A stretch of 64,000 nt of DNA, from the NCBI GenBank assembly GCA_009103225.1, contig RHPI01001946.1, positions 186,001 through 250,000 on the forward strand, in the 5' to 3' direction. The stretch comes from Chlorokybus atmophyticus. Its lineage: Eukaryota; Plantae; Mesostigma and Chlorokybus algae. Both the position numbers and the translations under genes were made by a program. The notes below the pieces were generated by a model. The model worked only from the letters and a program-made list of their open reading frames with translations, was not told the DNA's origin and ran no database searches. This document shows positions 1 through 64,000 of the stretch, in pieces; the stretch's first letter is position 1; each line of letters begins with the position of its first letter.

Positions 1-2626
1 AAGGGAGCAGTGGTAATGGTGGTGGTATCCGAAGCCGCGCAGCGCTGCTCCTGATGTCCGTGACTTTGAAGCAGGGGTAATCACCTGTGAAGGGCGTAGG
101 ACCACTCTTGGCGCCATAATTAGCGCACGAGGGGCGCCCAGTCATTCTGCGGCCGAGATGGCCAAGCCCTGATTACAGCTGGAACGGAGAAATCTCTCAT
201 CCTCGAGAAGGTCATGAGCTGTAGCAACTTCATGCCACACGGCTGCAGCTACATCATCCAGGTAGTCCGCAGCAAGGAGGAACTCTAGTGATCATCCCAG
301 CTTTCCTTAGCTCGAAGCTTCACACACTGGTTGAAATGGCCCCCCAACAGCTCGGTCTTGCCCACAACTTAAATGGAGATCCGGCTATAACTTAATTTTG
401 GATCCACATGTAAATCATACCGATTATTGCACTGTTTCCTACTGCAGCCACAATTTAGTTTGATATCCAATTGCTATTCAGGAAAAGTAGTTGGTGTGCA
501 TTAAGTTTGGTGTCCATCTTTTCTTGAAGTAAATAATGGCCACATCCTATACTTATTTTTGGATAGATCATGTATTAAGGGGATCCATCTTAATGCGTGA
601 TGTAATTAAAAATGTTAACAGTTCGCGGCCAAAAATTATACAGATGTAACGCAGCTCCATCGCCGAGGTTGAAACTTGTGCCAACGAACCTGTCAGAAGA
701 GCAAGCAACAATCTACAAGCAACGTACTGAGCAACTAGACTACGACGGCACGGGACACCCTACATCACGTTTATAAAAAGTATATCCTTTACAGCAGCTG
801 CCTCAATTGTCTCACGTGCCGCAATGCATGCATGCCAGGTGTATTGCATTCATGTATTACTAGTACGCAATGCATGTACCAATACCTGCATACAACAGCA
901 CTAGGCTACCCCACAATCGGTCAACAATACTGACATGTGTATATATATATGTATGTTTGTAACATTGATTGTCATATCATAATTATACATATATGGTGTA
1001 TTTGTGAAGATACATAGTAATGTGGTATCATTGTCAGAATAATCAGTTTATACATGACAACATGATGAAGGACAAGTTTTATGTATATATATACATAATC
1101 ATGCAAGTTAAATATAATATAAACACCTAGATTAACAGCTAGGTACCGGTAGGTGTTTTTAAGTTGTTGGCTTGCGGATGGCCTGGGGACTCAAACTTGG
1201 CGGCGCAAAGTATCCGTCCAACCACAGCGTAGACTGTAGGGCAGGCTGTTGCCATAAACTCGCTTTCACCTACCAAGTCGCGCTGGTGCATTTTTATTGA
1301 TAGAGTGGCTGCGTGATCATTAATAACATTGTTAAGGTAGGCCGCGGGCACGTACTTGAACCGGCGATGTATTGATGATCAGGATTACAAATGATAAAGA
1401 TCAGTGTACTACTGCGGTGTAACGCTCGACTTTATAGCTTTACACTGGCCAGATCATGCGCTATTAACGGAATTAGTCAAGCACGTGACAAAGATTCGTA
1501 CCCGCCATCTTTTTACCCTAAATGCAATGTAATGTAACTACGGTGTCTCCAACAACGTCATGGAAGTGGTCGACATTTGCATAAACATCCGTACAGGTCG
1601 TTGTCACGACCGTATTTGTTGACAATCAGAACGCCTGGTCCTCAACGTGTTAGAGATCTGGTACACATTCAGCGACCGCCAATGGCCGTTTGTGACAGGC
1701 AGCACATATATGGGGATTTAACCTTAGATTAATTAGGGATCTTGCAAATTCCTAAGGAAATTCGCGCTGGATCTGCAATAAAGTTGGGGATCCGCCCAAA
1801 CTTACCGAAACCCATTTCTATTGGTGACAGTGAGGACTATGGAGTTGAAGCGGTTGATCCACTCTTTCGCGTCACGCCTCCACTGCCATGGTACCTCGAT
1901 GCATCCACTAGCACACGTCCACCATGCTGCTTCTCATACACCACATTGCAACTTCCTACAATGTCTGCTCCTTCTATTCAAACGCTAGCATGTCCAAAGT
2001 CGTGTAGCTTAATAAACAGGTTACACGAGGGTTATGACAATAATGCCCTCCTCTTTGTATATGTACTTGCAAAACAGGGCACAATGAGATGTGCCAATGT
2101 CACACGCTCACAACAACAATCTTAGCGAAGGCACCAATTGCATACAACACACGAAAATGTATTGCACTAGTGTTATGGCATTCGTATGGCACTTGTAACT
2201 TGGTATGGTAATTTGCTAATTAGATAGCTATAACTGCTCAGTCACACTCCTTATACAATGAACAAGTCAATGACACATGTGTTAATCTAGCACAACCAAC
2301 CAAAAATATATAAGACCATGGTTAAACTTTTCCGCAAAATGTTTTCCCTGCCGGCCAACAAAATGTTGGCAAAGGCCGTGCACCTGAGGATACCCATTTA
2401 GATTGTCGTAGCTAAGTCCACCTGTAATCTCGATGCAGGGACCTGAGTATAAGGGCCGTCACCATCAGTTGGCGGCCGTCTGCATAAAGGGACTGACCCT
2501 AACTGATAGGTACCTGAAAGTTACCTCTCAGTCACGATAAGGCGACTTTGCCTGACAGCTGACAAGTACCCAACTATTACCTAACAAAAGGTACCGGCGA
2601 CTGTACGCTAACCGAGCGAAATTGTC

Positions 2627-2653
2627 AGGTACCTTAAGGTACCTTAAGGTACC
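2627..2653. repeat. Self-complementary 10-bp tandem repeat (AGGTACCTTA)x2.7
   Basis: Sequence aggtaccttaaggtaccttaaggtacc; the unit combines the palindromes GGTACC and TTAA. Further GGTACC sites lie nearby at ~2509, ~2590 and ~2690. Confidence 0.9.
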
Positions 2654-2903
2654 AACCGTTGGTGATGTATACCTTTGCAGGTATATGTTGGTACCGCTTA
2701 GTCATGATTAGGTGTCACACGAGATCATTGATGCAAGCATATGCTTGAAGTATATCAATCAAAACATTACAACGTAAATTACACTAGCTACTACTACTAA
2801 TACTACTGCTACTACCCTTGTACTAAGCGGCCGCTCCTGCACCGCCCGCTCCAGCTCCGCTGCCGCTATTCCTCCTCCACCGCCGGCGCTGGAAAGCACA
2901 ACT

Positions 2904-2976
2904 TGTTCACTGCACTTGTTTGATTGCCTTGATTGCCTTGAAGGCAATCAAGGCAATCAAACAAGTGCAGTGAACA
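2904..2976. repeat. Perfect 36-bp inverted repeat with 1-nt spacer (73-bp palindrome)
   Basis: Left arm 2904-2939 tgttcactgcacttgtttgattgccttgattgcctt is the exact reverse complement of right arm 2941-2976; the spacer is G2940. Confidence 0.97.
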
Positions 2977-3156
2977 TACACAACATAAACACTCACGTGC
3001 TGTCGCTTGCCATGTACCGCCGCTGCCGCCTAGCCTAGTTTAGCCTAGCCTGGCCTGGCATGGCCGCCCTGAGACCATAAGGGTGGTAAGTTGCATGCGG
3101 TGTTGTGCGTAGTGCGACGTTAAACAGCAACCAAACTTACCTACTATCCGCCGTTG

Positions 3157-3157
<1 letters not shown>

Positions 3158-3187
<30 letters not shown>
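3158..3187. repeat. (GCC)n microsatellite
   Basis: About 10 uninterrupted CGC/GCC units. Confidence 0.95.
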
Positions 3188-3193
<6 letters not shown>

Positions 3194-4588
3194 ACAACTG
3201 ATCTTAAAGCCGTTGAGCATTTTAAAATACTCAATGGCTTCGAGTTTAACTTCAATTTCTATGGTACAATCGTACCATTGAAATGGTACGACGGCACCAG
3301 TATACTCTCTCGTGATAAGTACCATATTGGGTATTGTGATGAAACTGTTGTACCATTGTTGTACTCGCCGCCATTGCTCGTCCCGTTTAAGTGACTTAAT
3401 TGGGACTGAGTGGTCACTTGCTTGTCAATTAACATTCGTCGCCGCCGCGGCTTGTGTACGGCCGGCGGCCGGCTGCGATACAACTTTGACTCACCGGTAT
3501 CATTAGTCGCCATTAGGGGCCTGAACATGCACCTAAATGTCATAATAGGTAGATCACCGCTGCGTAAGCTGAATTACCGGCGGTCGGCAATCAACATATC
3601 ATATGTTGAGAGCAACATGATGTTGCTGTCACGTCATCACCGGTAGGCAACAGTCCACTTTACTGTACGATAGGCGGTCGGCAATTTAGTATTGTCCACA
3701 ACATGCACCGGTAGTCCATTCGGTCCCTTTATGGCTTAAGTCGTTAAGTGCGTTACGGTCGGATGGGGTCAGGCACCTGACAGTCGCTCAGTCCTGGCCA
3801 CTCACCATGTAAAATTTGCGACAAAGCTAAATGAACTTGCTCTCCTCTAGCTCCAGTCCATGCCTTGAATGATGTCTAGATCATTTCCTTGACAAGCTCT
3901 TGACTGCCACATGGATGCCCACTCCTTCCACCAGTCCTTCTCCACTCATATCTCTTGAAACAGCCCTAAACCTGGATCCGTTGAGGTGGCTGGTCCGTCG
4001 GTAATACATACATAACTACCACAAAACTACCGTTGCTATTGAATCCTACTTCGCTGAGCCTCGGACGCTCATCGGCTCTCTGGTGAGCCTGCTGCTTGGT
4101 CTCGGGCAGTGCTACCGCCTCCAGTCCGTCTACTTGCAACTCACTGCCGATGCTTCGCGCGGGCTGCGCCTAAGTCGGCTGTCAACATAGCCCGCCGCCA
4201 TGCGGACTGCGTCTGTCACAGCCCACTCAACCTCAAAAGGCTTGGTGCTTTTATGGTCGATTTGTGGTAATTCAATGTACCTTCCCGTTACAGCGTTCTA
4301 ATTGGTGGAGGCCGGTGCTGGCAGTCGGCTATCATGCGGCCTGCCGCTTTAGGGACAGCGTTCTGATTGGCGGGGCGTGATGTTGATAGTATGATAGAGG
4401 ATTGGTTAATCTGGATGCTAACGGACACCTAAGATACTAGGTGAGGTGCCAGGAAGAAGTGAGTGTCGAGGGTTATCCCCGTGACATGTTTATTATGCAC
4501 TTGCAACAAGGAAATATAAGATGTAAGCTCAAATCATGTCCTACTCTTTCCGGGACATTAAGCATATATCAAAGCATGCATGTTTGTT

Positions 4589-5180
4589 GCATAAGCTGAT
4601 GTAAAGTATGCGCGTTGCATAAGATTCATGTCAAGTAAAATTATGTGTTATCATAAAGGCTCGTTACTTTTACAGTTAAAATACAGACTTGCGGGATGTG
4701 AAAATTAAAGGGTTAGGGCGAAAGCAACCGTGATATCTCCATGTATAGCTTGATTTGATGATACACACTTTTAAGACGACATCAAGTGTAAATATATGTC
4801 ATTGAATGCTTCTCAATGATACCAACATGCAATAACTATTTGCATCATCATATTAACAATTGTAATAATAACGTAAAACTTTAGCATAGTGTCGCCTGTA
4901 TGGCACGGAGTAAATTACATTCTGTTCCTTCTCAAAATGGATGGTTAGCACATGAAGCATTGCTTGCATGCGGTTTTGCTGCATAAGTTGTTGTGAAGTA
5001 TGCACGCCGAAATCTTATGTCAATGGCATTCATCATATGTTGTTATAAAGGTATTGTCACTTTTACATTTCTGGATAAGGTATGAAAGGATGTCAAATCA
5101 AAGACTACTTCCAAGAAATCTGAAATCTTGTATGACTTTATGGTACAAACACTCAATATATACACAACGTAAATATATGT
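4589..5180. repeat. Diverged AT-rich direct repeat pair (~390-bp offset)
   Basis: gcataagctgatgtaaagtatgcgcg...tcataaaggctcgttacttttaca (4589-4673) matches gcataagttgttgtgaagtatgcacg...ttataaaggtattgtcacttttaca (4981-5066). Both are followed by ggatgt.aaa and gtaaatatatgt motifs. Confidence 0.6.
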
Positions 5181-5488
5181 TATTATTATTATAAATTATT
5201 ATTATTATAAAGTCTTCTTAATACTTATGGTATAAAACGATATCATCATGTACACTATCATATCAACGTGAGTAATAAGAAAAGATTGTAGCGTATCAAG
5301 GAGGTTCCATTTACTTCAGGTTCCATTTACTACATTAATTCATCACGGTTAGACTGAAGCTATCAAGGGTTGTATAACAACTTTATTTTCAAGGTAAACA
5401 ACGCACGTAGGCGTACTTGTTATTACAACCAACACAGACTTGCAAGATAACAACACGAACGGTTCTACCGCAGGTAAGTCAAACAAAG

Positions 5489-5663
5489 TATTCCGTATAC
5501 ACACACGCTTGCATTTGTATGTGGTTATTGTGATCACTGCCCATGCAGAAATGCGAACGCAAGCGACAGTCAGGACAACTATTCCGTATACACACATGCT
5601 TGCATTTACATGTGATTATTGTAATCACTACCCATGCAGAAATGTGAGCGAATGCAAGCGACA
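5489..5663. repeat. Imperfect tandem duplication (~91-bp period) just 3' of the tRNA gene
   Basis: Copies 5489-5568 and 5580-5663 (tattccgtatacacac...ttgcattt...cccatgcagaaatg...gcaagcgaca). Differences are almost all C/T or G/A transitions. Confidence 0.9.
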
Positions 5664-5674
5664 AGAATTATCAC

Positions 5675-5680
5675 AAAAAA
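5675..5680 (-). terminator. RNA polymerase III terminator (T6)
   Basis: A6 on the + strand reads TTTTTT on the minus strand, 2 nt after the tRNA discriminator base. Confidence 0.85.
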
Positions 5681-5682
5681 CG

Positions 5683-5706
5683 TGGAGACGCGGGGCATCG
5701 ATCCCC

Positions 5707-5739
<33 letters not shown>

Positions 5740-5755
5740 TATGAGCTACACCCCC
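5683..5755 (-). tRNA. trnA-UGC: tRNA-Ala (anticodon UGC), intronless
   Basis: Reverse complement GGGGGTGTAGCTCATATGGTAGAGCGCGCGCTTTGCATGCGCGAGGTACGGGGATCGATGCCCCGCGTCTCCA: 73 nt, cloverleaf, anticodon stem CGCGC/GCGCG around TGC, G3:U70 alanine identity pair, A and B boxes, eukaryotic Ala-type GATCGA T-loop. Confidence 0.97.
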
Positions 5756-6056
5756 GAACGACACCCACACGTTAACTGGTAACAATATAACATATAAGAT
5801 GTTAATATATATCAAACCTGATCGAGAGATCTGGGTCAGAAATTTAGGGCTTCATGAATGCTATACGCCACTCGTGCGTGTCATTACTGGCAAGGCTGCT
5901 ACGGTACACTCCTCTGCCGGCCCAGGCGGACGGCCAGAGCCTTCAGGCCGTGAGCCTGACCTGGGCTGGTCCACAGCCTTGACCACCTCCACGCTCACAG
6001 GGACGTTGTTATGGCACGCTGAGGCGGAGAGTACGCAGTAGCAAGCGTCGTAAAGA

Positions 6057-9000
6057 ATGCGACGGGTCAGCCAGGCAGCAAACTTACGCCCAACCCTCAC
6101 TGTTGACCAGGTTCGCCCTTGCTTGCGTGCGTGCGTGCGTTACTGTTGACTCGGTGGTTTACTCCGTGTAAGAGTTGCTTACTGCCAAAGCCTGAAGCCA
6201 CTCTTGTAACAGCCGCAGTCGCGTTGTTGACGACTTTGTCCTGCTGTGGCAAAACCCTGATTCTTGTCTCCGCGCAGGCTATTATTGCCTTGCGCAAAGG
6301 TGCAGCTTTGTTGAAGTATGGGCGACGTGGGCGACCGCACTTCTGCCACTTTAAGTTACTGCAGGTCAATGCTTAGCTGTGTTTTACTCTAACAAAGAAA
6401 ACGAGCATTTGTGTCCTGCCTTCATGCATTCTAGGTTTTATTGTTGTTGTGTTCGCTCCAAAGAGTGGATTTGTACTTGATTTTGGTTGACAAAATTTGG
6501 GCTTGCTGCAGGAGCCTGATGGCAGCTATAGCCTGCAATGGGTCTCCAATGCTTCCAAGGGCGCTCGCAAGTTGGACCTGGCTTCCGTTAACGAGATCCG
6601 CCTCGGTCAGAGAACGGTGAGTTCTAGGCAGTGCATGACCAACAACAATGCAGACAGAAGAGTTCTGCAGTTGGGCAGTCATTGTTGTGCAGTAGAATGT
6701 AGTAACCGTGTAAGTTCATGCAAAAGGGCTATCAAACAAGCAGCTCCTTAACTGTACAGGGCTCTTTGGCAGCGCTCTGCCTAGCTTGGTCGTGTAGTTG
6801 ACTATGTATGCCCCAAGCACACGTAGTCAGCAACAAGTCGATAGCCTGTCAGCAGTCCAAGATTGACCCAATGCAGCAGCTTCCAGTACATCTGGCTTAT
6901 GCATTTCCAAAGCTTATCTGGTGTTGCACTGGCCTGCAGGAGGTTTTTCGGCGACACTTGCGCCCTCACGTGGACTATCTGTCCTTTTCTCTAATCTACG
7001 ACAACCACACACGGTCGTTGGATGTGGTAAGTTCGCCAAGTTTTCATCCAATAAGTAGTAACTAACGCAATGTAATTTGACTGCAGCAGCAATCAAATGT
7101 AATTGTTTGCTGCTGCAGTCAGCGTCCTACCAGCATAAGTCATGCGAGCAGACAGTACGATACTGTGTTTGTATGCTTTGCAAGCTTGGCCAAGCCCTGT
7201 GTGCCTTGTGTCTGCAGGTGTGCAAGGATTCAGATGAGCTAGAGATGTGGTTGGTGGGTCTGCAGGCCCTGACTAGTGATCGCAGCTTGCAGCGCTCAAC
7301 AAGCACAGCAAGCACAGCGAGCGCTAACCTCGGAGCTCTCACATCTCGCTCGGGCGCCAGTATGCAGGTTATACATATAATGCCACTGATATGCTTGGCG
7401 CATTGTCAGCATGCTGTCAGCTTTTTTTGCTCCGCACCAGACACTATGTTGATGAGAGAGATGATGTTATCATGTTGCACACTCATGATGTCCCTGCATG
7501 TTTAGGAATCGCCACTTGCGAATGGTGCTTGGGGATTTGAGAACAACACATACAGCAGTGCCTACAGCTCTTCATATGGCACGTTCGCACTTCCCAAGTC
7601 GGCATCCTCACCGTCAGTATTCTCAGTACCTGCGTCAGACTTCACCTCACCAGGCAGTACAGAAGGTGTCACAGCAGTTGGTGTACCTGTAAAGTTTCCT
7701 TCAGTGTCTTCGCAAACACAGGTGCAGCACTACTGCCTTTGCCAGGAGGGCTCACACGCATGTTGTTCATCGATCATGTGTATGCTTAGCAAGTTGCTTG
7801 ACATCAAGCTTGGAGTTAATCATCTGGGTGGCAGGTGGAGTTGGGTGATGTCTATTGTTGGGGTGAAGGTATGCGCGGGCGAGACGACAACGCACACCCG
7901 ATAGACGCGCTGACACCCATTCCTATCTTTGACATGGCAGCATTGGATGTTCGCACCGTTTCTTGCGGCCAATGGCATGCTGCGTTGGTTATCTCTGGAG
8001 GCCAATGCTTCACTTGGGGCGAGACGCGCGGGCCTCATCTTGGTCACGGTGCTGCTCTGGATGCCCCAACGCCGCAGATGGTTTCTGCTCTCGCTGGCAT
8101 CAGCACCGAGCAGGTTTGTCCTAGTGAACATGATCTTAACAAGACAGTTGTGGTGCCTCCACCCATCAGTTGAGATAACTTATAAGTACAATAGTCTATT
8201 GGCCTCATCATGAACCGCAACTCATTGCTCACACATGTTGTTGCAGTACTGTAGTGACCAGAGCCTACGTACAGATGCAATTTCCACCAGGATCTGATTA
8301 AATAACAACACTACACCTATGCGCTAGCCGGAGCGCTGAACTGCAAAAACATGAACAGACGAAACGCACACGCGTCCATTGACAGTCATTCCACCTTGCA
8401 GCTATTTCGTCATGATGCATTGTCAACTGGCAGCTGTTGATAGCTGGAATTAATGAACAAAGCAGCTTGTGTCAGCACTGTTGCTAGGACGTTTGCTGTC
8501 AACAGTGTCAAGTGCTCGTGTAAAGGTTGCTATCCTATAACAGGTTGCGTGTGGCGCTTTTCACACAGCAGTTGTCACTGTGGACGGGCAGCTATTCACA
8601 TGGGGTGATGGCCTCAACGGATCTGGGGTATTGGGCCACGGTAACGACAACAATCAGTGGGTACCCAAGTTAGTAAGGCATTCCCTTGAAGGAGTTCGAG
8701 TGAAGCAGATCAGTTGCGGCCCATGGCACACAGCACTTACCACAGATGAAGGAGAGTTGTACACGTGGGGTGATGGCTCTTTTGGCACACTTGGGCATGG
8801 AGACAGATCAAGTTGTCATCTGCCAAGACCTGTTGAGGCGCTTTCTGCGCATCGCTCACTTATGGTAGCGTGTGGCGTTTGGCATACTGCCGCTGTTGTG
8901 GAGGAGGCTGGTCATCCCGACAAGGGTGGTGTTGCTTACACTTGGGGTGATGGAGACAAAGGCCGCTTGGGTCATGGCGACAAGGTGCGTTCAGTGTGCT

Positions 9001-11653
9001 CTATTGAGAGCTGGTGTTGGCCCTTTTCCGTCATAGCGAGGAATGTCTGCCGCATTGATGTGTATGCTGCATTGCACTGAACTTGATGATAGACCCACTG
9101 CGCCTCAATGTTGACTGTTCTTTGTCTACACAGGAGGATGCCCTTTTCCCGCGTCGAGTTGACGCTCTCTGGGGTGAGGCTTTGCGGCAGGTGGCTTGTG
9201 GCAAGCGGCACACGGTGGCACTCACAATGTCGGGAGTTGTGTACAGCTGGGGCTGCAACGACTATGGCCAGCTTGGCATAGGTGAAATTGCTTGACCCTG
9301 GGCTTTCAGGAAGCGTTGTGTTCACCTTCACAAATACCTGACAGTAGTTGAAGCTGGTAACAGCATGTCTGACTGTTGTCGCTGTGCATACAGGCGACAA
9401 TCCTCCTGTACAGTTGCAACCAATACTTGTGCAAGGCAAGCTGCACGGAGTGATGGTTGGTGCTGTAGCTTGTGGGATGGACCACACTGCTGCGCTGGGG
9501 GACAATGGTGCTGGTGTGTTTACATGGGGATGCGGAACCAATGGGAGACTTGGCCTAGGTGATGTCAAAAACCGAACCACACCAGATCATGTAACAGCAC
9601 TCCGCAACAGGCGTGTGATTCAGATTTCCTGCGGTGCTTCCTCCATGGCTGTTGTATGCCGGCATCAGGATGTTTCTCAGGCGGACACGGACAAGTGTTT
9701 CACTTGCAAGACCAGGTTTGGGTTGGGCAAGAAGAAGCGTCACACGTGCTACCAATGCGGGCATGCATTCTGCGGCAACTGCACATCAAATAAGGTGTTG
9801 AATGCCACGCTGGCGCCTTACCCAGACAAGCCCTCCCGAGTATGCGACCCGTGCTTCAAGAGTTTTGGTCCAGAATCCAAAGTTGGAACACTTGTTGCTG
9901 CTGCCAAAGCAACGCAGGATGCAAGATTGCCTGCGCAAGGTGGTCGACCTCCCCGAGCTCCTCCAGCTTACATGGCAAGCGCATCGTTCACAGAGTCTCA
10001 ACTAACTTCTCGCTCTCAAAGATCCCAGCCGCTGCCAACTGGCACCATGTCACCCAGTGCAGTCCTACACCGACCACTGCCTCTGAACCCGCAAGCGCAG
10101 CAGTTTCTCCAGAGCAACTTCTCGCACGTGCTGCAGCGAGGAAGTGCACCACCTCGACCGCTTCGCAGCACAGGCAGTCACAGTTCCTTGAAAGAACTTG
10201 ATGCGCTGTCAGATCCACCATCTTCGCCCACTCCCAACGATGACACGCTGTCCAATACAACAGGCGACATGGAGCTGCCGTCGCCAAGTGACAGCGAAAG
10301 ATCTCAATGGGGAAGAACACCAAAGCCTCACCTAAACATGGCCATTGCAAATGAGGAAGACTTTGTAGTCGCCATCCAGAAGCGTGTTCATGATGACGAC
10401 CTTTCAGTAACAGTGTCGCGCAAGGAGACTAGCATTGCGCGCACGTCCCCCATCAACACATCAACCTCGCGATCAGTAAAGCCCTCAAACAGTATTGGGT
10501 CCTCGCTCAACTCTTATGGCACTCCTGGCAGCACGTCTGTACCCAAACCATCTGAGACGGCAGCTGAGAGTCGCCCTCCCGCGAGTGACGTTCCCCGTGC
10601 CATCAGTGAGCTGGAGGAGAGGTGTCAGCGTGCCGAAAGGGAGGTCATGCGTCTACGCTCCTTACTGGATGCTACCGCAAAGGTAGTGCTATGCTTGACA
10701 CTTGGCAAGCTATCCATAGCTGCAACACGTCACAATGAGCACACTGTGATCCCTATACTCAATGTCAATGGAACAGTTATTCTGGCAAAATTGTGGTATC
10801 ATTGTTGTGTGCGGGTTTGCAGGCATCTAACAAGGCCAAAGCTACGTCGAACGGAGGGCAGTCTCGAGGTGTCACCAGTCCAACACGCACTTTGCCTGTG
10901 CTGACCACAGGGCGCCAAAGTGAAGGAGCAGGCAAAGGCAAGAGTGCCCCTCGTCCAACAGGTGTGCACACTAGCCTTTGCTGTCATGCAAGTCGAGATG
11001 GTTGCTGACGACTTTGTGGTTGCACAATAGGTAGCGCAACCAATGCCAAGGCCACCACGTCTGCATCATCATCAGCAGGAATGGTGCGTGCGACCGCCAT
11101 TCGTCGCAGCACGCTAGGCGCCACGACAAGCAGCAACCACTCTAGTGGAGGGACTAGCCCAGGTTCAAGCGGCAAAGAACAGGTTGCGTTGCTGGTGCAA
11201 GAGGACTCGTACGACTCCGCCAGTAGCACCCCACATGCTGCTCATCCGTCAAGTAGGGACATCACTCTACCCGTTGGAACCAGCAACCTTGCATATAATG
11301 GCGGCGAGCAAGAGTGGGTGGAAGAGGTTGATGAAGGAGTGTTCATGACGGTCGTGAGGGCACCAACCAGCGCTGCAAATGAGCTCAAGTCCGTACAGTT
11401 TTCAAGAGACAGGTTTGAGGCTGGAGCAGCCGAGAAATGGTGGGACGAAAATCGCCAGCAGGTGCTGGCGGCCCTTGAGAGCGCAGTCCCACCGTCTCCA
11501 GTAGCTTTGCGCCGCACCTTTTCTGATCATGACATTGAAGGCGATTCAACTGCGAAGAGCACAGACTCACAGGCATCTGGCCCTGCGCGCTCGAGTGTGG
11601 TTCACATCTTCCCCTTCAATCAAAATGACTCGCCGCAGTCGAGTGTTGGCTAG
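6057..11653 (+). CDS. PRAF/RLD: PRAF/RLD-family protein (PH, RCC1 repeats, FYVE, coiled coil, C-terminal BRX domain), multi-exon
   Basis: Exon 1 6057-6110 and exon 2 6278-6364 give ...TVDQ|AIIALRKGAALLKYGRRGRPHFCHFKL (PH domain of plant PRAF). Further PH exons SLQW..LRLGQRT, SFSLIY..RSLDV|VCKD..E.EMWLVGL. RCC1 exons (GDVYCWGEG, VACGAFHT, ISCGPWHT, GRLGHGD). FYVE C..C..RF...KKRHTCYQCG.AFC..C..RVCDPC in ORF 9348. BRX EWVEEVDEGVFMTV..NELKSVQFSRDRF..AEKWWDENRQQV before TAG 11651-11653. The start codon is inferred. Confidence 0.93.
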
Positions 11654-11964
11654 GGCCTTCAGCACCCATGGCCCCATGTTGTCGCTGCCTGTGACAGCCA
11701 CTATCGTACGCTGCCACTATTGTACATCATCCCTATGCCATATGCGCATGTAACCTACTGTAAACATTCATTGGTTCTTGTATAATGGCATGTGCTAAAA
11801 TGTAGATTACACCAGGAGAGCATGCCTGTGTGTGTAGAGCCAAAGCTGATGCACTGCATGTGTATTACATACATGCAACCACGAGAGGTGTATGTGGCTC
11901 CACAACAACGCACTGATGCCAGCTCTCAGAATTGCTGTGGTACACAAGTGCAACTAATTGCATA

Positions 11965-13599
11965 TCATGTCCTTGCATCCTGCTTTTTGTGCTGCTTCTT
12001 CACTTGCGTGGAGTCCACTATCAACTTTTTATCAAAGTCTGAAAATAAGTCCACTCCTGACTCAATGCACTGCAGCATAAGATCCATTCGCATGCCGGAC
12101 CCGCCACCAGCAGCACTGTCCGCCTGCACGTACCAACATAACAAGCGTGTACACGTCAAACACCCAGCATGGTTCATGAGCAAGAGTCATGTAACAGTAC
12201 TGAGTGCCTGATTGCAAGTGACGCATCCGGCCTGACCTTGCGCATGGCTTCCAGATCATCAGCAAAACCATCGACGAACCACTCCACGTACAGGTCCCTG
12301 AATGTGCGTTGCACTTCCGTTTGAGCATGTTCTTGCTCTGCCGCCAACTCATGGCCGTTGCTTGTTGTTGCTGTCGTCTCTTCATTTGCTCTCTGTGCAG
12401 AGACATACATGATCACATGCACACGCACGATCACGCTCACGCTCACGCACACATGCAGGCACAGGCACAGGCACAGGCGCAGGCGCAGGCATGCGCAATG
12501 ATAATGACAACAGCAACAACTACAACGACACCACTATATAACAATGACGACAACAGTGACGCCGACAATGATGCCAGCACAAGCAGACTGCGAGATACGA
12601 CTTACTCTCAGGTCTCTGAGGGCCCTCTTTGTTACTGCGGCAACAACTGCGTTGTGCTGAAAAAGCGCATGCCACAGCTTGAACTCGACGTACTGCTGTG
12701 GCACCGGCAGTGAAGGGTCTACCTTCAACACCTGCAACACAACAGAGAGGTCAAGACCAACATTCCCACTACAGCACTTGAGGTGAGTACACACGTTCCA
12801 CTCACGTCAAGGAAATTAGACTCGGACCCGAGCGCGTTCCACGCTCCTCCTGTCGCATGCATGCCCGCTGCATGCGCACATGCAGTACGCATGCATCAGC
12901 TATTGAACTTTGATTCTATGTCCAGGTGTGATGCATGAAAACACAAAGCCATTGCTGACTGCAATGCATTCTCTTACTGAGATTCCAACGAAGCGCTTTG
13001 TCAATCAGATTGGCTGCACGAGCGCCCAGTTGCGCACAACTGTCCAGTAGCGAAATGGAAGGTGCTTCTGAAAGCGAACCTGGGGCTTTTAGAGACAACA
13101 GAACTCAGTACATCGTCCACTGTAGTTTTCTGTTAGCCACCACGACATTCCAAGTTCGGTAGTCCACTGCAATGTAATCTCCGTGCATGACTATCTCAAG
13201 CAACGTTTCTTGAAAAATTAGCAAGACTCACCCCACTGTTCTGCCGCCAACACAATAATTTCATATGGAAAATAACTCGGCAGATATGTATGAACAACTG
13301 AGTAGTGCACGCTGATTGAACACTGCAGAATGCACGTTCAAAGTTGCACGCTGGCTGTCTGGAGCGGCGACGACAAGATAACCTTGGCAGAACAACTGTA
13401 TTCTTAAAAATAACTCAAGATCTGCTAATGTTGTGTGTATGTGACTTCTGACCACAAGCGAGTCTGAGCAACAATGCAGTCTGTTTGCATGGCCATTGAA
13501 ACACCTACCAGGAAAGTCCACGTCCAGAGCGCGGCATGCGTCACTCAGCTGCTGAACACGCTCTTTCCAGCAGTCATCCATCGCATCTGCGTGCTCCAT
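11965..13599 (-). CDS. Uncharacterised multi-exon protein with a C-terminal Rsa3-like motif
   Basis: Spliceable in-frame pieces: MEHADAMDDCWKERVQQLSDACRALDVDFP; ...VLKVDPSLPVPQQYVEFKLWHALFQHN..RALRDLR|gtaagt; RANEE...TFRDLYVEWFVDGFADDLEAMRK|gtcagg; ADSAAGGGSGMRMDLMLQCIESGVDLFSDFDKKLIV...TGA 11965. The F..lY...F.DDL..lR....L...l.sG..lF pattern recalls Pfam Rsa3. The 5' exon structure and start codon are uncertain. Confidence 0.55.
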
Positions 13600-14797
13600 A
13601 CTGTCCGCGTCCACCACCTCCTCCTTCTCCACCGCCGCCGCCGCCACCTTCCCAACGTCAACCTCGCCAACGCCGACCACCGACTATAATGTCGGCTGTT
13701 TATGGCCGACAGTCGACGCTGACTGTGTGAAGCCCTAGAAAGTAAGCAAACGCTGTAAAGCGGCACGCAGAGGACCTTCCCATAACTGCCATCGAATCTG
13801 ACGGACCATCGTATGGCTCACATGCTTTGAGACAACGCCTTGTTGAGATGAACCGTCAGATGGGCTTTGCCTTTATGGTCCAGTTTACCAAATGAAGGCA
13901 AGGCCAAACTTGCCCGGTTTGTCGCTGAAGGAAACTGACCAGACCTGGTTAGGCTCATTTAACCGGGATTACTGCTCCACGTCAGCAGTTAGGGCAGGAG
14001 GGTGGCAGTGACGCAGGCGGTGGTGGTGGAGGCGGCGGCGCAGGAGGAGGACGAGGAGGACAAGGGCGCGGCGTTGTTAGGTGCAGGGAGAGTTCCCTCT
14101 CACTGTGCCGTGGTCGGAGCTGCGTGCGTCCTTTTTGCTGCGCCCAAGCCGCCTGCGTTACTCTCCGCTGCCGCCGTCAGGATGAGGTGTTGAGGCTGCC
14201 GCTGGCTTGAGGTGAGAGTCTCGGCCTGGTCTGAGCTGGCACGGTCGGCCATGAGAGCTAGGGGTCCCACACGTGTTCTCGTGTGTGTTGTTAGCCTGCC
14301 GCGCAATGCTTGAGCTCCACGTCGTTGTCTTCGCCTGCTTTAGGTGCTTGTATATGGTTTTGATCGTCTTGCCATTATGCACCGCGGCGTCTGTTTTGAA
14401 TCTTCACAATATTTGGATGTTCCTACTGATTAAGGATGAGCCTTGTGGCAGTAGTGCTTTACAAATTTGCCGCTTAGCGAATTCTGTGCTCATTGTATCT
14501 GGTGATACCATGTCGATACAAGTATACATTCCTGAGAATTGATTACCTGTTGACGGTGTTGTCACTTGGCTTGCCATTGCATCGCCTCATTGTGTATACA
14601 CTTGTTTCATACCTCTTTACGTGCATGTGTCACTTATGGATAACCGTTCTTATATGTTGTACTTGTGCGCAAGCTTCGTTGTCTTGAATGTTTCTGTCGT
14701 TCCGCGTCATTGCATGAGCATAAACTATCAGCCCTGAGTGATGGTGGTTGGTAGCAATTCATCATGCTTTGTGTTATCAGCAACCAAGCTTGCCGTA

Positions 14798-16956
14798 ATG
14801 GCTTCATCAATGAGAGACTGGGCGGAAGCACCGGCATTTGCAGCAGCGGCCAATGCCGTCGCACAGTTCCCCCGCTTCCCCCCGCAGCCCTTCCCGCCAG
14901 CTTCTTCCTACACAACTTCATCGACTCGCGCAGAAATGGATGACGAATGGGCCAGCACGTCAGATGATGAGGACCAGGTAGACCAGGAAGCGAGTCTGAT
15001 GCTCTTTGTTAACACTTGACATCTGTCTACGCTGGGCCAGGGGTTGATTGCTCACGTGCACATTAACTAGTTGCAATTGATTGCATTCCCTATATAGTAC
15101 GATGTTGTTTTGTACTCGCTGTCTTGTTTAATATGTTTCTTTTCTGTTGCCATGTGCTTGGACAGATGGATGAAGATGGAGGTGACACCAATGCAGCTCA
15201 AGCTTTGAAGGGCAAAGACATTCAGGGCATCCCTTGGAATCAGCTGCAGTGGAGTAGGGAACGGTACCGCCATACGCGGCTACAACAGTACAAGAACTAC
15301 GAGAACCTCAATTTCCCGCACACCCAACTGGATAAGGTAACCTTTGCGTCAGCGCTGATATGTTAGCTGACATACACTTGCAAGTTGACGGCTCAGCCGT
15401 GGCTTATGGATGATGGTTTTATGTCTTGCTTACAGGTTTGGTGCTGAGAGATATCTGATTGTGCTGTTGCAGGAATGTAAACAAGTACGCAAGACTGGCA
15501 GGTTTTTTGACTTTAGGTACAACACGCGCGCTGTAAAGTGCACGATAGTGCACTTCCAGCTCCGCAATCTAGTATGGGCGACATCGAAGCACGATGTTTA
15601 TGTCATGCACCACTGCGCAATCAACCACTGGTCGCCAGTGCGCAACAAAGCCACTGAAGTTCTCAACCTTGGTGGCGGGCCACATGGGGTTAGCCGTGTA
15701 CAGGTACTTTGCGTACAAGTGCGGTGCTTGCTACCAGTTATGTAAGCCGCACACACCTGTGGGCAACTTGCGAGTGTAAAATCAGCAACCAGGCTTGCAT
15801 CCATGACTGCAGATCAGCACAATGGCCGCTCAAGACAACCTCATTGTGGCTGGCGGGTTCAATGGGGAGATGGTGTGCAAGAATGTTGACCAGCCTGGGC
15901 TATCGTACAATGCTCGCATCACCCACGATGAGAACGCCATCACCAACGCAGTCGAGCTGTTTGAGACCGCTTCCGGCGCGAAGCGCATCATGACCAGCAA
16001 CAACGACTCCATAGTGCGCGTGTTCGACACTGAGACTTTTGTCACAACAAGGTGCCAGTGTAACTCTGTTCCTCTTTCATGGGATGGATAAATGATGACA
16101 CGTTGTGTTTTCAATTGTGTCGAAATTTACGGGCTTCACCGACAATGCATGCGTGTGTGGCACAGCCGTTTCTACTACCCGTGGGCAGTCAACCACACGA
16201 CTGTCAGTCCGGACAAGAAGCTTGTGTGCGTGGTTGGTGATGACCCTGAAGGCTTTTTGGCAGACAGCCAAAGTGGCAAGCCGGTTGCCAGTCTGAAGGG
16301 CCATTTGGACTACTCTTTTGCATCCGCTTGGCACCCAGACGGGCGCATATTTGCCACTGGTAACACATTGACTGTCTTTACTGCCACTCTTGCTTGTGTG
16401 TTGTTACATACAAGGATCAGGCTATTCTCGTTAGCATACCATCCGTCATAGCACATATGCACTTGCGTATGAGTTCAGGCGGTTCATGAGACGCGGATGT
16501 TGGAATGCAGGCAATCAGGACACCACGTGTAGGCTATGGGACATCCGATACTTGGCATCCTCAATGGGCCTCCTTCGCGGGCGCATTGGGGCCATCCGGT
16601 CTCTGCGTTTCAGCAACGACGGCCAGTTCCTTGCAATGGCAGAGCCTGCAGACTTTGTGCACTTACTGGACTCACGTCAGGTAGGTCACTGGATAAGTCG
16701 CGGCAGCGTGTACGCAAGCTTGCACTTGCCTCATTCACACAATACCAAGACCTTTGTGTAGTGTTGATCTGATGTAATCTTGTGGGGTCAGGACTACACT
16801 CGCGGCCAAGAGATTGACCTGTTCGGTGAAGTTGCGGGCATCTCGTTCAGCCCAGACTCGGAGGCTTTCTACATTGGTGTTGCAGACCGCACTTATGGCA
16901 GCCTTTTGGAGTTCAACCGCCACCGCGCAAGGAACTACCTGACGGCTGTTGTTTGA
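14798..16956 (+). CDS. WD40-repeat protein of the plant/fungal DUF2415 (C2A9.03-like) family
   Basis: Exons encode GKDIQGIPW...RERYRHTRLQQYKNYEN; FFDFRYNTRAVKCTIVHFQLRNLVWATSKHDVY; NLIVAGGFNGEMVCK; WAVNHTTVSPD; GHLDYSFASAWHPDG; GNQDTTCRLWDIR; QEIDLFGEVAGISFSPD..FYIGVADRTYGSLLEFNR; stop TGA 16954-16956. Confidence 0.9.
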
Positions 16957-17288
16957 CCAACCGGCGGTACACAGTATGCACACCAGTGAACTGAACAGCT
17001 TCTGTGGAGTTGTTGTGGTGTGTTTTTGACTGGGTTCTGTTTATTCGAGCAGCCAAGCTGGTCGGTAGGTGTTGGTTAGTTGTGCCTGTCATACACAGGC
17101 CATCCTGTTGGCCGCATGTACAAAAGTCAATGTAATTTTTGCAACACGTAGTTTAAGCTGGCACTGTCCTGGTGGTTTTATACTGTCCAGCAGTTGCAAG
17201 GCGACATGCACTGATGTGGTTGGCATGCTGCGGGATTTCCAGATTGGTTACCTGAGCGTTGATGCAGTTCAATTTTCTTATACAAAAA

Positions 17289-17319
<31 letters not shown>
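17289..17319. repeat. (TA)n microsatellite
   Basis: Direct reading of the sequence. Confidence 0.95.
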
Positions 17320-17469
17320 ATAGAAAACTTGTCTACAGCGTTTCCAGCAGCCTTAATGCCAGCCCTTCGTAGGGCTGCGTGGGCGGCCCATTCTGCCTGT
17401 CTGCTTGATCTGGCTTCACACCATCAATGCATTGGCGCTGGTAGCAGCGCTGGTAGCAGTACTGGTAGC

Positions 17470-18030
17470 CTGGTTAATGAATGTGGAGCGGCGCTGACAC
17501 TCAAAGGCACGCACTTGCTGCCAATGGCGCCATGTGCGTGTTGCCACACATGATGCGGTGCAAGACGAGGTGTTGCCAGCATGCGCGAGGCCGGGTTGTT
17601 GTTGTTAGAACGGTTGGGGTTCATACCAGTGCGCTTTGGAGGAGACGCGTGGTCCACGCCTGGACCTGGTGGTCACAGAGCCGGCCCTGCATCAACGGTT
17701 GCCCCAGCCCGCTATGGGCGCGGGTGACAAACAGAGCTGGCGACGCACCGCATATACGGCAATTACATGTAGGTGTGTTGTGGTTGGAGCTGCATGGTCA
17801 GAGGAGTTTCGCCAGGTGTTGGAGCTTCCGTGCCAGGCGCATGGTGGCAGCGTGCGGAGCAGCGGCGCGTGGGTGGCTTCATGTGAGTCTGCCAGCTGCG
17901 TGGCATGCGCGCTGCAGCAGGCGCAGGCACATTGGTCAACGATGGAGCACGGTGCTGCAGCGGTGGCGGCCATGCGGGGCTGGGTGCTAGTACTACCGGG
18001 ATCTCCCAACGATCGAGGTAGACGCGACGC
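17470..18030 (+). mobile_element. Degenerate 3' end of an RLE-type (CRE/R2-like) non-LTR retrotransposon, copy 1
   Basis: Frameshifted translation ECGAALTLKGTHLL..ATHDAVQDEV..MREAGL....EETRGPRLDLVVTEP....CVACALQQAQ..MEHGAAAVAAMRGW: zinc-knuckle remnant, PD-(D/E)xK-like endonuclease and C-terminal ALQ motif. Confidence 0.7.
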
Positions 18031-18379
18031 TGTGCATATGCAAAGCATACCAACTCATATCGATTACATGCAAAGACCGTGTGCTTGGGAGTGGCGAGGG
18101 CGGCGTGTGGCGACCATGTCAGTGTTAAGAGCGGATGTGACGAGTTGAGTGGGCTGGCATGGCAATGTTGATGAAGTCAAATTGTGGTGTGACGTTAGAG
18201 ATTGTTGCATATGCCATGTACATTTGTTCATGCAGTGTGAACCGTCAATAGTGATGAGATCGTAAGTTGGCCATGCTGCACGCATGGCATCACTTTATAC
18301 ATGCTGACTTGCGGACCATGTACATGTGGATGTGCACATACAGTAGTGGTTACCAGGCACTAGAACAAGTTATGGAAGC

Positions 18380-19079
18380 ATGGCCTGTGGCGGGCAACGC
18401 TTTCACTTTTGGGGCTGCCGCATCCCATGCTCGCGGGTGTCACGCGCTGCACATGCGGCGTCGCTGACGCTGACCACGGATGGGGCCCACTTGCTGCGCT
18501 GCTCGGTCGGTAGAGGTCGCACAGCGACGCATGATGCCCTGCGTGACGAAATGTTCGTCATCCTCCACGAGGCGGGCTTGGTTGTGAGCAGGGAGCAGAG
18601 TGGCTGCATGCCAATCAGGGAGGGCGAGACACGTGGCCGTCGAGTTGACCTGGTCGCGTCGGAGCCAGGGAGGGACCATCGCTGGCTCCTGGACGTCGCC
18701 ATTACCGCATGCAGGCCCAGGGCTGGCGGCGAGAGAGGGCAGAGAGTTGGGGAAGCGGAGGAAGTATAGGGATCATCCGCCGGCGGACGAGTTCTTTCCT
18801 GGCGGCGGAGACACACGGCACGTTCGGTGACGCCTTCAACACGGTCATTAACAGGTGCGCGCGTCATGCAGTCTACGGGCGAGGCTGGCCGCTGGTGCAA
18901 CTGGGTGGGTACATAGCCCCCTCTTCAGGCAGCGTGTGGCATGCGCGCTGCAACGGGCGCAAGGGATGGCCCTGCTCGAGAGGGGGGCGGCGGCGGTGGC
19001 GGTGGCGCCGGGCTGGAGCCCCCTGCAGGCGGTGCGTCCTACGGCGGAGGCGGACGCGACGATCGCTGGAGCAATGTAG
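18380..19079 (+). mobile_element. Degenerate 3' end of an RLE-type (CRE/R2-like) non-LTR retrotransposon, copy 2
   Basis: LTLTTDGAHLLRCSVGRGRTATHDALRDEMFVILHEAGLVVSREQSG..ETRGRRVDLVASEP..WLLDVAIT, then KYRDHPPADEFFP.AAETHGTFG and FRQRVACALQRAQGMALLER, with frameshifts between blocks. Confidence 0.8.
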
Positions 19080-21193
19080 GCAACCACTGCACGTAGCCTG
19101 CTTGTAGGTGGTTTGTGTGGTGATGATGTTGGTGTAGGCATGGACACCGTGTATGTGTTGTGACTGTACTGGTTGATGTGATAGTGTTTGATGATTTTAC
19201 TCTTGGCACCTATTGTGTCAGCAAGCATCCATGTCGCAGGAGTCTTAAGTCTCGCAGCCTCTTCTTTGCGAGGTACCAGCCCGTGCTTAACTCCTGCTGC
19301 TGCTGTCTTCGTCTCATACTGCACATAGAACCCAGCCCCCTAGCCAGGTTGCTTGTGCTTGCAAGGTTGCTTGCGCTTGCGACTTGTAACTGCTGGTGTC
19401 TTGCTTGTTTGCTAGTTCTGGCCCCTTTATGTCACTACACTACACTATGTAGGTACCCATGTCTCAAGGGGGAGTATACATGTCCTCTGCAGGGTGATGA
19501 CTCTTGCCATGCTGCTCTGGATACTTGCATGTCCTGCTTGAGGGTGTAGCCTAGACAGTAAGTTATCGTCTAGGTGGTGGTCTACGCTGTCAGAATGTGG
19601 GCCAGGTTGTCCAAGTTGTCAAGCTCTGTTCCCCGACCAATCTACCATCTTATACGTTAGTGTATGCATGTCCTGCCTTGTTTGTTGCTTGTGTGAAAGT
19701 GCAATGTGACCGTGCATTGCACCGCGTTCCTTCAACCCGGTTAAGCTTAAGTTAAGCGTGTTTTTAAGCAGCTCTTATAAGAGCTATGTGATAATTAGGG
19801 TAAACTTATATCATACTTTCATGACCAGGGTCAAGTTACCATCTCTTTGATGTGTATGATGGTGATTGCATTAATCAGTGGAACTCATAGCGGTAACCAA
19901 TTGTGGTTGAAGCGTATCTTTAAGCATTGCATATGCTGCACTCAATCTTGTGTTTGCTTGCTTATTTGCTTGCTGGTGCACGGTTACCTATACTATACTT
20001 CAGAGTTTGCTACATGCAACTCTTGTGTGTTATGTAGTCTTACAGTTAAAATGTGGATTCGCTCATTACCGCCGGTTTCGACTTTAGCTCACGACGCGGT
20101 ACGATTGTTGCAGCAGCATATGAGCTATCCAAGTATGTCACATGCTAATCACACGCACACACTTAACACCCTCACGCACAACAGCAATGGAAAAAATACA
20201 GGGTTAGCACTAGCTACATGCCGTAGCTAAGTGAGTGCAAAGAGTGAAGGTGATATAAGGATGTGTTTATGGTTGCTGCCATCAATGTCATTTATGAGCC
20301 AAAGGCAACTGTAGAGGACAATACGCATGCGGCCGGTTGCTTGTCTGCTAATGCTTTGCCCTCAAGCCTTGCCCTCACACCGTCTATAACACTGCGCTGA
20401 ACAATTGATCATGAAAACATTACTCCTCCTCTCATGGTAGCGGCTTTTGCTACTCTAAAAATATCGTTGTTAGCGGCGACGGCGCATACCGGACAGAATC
20501 TCCCGCAACAGCAACATCTTTCAAGTAGCGCTACGCAGCTGGTTTGCCGCACCCATTGATGACGAGGGTGTCGAAATGCGTGTGTAGGGCGTCACAACTT
20601 GTCCAATCGTTGAACGATTGGAGGGCACCCACCTGCTCCGCTACAGTATCGGCCATACACGTGGTGGTGCGTGATGAGGTTGTTTGCCTTGGAATATTAA
20701 TAACGAAGGCTAGCTTCACCTGATATCATATGGTTACACAGCTTACGGTAAAGGCGTCATGCCTTGGATTGTTGCTTATGCGCGCGGAACGGTGGCAAGA
20801 AAGACGCCCTGACTAGGCGGCATTGAAACCGAGCTGCGGCACAAAGCAGCTGTTGAACGTTGAACGTTGAACATTATCGTCGGTACGTGTCGAGATTGTG
20901 CGTGCATAGCAGTGTGGGTGGCCAAGGCAATAAAACGATGCAAGTACGGTAACCACCCACCGGGGGACATAATCTACCCGTTGGCAATATGGTTGCATGG
21001 CAAGCTAGGAGAGGACCTTCAGCACGTCAGTGCGCCTATACGCGCGCCACATCACAAGATGGCGCAAGGAGAGGAGCAGCGGCGATGCCAGGCTTGGTCA
21101 TGGTGACTTGGCCCCCCAACAACGGAGGCTTTGCGTAGTGGGGGTTGATAGGTATGGACGAACGCCGCTGTGGCCTGGCATGGTGTTGATTTA

Positions 21194-21205
21194 AGAGAGA
21201 GAGAG

Positions 21206-21252
<47 letters not shown>
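21194..21252. repeat. (GA)n microsatellite
   Basis: Direct reading of the sequence; one interruption (TTA) at ~21206. Confidence 0.95.
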
Positions 21253-21255
<3 letters not shown>

Positions 21256-21915
21256 GATGCAACACTTGCGCAATTGGGTACTGACTATGACTACGTAGGT
21301 GCTGGCAATGATGATATGCTATGGGTGTCTTTGGCGGCAAATGGACACATGCTGAGTGCCTGAATATCGAGGTTGTCAAGTTGTGAGCAGCTGGGTTCAC
21401 CTACTGCCTTCCTAGCACTACCAATAGTTATCAATAATCGACCTCAAGTATAACGCAGCTGTAAGCTGTTGGATCACCCAGCAGATTATGTGTGGGGCCT
21501 ATCGACCATTTTTGCAAGCTTGCAATGCCCTGTGTTGTTTAGGTCAACTATTTTGCATTGCTTGGATGCCCAACATGCAAAGAACACAGCACTCCAATCA
21601 ACAGCAGCGCGAGTGCTGACGGTCAGCAATTGGCGATATCATCTACTTATGGACCACTTGTGCATTGACAGCAACACCTCTGACTGCCTGCAGCACTGGC
21701 ATATGCTGCAGCATGTCGCACCGCACTGCGATCAGCTTTCCCCGGCCCTGCACACAGCACATGCAACAACTCGTACCTCAACGCATAATGCTGCGTGGCT
21801 GCTTACTATCTGACCAGCCAATGGTGCAGGCAGATAAGCACGGCAAACAGCTTCTTGTATACAAAAATGTGGTCTGTATCAGTGATTGCGCAACTCATCA
21901 TACGACTGCTTCCGA

Positions 21916-23934
21916 CTACAAGGCCGCCTGTTTTGTTGCGTCAATGGCTTGAAGAACGCTCTCTGTCCACCTGCAATCAACACAACAGTTCACACATAAA
22001 TAGTCTCTTGCCCAAATGACTACTTGCGCCACGCCACATCAAGCTTGCCATACCCTTCAATGCCGGGGTTTTGCGGATGGAAGACCAGCTCCAAACCAGC
22101 ATTGCGGGCCGCCTTGGCTGAAGTAGAACCTATACACGCCGCTGCCACTTGCTTGTCCTTGCCAAGCAGCTCAATCCATGCCCTGTAAGTATACCAACGG
22201 TCAGCACAATCCCCAGGTCTTTACGTAGAACATGCGACAACAAGAGCCTTTGACCATTTTACCGTACAGCAGTTGGCGAGCCAAATGCTGCGACTGGTGC
22301 GGAGGCAGCAGCTGTCTTTAAGCTTGCATCGATGTGTGACACACTTCGCTGCAGGCCAAATAATCGTCAAGTTGCCAAGAGGCCTATCTTATGTCACTTC
22401 ACTCTAGCACTGTCACGTATGTCCATGCGCACAAAATTTGTGTGGGCTCTTCTAGCTTTCTTACCGTATTGTATGTGTTAAGCCTGGTTATATGGAACCC
22501 TCTTGCCTTCAACCCCGCCTCTGTTACAGAATCACTGATTGTCAGCTAGCACCAGTGTCTGTTCAGTCAAGCACTGCGTTACCAAGGCAATCCTTCAATT
22601 GTAATGGCAACCATTCTTCGTTGCACGTTGCAACAAAAAGACAAGTTATCCCGTTACACTTACCGATATCACTGCCAGCCTTTGCCGAAGACGGGTACAA
22701 CACCCGCATGTTACCCTCAGTAGGCAACTCCCGTGCCAAATCAACCCCAAGTGCTGCGAGCAATTGTCACAATACAACATGAGGTGTGCAACTTCAGCAA
22801 CAACAGGTGCAAGACCAACATTGCACACATACCTTTGGATGGTGTAAACTGCGGCTCCAGCTGGGGAAACCCTGCCTGTTTCAACACCCTGCCTGTGCCT
22901 TCACCAACAACTGCCGTCCTCACGTTCGGCTGCCCAGCCTCCCTTGACAACTGTAGCAGTTAGTTAAAGGGCCAGAAACCAGCCAAGGTTTGCCAAGTTA
23001 CACTTCTTGTTGTTCGCAAAGCAACGCACAAACAACGATTTAGACTCGACTGCATGACTGGAGCAACAATGGAGTGAGTGATTGAGTGAATGATGTAACA
23101 ATGAGGTGCTGCATCTGCCTACCTCCAGCCTTCCAGGAACACCAGCACAGCCTCAGGTGAAGTCAACACGACCCACGCCCATTCTTCTGTGGTTCGCATG
23201 GCGCCTTAGCTGATGGACACAACATACAACAAAAATCCAGTAGCACTTGACACACATGCGGGCATGCACAACAGCGCACCTTGCAATGCAGCAGGCAGCT
23301 TGTCACGGTCTTCACCACGGCCATGCTCAATAAGAGGCATCTCCAAACACTGCAGCCCGTGAATAGACTGCGCGGTGAACAAATATAAGACCATGAAATC
23401 CATACATGGAAACACATTGGTGCCACAAGCGCAACTCAATAAACCCAACAATGTGTGAGATATGTGCGCGCATGCGCGTATGCGCAAGTGCAAATGCAAA
23501 CACGCAGCTACATAGGAACGACCATGCGAGGCGGACATGCAGCAACATCTGCAGGTAGTGAGCAGTCTGACCTATGCACGTATGTTGGCAAGGGACAGGC
23601 ATCCTAGCATGCACGCAAGTGCACAGCAGCTTACCAATGCATCCATGAGAGCCTGATTCTTGCCCTTCTCTCTGGTGAGCACGACGTCGTAGGAACTGGC
23701 GGCGGCCACTGCACAAACGGCATTTCTAGCAGGCGACATCCCCAACGACATCGACGACAATGACCACCTCTGCTCCCTCCTCTGCAATCCTAACCCTGAT
23801 TTCCGGTGCACGACCGCAATGTGCCTTCCCGCGAGTTCTCGCCAGCCAACGCAAGCACTCGCCTGTCGGCATGGAGAGGTAGCTGGTGTGGTTGCGGGCG
23901 CCACCGCCACCGCCGCCGCCATCGCCGCCACCAT
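21916..23934 (-). CDS. UROS/HEMD: Uroporphyrinogen-III synthase, plastid-targeted, multi-exon
   Basis: Ala/Ser-rich transit-like N-terminus, then DVVLTREKGKNQALMDAL; LEMPLIEHGRGEDRDKLPAAL; AVVGEGTGRVL..FTPSK; LARELP..RVLYPSSAKAGSDI; GLKARGFHITRLNTYNT; APVAAFGSPTAVR; AWIELL..AACIGSTSAKAA..GL..VFHPQNPGIEG|WTESVLQAI..TAG at 21916-21918. All are collinear with plant UROS. Confidence 0.93.
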
Positions 23935-25318
23935 TGCGGCGTCTTATTGCACATGCACCGCGTGGCGCTTTGGAACGTTGTGGGCGCACTCATATGATTG
24001 GCGCAGACGTGCAAGTAACGCATGCGGGGAATGGCATTTGACTGTCGATCCAGACTCTGGTGTTGAACTTGGTGAAGGAGTGAAGAAGTTGCACGCTTTA
24101 TACGAGGGTTAAATTACAAAAGGCTTGGTATGTGCATTGGTAGGCAGATTTTCTGAATGACATTAACAAGTTGTGTCCATGTATAAAAGTTGAGGTTATT
24201 CAAGAACGTTCATATACTTAATAAAATATAATACATTGCGCGCATTCAAATGCATGGCTTCATGCATGTGAGTATCTTCTGTACTACTTACTAGCACCCC
24301 ATGTAGTCCCAAGAGACAATTATCACATCATGACTATATACTATACGAATACGTGATCACGTTCTTGTATAGTAAGTACAATGCATGTGACTCGTACGGC
24401 ATCCATTCATGAACGCATCAGATGCATTGTAAGCAGTCCACTTATAAGTACACTAGCAGCGCATACCATCGACATTGAGAAGGAGGTTGCTTGCCAATAC
24501 GCAGTAGTGGTAGACTTAGAGGTAGTTAGCAGGCAGCATGTAGCCCTTACCCCGGTGGTCAATATGGTGAGTGTTAATGGTGTTCGTTGAATTGCATGTG
24601 CACGTAAGTTGGCATGTTATGCATTCCCTCTTGCATCTTTTGGACACTAACCACAGCCGCGGTGCTGGTGACTAAGTCTGCCAATTGCATGCATGACTAT
24701 AGGGTGGGGTAATTGTAGTGATAGAGTAGGTAGAGAAAAGGCAACGAGAGCGTGGTTTAGCTCGGTGGTCATGTAACGGTTGCGTGTGTCCGATAGCCAT
24801 GCATGTCACGTATGCTGTGTGAGGCGCTAGCTGGTGGCATGCTATGTCATGTATGCTATATGTGGCGTTGCGTTGCACGCGGCCAATAACCTCAACGTTC
24901 TTTTGTATACACGCACACTAGGTTAGCTGCAGTGCCGTGGCGTGTTGCATGTACACTGCATGCATGTGCGCGTGCATGTTGCAACCGCCACGGTGTGCAA
25001 ATGTACAATACGGGTGCATGTGCACTACATCTTGCATATGCAAACATGCTGTAACAATTCATCATGTGTGGTCACTGTTCTTATCAAAAGTACCTGCAAT
25101 TTATGACGCATTCAATCCATCACAGATACAGGGATATACAGTTTGACCAAACAGGTTGTCAGAGCAACAGCGCTTGGAGGGGCCTTGACTACTAGCCCGC
25201 AGTACCGGAGTGTGCAGACAGCCTATCTGTCGGACAGCCTGCCTACACGCACCCACGCACCCACGCGCATGCATACACACATATCTACAATTTCATGTAC
25301 ACGCACGGAGAGAGAGAG

Positions 25319-25862
25319 NNNNNNNNNNNNNNNNNNNNNNNNNNNNNNNNNNNNNNNNNNNNNNNNNNNNNNNNNNNNNNNNNNNNNNNNNNNNNNNNNN
25401 NNNNNNNNNNNNNNNNNNNNNNNNNNNNNNNNNNNNNNNNNNNNNNNNNNNNNNNNNNNNNNNNNNNNNNNNNNNNNNNNNNNNNNNNNNNNNNNNNNNN
25501 NNNNNNNNNNNNNNNNNNNNNNNNNNNNNNNNNNNNNNNNNNNNNNNNNNNNNNNNNNNNNNNNNNNNNNNNNNNNNNNNNNNNNNNNNNNNNNNNNNNN
25601 NNNNNNNNNNNNNNNNNNNNNNNNNNNNNNNNNNNNNNNNNNNNNNNNNNNNNNNNNNNNNNNNNNNNNNNNNNNNNNNNNNNNNNNNNNNNNNNNNNNN
25701 NNNNNNNNNNNNNNNNNNNNNNNNNNNNNNNNNNNNNNNNNNNNNNNNNNNNNNNNNNNNNNNNNNNNNNNNNNNNNNNNNNNNNNNNNNNNNNNNNNNN
25801 NNNNNNNNNNNNNNNNNNNNNNNNNNNNNNNNNNNNNNNNNNNNNNNNNNNNNNNNNNNNNN
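25319..25862. other. Assembly gap (N run) preceded by (GA)n
   Basis: Direct reading; ORFs spanning it are artefacts. Confidence 0.99.
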
Positions 25863-28800
25863 GGGGGCACACAGCAGTAGCGACATCAAGAGTTGACAAG
25901 GACTTTATGTGCCACATGACCAATCTGTCTAGCTCCACGTGTGGGCCCCATGTCTCTGCCGTGCACAAATGTTTGTTTTGCTTATGAAATCAGAGTTGGC
26001 ATTATCTGTAAAGTACTGACAGGCCAGGTTCGTGCTTGCCTGCTCACAACTTACCTCGCACTCGCATGTAGAGCGCCATTGGAGCGAGCGCGCATCGGCG
26101 AATATGTTGTTGCCATCTGCTGATCTGTTCCACGCCTTGCTTAAGCCAACTGCATGCGCCGTTGAGCTGGAGTCGGAGCCAAAGGTCTGGCGGCAGCAGT
26201 GCCGCTCATACTCTTGTTGTGCGTGTTGTTGAACTGCTGATGTGCATGCAGCTAACTGTACTGCTCTGCTCTGAGACTCCTATGCTACTAGCATGCCACA
26301 GAAGTGATTACAACCACACCCGGCGCACTACTGCCGCAGGCGGCCTTGTCGCCTGTGTGCAGTCACAAAGTAAAGCAAGCGAAAATGGCGCACAACCAGA
26401 AGGTGCAGTAAACGAAATAACGGCTTGATTTGAGACATCGCTGTAAGGGTTGATAGCGGACTGTTCCGAACCCAACAGAAGCCCCTGGCCAGTCGGGGCT
26501 CAAGCTCAGTCTTGGCCCTAACTGTCCCCCGTAGCTGGAGTGCCACTCGACATTGCATGTACAAGCCTCAAGCGAGCAGCGTTCTAGTGCGAAGGCTACT
26601 ATGCACGCAAGTATTGCACTTGCTTAATGCAGTGAGATGCTGTGCTTCGCACGCTGCGCAGCCTACGTAGGTTGTGTACCAGTCGCCGCGCAGGGCATGC
26701 CTGTGCTTACAGATTGCAAGGCACTGTTGGTCTATGGATAACCACTTTGTCGTCATCTGCGTCGTCGTCTGCGTGCTGATCGTCGTCGGTACGACCTTTG
26801 CTTACCTTCACCGACGCCTCCGCCCCCTTGGCAAGTCGATCGACACTGCAGGTGACGCAGCGCCTAAGCTTCCGGAGGAGGGTCCGACTGGAGTCCATTT
26901 GGAGGTCGGTGGCGCTGTCGGCGTCGGCGTCGGCGGCCGGAGGGCGGAGGGCGGAGGGCAGCTTGTGTGCTGAGCACTATCAACGTCGTCGACGGCGTCG
27001 TCCAGACGGAGGCAGTCGGCAAGTGCGCTGCCAGGAGCGTAGGCAGGCGCATGTTTAGAGGTGCAGCTTGCAGGAATAGCCAGAGACCAAAGTTCATTGG
27101 GTTTTCACGCAATTGTATTCTGTACGTGCACTGTGTTGTTTGGCAATTACCTTCATGCCGGGAATATAACTTGCTTCCTAGCAGCAAGTCAAGCGCTTGT
27201 CACCTGGTCTAGTTGTTGAAACCAGCGGGCTTAGAGGAATCCATTTGTACATCACCTTACCGGATGTGCAGGGAGGTGCGGTGTGCGGCTGGCGCCAAGA
27301 CCTGCCCGAGCGGCCGACGCTCTCCCCGACGGCGTCACTTAAGCTGTGTACCCAATTTCTGGTTACTGTTTGGCAGTCAGGCAGCGGTCTACATGACACT
27401 CGTTGGATGATATTTGGTATGATGAACACTGCAGCAGCACGACTGCATGCCACCGCGCCATGTGGTGCTGTGGCATGCTGTCGTGCCCTTGATGACTGAC
27501 ACGCTACATGACAGCAGTTGTTCCCTGATTATTGTGTAAGTTACAGCCTCAACAGCCACTGGGCACGGGGGCACTCCTGAACCACAGTTCCTTCTCCTTG
27601 CTTGACTTAGAACTTTCCTAGTTACTCCGTACATGTGGCTGTACATTGTGTGCTGCTATCACAAGGTCAGTTAGCAGCATGTCATTCTGGCCAGGCACCT
27701 TAATGTTGTTCGTGTTGCCCAAAGCGTTTCTTCCAGAGGCAGCTTTTCTGATGTTTGATGTGACTGATCACGTATGCTGCTGGCAACCTCGGAAGCATAG
27801 GGCAAGGTACAGTGAACCGCAAGTGTGTCACCCAAGGGTCAATGCTCGGTACATTCATCGTACATGCATCTTCAGTGGAGGGGGAGGCATGCCACCCTTG
27901 TTTTAGCACGGGACATAAGTTGCATGGCATCTCAGTCCAGAGTTGCAAACTGGCAGTCGGTGCATAGCGCACGGCTCTGTTGTTGGGCTCTGGCTTGTGT
28001 GTTTGTGCACGTGGTCTGTCGTACAATACTTATGTAGCAGACAAAAGGCGATTCAGTTTGCTGCCCCGCCCGCATCCTGGCTGGTTGCCAGAGCCATATG
28101 GAGGTACTTGACATTCGCTTTGCTGCTAGTGACTCAAACTCTCTCGTGTATTAGCTCTGTTGACTGTTGGTTGCTCTGCTCTGTGTAGCGAACTGTCCTG
28201 CTCCCGATCTTGCCAACCATCGTTGTGCCTTTAGGTTGGCAGCCTGCCCTTTTTTGACTAGCAGATCAACCCGGGCTTGTGACATTGACTCACAGCGGCT
28301 CCATCATAGGCCCTAGCGTACTGTTGCTGTGACTGACTCTAAGGGTCTGCCACGATGGCATGAATGCACCTGACTTCCAGTACTCTCATTGATTTCTCCC
28401 TTGTCCTCACTATCTCACCACCCGTGCGAGCACAACAAGCACAAGGCAACAATTCCGTGTACAACGACAACGACTTCAAGATGATTCTAAGCAGTCAAGT
28501 TCTCCAAGAGTACGTAACAGCTCATGTGCATACACTTACTGCCTCAGCCCTTGCAATACCACATGTTTCATGTACCCTATGCATTGCTGTGTGCAGTCCA
28601 CAGGCTGATGAGCCGCTGCCGTCGGCACGGGCTACGGCACAATCTGATGAGGTGGTGACAGCAGCGGCGCCAACAAAGTCGATCCCCAACACGGCCGTGG
28701 GGACAGTGGCTGACTATGCGTACATGTACTGGAAAAACGGCCTGGTGAACCCCGCCAACCTTGTCCTTGCAGTTTAGACCAGCCGCCTACGGGTTTGAAC

Positions 28801-28941
28801 TATAACAAGGTGAAGCTCCTGACGTTTGCGGCTCTCGAGCAACGTGTCTCCGGTTAGTTGACTAGCATACCCGTTACTACTGGGCTCGGTGTGTATGCGC
28901 GTGCGCACGCGTGCGCGCATGTGTGCATTGTGGTGTGTGTG

Positions 28942-28942
28942 T

Positions 28943-28981
<39 letters not shown>

Positions 28982-29109
28982 NNNNNNNNNNNNNNNNNNN
29001 NNNNNNNNNNNNNNNNNNNNNNNNNNNNNNNNNNNNNNNNNNNNNNNNNNNNNNNNNNNNNNNNNNNNNNNNNNNNNNNNNNNNNNNNNNNNNNNNNNNN
29101 NNNNNNNNN
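28942..29109. other. Poly-G tract followed by an assembly gap (N 28982-29109)
   Basis: Direct reading of the sequence. Confidence 0.98.
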
Positions 29110-30789
29110 GGGAGGGAAGCGGGGGTTGGGCAAGTACAAATCATTGTTGGCAATGACATGATTAAAGGCGGTCTACCTGGGGCAGCAAGCCTCACCTTCG
29201 GATTGATATACCATGGTGTGACTTATATTGTGACCGGCACGTTAGGGAAGTAAGTTACCTATTTGCTTGGTGGCTTGGAAGGCGACACCATGCATGTGTA
29301 CTTACTTGCTTGCTTTGTACTGCAGCTTCTTGCACAATGTGGTGCTGAGCATGGCTGCCGGTTCAATCGTCGGGTCTTCAACTCCCTCTCATGGTCATGT
29401 AGAAGATTCATGCATGCACAATGGCACCCTGCCGCGTAAACACTCATTTGGTACAATGCTGATCGTCTCATGTGCACTGCCAACTGGCGCCCCTTCCATG
29501 AGCCGCTCGGCAATTGATTGATCTGTGTGGCCCGACCGGGTAGCATTCTTCCTGCAAATCACCCCTCAGAAAAGTGACTTCTCCTCCGCGGACGCTCGCA
29601 TGTTTGTTAGGCTGAGCGCCCCTGGTCTGGGTTCCGCCTTCACCATCGCCGGCTCCAGCTTCACCTCCGTGAGCAGTGGGAGCGTCGCCAGCTGGCCTCC
29701 CGGCACGTACGTACATCACAATGGTGGTAGTGATAACGTTTATGTTGTCGTTGTTGACACGTCTGTCCTACCTCGCAGTTGGCCCCCACTGATCAGGCGC
29801 TCAGTTACGTTGGTGGCATCTTTCAACAAAGCTGAGCGTGGTGTCACCAACTTGCGCACTCCCATCACAGTGAAGTCTGACCAGGTTTGTTCCCTGGCGC
29901 AAATGACTTAGCTAGTTGCCAATCAAAGTGCTGTGTGCTAAGCTGAACTTCTGTATTGTAATGCGATTTACCACAGACACTGCCTGCAGCTGTCTCCGAC
30001 CTGCTTGTGCATTATGTGGAAGCGCAAGGCTGGCACGACATCACTCTGCGCAACGACAAGTACATGTCATTCTCAAGCCATGCAGGTCGGTTGAAGAGGC
30101 TTGACGGTTGACATGCAGGCAGATGCCGCTGGGAGACCAGCGCTTGAACCGCATCGAGCGCGTGACGGTGATTGTAACCAACCCGAGTGCAAGCACTCGC
30201 ATCGTGAGGCTCAGCGTCTCCAAATCCAAAGTGGTCTTGTTTAAGACGTTGCAAGTGTTGCAGACAGCCTACCTGTTGTACAATGCTCTATGCTCTAGGT
30301 AAAATAATGCTCCGTGCATTAGGATACAAGTTGAGCAGCAACCCCCTATCCTGGAAATGAAAACAATGCGTATGCGTGCTCAATGACTGTTTGCATGTGT
30401 ACACTTACACATCCCTACAGGGCACCAGCGCCTACAACACCAGCACGTTACAAACTCGCTTGTGCAACAAAACACGGCACGCTACTCATGGTTGGCCTAA
30501 GTTGGCTTGGGTACAGACGTTAGCTTGGGTTACAACAAGCCCGCACATCACTGCCGGCCCCACCACCAACCACGCTACAACCAGGCTCCTCAGCAACTAC
30601 CCTCACCGCTCACCACTAAGTTTGCCGCCAACCAACCGCCGCCGGCACAGGACAACAATCTTGCCGCCTGTACAACTACATGGACAGTCTGTGAAAACGG
30701 CGCCGGCGGGAAAACTACCAAGCAAACCTTGATTCCCCTCGGCCCCGAGGAATTAGGTTAGTGAGTTGGCCCTCCGGCTGTTAATACTC

Positions 30790-33606
30790 GATGGCTTTAT
30801 GCAATACGTCTGGAGTTCCAGTTCCAGCTCCAGTTCCAGTGGGCAGACATGCGGGTTTGGAAGGGCGGCGGTGTGGGCGGCGGGCATAGGGTGGAGGAGT
30901 TGGCAAGTCGCTGCCAGCATGGTGGTGGTGCAGTGTGCGGGGTCCGTATGACCCCAAGAGCAAAGACACCATCGTCAATAAGCTTGAGCCACAGCACCAA
31001 TGGCGTCAGCACCCGCTCTCTTTCCACCAACCATCAGGTATGTAAGGCGGCTTGATTGGACTGCTTTCTCGTCTGCTCCCTCTGACGCATGCTCATGTAG
31101 CTTGCTATCTTCGTAGTGCTCGATTGCCAATGCTAGTGCTAGTCGTCGTAGTGCTGTGAGCGCATTTGCTGCGTTGCACTAACCCACAATCGAACTGCTC
31201 ATGTAGCTTGATGTCGTCCCTACTTGCTGTCGTCGTGGTTGCCACTGCTTGTGCTGTGAGTGTTACTTGGTCAGCTGTTTCTGCTGCGCTACACTAACAA
31301 TCCGATTACTTATAATCACAGGCTAGTGAATCAGCTGCTAGAGTGCCAACGAGGGCGGACGTGAAAGGTTGTAAGACAAAGAAGGAGCTGGAAAAACTCT
31401 GTCATGATTACTTGTTGCCACGCAGTGGCACCAAGCTGCAATTGAAGCGAAGGCTGCTTGGCAATGTGCCAGGGGCAGCAATCCTTGGATGCTTACCGCA
31501 CACCACCTTAGGCGGCGAGCAGCATCAGGGTCCCAAACAAAAACCGCATTGTCACCAACGACGAGGATGAGGATGAGGAAGAACCCTCTCCACCACCTGC
31601 TGACAGCAAGTAGGTCCATGATACCGTTGTTAAGCAGGTGTATTTTACTGTGCATAGCATTGTCACACAACTGCACTTCGCTTGCAGGAAGCTGACATTG
31701 TCTTCACCACAGTTTCGGTGTCCGCGATACATTGATTGATTTCATTGTGTGCTCAGGCCCAGTGATAGGCTGATATGCAATGCCCATGACTGTACTTGCC
31801 AGCTCATCTCGTCAGATGTGAAAAAGCGGCGCAAGACATTCTACAAGCATAATGATCTTGGGGTGAAGAAACGGTGCAATGAGTTTGTTGAGTACGTCTT
31901 TTTAGTGTGATGAATGTAATGAGTGTGATGATCGTGTCTTTTATTGTGTGCGACTATCCAATGATGGGCCGCTTTGCAATTTTCCTAGCTGTATTGCACG
32001 GCTCAACCCGTTATAAGTGAGAAAGCGCGCCACAAGATGCTATAAGCATATCGGTTGAAGGGCCGAGACACGGTGCAATAAGTGTGGAGTAGTTGGAGTG
32101 GAACCCAGCCGGGCAAAGGTTCGAGTCACTAGTGTCATGCTTTGCAAAAACTGCCTCAGATACAAGTAAGTGAACTGCAGTCTTAGAGTTGGGGCAACAC
32201 ACAGCATGCAAGACTGCATTGGTATTGAGCAATTGTCCTACATGCACAGGCATGCAGCAGAACGAGCTAGTCGCATTACTTGCTCATTAGACGGGTGTGA
32301 CAAGGCTCCCATCCGACCAGAACAATGTGTACAAAACATGGCTACCCGGCCAAAAAGTGCCACAACGACAACTGTGACAAACAGGTGCCTGCTGAAGACA
32401 GAATTCTGTTGTGCTATGACTGTCGTATGGAGAAGATGGAGGAAGACTTTTTAAGGTGAGTGTTTTCTGTGCCAGTCAATGAGAGCTTGCTACCACTTGG
32501 CAATGTGATTACATGTCTAATTCTATCTCTTGTAGAGGACGGGATTGTAGAACAACGGACTTTGTGTGACAACCCTAAATTTAGGGATGTCACACAAATT
32601 TGTTCAGCGTAGCCTGCCGGACACACCGAGTTGAACCATTGTATCTCAAGTAGGCAAATTGCAATTTCCATGGCAAGCACAGGCGTGTGACCAACAAAGC
32701 ACTTGACTCATTGGTCTGTCACTTGATTGCAGTGGCCGCACCTGTGCGATCGATAGCTACGAGTTGCAGACGTTCAATATTTTTTGCAGGCTGTGCTGAT
32801 ATCACTTGTTTTTCAAGTGAGACTGCGCTAATCCCGTGAGGGGTTGTCGATACCTGCGGGAAAAACACGACCTGTTTGTAACTTGTGCAGGACAATGGAA
32901 AAAGCGAAGGATGTCTACTCATAGTACGTCTGTACAATAGTTTACTCTTTTTAGCATCATAAAGCTACAATGCTCTATGCTCACGCTCTAGTCTACTATT
33001 TAGGCATACACCAAGCCTATTTACCCACGAACACACAGGCTTGACGAGGAGGACGCCTTGGACCGCTGGCTGCGCAGTCGCTCAGAATAAAGGTCGGACA
33101 TAGAGCCATGGGAGCATTCCCACTTGATACTCATTTAAAACCACGAAAAGAAGTTGGGAGACAGAGGGCTGCATTCTTTGTCAAGAGCCGAGCATGTGCG
33201 GTTGCTTGGCTCTGTTGAGGACGTCAAGCGACAAATGGAGGAGTCTTTTCTGCACTGGCCTGTAAGTGTAGTATGCTACACATGTCACTTTACCGTAAAA
33301 TGCCTTTAAGTCACTTGCAGCATTGAATAACAAATGCAATGCAGCTCATCTTGTTTTGCAAATGGTATGATGGGATGTGAAAACAAGGTCTCTTTCTGGT
33401 CCCATGATCATTACCCGCCGATCAAAGACTACCACTTGAGCGACCCACAGCAGCGCGCACATGCATTCCCCATCAAGCGCATCTTTCCATGCCTAAAAGG
33501 TTTCAACTCCGCCAAGGGTAGCAAGCATATTCCCCCAACATATAAAGCTTATGACGATTGGATGCGCTTACGTAACACCACCATTTTGCTTAGCTCTGTG
33601 ACCTAA
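30790..33606 (+). pseudogene. Nested decayed multi-exon gene with a SAP domain and CxxC..CxxC zinc-finger-like motifs
   Basis: 31343-31460 KTKKELEKLCHDYLLPRSGTKLQLKRRLLG fits the SAP consensus. Also RCNKCG...LCKNC (~32075-32165) and KCHNDNCDK...LLCYDC (~32355-32430). In-frame TAA codons in exon 33048-33262 (..RSRSE*RSDIEPW..LI*NHEKK..) and a frameshift before the acidic DEDEDEEE tract (~31545). Confidence 0.6.
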
Positions 33607-35221
33607 GTTTCTATTGAAACGCGGTTGATAGCTGACCTGGCAGACAGTCAAGATACGCGGGCTCCAGCATAGTTCATACTTCTTGTTGGATAGCCCTGGT
33701 GGTGATAGTCATGCTGTATACAAGTGCGCTATAAAGAGCGCCAATGAAAGTGTTACGTATCTTTGCAATTTCAACACAGGTGTTATGTAGGAGTGAACGA
33801 CAGCACACATACATTGAAAGTCTATTTGTTTCCGATTCCTGTAATCCTCGCCGCACTGCATGACACCCAAGTCAACCCCATCGGCATCCCCATACAAGCA
33901 GGAGTATGAAGTAGTCACTCTGCCTTTATACACATGATGAATATAAATCAATGACTGTTGTTGCTTACCCTTGTCAGTTATATGCATGCTGACTAACCAC
34001 TGGTTCTTGCAGGTGTATAAAAACTCGCTTAAACCCAACTTGGTACAAAGGCCCTTTCTGGGGATGGTGGCCTTGCCAGTGCCGGCGAGGGCGACGTGGG
34101 CAATGGTATACACATCAGTAAACGCCTTCGAGGGTGGGGCGCCAGCTGTCTCACACGTGCAGCTGGCGCTCACGGATGCGATGCCCATCACATAATGGGA
34201 CCAAGTCGCCCTTGCGTAAGTGTGCGTGTGGTTGTCAACACCGGCGTTGGTACCAAGCTTGGTACCAACATCAAGCCAGCATAGCCACTCACCTAATGGT
34301 TGACAGGTCTTGGGGTGAGACGTTTTTTTCGAGCCGGATCAAGGGCGTACTACGCGGGCAGTAGTTTTACACATGCGGCCGATATACGTGCTTGGCAACA
34401 AGGTGAGCTGATGTACCAAAAATGGCAATACCGTGGCATCTCAGTCTCCAAGAGTGGCATAGTGACTGAAAGCATTATTGATAAAACAGAGCAAAAGGGA
34501 GAAGTTTTGGTGGACACAGAATGTTGGTGGAGCCGATGTTGCTGCAATTGATACTGGCTCATCACTGCCTCAATTCAATGTTGAGATCCGCACATATTGC
34601 AAGAGGTAGGGACCGCTTGATTGAGGTCAGTAGCTAGTATGCGCATACATTCACACTTGCACCAGAACGTCCACTTACCACGAATCGGTTTGTACCCTTG
34701 TAGACAATGTATGCGGGCAAGTCTGAAGACAGCAAGATGAAGATCCATTACACCGCATGCGTAGCGCGTTCAGATGATGCTGCAAGGGCTGCTTACCACC
34801 TTCACATGGAAGTGGTCTTTGGTGTGACATTTTGCCGCTTCCCCATCTGGCAGGTTGGCTTCTCCTCCAGAAGGCTTTTCCTCCATGTTCAACATGTACA
34901 AGTTGATGAAAAAAATGATGTTTCTTATCTTGAGTCACTTGTTTTGTTATGCAAATGGCAAGCTCAACTTACGCTTGGGGATACAACTACCAATTTGCGT
35001 ATGTATGGTAACGAGAAGGGTCTCCTTTATGAATGGACTCGCAAGCTGGGTCAGAGTAAACAATAACGCTATATTTTCATTGCTGCCCTGCGATTGCAGC
35101 AATGTGGTCACACTTGTGATGCTGCCTTCGTACTCGTGACACAGTCAACGGCAAAGATGCATTTAGGAACGTCGCTATACAAGCTAAATGGCAAGAAGAA
35201 TTGGGTCTCTCTTACACAGGT

Positions 35222-35334
35222 ACATACATATATGTATATATATATACATATATGTGTGTGTATATATGAAGTATTATTCTCACCTTGGTTCGTGGCACTA
35301 ATTGATATATATATATATGTATATATATGTGTGT

Positions 35335-35381
<47 letters not shown>

Positions 35382-35409
35382 AAGTGGTATTCTCACCTTG
35401 GTTCGTGGC
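35222..35409 (+). repeat. Microsatellite-associated tandem duplication of an exon start (22-bp identical core)
   Basis: tattctcaccttggttcgtggc occurs at 35275-35296 and 35388-35409, each preceded by TA/TG microsatellite and aagt. Confidence 0.9.
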
Positions 35410-36921
35410 TGATCGATCTCTCCCCGCCCAGAGCGCTAGCGTAAAGGGCACTAGTGCCACTGATGCCTCGCGTTGGTTTGCCATCTCCCAATGGAGTGCG
35501 TTGCTGAACGGTAAGCCCGCTAACCCTTTCATGGCTGGTTCGTATGCTTGAAACTGCTCGACAGTGCACTCAGTGTCATGAGTCACGCATGTGGTCGTAC
35601 TCAAGCACTTCATCCTTTACAGAACGCGGCATATACTCAGGCGCCACCAACGCGCCCATTGGGCAGGTCTCCATCATTGAGGTGGTTCCGCCACCCTCAG
35701 TGCATGCTCTCAAGGCTGGTGACGACATTGACTGCATCATAGAACAGGTGTGGCACAATCATATGTTTGTGAGCTTATTGATCTGCAATTAAGCCTTTTA
35801 CTATGTCCACCAAGACATGTGTCTCTTTAGTGATGACATGCATATGCAGGTCATCTCGCCCAAGTACCGTGTCGATTACTACGGGCCCAATTTCAACATG
35901 CAAGCGCGCTGCTCAAGTGGGAGAACAGTTGGCGGCTGATGTACCGAGAAGTTGCGCTCAATACGCCTACTTTTTGTCAACACAGCTGGCAAGCTACTTC
36001 GCCAGCGGCCTCCAATGATACAAGTCAGTGAGCGAGTGGACATGCGGACGCTCACTGTCAGTGTTACCTGAACTTGCAGTTGCTACTCAGGTTGACCAGG
36101 CCAACCACGCGCAATTCTCAGTTACGGGCGGCCTTGGCTACCTCGCAATGACTTTTGCAGGCGTGAAGGGCTTCAAGAACCCGAAACTGGAAATGAGCTT
36201 CGATGGAACCTCTTGGAAGGTTGTGGACCAGTCTGTTCATGGCAAGGACTCCTGGCAGGTACAAGCAGAGTCTGGTGTTCGTTCAATACATGCCATCATT
36301 TGTGACCGCGCACAGTTGTTGGCTGTATGCATGCTATACAGTCCGCAAATCAGCAAGAAGAAGTGCTGATCTGCATGACAAGGACTGTGTAACACGAGCA
36401 ACACATGAATGCAACTCGTCCCTGGTCTTGGACAGAACTCTCTGCCGTGTGCAGGCGGACTTTGAGCCTTCTGCCAGCACGTGGGAGCTGACCTTCAGCG
36501 TGTCTGCGAACAACGCGGGAGACGCATTGAAATCGCCTTGGTTCCGCTTCTCCATGCCAACAGCTGCAGTGCTCACTGGCATCCCAACCTGGAAGTGACA
36601 GCCAATCGCATGGCCAACATGTAAGCGCATGACTTCAACTTGACTGATAAGTTGACTAACAAGTGCAGCTCATCAACCACGTCTTGCTTACTGATTTGAG
36701 GGACCTTTCAGACGCTGCTGTGGGACCTGCAGTGGATGCGACCATACTATGACTCATTCTGTATTAGATGCAGGCGTCCTGACAACTGATAGTAGGTGCA
36801 CAGCAGTTAGGGTGGGACATGTTAGATTGGAGTGGTTGACAGGGTCGTTTCTTGCTGTACACGTGTCAATCAAATGTCTCTACAGCGAATCTACTGAACT
36901 GTCATTATGCATCATGCCTCC

Positions 36922-36960
36922 ACACAAGGCATCATGCTTCAGAGGCATGATGCCTTGTGT
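36922..36960. repeat. Perfect 16-bp stem, 7-nt loop hairpin
   Basis: acacaaggcatcatgc-ttcagag-gcatgatgccttgtgt. The right arm region is repeated ~45 nt downstream (ggcatgatgcc....gt.gagaag.tggct). Confidence 0.9.
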
Positions 36961-37403
36961 AGAGAAGATGGCTACATACAACACGCCAGGCATGATGCCG
37001 TACGTGGAGAAGCTGGCTTGGATCGTCATGTCATTAAACATATCATTATTTATGAAGCCGTATAGGTTGTCACAAAGTATGCCTTGCTTGCTATCATAGT
37101 ATCCCCCACTCAACCCTTGATTACAAAGGAACGGAGGGGCTGGCTCAAAGTACATACTGTCACGATATGCCATGTGCAACTGCAACCCTGCCGAGAATGC
37201 GCTCGTTCACAGTGTACATGCAAACAGTCCGTTCCACAACATACAAGCACAACATGTACCAATATAGCAGTATAGGTACTGCTTATTTAGCGACGCCAGC
37301 ATTCTACATACAAAGCTGCAGCACATGCAATAGGGCAAGTGCGCACAACACTCTTCCTAATGCAATGTTACCTTAGCAACCAGCCGTGAAGGACACGAGC
37401 AGC

Positions 37404-38227
37404 CTAATAACGATACTTGGTTGAGTAATCTTTAGGGGAAACCACTAGACCCCTGCCTTTGCGTGCGCCCCGATACACTGTTTCCACAATATCAATGAAT
37501 TCCTGCCAAAGTATCACACATCAGTGCTCATTGCAGCCACGCAGCTCCGGTAATGCTTCCATGACTGACAACTGCACGTATAAGTTCACCTGGTTTCAGC
37601 CAGACTTGTAAGAACTTGCGAAACCTGTTGTACACTACTACTGCACATACAACTCAACACTGCAGAGACTCTTACCTGCTTGTTGGTAAATGCCCAATTT
37701 ATCTTGTTGTTGTTACCAGTTCCAAGATCGATCATGATGTGCTTGTTGCGGAAGAAGAACATAATCGTGCATGGATCGTACAACTCGTACATCGTGTTGA
37801 AGTCCGGAACCTGCAGAAGCGCACATATTCAGCTTCAGATCCGAATGGTTCATGCTATTCTTTTACGGAAACAGAGATAATTATTTTCTTTGCCAGTTTG
37901 CCAAACTCATGCTAATTATTGGCATTGATATGCTGCTGGTACCACAAACTGCAACCAATCCAACCAAGAGAATAATGAATGCTGTGACTTGTTGGAGAAA
38001 GACCTGTCACACGCGTAAAGAGGAAGCCTGACCTTGGTGATGTCAACGAGGTAGATCACTGCAAAATTCTTCACAGCGTCAGCGACGGCAGCGAGGACCT
38101 CGTCCATCTGCATGCACTGCTCGTCCCAGTCATGGCCGAACCGGATGATTACAACCCTGTCCTCCTCGCCCAGGATCGCCTGATCTACCGCCCAGCCGCT
38201 GTGCAAGTGCGGCAGCAGGTAGGACAT
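37404..38227 (-). CDS. DIM1: U5 snRNP 15-kDa thioredoxin-like protein Dim1, 3 exons, 142 aa
   Basis: Exons 38227-38033, 37810-37676 and 37502-37404 with GT-AG junctions give MSYLLPHLHSGWAVDQAI...VDITK|VPDFNTMYELYDPCTIMFFFRNKHIMIDLGTGNNNKINWAFTNKQ|EFIDIVETVYRGARKGRGLVVSPKDYSTKYRY*. Confidence 0.99.
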
Positions 38228-38676
38228 CCTTCCTCCTCCTGCTCCAACACCCTTCCTCTCCCACACAACCCTAACACCGCAAAACACGCCCCAGGTAACA
38301 CCAGCTCCACAGCGCACGGCCGCCGCCTAGTCAGCACAACACCTCTCTGCAGCAGTATTACGCTCTTGACGTCGTGATTGTCGCCGCCGCAGCCGCCGTC
38401 AGCATCAACGATAGCAGCGATGGCCGGACTGGGTCCAGGACTACACGCAGCTCAAGACGGCTTGTCACGAACCCTCCACGTGTATCAACGAATTGTTACT
38501 TGCCCGGTCGCCTTATCATAGTGCCGGGCAGTGCCCGGCGGGCACTGAGTGCCCCCCCGTTATGGTTTGCAATGTCATTTCACGGACGCAACCTGTACAT
38601 AAAGTCCCGCACGCGATCAGACTGTGGCAGGTAAGCCTTAGCTAAGCCTCAAGGGCTGGGAACATAAGTGGGTAGC

Positions 38677-38703
38677 GTCGACTGTCGACAGTCGACCGTC
38701 GAC
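38677..38703. promoter_or_regulatory. Four GTCGAC hexamers at 7-bp period in the DIM1/NPK1 divergent promoter
   Basis: gtcgactgtcgacagtcgaccgtcgac; 38677-38696 is a perfect 20-bp palindrome. The regulatory role is inferred from position only. Confidence 0.5.
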
Positions 38704-39034
38704 GTTCGGTCCAGACTGTCCAGACTGAGGCAAATCTTACGGCACGCGCGTACTAGTCGTTGAAAGCTTCGAATTCATGTAACAATCGGGCCGTTTGCAA
38801 GGTTGGAGCGCGCGCTGCGGGCTAGCTGTGAACAAACGCGGGTGGGCATCGTTCAGGTGTGCAGCTAGTTTGAGCTACAAGCGCAGCTGGCTGTGGCTGC
38901 GAGGGCTTTGGCTGGGGCGGCGGCGGCGGCGGCGGCGGCGGCTGAGGAGGCGGCTAAGGAGGGGGGTGGATAGCGGTGTCGATCAGGAGGCGTGTGATGT
39001 GGCCGCTCTCCGTCTCTGCTTGCTTTCTGTCGTG

Positions 39035-42000
39035 ATGTGGTTCAGCAAGGCGCTGGACAAGTGGAAGCGCAAGCAGAAGGCGAAAACCCTCAGGCGGCGG
39101 CTTGAAGCGCCGCCGGCACCGCCGCCGCCGGCTTTGGGAGCAGTGGGTGGACTTGGAAGGGGAGTTGGTGGTGGTGCTGGTTCATACCCCGTTGGGACAT
39201 TGTACGTGCCGCAAGCCTCCCCACCGCTGTCACCTCCACGGCCCCCTCCTCCACAACGGCAGCCTCCCCCGCCGCCTGCTCCTGCCGCCGAGCCGCTCAA
39301 GGCTCTCCCTGCTGTGCCCCACACGGAATACGGGTTTGCTGACACTCCAAGGCAATCTGTAAGCAATGAGCCGTGCAACTGTTGTTCACATGCAGCACGT
39401 TTGTTCTTTTCTTGAATAAAACACAACAGTTGCTTATTATTTTACATCTGCATGGCATGCGCAAGAGAAGCACGCCAGTTACAGCAAGTACTTTTTGTGT
39501 CTTTGCGTGGCTCGCAATGTTGCTAGTATTGCATACAGAGCACGAGCTTTGCTCAAATAGCAGCTGACCGGTCGCTGACTGTGATGCAATGCGAGTGTGA
39601 GTTTTTCTGGCATGTGTGTCTGCTTTTACACGCAAGAATTGTCCCGTTTCTTGCATAAAGCTATGTATAACCGAATGCATGCGTGTGCAGGAGCTGTATG
39701 ACAGCTTCGATGAAAGGTACCAAGCGGAAGAGCGCGACGATGTCCCGGATCTACCGAGTGCAACACCGACCTTCTCTGTCTACCCAATACAGGTGCATGG
39801 ACTGGCACACAGATACACGGCTACTGCTGTGTTTTTGAGAGAACTCAACACATGCTGACATGAGCGCATGTGCGTTTGCAGCAGGCTGCACCCTTGCCGC
39901 CGAAGCCTTTCAGATGGAGGAAAGGGGACTGCATTGGCTCGGGGGCGTTTGGCCGAGTGTATAAGGCCATGAACGATGAGTCGGGGGAACTCATAGCCGT
40001 CAAGCAGGTATGCTCTATGTCCCGAGTGTTATACCATCAGTGACCAAGCATGAGCAGTGCACTGGTACAACACAGCACATTGTCGTTAACTTGGCTGTTG
40101 TGCAGGTGGTTGTGCCCATCAACAGCGCCACTGACAGAGACAGAGCACAACAGGAGATGGCTGATTTTGAGAAGGAGGTCAACCTGTTGCGCACTTTTGA
40201 TCACCCGAACATTGTGGTAAGGGTGCTTGCCGCAGCTCACGGAGCCAATGGGCTATCTTTTGTGCATTACATGCAATGACAGTCCGGGACTGGCGTGCAG
40301 CGTTACTTGGGCACAGAGAGACACGACAACTGTATCAATATCTTCCTCGAGTTTGTTCCTGGTGGCTCTATAGCTTCCTTGCTATCGCAATTTCATCGCT
40401 TCAACGAAAAGGTAGCCCAGTTGGAATGTTGCTGCCTATACACAGCTGCTGGGGTTGGCATGCGCTGATGATGTTACAACAGGTGATCAGGTCGTACACT
40501 CGGCAGCTATTGCTCGGGCTTGAGTACCTGCACAAGCATGGTGTCATGCATCGTGACATCAAGGGTGCAAACATACTGGTGGACAAAGTCGGCGTCATAA
40601 AGCTTGCAGACTTTGGTGCATCCAAGAAGCTGCAGAATCTGGTATGTGGTCACATGGTTGCTTGTATAATATTTAGCATTCATCAAGGTACTAAGCGCAT
40701 CCCCAATACAGGTTACCATAGCAGAAGGTGTAAAGTCTATCAAAGGTACCCCCTACTGGATGGCGCCAGAAGTCATCAAACAGGAGGGCCATGGCCGGCA
40801 AGCAGACATATGGAGTGTCGCATGTACAGTGATTGAAATGGCGACCGGCAAGCCACCATGGAGTCAATATGAATCTCAAGTACGCAAGTCAGCTCTTTAA
40901 ATGCAACAACTCTGTGCTCTGGTATGGGCTATGTTATGAATGGCTGCCTGTTGTTGCAGGTGGCGGCTCTTTTCCGCATAGCTCAGGATACAGAACCACC
41001 ACCGTTTCCAGAGTATTTATCAGCGGAGGGCAAGGACTTCTTGCTGAAATGCTTCAACAGGTCGGTAGTACTCTCTGGTGCAAAGGGAGTTGCATCGTTG
41101 TTGTGTGCACAGCACTTCCATCAGTAATTTGTCATTTGCAAGTGAGTGACTGTGTCAACAACAGGATCCCAAAAGACCGTCCTACAGCAACAGAGCTGCT
41201 GAGGGTTCGTGCGTGTTGGGAAGGACCTGCCTGCATGTGGGGCATCTTGTGGAACAATCTTAACAAACATGTCTTCCTTTTGCAGCATCCCTTCATCACC
41301 AATTCCTTGCCTGAATTGGATCGCAATGACAGTCTACCAAAGCGAGTTACTCCCCACCCATCCCCTGTAAGCGGTGCCTGCGGCATCTGCAGGTGTTGTT
41401 ACTCATCAATCGTGTGTTGTTGCTGATCACCTTCAGTTGTATGCAGAGCACCGATCGCAGTTCTGCACGCAGCGGTCACAGCACCAGCCTCACTCAAAGC
41501 ACATCCGGAACGGGCACGGCACTTCAGTAAGTGTCCACAGCAGCATATCGCACGTGTTTAGTCAGCATAGCTTTGGAATCAGCTTGTATCATAGTTGGAC
41601 ATTGCAATGTGTATTGCTGACTCTACACGTGTCATTTATCTATGTCAAGGCTGCAGTGGGTGTTACTAATGTCTACATCTTGTTACATGGTTGTTGCTTA
41701 AACTGTGTCCGTTTACTTGCATGCTGATATGTACTAAATGAATCACATTGCAGGTTCAACTCTACTAGCACAGATAGTGGAGCATCTGCAGCAGATCTTA
41801 AGGATCTCAAGGCACGGTTGCTCACCCAAACGCCACATGTGGATGCGCAAGGTGCGCACCAGCAGCGCAGCAGAGGACCTTCACCAGCACCATCTCCTAG
41901 GTGTAAAACTCCAATCCCCACCATTGCAATATCAGCTCCGCCTCCTGCTCACCAAAGTGGCGAATACGGTGCTGGTGACTCGTATGAAGGCATGCACGAC

Positions 42001-43195
42001 ACGCTGGTGGGTTGTTTTGTGGTCATGCACCGACAAACAGTCACTGCGATGCATTTGCGATGTGCTCAATCTCAGATGCTTGTTGTTCTTCAGAATATGT
42101 TGAATCCAGTTGCCGAGGGGACTGTGGACATCCACCACTTTGATCACCTCGCATATCCTGTCAAGACAGATCCAAACTATGCAGACACACTGGTAAAGTG
42201 CACTGCTTGCCAAGAAGTGAGTAGACCTCTTGCATGACTTGCGAACTGTGATTGGTTATTGCAGATGGATATCAACCCCATCATGGAGCCAAGCTACGCT
42301 GGTGGAAACATAAGCATGTGGAATGCTATTGCTGCACACAGCAACAAGGAGAATGTAGAAGAGACCAGACGCTCAGGGCCCAGCACACTGCACAATGATT
42401 CAAACGCAACTGAAAACAGCATCTTAGACTTCATCAAGATTAAGGTGATGGGTGAGGACTTGTTTCATGCCGTGCACATGTTGCTGACATTAACATACCA
42501 CAGGTCACAGAACAATTTGGAACTGTACAAGCTTCTGGTGAGCAGCAGATGCAGTCAGAGGCTCCTGTGTTGAGACGGCAGCTGAGTGGTGTGTCTGGTA
42601 CGTATCAATTCATCATGTTTGCGGTGCACTTCGTAAAGCTTACAGTGTAGCTATATAAGTATTCTCCTGGACTGGATACAGCATGCCATGTGTGTGTAGC
42701 ATGTGAAGCTGACTATTGTTACCACCATAGCATCTGACATGTCTATTGTGCGTGAACAGCGCCCTCAACGCCAACAAGGCCGCCAGCAGGTCCAGTGTAC
42801 AGAGTAATGGGCAACGGAGGTGGGGGAGGCTCAAACTTGCCGTCGCCAATGGCTGAGACACCAGTGAATTTGCTGAGTGGACGTACAGCGCAACGCACCG
42901 GGGGTGCTGTGGTCGATGACAGCAGGCGCAGCAAGCAGGAAGAGTGGAACAAGGACCTGCAAGACTTGCTGCAACTCAAACGAGGTACGTGGTGGTTGTT
43001 GTGTATCTTACCTGTGTGCCGAACAATGGAGCAGTTTACAGAGTTGTCACCATGTGTTGGAGCTTGTCTGACATTGCCGCTGTACTTTTGTGCACAGTTG
43101 AACGGTCTGCACGCAAGCCGGAACAGCCACCGCAGGTACCAATACAGAGGCAAAGCAGTGTACCGCAAAGTGGACCACGTCGAGCATTGTTTTAG
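39035..43195 (+). CDS. NPK1/ANP: NPK1/ANP-type MAP kinase kinase kinase, multi-exon
   Basis: [25 protein letters not shown]; [14 protein letters not shown]|RYLG; [15 protein letters not shown]; [24 protein letters not shown]; [40 protein letters not shown]; C-terminal [17 protein letters not shown] resembles the NACK-binding coiled coil; stop TAG 43193-43195. Pro-rich N-terminal extension; the start codon is inferred. Confidence 0.93.
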
Positions 43196-44789
43196 CAGCA
43201 GTTTGTATGCAGCAGGCAGTAGGCAGTTGTGAGCGATGGTGGCGTTGTAGTAGACATTACTTAAGTTGGTTTTACATGCTGGGGACACCAGCATGGTGTT
43301 CATAATATTCAATCCCCTGATGGCGTTATACCAAAGTCACAATATTACATACCATTCTGTTGATCGTGTTTATATAAAGCTGCACTGGTTAGTCCTAATT
43401 GGCTCACCAATCTCTTGACGCCTAGTAATAGAACCACTGCTTGTCCCCCATATATGCCGACGCACAGGCAGATAAGATAGGTACGTGTGCTGGCTTGCAG
43501 TCGCATGTACAAACAATGCGGGGCGTGCTTGCTCATGCATCGTGTCATACATATGTCACCAAGCACACAGCATACAGCAGGCGCACATCCTCACAGATGT
43601 TCAACCACCAGGCTATACTACCCCATCTAGGCTAACAACTACACCACCACCCCGTTGTTCATGCAAGCGTGCATGCAGCAAAATGTAGTTATCTGTACCA
43701 GCACGAGCGTGTGACTTTGTGTTGATGCACGCGCACTCAGGCATAGCGTCCACATATGTATGCAATAGCGCACTATCGAAATTGACGTATTCGTGCATGA
43801 TATTGCGATTCATATGCGCTATTGTTACAATGGTGCGAGCGCAAATAATATAATCGTACCAATGAGGCTTGTTAGTGACATGCTGTTTGCGTGCATCGCA
43901 TTGAACATTCAACAATGATATAAATGGTAGCACTTTACACTACCAATATCAGCAAGAATATAATAGCAATCCGTATTTAGTATAGATTGACATGTATGCA
44001 TATCACATACACAATATGGTACGCATGTTGTGTCAATCATCATATAATTGACTACTCACATAGGGTATAGAAATCAAATCAAATTGAATCATCAGAGACA
44101 TTCCCTCAAGCATGGATTAGCACACACGCACACGCACAGTCACACCACCAGACGCACTTAGAGAATCGTCATATCCAAACTGTTACGCATTGCAATTCAC
44201 AAGTAGTGCGCAAGTCACGAGGTACAAAAAACCGCTTGCAATGGTATACTCACATATGAAGCACACTATCGTGCCTTCTTTCTCATATATTTTTATGCAA
44301 CCTGTTTGCGTGATGGCAAATATGATACTTCACGTGTGCGAAACGTGTATATATAATCTCTTATTGCATTTGAACCATGCAACACAGCAGTGTACATATC
44401 TACTGGCAATGAAATAAAAGGGCATGGGGCCGCGTCGTAAAATGGAGTATTCAATTTTTAGGTTGCCGGACATGATTACCGGTAATGACTCCGAACAATT
44501 GATAATCATTTTCCATTAGAAGCTATATCTTTCACCGTAATCTTGATTTTAGATTACAGTTGACGGTTCGGCAAACACCTACAAAGGCACTACACGCTAT
44601 TAGATATACGGATTGTATCGGTGGGGAGCATGCGATATCATATGGCATCCGGTGCTCGCTACATGTTCGAATGATCATGCTGTGTGGCATGTGCTCTTAT
44701 GCTCATGTTGCTATGTCCGCGTGATCATGTGGCCGCATAACCTTAACCCTAGCCAATAACGCCTACAGCCTTTTGCTTGGCTATTCTGC

Positions 44790-46700
44790 CCGTTACAAGG
44801 GTACAAGACCAACTGCAGCACATATATAGCGGTTGTGGAGGCGGGGCTGTAAAGCATTGTCAAGTCCACATTCAAATTGTCCGTGTCGTGGCTTTGCTAG
44901 CTGTTTCAAAGCGGGGATGTTCAAACCTGTGCCTGTGCTTCTGCCCTCCCCTCCCTGCGCTATCACTGCTCGTCGAAAGTATATATGTGAGCTGACGTCA
45001 GCTCCCTCCGCACCGTTCAACCTTGCACACAGCCCACCCTCTAGCCTTAAGTAATGGTTGGTTGCTAGCCATGACTTGAGCGTGTGCTTGTTGCTGTCCC
45101 ATTGCCTTTGCCTGCTTGCTGCTTGGATTATATACCATATACAGTCAAAGCAGCTATTACCGTATGTGTTCCAGCAGTTTGCAAAGGCTTGTATGAGTTT
45201 GCGGACGCAAAGCATTGCCAGCTACAACAACCTGGGGCCTTGAAACCTTGGGTGCAAGCGGTGATCAAAGAGGTGATGTCCAATGTCACTGTGCGCTTGC
45301 ATGTCATGCCTATCACTAACTTGCAGCAGTGCAAGCTGTACACAGTTGCGCAACTTCGCTTGAATCCAACATCAATACTGCAACAACACTTTGTTATCAC
45401 GAAAGTAGATTAGTGCTCTATCACTTTCGTGGTTGTATGGAAGGCTTAATATTTGTCTGCCTTGCATGCGGAACTGCAAACGTCGACTTATACACTGCAA
45501 GTTGACAGCTCGCAGGACATACTACGGAGACACAAAGCTTTTAACGATGAGCATGCGTTTGTCTCGGCACCAATTGGATGCGCACCACGCTTGCCACACC
45601 TATCCCTCACCATGAAGTTGCACAAAGCTCTATTAGCAACGCTTTATGTTGCTGCCTTTGACTCTACCCTGACTGATGCTAGCACTTGGCTAACAAGGGT
45701 GTACAAGCAGATTTCTGATGTGCTTGATATGTTATGGCAAGATGCCACATGCATCTCACAAGCGCGCCACAGCTGAATTCTAAAGGACTTACTAAGATTT
45801 GCCCGTCTTTGCTAACAATTGAACACTACCAGAACCACCGAAAAAAAGGAACAGCCGCTGCACTAGCCACCTTTGATCTTACGGCGTTGTACACCAAGCT
45901 GCAGCAACATGACCTATGGCAACGCATGTGTGAGTTGGTGGATATGGTGTTGGCAAGAATGCACACATTGCACCGCGCAACACATCTGCATATCATGGTG
46001 GTGAAAGGGTGCTGTCGCACAAGTGGGTATGCAGAGATACAGTTACAACTACTGAGGGCACAACACGCACTTTCAAGCCAACGCAATTGCATGCACTATT
46101 GCGGTTTGTATTGGATAACTTGTTTGTGCAGACGTCCACTGATACTGTGCACAGACAATGCATTTAGGATTTTGATGGGGAATCTTGCAGGCGTCTACCT
46201 AGCTAACAACACGCTGTTCACCTATGACTTGGACTTCATTCAACGCGTGAAGGCTTTGGGTGACCCTAATTTATTGCTGCGCTTTGCAACATGCATTGTG
46301 CGTATGATGACAACTTGTTTGTGGCTGGCATCCATAAGTTTGAGCAAGCACTGTATCTGTCATCTGATGCTTTGCCTGGGGGTTTGTATCCCCAACAGAT
46401 GCTGACGGTCACTTAGTCAGCAGGAAACGCAATGCCGTTCTTAGGCTTATGTGTCTTTCAGACCAAGATCATTGAAGTCTGCACCAAGGTCTACAACAAG
46501 CGATTACAAACGGCGTATCAGGGTGTGCCAGTGCGAAGGGCCCCCCACCCGCATTCCAACATTGTAAGATCAACTAAAGAGGGAGTTGTCGTGTCATAGT
46601 GCATTTGTTTTCTCCACATTTCCACCTACCGCTCACATTTCTTGTCGGAAATGGTGGTGCTGCTGATTGCTATGTGTGCTGATGGACACAATCAACAACA
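44790..46700 (+). mobile_element. Decayed Penelope-like retroelement (reverse transcriptase remnant)
   Basis: Motifs in order: LQQHFVITKVD*..VW..YL..L.AEL...TY; RLPHLSLTMKLHK; LATFDLTALYTKL..DLW.RM.EL; GNLAGVYLAN..LFTYDLDF; AYDDNL (decayed YxDD); TKVYNKR..P.PHSNI..GVVVS (thumb). Several stops and frameshifts, no introns. Confidence 0.78.
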
Positions 46701-48587
46701 ATTGTTACGAAGGTTGCGGGGTAAGCTGTGGAGCATGCAAAGACAGGCTTATGACACAAACTACAAATAAGTGTATAACATGATGCTGCAACGTTTGGGG
46801 ATTGGCAGCGCAAGCAATGATAGGTAAGTACAGGTGAGTTTTGGGTAAGTACGGTGTGGGGAGCAGATACATTGCTCGCATACATGTTAGGCCACTGCCT
46901 GCTAGACTCGCTACTTCTCACTTAGGATGCTACTATGCTACTTGTGCTAATGCCCATGCTATAGACCACAATGCCTACGTGATGCACTGCCCTGCTGTGC
47001 AATTCACACTAGTATTGCACTGGGCGTTCCAACTGGACAATGCAGCCGTTGTGAGTGCCAGCGGAGACACTAGCGGCTACTAAAGTATTGGTGGCGGCTG
47101 CTGGAGATGTGGCCGTAGCTGTTGTTGAGTCCAAGTCGTGCTTGCTGCTGCGTGGTGTGAACGCGGCTGACGCGCTCCTGCTGGTGCTGGCAGGTGATCC
47201 CAAGTCCTTGCTGCTGTTCTCCCCCTCCCCTAACCCCCTCCCTTTCTCGCTTGCTGCTAGCTAGTGCATATAGCTAGCATAGAGGCCCCCCCATCCTATG
47301 TTGTTGCAGCTGCTATGCTGTATGCTGCATTGGCTCTGCTGCTTGTACTGCAATCTACCTTGCACTAGCTCACGACCCCTCGATTATTGTGTCTTATACA
47401 TCGTGCACAGCAGATACATATTGTGGTCAAATCTGATTGCATTGCGCATGGTAAGCTACGATGTGGCTGGCTCTGTAAGAAGATTGTTTCTGTTGTTCAG
47501 AGCCACTTTACAAGCAAACATACGTAAAAAATCCAAAGTGGCTGCTATGAGCCATCTGATTTTAGTGTTCCGGTTGACAATCGGAACACTAACAAAGGCG
47601 GGGCTGTGATTGAGCCTACGATCGCGGGGGCTCACGGGCGCTGGATTAGATCACGCCGGTCGTGGAGAGCTTCATTGACTGTTTGCAAGCCCCTTGTCAA
47701 TGATGTGTGTGTGTGGGTTCAGGGACCCATGATTACACCAATGGACCCTCAAAAGCTGCGTGCATGGCGATGACGCGTCCACGTCAGTTAGGCTGCGTCC
47801 CCGCGGCCCATCCTGACACGTCCGATCGATCCGCTTTCCTCTTCGCGCGCTGCAGATCGGCGCCAAGCTAGGTCCCAGGACAGGCCTCGTTTACCAGAGT
47901 CGACGGATTCCACATGAAGTCGTGCTTAGGACCAGCGTTCCAACCATATCTCTGCTTTAGGACGGACAGTAGATTCATCTTAGGCTGGCGACGGTTCGGC
48001 CAGCGTACATCAAAAGCAAGAGCCAACCGCACTCCGACGCAAACTGCCCCAGTCACCAACTTCTTACGCGAAAGGACGAATGAATCACAGCTGATTCACG
48101 ACACTGCCTCAGCCCCTGATTTAGATCACAGCTCAATCGATTTCCTACCAAGCCTCCGAATCACTGAATCTCCGTCACTGAGTCGAAATCTCCCGATGCA
48201 CTGAGTGAATCATCGACTGAATCAGTTGAAGTGGTGACTGAGGCACCAGCCTAAGGCGCAACGGCCAACTAAGCGTCCACAAGCAGCCGCGGTTGCAACT
48301 TGCTGTGGTGGTGTCGTTGAGCTCGGCGGCGGCGGTGTTTGAGGCGGTGGCGGTCGTGTGTTGGGTTTGCTTTGCTAGATAAACTCAGCTGCGGCGTCAA
48401 ACAGAGTTCTGTGTGATTGTTTTCTTGCTGGGTTGTTGTGCGGTTGGAAGCTCCGGATCGGAGAATAGTGTACCGACAAGCCTTTGAGGGTGAGGGAGGC
48501 TTCGAGGGTGCCAGCTGCGTACAAGCGTGTAAGGGCTTTGAGAGCCTTCTACAGAGTTCATCAAGCTCTTTCTCCACCCTTCCAGAC

Positions 48588-48998
48588 ATGGCGCCCGCGT
48601 TGGTGCTGGCGCAAGGGGCATCGCAATTGCTGGCGCAGGGGGCGCAAGCTGCGGGGCTCGTTCTTGGCGTGATGATGGTGCGGGAGCAGCTCATGCCACA
48701 GGTAAGCAATCGTTTATTTCACTCGTTCGTACCATGCTCGCACCACTTGCTAGGGTTTCAACCAACCTTCTCTATTCCACACACGCAGCCTCCAAGGATG
48801 AGCAAGCGAGACAGCCATGTGCCGAGCTGCCCCAGGTGCAACGGGTCTGGTAGGGAAGAATGCTTCTGCAACCGATGGTCTGATGGCGACGTCGGCTGCA
48901 GCAGTTGTGTCGGTACCGGCATGACGGCCTGCCGATCTTGCGGTGGCAGCGGCACGGGCAGACCAATACCTGTCAAGTTGAGAGTTGACCGGAGGTAG
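48588..48998 (+). CDS. Small DnaJ-type cysteine-rich zinc-finger protein (At5g43260-like)
   Basis: Exon 1 48588-48701 (hydrophobic MAPALVLAQ..GLVLGVMMVREQLMPQ), intron 48702-48788 (gtaagc..cag), exon 2 CPRCNGSGREECFCNRWSDGDVGCSSCVGTGMTACRSCGGSGTGRPIP with CxxCxGxG repeats and the CxRWSDGDVGC signature. Confidence 0.92.
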   Translation: MAPALVLAQGASQLLAQGAQAAGLVLGVMMVREQLMPQVSNRLFHSFVPCSHHLLGFQPTFSIPHTQPPRMSKRDSHVPSCPRCNGSGREECFCNRWSDGDVGCSSCVGTGMTACRSCGGSGTGRPIPVKLRVDRR

Positions 48999-50131
48999 GT
49001 ATTTCACTTTTACTCTCCGTGTCTGTAGCTGTGTGTGTGGATGTGGAATGTTTGCTCAGTTGCTGTGTTTTGACTTGCAGGTGATTTTGCTTCAGTGGTG
49101 CCTCTTGTAAGTATAGCTAGTAAGTGTTGGTTACACGAGTTTGTTAGATTGAAGTGGATAGTACAGCATAGTGCGACAGATTTGATGGGTGGCTCTGTTG
49201 TGGACAGAGCCGTACAGTGCGTGGACTTCTGTATATATCTGAAGCGCATTGTACCCTGATTTCATGGTCGCATGCTGCTGCTTGGTGCATAGCGCAGGAT
49301 GGGTTTCACGGCAGGTATGTGACACTTACATACCTGCTGCGCTTGCAGACGTTGTCACCAGTCCTGACACATGACACAATTATCAAGTCTTACAAGTCGT
49401 ACATAGTAACAAGCTGATAGCCCTGTGCAAGCAAGAACAGTTGTGGATATTATGATAAGATGAGAGTACTACAGCAGCATGCTTCACAGATGTAATCGCT
49501 GCCTGCTTCGCTGCCAATACCTTCTGCTTAATAGTCTGAAGCCTAAGTTTGCGTCATTGTCTGCTCTGTTCCTCTCTTCATCTCAAAACATCACTTTTGC
49601 CTTGAATGACAAAATGATTGAAAATGCAGCCCCAACCTGTTTATGTACCTTGCGTGACATGGTTGCCTGGCAGCTAGCAAACCACTTTTGTAATTTTGCT
49701 TAGTTGTAAATGTGGGCAAAGGCCGTTTTACAACAGTTAACTGCGTACAAATGCAAACAGACATACACTGTCTAACGTGTACTTTATGAGTGGCGTTGAC
49801 CCAGATACACACCAGCAAGTTACTTGAGGCCAAGAGCCTGTGCGGGGTACATTGTTAGTCATTATGCCTTGATATTATGCAAATCATCTGCATCCCTCCA
49901 GTTCATACCAGAGCTTGCACAAGCCTTAATGAATGGAGGAGCACAACCGTCAAGATGCTGGGTACAAAAGTACACATACTATTATAAGGTATCATACCAC
50001 CTGCTGTAATGTATGACACAGGTCAACGGACGGTAATCTCAAGCCAGCATGCTCCAGTATTGCTTACCACTCTGGCTTTGGCGTTGTCTTGTACCAAAAA
50101 GCAGGCATGTCGATCTCAAGTGCAGGTATGC

Positions 50132-53100
50132 TTACGGTCTCTTCAGCAACTGGCTCTTAGCCACAACCCGCTCGACCGCATCCCTCTGGTGTGGCAAAAG
50201 CTCATTACCAGCGCCTGACACTAGCATATACTCGGGTAGGAATGGATCAGTCACTTCACCCCTGTACAAGCCATGGGTTAGAGGCATATGGACTATCACT
50301 TGTTAACATGAAACTGCAAGCCTGGCAACCACACAGCAGTTGGAAGCCAGCATGCCTGTGGCCGCAGAGGGCTTCAATCGTTGCCAGGCCGCAGAATGGC
50401 ACATATGAAGCAGAATAACCACCTGTTGAATACCACACTCATGTGGGCAACTATCTGCGCACATAACACCAGATCTAAAGTGCAGTGCATATGTGCACAT
50501 AAGTGGCTGACTGCTCACCTTCATGGCAAAGTACAAGCCTGCCTTGGCAATGTTTGTCCGCTGCTTGCACAACCAACTCTGCAATGCAAGAAACACTGCT
50601 GCATCAGTACCAATGCTGCATACTGTACCATGGTACTCTGTTTTGAGTATGCACCAGACACAGCTTGTGTGCACACCTTATGAATATGTTTATAACGTTG
50701 CCATGTGCAAGCTGGCAACGCACCTGTCATTTGGCGAAAAGTTTCTGATGTGCAAAGCATTCTGCCCAAAGGGTCCTGCACATGGTAAACAAGTTGCAAT
50801 GCATCAGCGAGTGGATGATGTGTGCCAGTTCAGTGGGCTCACATTGATACCAGCGTCGAACCCACAGGAAACCAGTAACAATTGCGGCTCGAATGCCTCA
50901 AGCGCAGGAACAATTATCTCCCTAAACGCGTGTATGTACGCAGCGTGGCCGCTTCCGGCCGGCAGCGGCACGTTGATTGTGTATCCTAACATCAGCACAC
51001 ACTGTGAGACAGGCTGCCACGTGTACGTGGGTGTTGCCTTTGCAAACATAACGCACGGGGCATACGCACCGTGATTACACATGAGCGGTGCGTATGCCCC
51101 GTGTGCTTTGCGCGCACGCGTGAGCACACACACAACAACCAAATTTACATGCGTCCTAGTTCAGTCATTGCGTGTTGTGGGCTGTGTGACCAACCTTCAC
51201 CAGCTCCGCTGCCAGTCTCCTCAACACCACCTGACTCCATGGGATAATGTCTGTCCTGCACAATCCCGTTGAGCATGCGCGTGTGTGAAGGTATGACAAC
51301 GTCAATCCCCAATCAGCAACCACCTGATGCAAAGAAATGAAGAGCGTCTGTTCATTGTCATAGAACGCTTGCTGGGTGCCATTGCCATGATGAACCTGAA
51401 ATCCAGTATCAGAAGACAATACGGCAAGTCCACTCTTGCACACGACTGCGTTATCAATGCATAAGACGAATCCATTTACAATTCCTAGCAGCATGCTTAC
51501 ATCCCAGTCCACAATGGCTATCTTCTGCACTCCTCGCGCCTGCCGAGCTGGCTTGCATACAGCACATTCAAGTAAGCAGGTTGCATTGTGCACGGTTTCA
51601 TATAGAGAATGCCAGGCCCTTCTTACCATGCAGTGCGGCTATGACGATGTTGTTGAGGAGACAGAAGCCTCTGCCGCGATATCTTTCTGCGTGATGACCA
51701 GGAGGCCGAACGAGTGCGTAACAGTTCTGCACAAATCCTGCGCGCAATGCCATGCTGTTCACACTGTGGACACGGCGTCCTTTGTGTCTGTCACTGTGCA
51801 TATATCAACAGGGCGTACCTGCACATGTTTGCATAAAGTTGCATACACATATTGAGACGCACACACTATGCACATGCACGTGTACATAAGGGCAATCGTT
51901 GGGTGCGCTTATACTGCAATAGTATACTCTAGCACATACGCTTGCTAATTCACAACATGGACAGGAGCGACATGTTTATACGTGTGCGACTACTATGTGT
52001 ACAAGCACACGTATATACACATTCAGCACATGATGAGTACAAATGTACTGCGTACATATGTATGTGTACATAAACGCACGGCATGGTGTGCATGCATGCA
52101 TGGCGAACATGCACTCTTCATCACATGCAGCACAGCGCTCTCCACCGGAATCCATCAACCCTCCACCCAAAAATCATGCACTTGTCCACCCTCTCTCACC
52201 ATCAAGAACTGCATCGACGGCGGCGATGCAACCCCCCGCAGCAAGTGCGGCAATATCAAACCCGCCCGGGCCAAACGGTGTTGCCTCTCCCGCGTTGCCA
52301 CCAACGCTATCGCTCATCATCCGCAGCCGCTGAATGTAATCATCCGTGTGGAAGCGCAATATCTCCTCATCCTGCATACAAGCCATGGTTTGTATGGTGT
52401 TATGCTTGCCTCACTATGCAGCTGTGTCACGTGCAACTCCCTTGTTGAGGTGACTTGTGCATCCGACACTTAAGACGCATATGTAAGACAACTACTAATG
52501 AGTGTTAATGTGCAATGCACTGATCTGCTGCGACTACTGCGAGTGTGTTGCGCAGACCATGTTCACAGATGAACTGTGTGTGACCGACAATGTGTATTAT
52601 CAAAGCTGACTTGCTTTATGTGTCTTACAACTCTAGTGAGTTCATTCTGGTGAAAGGCATACACACTCACATGTGTCACAGCGAGCGTGCATGTGCACTC
52701 TAAGAAGTGGAAATGTAGACAATTTGTAACAAATGGCGGTAAATGTTTGTCAGATTCACCTCAAGAAGGTACTTGTCGTACCAGCGATTCCCTTTGCGTG
52801 AGTGTGCAAGTTACTCACATAATGAAACTCTGTGGAGTTTCAGACTCACTTCAAGAGTGTACTTGTCGTACAAACGACTCTCTTTGCGTGAGTGCGAATA
52901 CTCACTTGTTGAAGCTATGGAGTACACATCATGAGCCAGCTGTGCAAACAAAACAGGCAGTTGAGTGCTGGACACAACTCATCCACATCTTACGGTTGCT
53001 GGCCGGGGTCGAACGCTCTCAACAATGCCATTGTCCAACATGCCAGCGACGTGCAAGAGCGAATGCAGCCTCCGCTTCGTCTCAGACGATTCAGCCCCAG

Positions 53101-53799
53101 GAAGCGGCTGCATGCATCGCGTCGCAGGCCAGCCATAGCCTCCACTGCCCAAACTGCAAGATAGAGAAGAGTGCAATATGTATGAGCTCATGCAAGTTGT
53201 GCAGTCAAAGTGAGCATTTGTGATAAGACACGCCACCAATCGAGTCAGTCGGTGTTCCTTGCACTGTGCTCGAGCTTAGCCATGGTTGTTTCCAATAACA
53301 ATGGGTCTGTGGTTGTGGTTCATACACGCACTGACTGGCTTGCATAAGCAGGTGCGGGGTACTGATTGGTTTTCCTTTGTACCTGTCAAAGAGACTACAC
53401 TGCAGCAGCAAGCGGCACTATGTTGCTTATAAGGCAGTGACAGAATCAGCAATGGCCAAGAAGAAGGCCCATAGAAGCCAAGAAACAAGGGTTGGCATGT
53501 TCTGTTGTTGCTTCTGTTCCTAGACATGCGACGTTTTTTGTGGTTTGCTGTCGTTTGCAGGTCATTGCTCATGCAGAGCATACATTGTCCAGGTAGTGAA
53601 AAGACAGTTAACCACCACCACAACAGCAACCAATGCCCCCAGCTTGCCTGTCCTCATAGCCCATGCCAGTGTCGTGCCATATGTACAGCTCGTGCCACAC
53701 GTAGCCCGTCACCGCTCTGTGCTTGCCACCTCCCTCATGGCCCTGCCCCTCCTTGTCAGCCCCAGGCCCACTCCTAGCTGCCGCCGCCGCCGCCTTCAT
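50132..53799 (-). CDS. Class II histone-deacetylase-like amidohydrolase (bacterial HDAH type), multi-exon
   Basis: TGYVWHELYIWHDTG; MQP..E.SETKRRLHSLL; RFHTDDYI..GGNAGEATPFGPGGFDIAALAAGG; YALVRPPGHHA..GFCLLNN; IVDWDV|HHGNGTQ..FISLHQ; INVPLPAGSGHAAY..VSCGFDA; DPLGRM; GGYS.SYVPFCGLATIEAL. The catalytic HH, D-V-H, D and Y residues are present. The exact 3' end (TAA 50132-50134) is uncertain. Confidence 0.9.
52751..52924. repeat. 90-bp tandem repeat (2 copies) inside a deacetylase intron
   Basis: caga(t/c)tcac(c/t)tcaaga..gtacttgtcgtac...ctttgcgtgagtg...tactcac starts at 52751 and at 52841. Confidence 0.9.
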
Positions 53800-53929
53800 G
53801 CTGGTGCATGAGCTTGTGCAGGTTGACGTTAATGCCTGTGGCCTGGTAGGAGGCATAGTAGCCTTGGGAGGCGGCGGCGGTCGGAGGAGGAGGGTGTGGT
53901 GGAGGCGCAGGTGGAGTTGGTGGAGGGGC

Positions 53930-56900
53930 ATGGCGTCGTCGTCGCCGGGCGCGGCGGGGTTGCTGGACGAGCACAGGGAGCTGTACGACGTGCTGAACGT
54001 CCCCGTCGACGCCACTCAGGCGGAGATTAAGCGGGCCTTCCGGACGCTTGCACAGGCGAGTGAGGCGTATGTGGCACACGCAGCGTGCTTGTGACAGCTG
54101 ACGACGCCCATGCAAGCAGCTGCATTGAGGCTTGTTGACACCTGGCAGTGCATTCTAGTGGATTAGCATGCATTCACACATGCTCGGACTGTTAGCTAGG
54201 AATGAGCTTGGCAAGCATCATCGCTCGCCCCCAAGTTTCAGGGCATGCAACAATGGCTGGCAATGCATGCCTTGAAGAAACAGAATGCACTTGCTTAGAA
54301 GTGGTGCATACGTACATGCTAACACAGCTTGCGGGGGTGTAATGGCATCGCAAGCAAGCATGCGTGCATTCACATGCTTTGAAAATAACCTTATCAGCTG
54401 GCAAAAAGCAATTGCACTGCACAGCAGTTGCTTACATGCGTCGCTAGCTGTCAAGCCGCCTTGGTAGCTTGTTTTACGCACTACTGGCCTGGCGGAAGCC
54501 TGACCGAAGCAACACAAGTAGTTTTCAATATTCTGGATATGCTGAACACTGTTCAGCAACCAGCTTTGCAGCCTCGCCACGCTTGCATTGCAACCAACCT
54601 ATCATTGGCGTAGCACAAACATGCTTTGAACATTTTTCTGGACTCGAGGTGGTCGCTTCATGTGTTTGCTTGTAAAAGTATATGCACTGTCGTGTTTAAA
54701 CGTATACAACTGATCACCCTTGGAGCATGGCCTGTAACATCACAAAAGCGTGGCATCTCAGAGTTGTTCAGTTCTGGATGCTTTCTTGAGATGCCTTGTC
54801 ATAGTGTCACACAGCTGCTGGCAGCGTGAAGGCTGTAAAAGCACGTTGTAAGCAAAGCACCGAAGCCATTTTTCAAACAGTAACCGAAACACTGTTAGAC
54901 AAACCGAGTAACATTGTTCGGGTATTGTTGGAACAGGAGGTGGTTGTAATTGTTCCAATAAACCCATTGTCATTGGTCCCTGTTCGGCCTCTTACTGATC
55001 AAGATCCATCTATCAGTAATAAACGTATTATATCCTGCATGACAGGCTGTGCACCCAGACAAGCATAGAGACCCTGATGTGCGAGCCACTGCAACAACAC
55101 AATTCAACCGGTTACGCGAAGCCTATGAGGTAACTTGCTTGATGCTACTCACTTGTGCCTTTCATTATGACCAACAAGAAGCTTCTTCCCATTGACTCAC
55201 TGGTTTGTGCTCGTGCAATATCTAAGTTGTGTGCTCCTGTGCAGTCCATACCAGGATATTGAGTGTTGGGTTTGGCATACTGTATGTGTGTATTTACATG
55301 ACATGCAACCCACAATCCAACACACAGGTTCTCAGCCACCCAGAGCTGCGCCACATTTACGACCACTATGGCGTCACGGGCATCAATGCTGGGCGCGAGC
55401 TCTCGCAGCCGCTCACAATGCTCGCAGAGGTCAAGCGCCAAGTTGAACGCATGCAGGTAGGCAACAGTAAACGTTTTATGTGTCTTGCTGTGTGGCTGCA
55501 GTCCTGTTCGCAAGAACACGTGCATTGGAACACGGCATGCATGCGGTAAACCAAAACTGTACATATGTCGAGTTTTATACATGCAAGTCCATCACAACAA
55601 ACAGATCCTCTAATCTTGCAAACATTACTGCGCGTGCAAGTGATTTGTGTGATCACACATTGTGTATCACGCGTGAGCTGTGCGAAGGGAAAAATCTCTA
55701 AACAACTGCATGCATGCAGGCGCAAGCACAAAGGCAAGCGCTGGAGGCTCGGCTCGGTTACAACTCCACGGTACTGTTTGGCTTTAGCGCTGCGCATCTG
55801 CTCGACCGATACAGCCGCTACCCGCCAAATACATCACCCTTCCCTGAACTGACACAGTGAGCCACATCTCATGCGCACACCTCCGCATAACACCCACTTA
55901 AACACTTGCTCTTGCATATAACTCACAGCTCATCACATCATGAACATTATACAGTCATGCACTCACGCACATGCATGCACCCAAACTTTTTCATATGGTT
56001 CATATATGCGTGAAAACGCTCATTTCAAGCTTGGACGCTGACTGGGATGCGAACAATTACCCACCTCACTTCTCTTCTCAGGACTGTCATCAATGTGGCA
56101 ATGCACGCGCCCCTCTCCCAGAAGAACACGTTGATATTCGGCGGCTCTGCAATGGTTCGACGAGGCCTCGGCGGTGGCGGCATGCTCGCGGGCTTCAGAC
56201 GGCAGTGCTCGCCAGTCAGCTCCCTCGAAGTGTCTGCGCAACTTGGAACGCGCGCGATTATCCAACTATATGCCCGTAGGTGCGTGACGACGCCTTTCCT
56301 TTGCAGGATACTCAAGCCCAATCAAGCACGTTACAGGACCGAGTGCATTATGTCTGAGTATGGAAAGCACGTTGTGGTGAAAGTTCATCTATACATGCAT
56401 TTGATATAAATACACCATATTGCACAACGCCTTCTGGCACATGTCCGTGCACACATACACATGTTATGCACATGCATGGAAACACACGCACCTGTACACC
56501 TGCATGCATGCATACAACCTGTGGTGCCGGCAACAGTTACTAATATATTTTGGTGCAGGCAGTTGTCTGCACACAGCTCTGGCAGCATCATGTTTACTTT
56601 GAACCCGCGCGATCTGAGCAACGGCTTGACGCTGAGCATAAACCGGCAGCTTACAAACCACACATTTGGCCAGGTGCGTGCATGACACAGTTGTCATCAT
56701 ACTGATCAACAACTTGTTTCGTCTTGAAAGCACTTACATGTGCCATTGCTCATGTGTCCTTTGCAGATGTCTTGGAGTTTGGGGATGGATCCCGGCATTG
56801 CAATGAATGTTTCAAGGAAAGGTGTTACCCGCGTCGTTGCGGGCGATTTGCGGGTACATCTTGTGGCTTTGTATTGTGTTCTGCTGAAGACACATCACGA

Positions 56901-58483
56901 TGGGATGAAATCTACAGTTGCTTGGGTCAAACTCGTGGAAACTCTGTTGCAGATTGGTCTAACAAGCATGGGTGTTGGCGGATCATACACCCAACAGCTC
57001 TCACCAAAGTCGAGCACAAAGGTTTCAGCCAAAGTGGGCAGGTACAAATTACGTACGACTGTATTGTTCCACTAGCTAGCTTATCTATTGTGTTTGCTCA
57101 TGGGTTTGTGCAATCAGCACTGGTGTAGAGATGGAGCTCGGCGCATCACATCAGCTGTCCGAGCACAGCAGCGGCGGCGTCGCACTTGTGATCGGTTTAC
57201 AGGTAACATGTACTATGTCACTGCAAGTCAAGTGCTTGTGCACCACTGACACTCAGTTTGTCTGCAGGGAGTATCAATGCGGTTTCGTTACACTCGCATA
57301 GGGCAGAAGTTCATCATTCCCGTGCTGCTCTCCCCCGCACTCCACTGGCAGGTGGTGTTGGGTAGCCTTGTGGGACCTGTAACGCTGTTCGCCATTTTGA
57401 AGGTACGCAGTTTCGTGGTTGTCTGTTGCAATTTGTCAAGTGATAAACTGCTTGTCCTTATGACTGCGTATGTCTGCCAGACAGTTCATGGTAACATGCA
57501 TGATGTAGACAAAACACACTTGCATTCATGTGCGCGTGCGTGTCACAAAGGGCAGCATGCGCTCAACCTGCGACTGAATTGTGATCCCAATGTTATCGTG
57601 TCTTGCGTATGTGTAGAGGTTCTTCCTGGATCCCATAGCCAAGGGGCGCCAGGACCGCAAGCAGCGTGAGGTCGCAGCGCGCGAAGCCGCAATGGTGAGG
57701 GATGCGCGCGAGACTGCGGCGGCAAATGCAGCTTTGCTGCGCCCTGCGGCTGCGCGGCAGACAGCTGCTGAAGAAGGTAAAGTGACGGATATTATACCTG
57801 CCATATTCACGCCTTCACTCATTTACTCACTTTTGGTTCATAGAATGGTGCATTAAATGATGGGTCTTGTTGTGCATGTGGTCGATCACTCTCGTCTTAT
57901 TTCACTACCTCACTGACCCATCATCTTGGCTTACTGAATCAGTCACTGATGTGGTTGGCAGCGTGCAATGGGCTTATCATTGTGGAGGCGGTGTACGGTG
58001 ATCTGGTGTCAGACAGAGCTTCCGATGCACACGAAGGGGAGGAGACGTTGCCGCGATGGATAGATGTAACGATCCCACTGCGCTTCAGGGTGCAGAACAG
58101 CAGACTGCAGGTATGGATGGTGTCACACCAAACTCGCCTGTGTGAAGTAAGCCTCTTGTTTGTGCAATGCCATTGAAGTGTGCTTAATGTGTGTTTCTGC
58201 GCAGCTTCATGAGTCTGTTCAAAAGCCTGGGATAATGGGCTTCTGCGATCCGAACCCGGGCGCTCCCAAGGCACTGCGCATCAAGTACCTTCACAGGGGC
58301 AGGTTGCACCAGGCAAGTGCACTTGTTAGATCGCTCGTGTCAACATGTCTGTCGTCAATGTGTATGGAGTTCTGATGTGGTGAGTATTTGATGATTGTGC
58401 AGGTCACGGTTCCCGACGAGCAGGGCGTTTGGTTACCCAATGCAACGCATCGGCTGCCTGATGATGAACAGCCCCCAGGATGA
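53930..58483 (+). CDS. DNAJC11/OWL1: DNAJC11-family J-domain protein (plant ATJ13/OWL1-like) with C-terminal DUF3395-type domain
   Basis: ELYDVLNVPVDATQAEIKRAFRTLAQ; HP motif exon with FNRLREAYE (55040-55130); VLSHPELRHIYDHYG; SMRFRYTRIGQKFIIPVLLS; GLIIVEAVYGDL..IDVTIPLRFRVQNSRLQ|LHE..KPGIMGFCDPNPGAPKALRIKY..RGRLHQ|VTV.D; stop TGA 58481-58483. Confidence 0.92.
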
Positions 58484-59076
58484 ATAGGGAGCTAGGGGTG
58501 GCAGGGCCACTTGTAAGTTGATCTTATGTTGCACTTGTGTGCATACTTACGCGGTAGGGATAGACTCCATTCTTGATGCGAGGATTGCGCGTTGGGGTGT
58601 GCAGCCTGCATTACACAATACGGTTGATTGCAAACAATCTGCATCCGTTTGTTATCAACCCTTTAGCTCAGCTTGCACAAAACACATGTGCAGCAATTGC
58701 GGACATGCTGGCATGATAATTTCCAAGAATGTATGTGGCCCAGCAAGAGTTGGGCCACACAAGCGAGGTAAACAAGTCAAGGCTGGTTGTGGCTAGCTTA
58801 ATTGAAGCACTTGGGTTGACCTGGATGCCTAATGAGCTTTCTTGTCAAGGTCATGCGACATACACAGCTCAGCCCAATGTGAAACGAACCTGTGCAACTT
58901 ACGGGTATTGCAACTACACATTCAGACTCAGCAGGCTGCTCACACTATATGCAGATCATTGCAATAGGTGTACACACCAATATGGATCACACAGCAACAA
59001 CACATAGGTATACACATGTTTGCTTGCATTTTGTTGTCGCGGCATTGCATACTTTGTACACCAACACGCCTAGGCA

Positions 59077-60131
59077 CTACCTCTTTGTTTTCCTATGGAA
59101 CACCACTCCCTTAGTCTTGCTTTTGCCGCGCCCGCCTTTCTTCCCTGCCTGCCCCTTCTTCCCCTTGTTGTTTCCCTTCTTCTTACTTATGCCTCCCTTG
59201 GCTTTGAGACTCGAGCCAGCACGGCCCCTCGTGTCCCCACCAACATCCATCGGCTCAGCACCAGCCTGGGACACACATGCAGATGAAGCATGCAGTAAGA
59301 TTGAGGTACTACGCACATGCACTAGGGGAACCACAATGTTTGCATACTGACAAACAGATCCCCAAAAAACAAATGCGACTAACTGCTGACATTTGCATAT
59401 GCACACGCTGCCTGCACGCGCCATGTGAAACACGTAGAAGAACATATGTGTGCATACAAGTCTGCGTGTACACGCATAGATGCATACATGCTGCGGTGCG
59501 AGTCACGTGCGTACGCGCTCTTGCATATGTACGCGCACAGACGTACACAGGCATGCGCGGCCCAACACATACCCTGCTTGCGTGCGTTTGCGTGCACGCA
59601 AGCAGACAGAATGTGACTGTCTCTGTATGTGTATGCGGCATGTATCCCAACCATGTCAAACAAGGCACCTGCTCCTGAGTGGTGTCCATGAAGGGCTCGT
59701 CCTGCTGATTCACGACCGGTACAGCCTCTGCCGCTGCGGCCTTTGCGAGCGCGGACTGAATGGCAGTCTCCCGAGCTGCATAACGACCACACGTAATGCA
59801 TCAAACTAAGCGGCTTCTTGATATCAGCAGGATGAACCTAAGAGGGCGCAGAAAACACGTTCTTGCTCCCATGACGTAAAGAGTGCAAATGCCAGTCGCC
59901 TCTGTACAGACTGGTCAACTCACTTCATACGAATGCATGCACACCACAACACAAACACGACACCTGCTGCTCAAAATGTACGCATGTGCGATACACAAAG
60001 ACCACAGGTGACAGCCATATATGTTCAGTACTCTGACCCCACTTGCCTTTGACTAGCTCGCTGTTGGCCACAATCTCCCTTGCCTGCGTGCGCAATCGCT
60101 TCTCCCGCTTGGACCTTATCCCCTTGCCCAT
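59077..60131 (-). CDS. LLPH: LLP homolog / Laps-family small basic nuclear protein, 3 exons
   Basis: N-terminal MGKGIRSKREKRLRTQAREIV matches the plant LLP signature M.KS.RSKREKRLR..RRE. Middle exon ARETAIQSALAKAAAAEAVPV..; Lys-rich C-terminus ..KKGGRGKSKTKGVVFHRKTKR* (TAG 59077-59079). Confidence 0.75.
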
Positions 60132-60619
60132 GGTTGTGTATAGTGTTCCGCTTGTAGTTGATTCTGTTGGGCAATCTCTTGTGTCTTGTTACAACAGAAA
60201 ACGCTGGCTTCTTGCTCGGCCGCAAGTCAAGCTGTTAAAGCACGCAACGAGTTGGGCGTTAAACGAGCGACACAATGCTGAAAGAGACTAGACTAGACAT
60301 AAACAGTAAAGAAGTATGCTTGCGTTTATATGTGCGCGCAGACACGAGCGCGAAAAAAGAACTTTATCGACCAACATAAGGACATAGACGTCAACACCCT
60401 ACACAAGCAAACAGCACACGCTCAGGTTCTATTATCACATGTAGACATTGTAGACAAAGGCTTCGCAGTGCTTGGCATGCGTGCTTGTGCTGCGCTGGCC
60501 ATTAAGCAACAAAGCCGACCTAAGACGAGCGTGAGTTCAATAAGCAGAAGCTTACCAAGACTATAGAAACAAGGCGCAACCTCTCTGCCCAGCAATCTAC
60601 CTTGCAGAATACCCGCATG

Positions 60620-60790
60620 CACCACCACCGCCGCCGCCGCCGCCGCCCGACAAGCCCTAATTGACTTAATTGGGCCTGGTAAATACCAGTCCCTTAACGC
60701 TGTGCATGATTCCTAATCACCCTAATAATGGACAGGCTAACCTCAACTCTGCGTGGCGGTGGCGGTGGCGGTGGCGGCGACATCCGTAGC
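60620..60790. promoter_or_regulatory. Putative bidirectional promoter core with site II-like and telo-box-like motifs between inverted GCC/GGC tracts
   Basis: (CCG)n at ~60627-60647 and (GGCGGT)n at ~60755-60780 flank TGGGCC (60671-60676) and CCCTAA motifs (~60655, ~60720), between the divergent LLPH and ZMAT2 genes. Confidence 0.5.
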
Positions 60791-60791
60791 C

Positions 60792-63760
60792 ATGTCGGTG
60801 AGTTTGTCATATCACAAGTTTTTTTTTTTATTAGATCTGATTGTATATCTTGTTTACATTAGCCCGCTGGTAATTGTGTGGCTGTGTCATAGCTCGGACG
60901 CTGCGAGTTGATTGTGCTGTGCTGTGCAGCGGTTGTATGCTTTGTATGCTCTCAATCAGGGTGTGGCCTTTGAGCCGCTTGTTTTCATCACAATAAATGA
61001 GCACAGGGCAATGGCCGTCCATGCAGCCCAACCTGAACTTCTCCTCGTTGGGGGTAAACACATGATCCCCTTCATGTGCATCGTGCTCTCTAGTTTGAGT
61101 CAAGTCTGTGCAACGAGAAAGCAATAATCTACCCTGTGTGCATTACACAGTTTGGTATCAACATACAAAGCATCGGGCAGTGTGATTGTTGTTATAAGTC
61201 TTGTTAGATTAATATGTCCCACGACTGCTGCTGCTTTATTTTCTACCTCTGTGCACGCGCACGCTTGTGTGTGTGTCGATATACCTGCACTTGTGCTTAG
61301 CAGGTGGTTTGCTGCTGATCTTTTTCCTTTTGTTCGTAAATGTTTGTGTATTGATTTGTAGATGTTGTGTGTCTGTTTTGTTTTGTTTTTCGAGCATCCA
61401 TTCATCTTGCCATGGCACGTGATTGGTGGCTCAATCAGTATGCCACATTGCTCGTGTACACACTCATGTACACACTTGCGCGGAGAGGAAGCATTGTTTT
61501 TTTCTTTGCCTTGGAAGATAGTTTTGAGCATGGACGCTTTGGTTTTACTTATATTTATCACTCAACATACGTGTCTTTGGGGCCTTCTGTTAGGGTGTGG
61601 ACAACACAGCGCGTCGCAAATGGAACAGAGAAGAGTTTGAAGAGAAGGCGCGCGAAAGGGCTCGACAGGTTGGCTCAATCTAGCAATCCTTGCTGAACAT
61701 ATGAGTGTCAAGGATTCAATGTGTTTCATTGTTGTTGTTTGCATTGCGTATTGAATGGCGGTGTGGCAGGCTGATGGGTCGGATGAAGAGCGGAAGCCGA
61801 AAAGAGGTTAGTGTCATTTCTATTATGCCAGAAGTAAGATTAACCGCACCATAGTAGCACGTTGTGTTGTCGTTACTACCTGATATGCCCTTTTGGGGGC
61901 TTATGTGGCATGTCTGTGTGTGCCCATACTACTTTGACAGTGGAGACCATGATAGTGCCACATTTGCACCCACATGCATGCATTCTTACCCCATTCACGC
62001 GCAATTGCATACTGTGTGTAGTTGTCACCCACTCTCATAACATGACTGTCGTAGGGAGCAGCCCTCCTGTGCAGCGCGCGCCATTGAAGCAAAGAGATTT
62101 TGCGGTTGATCTCTCATCCAAACTCGGCAAGACACAGGTTAGAGAGACATATTGCATAAACGCATGTTGGCGAGTGCTGGTGAAAGTGCAAGGCAGGGTA
62201 CAACAAAATGTGTGTTTACTTGGTTTCTGAGATTTACAGTTTTGTGTGTTTGCTTCCACGCAGGTCGTGACACACCTCACACCACTCGCCCAGCAGGTGA
62301 GCTCAAGCACAATCTCTGTCGGGTAGATGAGCGTATGCAAAAGTTGCAGTCCAAAGCATGCAGGCGCTCATGCATGCTGGCACACATGTACGCGCATACA
62401 TTTTCATTCATGCTTATGCACACGCATACAGCCGCGCACACGCATGCAGGCGTGCGCAACAATCGCGTGGTGGTTCCTTGACATTTGTAAAATGAAATGC
62501 ATGAGACATTGCACAGGACCATTACAAGTGTCTTTCAACAAACGTTACCAAGTCCACAGTTGAAATGTTGTGATCGTATCGGTGCTGTGTGCAGGCGGGG
62601 TACTACTGCAATGTGTGCGAGTGCGTAGTGAAGGACTCTGCGAACTATCTAGACCATATAAATGGCAAAAAGCGTAAGCGCCTGACTGTAACTGTTTGCC
62701 ATTTTGTATTTCTTGAACATTTTGCATTTCAAAGTTGTTTACCATGTTATATGCATTGATACACGCACTGCTTTCGAAAACAGATCAAAGAGCGTTGGGC
62801 ATGTCCATGAGAGTGGAGCGATCATCATTAGAGCAGGTGAGATGTGATACAATCTCACACTTACACATCACGACATCTCCACAGTGGGGTATGTACTGTT
62901 ATTGTGACTGGATTGTGCAATCGACATAACATGAAGTGATGTTGAGTGTGTTCAGTCCACTACGCTCGCATGGTGGATGGTGTGCTCACAGTTTGCATAC
63001 AAACAAAGTACGCACGCACATGTGCACATAGGATGCATATGTACATCCTGTGAGCAGGTGCAAGGTAGGTTTGAGATGCTGAAGCGCAAGCAGCAAGAGG
63101 AGAAGATGAAAGTCAACCCAGCAGCAGGTGTGCGCATATACATGCATGTATATGCCTATCTCTCGTCTGCAGGTATTGCGTATGTTTACTTCAGTTACCC
63201 GTGGTGCTTGGTGCGTGCTTGCGTAAGTATGTGTGCTGTTTCAGGCATACACCTAGTGTGCGCTGATGCACACCCTGCTTAGTTGTGTGCCTACACATAC
63301 ATAGGCACACTGCTGCTTACGTGTGCTTGTTCTCATGTCTATCATTTGTCACTTGTCGCAGATTGGGAAGCAAGGATAAGTAGGCTGCAAGATGAAGAAG
63401 AGGAGAGGAAACGAGCCAAAAAGCAGAAGAAGAAAGACAAGGACAAACAGGTGCGTATTTGGTTTCTTATGGTGATGGCGAAGATGCTTGCATAGCTTGA
63501 TTGACTGCTTGCATGAGCTGCTATTTGGCTTGACTGGCTGCAGTTCCAACTGGGTCCCACAAACCGGTTGGGTGCTGATGCAGATGCCTGATTTTGTTGA
63601 CCATGATGAAAACTGCTAGCTCGGTGGACTGCATGACGGTTCGGCTCCTACTTATGATGCTTGCAAACAGGTTGAAGCTGATGTAACTGTGCCTGAGATG
63701 GATCCCGAGATGGCTGCGATGATGGGTTTTGGCGGATTTGGGACATCGAAAAAGTCGTGA
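60792..63760 (+). CDS. ZMAT2: Zinc finger matrin-type protein 2 (Snu23 homolog, spliceosomal B complex), multi-exon
   Basis: MS|[22 protein letters not shown]; [18 protein letters not shown]|VV; [26 protein letters not shown]|[18 protein letters not shown]|V..RFEMLK; [19 protein letters not shown] (TGA 63758-63760). The 6-nt first coding exon (ATGTCG|gtgagt) is inferred. Confidence 0.95.
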
Positions 63761-64000
63761 TTGTGCATTCCTTGCGGCAGTGTACATACAGATTGTAGGG
63801 AGAGTAAGAGTTTCACAGCAATGCATGGGTTGCTGTCATTCAGATAGTGTATCTAGGTTTTATTTTATACATGAAGAGACAGTGTGTACTTGTAGCAAGT
63901 GGCTGCTTGCCAGTTGAGTGTACACAAGAACAAAGACGGTATGCATCATAAGTGACCAACATGACAATACATACTGCAGCAACATGCACCTTGACTACCA

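Follow-up and report, generated by a model that had tools for sequence, protein, structure and literature searches.

An apparent intron-bearing pseudogene of probable bacterial ancestry in the alga Chlorokybus atmophyticus

Gene structure at the locus

In the window, a 64,000-nucleotide stretch of Chlorokybus atmophyticus contig RHPI01001946.1, about 19 plus-strand coding blocks between positions 28364 and 36598 are collinear with a family of uncharacterized all-β proteins of about 840 residues. Their closest relative is another Chlorokybus protein, Chrsp63S07050 (P0002; 49.6% identity over 595 columns), which the blocks match in tblastn with joined E-values of 1e-35 to 1e-36. Splice- and frameshift-aware alignments of the locus scored 1264 with P0002, 851 with P0004 and 826 with P0005, far exceeding chance. 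Of the 14 exon pieces that P0002 covers, 12 had it as their top match, and exon B as a lone query retrieved it from 1.84 billion representatives. Every motif block, from ADYAYMYW through to WFRFSM, occurs in family order, a collinear profile match that places the locus within the family.

The original prediction had assembled about 15 GT-AG-bounded blocks into one protein. Collinearity with real proteins bears this out, but the count is about 19, with 14 canonical GT-AG introns of 59–282 nt. The motifs it named are real and lie on the plus strand where it had put them: RLNRIERV (30105–30299), NPIGIPIQ (33748–33906), SHVQL..WDQ (33947–34215), SWGE/EPDQ (34307–34402), WTQNVGG (34466–34606), DYYGPN (35793–35936), GGLGY/DQSVHGKDSWQ (36019–36366) and DFEPS.. 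(36455–36598). Its 5' end at 26734 has to be moved. Homology begins at ATG 28364 with an N-terminus that resembles a signal peptide and can be aligned to the P0002 N-terminus; this ATG is probably the gene start, and we found no support for assigning 26734–28363 to the gene. The features are as follows.

28364–28509, +, coding block 1: ATG, degenerate signal-peptide-like N-terminus, then ..AQGNNSVYNDNDFKMILSSQVLQ(D); donor GTACGT at 28510
28597–28852, +, coding block 2: ADYAYMYW .. QTSR .. NYNKVKLL; frameshift at 28787–28797
28853–29134, +, phase 1 intron: GTTAGT..GGCAAG; contains a G38 run and the assembly gap 28982–29109
29135–29249, +, coding block 3: NDMIKGGLPGAASLTFGLIYHGVTYIVTGTLG; donor GTAAGT; 61% identity to P0002
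29326–29397, +, coding block 4: ..EHGCRFNRRVFNSLSWS; frameshift at about 29326–29346
29398–29482, +, 85-nt interruption: GT start, no AG end (..gccaa, then CT); non-canonical gap against P0004 and P0005
29483–29884, +, coding block 5: TGAPSMSRSAID, stop, SVWPDR .. PITVKSDQ; TGA at 29519–29521
29977–30059, +, coding block 6: TLPAAVSDLLVHYVEAQGWHDITLRNDK; canonical introns on both sides
30119–30236, +, coding block 7: QMPLGDQRLNRIERVTVIVTNPSASTRIVRLSVSKSKVV; 3' end severed by the insert
30237–33820, +, 3.58 kb insert splitting a coding block
30896–31936, +, spliced transcript in the insert: 30896–31034, 31319–31609, 31757–31936; GT..AG introns
33821–33903, +, coding block 8: VYLFPIPVILAALHDTQVNPIGIPIQAG; from family alignments
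34013–34215, +, coding block 9: two frameshifts, at 34025–34031 and about 34045–34070
34307–34402, +, coding block 10: SWGETF / FEPDQGRTTRAVVLHMRPIYVLGNK; 1-nt frameshift in the T7 run 34322–34328; invariant D459 replaced by H
34490–34625, +, coding block 11: KFWWTQNVGGAD .. RTYCKR, stop, GP.L.E; TAG at 34607–34609; frameshift at 34619–34622; from alignments to P0002 and P0005
34704–34853, +, coding block 12: TMYAGKSEDSK .. SDDAARAAY .. RFPIWQ; 55% identity to P0002
34854–34951, +, 98-nt interruption: GTTGGC start, ..tgcaa end without AG; non-canonical gap in all three alignments
34952–35055, +, coding block 13: QMASSTYAWGYNYQFA / YGNEKGLLYEWTRKLGQ; frameshift at about 35000–35006; from alignments to P0002 and P0004
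35145–35219, +, coding block 14: ..LYKLNGKKNWVSLTQ; 5' boundary at 35145, 35157 or 35168
35434–35537, +, coding block 15: ASVKGTSATDASRWFAISQWSALLNGKPANPFMA; intact
35623–35747, +, coding block 16: ERGIYSGAT .. VVPPPSVHALKAGDDIDCIIEQ; intact
35850–36023, +, coding block 17: VISPKYRVDYYGPNFNMQ / ALLKWENSWRLMYREVALN / LLFVNTAGKLLRQRPPMIQ; frameshifts at 35904–35905 and 35963–35966
36100–36258, +, coding block 18: ..NHAQFSVTGGLGYLAMTFAGVKGF .. DQSVHGKDSWQ; intact; may instead start at 36080
36455–36598, +, coding block 19: ADFEPSASTWELTFSVS .. WFRFSM ..; terminal stop TGA at 36596–36598

Block 1, directly preceded by a TGA stop (28361–28363), aligns to P0002 over the signal peptide and ADGN..KYLLNREAVLAD. 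P0002 residues 157 and 158 directly border the intron between donor 28853 and acceptor 29134, with fitting phases; since they flank it without loss, the assembly gap hides no coding sequence, and the apparent length of this N-containing intron may not be its real length. The intron upstream of block 15 contains (TG)n and AT-rich microsatellites.

Disabling lesions

Four in-frame stops occupy conserved positions in the assembly sequence. TAG 28775 (28775–28777) substitutes for the Q of QTSRY, a motif invariant in P0002–P0005; TGA 29519, seen in alignments to P0002, P0004 and P0005, falls just before the invariant W149-P150-D151-R152; TAA 34193 (34193–34195) takes the place of the residue preceding WDQ; and TAG 34607 interrupts block 11. 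At least nine frameshifts accompany them. The one in block 4 follows from a frame that misfits the phase-2 junction, those in block 9 move the conserved NP.WY(K/R)G into another frame, and both in block 17 recur with P0004 and P0005 as alignment partners and also with P0003 in tblastn; block 14 may contain a further one near 35170. Two of the frameshifts fall within T-runs (T7 at 34322–34328, T5 near 35963), where assembly errors are possible. Neither of two interruptions ends in an AG acceptor: 29398–29482 could be either an insertion or an intron that lost its acceptor by mutation, and 34854–34951 is probably an intron whose acceptor has mutated. Moreover, four of 26 family-invariant residues are substituted (G340, W363, G438 and D459, checked on the P0002 alignment). 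The copy lacks what would mark a functional member, namely an open frame with the invariant residues kept. Judged from the assembly letters, from which all lesions were read, it is dead, and no functional protein would be made from it. A disabled gene with a 3.6 kb insert had been predicted, and both points stand, but the nonsense codons number four rather than two and the frameshifts at least nine.

Paralogs and expression in Chlorokybus

Fourteen canonical introns, two introns at positions apparently shared with paralogs, and disabling mutations characterize the locus as an unprocessed (duplicated) pseudogene. We consider it highly probable that 28364–36598 (+) is an intron-bearing dead duplicate in a small Chlorokybus family descended from one horizontally acquired bacterial gene. 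The predicted intact paralogs elsewhere in the genome do exist: at least two are annotated, P0002 and Chrsp104S01265 (P0003), and the family has no Pfam model. They share with the pseudogene an identical order of conserved motifs and an N-terminal secretion signal, whereas stops, frameshifts, lost acceptors, the 3.6 kb insert and the lack of a transcript of its own set the pseudogene apart.

In RNA contigs of the same strain, the pseudogene exons were matched only by pieces about 90% alike, which must therefore come from paralogs, and no transcript of the pseudogene itself was seen. We infer that the copy is transcriptionally silent, which such contigs cannot prove. The pseudogene shares no more than about 50% identity with P0002, although the contigs point to a closer, unsampled paralog. 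The forecast that the gene had died and been lost thus holds for the copy at this locus but not for the family, since intact paralogs exist and paralog transcripts were seen.

A private 35-residue insert in P0003 and the truncation point of the P0002 model each coincide with a pseudogene intron. Judged from these gene-model anomalies, two intron positions appear to be common to the pseudogene and P0002/P0003, which suggests that intron gain preceded the duplications.

A bacterial family

Homologs number at least 419, and every named source apart from Chlorokybus is bacterial. Named members come from Planctomycetota, Phycisphaerales, Hydrogenedentota, Sumerlaeota, Armatimonadota and others (at least five phyla), and the nearest ESM-Atlas clusters belong to Verrucomicrobiota and Planctomycetota. 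This agrees with the expectation of a large, uncharacterized, secreted bacterial family. Copies scattered among marine protists, also expected, were not seen: among named hits of our word-indexed, length-limited and non-exhaustive protein searches, Chlorokybus is the sole eukaryotic source.

The bacterial proteins (about 800–870 residues, no Pfam model) are 35–55% identical to the pseudogene in conserved blocks and have in common with it the motifs QTSRY, WPDR, RIERV, NPxGxPxQxSKNW, SHxQL, WxQ, SWGE, EPD, NVGGAD, TDDxxR, DYYGPN and GGLGY. They are encoded by single uninterrupted ORFs on bacterial contigs, often beside sulfatases, and LamG, dockerin or T9SS modules occur in some of the proteins; the algal copies, in contrast, are interrupted by introns and have signal peptides of eukaryotic type. 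The spliceosomal introns of the locus, set against these single ORFs, fit the earlier idea of intronization after transfer.

In the phylogeny, the two algal proteins are monophyletic (SH-aLRT 100) and nested inside a bacterial clade (99) as sister to P0122 (96). The exact donor lineage is unsure, because the algal branches (about 1.0) and that of P0122 (1.22) are long and the unrooted tree came from a quick search. Nesting within bacteria and absence from related eukaryotes, within the scope of our searches, support a bacterial origin and the previously proposed old horizontal transfer. Genes of streptophyte type flank the pseudogene, among them an RCC1-FYVE-BRX gene and one for a protein kinase. 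Given the introns and these nuclear neighbors, the bacterial-type family is a genuine part of the algal genome rather than contamination.

Alternative explanations

It is very unlikely that the family is ancient and vertical in eukaryotes, merely kept by Chlorokybus, or that it passed from algae to bacteria. The tree is unrooted, its algal branches are long, and eukaryotic members could have been missed by word-indexed, length-limited searches; nevertheless, Chlorokybus is the only eukaryote among hits with a source name, while named members span at least five bacterial phyla, the algal pair sits within a well-supported bacterial subclade, and bacterial members reside in sulfatase/fucosidase clusters typical of bacterial glycan use. 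That the family is otherwise bacterial might also recall contamination or a chimeric mis-assembly in place of algal nuclear DNA. This can be given almost no weight against 14 GT-AG introns between blocks, annotated Chlorokybus proteins as nearest relatives, the streptophyte-type flanking genes and an insert matched at 100% identity, with spliced joints, by algal RNA contigs.

An intact, functional gene whose lesions are assembly or sequencing errors is highly improbable. The lesions are known from the assembly sequence alone, an N gap adjoins the G38 run, and one frameshift each falls in the T7 and T5 runs. However, each of the four nonsense codons reflects a base substitution at a conserved position rather than an indel-type error, most frameshifts lie outside homopolymers, and invariant residues are substituted. 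The 3.58 kb insert that splits a coding block brings another spliced, expressed gene, and it is paralogs, not this copy, that appear in the same-strain RNA contigs.

Fold and putative function

The AF2 model of the family is all-β (pLDDT 93), and in it the conserved core is a galactose-mutarotase-like supersandwich. Core fold matches include PL26 (Z 16.7), GH186 OpgG/OpgD (Z 16.1 and 15.3) and GH174 (Z 13.9 and 12.4). Sequence searches against Pfam models and PDB (phmmer and profile search) returned no match to the family. As for the LamG/ConA-like label in the original prediction, some longer bacterial members do append LamG (PF13385) as an extra module, but the core, compared with PF13385 or PF02210, had no Pfam match, and a LamG/ConA core was rejected.

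The best core match is the PL26 exo-rhamnogalacturonan lyase PcRGLX (5xq3; rmsd 3.5, 246 residues aligned), and the nearest named ESM-Atlas clusters carry PcRGLX domains (scores 0.87 and 0.85). However, only one domain aligns, the N-terminal architecture differs, and the Z-score is tied with many supersandwich proteins. The family does not belong to PL26: PcRGLX_1st, PcRGLX_2nd and PcRGLX_3rd matched none of 45 members (E ≤ 10), and a profile search of the PDB gave no hit.

The catalytic domain of the all-β GH186 and GH174 (8jd7, 9k1g) enzymes resembles the family core in being a mutarotase-like supersandwich but has no sequence similarity to the family. GH174 enzymes are endo-1,3-fucanases, and the sulfatase and fucosidase neighborhood of bacterial members would fit a sulfated fucan substrate. 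The catalytic residues of the GH174 member Fun174A are D119, E120 and E218 (PMC11943901). GH174 membership fails on sequence similarity to Fun174A or Fun174Sb, as phmmer and profile searches found nothing although 8jd7 and 9k1g are in PDB. The Z-scores of 12.4–13.9 do not stand out from those of aldose epimerases or GH38 C-terminal domains, leaving GH174-like as one of several equal options at the fold level of the model.

P0122 has four sulfatases, a GH29 fucosidase, a GH28 enzyme and esterases as gene neighbors, and P0005 adjoins three sulfatases. Four members have TAT signals; others have a dockerin or T9SS tail. From predicted fold and gene neighborhood only, we infer that the family may consist of enzymes that degrade glycans, with acidic or sulfated polysaccharides as the most likely substrates.

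Proposed history

The family gene would have been transferred once from a bacterium to the alga, gained about 18 spliceosomal introns as well as a eukaryotic signal peptide, and been duplicated into several paralogs; nonsense mutations, frameshifts, splice-site loss and the 3.6 kb insertion would then have disabled the present copy. A fuller version of this scheme, which we hold only tentatively and at somewhat less than even chances, is that the family is an undescribed carbohydrate-active enzyme class with a mutarotase-like supersandwich catalytic core and sulfated or acidic glycan substrates, which entered Chlorokybus once from a Planctomycetota-like bacterium, gained introns before duplication and is now in birth-and-death evolution. 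If so, the pseudogene would be a dated fossil usable to time intron gain, and could help to test whether the alga uses such enzymes on its own sulfated mucilage.

As a pseudogene the locus is ordinary; the family is unusual and uncharacterized, a large bacterial one (at least 419 members) without a Pfam model or solved relative, and the dead copy demonstrates both duplication and ongoing turnover of the acquired family. The modeled fold and the sulfatase/fucosidase company suggest an unrecognized class of glycan-degrading enzymes adopted by an early-diverging streptophyte alga.

The insert and its nested transcript

An imperfect 15-bp duplication of the target borders the insert (30228–30242 and 33817–33831; AAAGTGGTCTTGTTT and AAAGTCTATTTGTTT), and each copy encodes K-V-x-L-F, present once in homologs. 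We found no in-frame GT-AG splice able to remove 30237–33820. A perfect 17-bp direct repeat lies inside the insert, at 30279 and 32966. The insert has its own spliced, expressed, SAP-like transcript, matched at 100% with two joints by RNA contigs of X1 and X2 (same strain). Its ORF runs from ATG 30949 to TGA 31568, and the SAP-like match is weak (SAP_new25, E = 9.8e-5, below the model cut-off).

Homology and gene structure of the locus

All of the motif blocks from which the original prediction had assembled a bacterial-type protein were recovered by three-frame translation, on the + strand and at the predicted places. Ten block translations had no match in Pfam or NCBIfam, and phmmer searches of PDB with exon B and P0005 (a metagenomic homologue, see below) gave nothing meaningful. 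Database searches were run with single exon blocks or homologues as queries. A clean exon (29570-29884), searched against 1.84 billion representative proteins, led to P0002, the Chlorokybus atmophyticus protein Chrsp63S07050 (EukProt/JGI Chlat1), with which several further blocks of the locus have long residue runs in common. Further searches brought in P0003 (Chrsp104S01265), also from Chlorokybus, and the metagenomic homologues P0004 and P0005. Another protein from the representative search, P0001, was discarded as a spurious repeat protein.

tblastn searches of the window with P0002-P0005 recovered the blocks in the order of the family (joined E-values for P0002, 1e-35 to 1e-36); neither tblastn nor the window search found a second copy of the family gene inside the window. 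We then aligned proteins to the window with a purpose-written program that accommodates frameshifts, large gaps and introns of any phase. Its scores against the window were 1264 for P0002, 851 for P0004 and 826 for P0005; short spurious exons that it overfitted before 28364 and within a large insert were disregarded. The splice- and frameshift-aware alignment resolves the locus, from 28364 to 36598, into about 19 coding blocks and 14 introns that are canonical (GT-AG) and 59-282 nt long; it shows 49.6% identity with P0002, measured over 595 columns. When lesion-free exon pieces were compared by blast with all family proteins, P0002, which lacks the C-terminal third, was the top match for 12 of the 14 within its coverage. 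The intron that separates coding blocks 14 and 15 carries simple repeats:

35224-35374: AT-rich 20-mer repeats plus a (TG)23 microsatellite

The 5′ end is probably not the one first proposed. The first coding block begins at ATG 28364, directly preceded by a stop, and aligns with the P0002 signal peptide and the next segment, ADGN..KYLLNREAVLAD. The earlier start at 26734 belongs to a hydrophobic ORF lacking homology support, and what aligns before 28364 is short and spurious. This ORF (26734-26973, +), which begins MDNHFVVICVVVCVLIVVG.., encodes a single hydrophobic helix and, after it, a stretch rich in Gly and Arg; family homology is absent, and the ORF is probably not exon 1 of the pseudogene but something else.

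An assembly gap (28982-29109) comes after a run of 38 G. To its left, a coding block ends with ..EQRVS plus one base and a GTTAGT donor (28853); to its right, the next block begins after AG at 29134. Since the phases fit (G + TA = Val) and the flanking residues, P0002 157 and 158, adjoin directly, the gap is intronic and hides no exon; the assembled length of this intron is nominal. A second assembly gap, of 544 N (25319-25862), falls a short way upstream of the locus, where GC content is low (0.34 at 24-26 kb).

Disabling lesions

Each lesion listed has the backing of two or more homologue alignments or of an invariant motif.

Disabling lesions of the pseudogene
28775, +: nonsense TAG, replaces Q of QTSRY
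28787-28797, +: frameshift
about 29326-29346, +: frameshift
29398-29482, +: interruption with GT start and ..AA end instead of AG
29519, +: nonsense TGA, immediately before WPDR
34025-34031 and about 34045-34070, +: frameshifts that jointly shift the conserved NP.WY.G to another frame
34193, +: nonsense TAA, immediately before WDQ
34322-34328, +: frameshift in a T7 run
34607, +: nonsense TAG, in KR-T-GP
34619-34622, +: frameshift
34854-34951, +: interruption with GT start and ..AA end instead of AG
about 35000-35006, +: frameshift
35904-35905 and 35963-35966, +: frameshifts; the 19 residues between them fit the family when read in another frame

A frameshift near 35170 was not counted because it can be avoided with another acceptor. 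In addition, a set of 45 family members has 26 invariant residues, and the pseudogene carries replacements at four of them (G340, W363, G438A and D459H). Stops, frameshifts, acceptor losses, replaced invariant residues and the insert all bear out, at the sequence level, the proposal that this copy is dead. Its sequence marks the locus as an unprocessed pseudogene of ordinary type, belonging to an unusual family that was acquired horizontally.

The insert and its nested transcript

The 3.58 kb insert (junctions at 30237 and 33820) separates ..SKSKVVLF (ending at 30242) from KVYLFPIP.. (starting at 33817). K-V-x-L-F is encoded at both flanks and is present once in homologues; the corresponding DNA flanks, AAAGTGGTCTTGTTT and AAAGTCTATTTGTTT, are identical at 11 of 15 positions. 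No in-frame GT-AG splice could remove the insert. It lacks terminal inverted repeats that would type it as a transposon, and further copies are absent from the window. Within the insert, a perfect 17-bp direct repeat, TACAATGCTCTATGCTC (30279-30295 and 32966-32982), brackets 2.69 kb. Chance alone would give about 5e-4 such pairs in 4.2 kb, so a second, younger 2.69 kb insertion is suggested, and the repeat looks like its long target-site duplication; no transposon features were found at the bracketed segment. The insert also contains a 38-bp near-perfect palindrome with 19-nt arms and no spacer (32561-32598).

Read evidence came from Logan contigs placed on 29210-35200 (5,991 letters). In runs X1 and X2, RNA contigs that are 100% identical to the insert define a transcript inside the 2.69 kb segment:

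30896-31034, 31319-31609, 31757-31936, +: nested spliced transcript with two GT..AG introns

Its contig depth in RNA runs is relatively high. The ORF (ATG 30949 to TGA 31568-31570) is weakly SAP-like (SAP_new25, E=9.8e-5, below cut-off). It is followed by a second open frame in another phase, with an acidic stretch and a Cys/His-rich part, and Cys-rich ORFs are present downstream, to about 32460. The transcript may represent a frameshifted or bicistronic small gene.

For the pseudogene itself, no contig was at least 99% identical on any exon. The sole pieces on exons (33847-33898, 30019-30057, 34702-34756 and 29628-29667) are about 90% alike; in X1 and X4 they share their strain with the 100% pieces and hence must be transcripts of closer paralogues. 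This argues for a silent pseudogene, with the limit that contigs cannot prove the absence of a transcript. The same transcripts, together with P0002 and P0003, contradict the suggestion that the family was lost from this lineage.

Origin of the algal genes

In a 44-row IQ-TREE tree (quick search, LG+C20), P0002 and P0003 form one clade (SH-aLRT 100), which is nested in a 24-row bacterial clade (99) as sister to the bacterial protein P0122 (96). Because branches are long, the donor lineage is uncertain. The algal copies have introns; on bacterial contigs the family gene is a single ORF. The flanking genes are streptophyte-type:

9348-11653, +: exons of a PRAF-like gene with RCC1 repeats, a FYVE zinc finger and a BRX domain, a combination typical of streptophytes
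40276-40836, +: exon encoding part of a protein kinase domain (Pkinase E=6.7e-19)

Homologue searches yielded no eukaryote source other than Chlorokybus. Tree, introns, flanks and the lack of another eukaryote source in the searches fit a scenario in which a single bacterium-to-alga transfer would have been followed by intron gain and duplication. The predicted bacterial-type family and its intronisation are largely right; the copies supposed to exist in other protists are unproven, Chlorokybus being the sole eukaryote source in these searches. We found no published report of this family's transfer into Chlorokybus.

The Chlorokybus gene models hint at shared introns. P0003 has a private 35-residue insert (residues 700-734) after P0005 residue 600, and the P0002 model leaves the family at about residue 619 (P0002 residues about 668-709) and ends early. 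Pseudogene introns after residues 598 and 619 coincide with these anomalies, which suggests that intron positions are shared. Both public models look flawed and likely include retained introns.

The bacterial family and its predicted function

A profile of P0002-P0005 collected at least 419 homologues, nearly all of them unnamed metagenomic proteins of 800-870 residues. Named members come from Planctomycetota, Phycisphaerales, Hydrogenedentota, Sumerlaeota and Armatimonadota, and the closest ESM-Atlas clusters from Verrucomicrobiota and Planctomycetota. Some longer members carry extra modules (LamG, PF13385; a dockerin or T9SS tail), and four have TAT signals. No Pfam model covers the family core, and no sequence relative was found in PDB, even with a 71-sequence profile.

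Around P0122, the closest bacterial relative (contig L001, 1-18592), are four sulfatases, a GH29 alpha-L-fucosidase, a GH28 enzyme, SASA/esterase genes and a PQQ beta-propeller protein. This cluster looks like a locus for the use of sulfated fucose-rich glycans. P0005 adjoins three sulfatases and another member, P0073, has one 6 kb away; the contig of P0014 shows no sulfatase- or fucosidase-type neighbours.

The AlphaFold2 model of P0005, built with the family alignment, is all-beta (pLDDT 93.2, pTM 0.92). Foldseek against PDB gave only low-TM supersandwich matches. VIA-align comparisons of the whole model and of its conserved core (P0005 405-752, pLDDT 85) revealed a continuum of galactose-mutarotase-like supersandwich matches.

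VIA-align matches of the P0005 model
PL26 exo-rhamnogalacturonan lyase 5xq3: Z 16.7 (rmsd 3.5, 246 residues aligned)
OpgG (GH186): Z 16.1
OpgD (GH186): Z 15.3
GH38 C-terminal domains: Z about 15
GH174 endo-1,3-fucanases: Z 13.9 and 12.4
Aldose 1-epimerases: Z about 13

In these model comparisons, no single enzyme family stands out. The closest named ESM-Atlas clusters carry PL26 PcRGLX domains (0.87 and 0.85), which we treat as a lead only; a Pfam scan found no PcRGLX in 45 family members. A fucoidanase-like function would be one of several equal fold-level readings, to which the sulfatase/fucosidase neighbourhood lends some support. The family is unusual, horizontally acquired and biochemically uncharacterised, and its activity is predicted: our best inference is a secreted glycan-degrading enzyme for sulfated or acidic polysaccharides. 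Putative catalytic residues are candidates among the invariant acidic positions E442, D449, D459, D486 and D541 (P0005 numbering).
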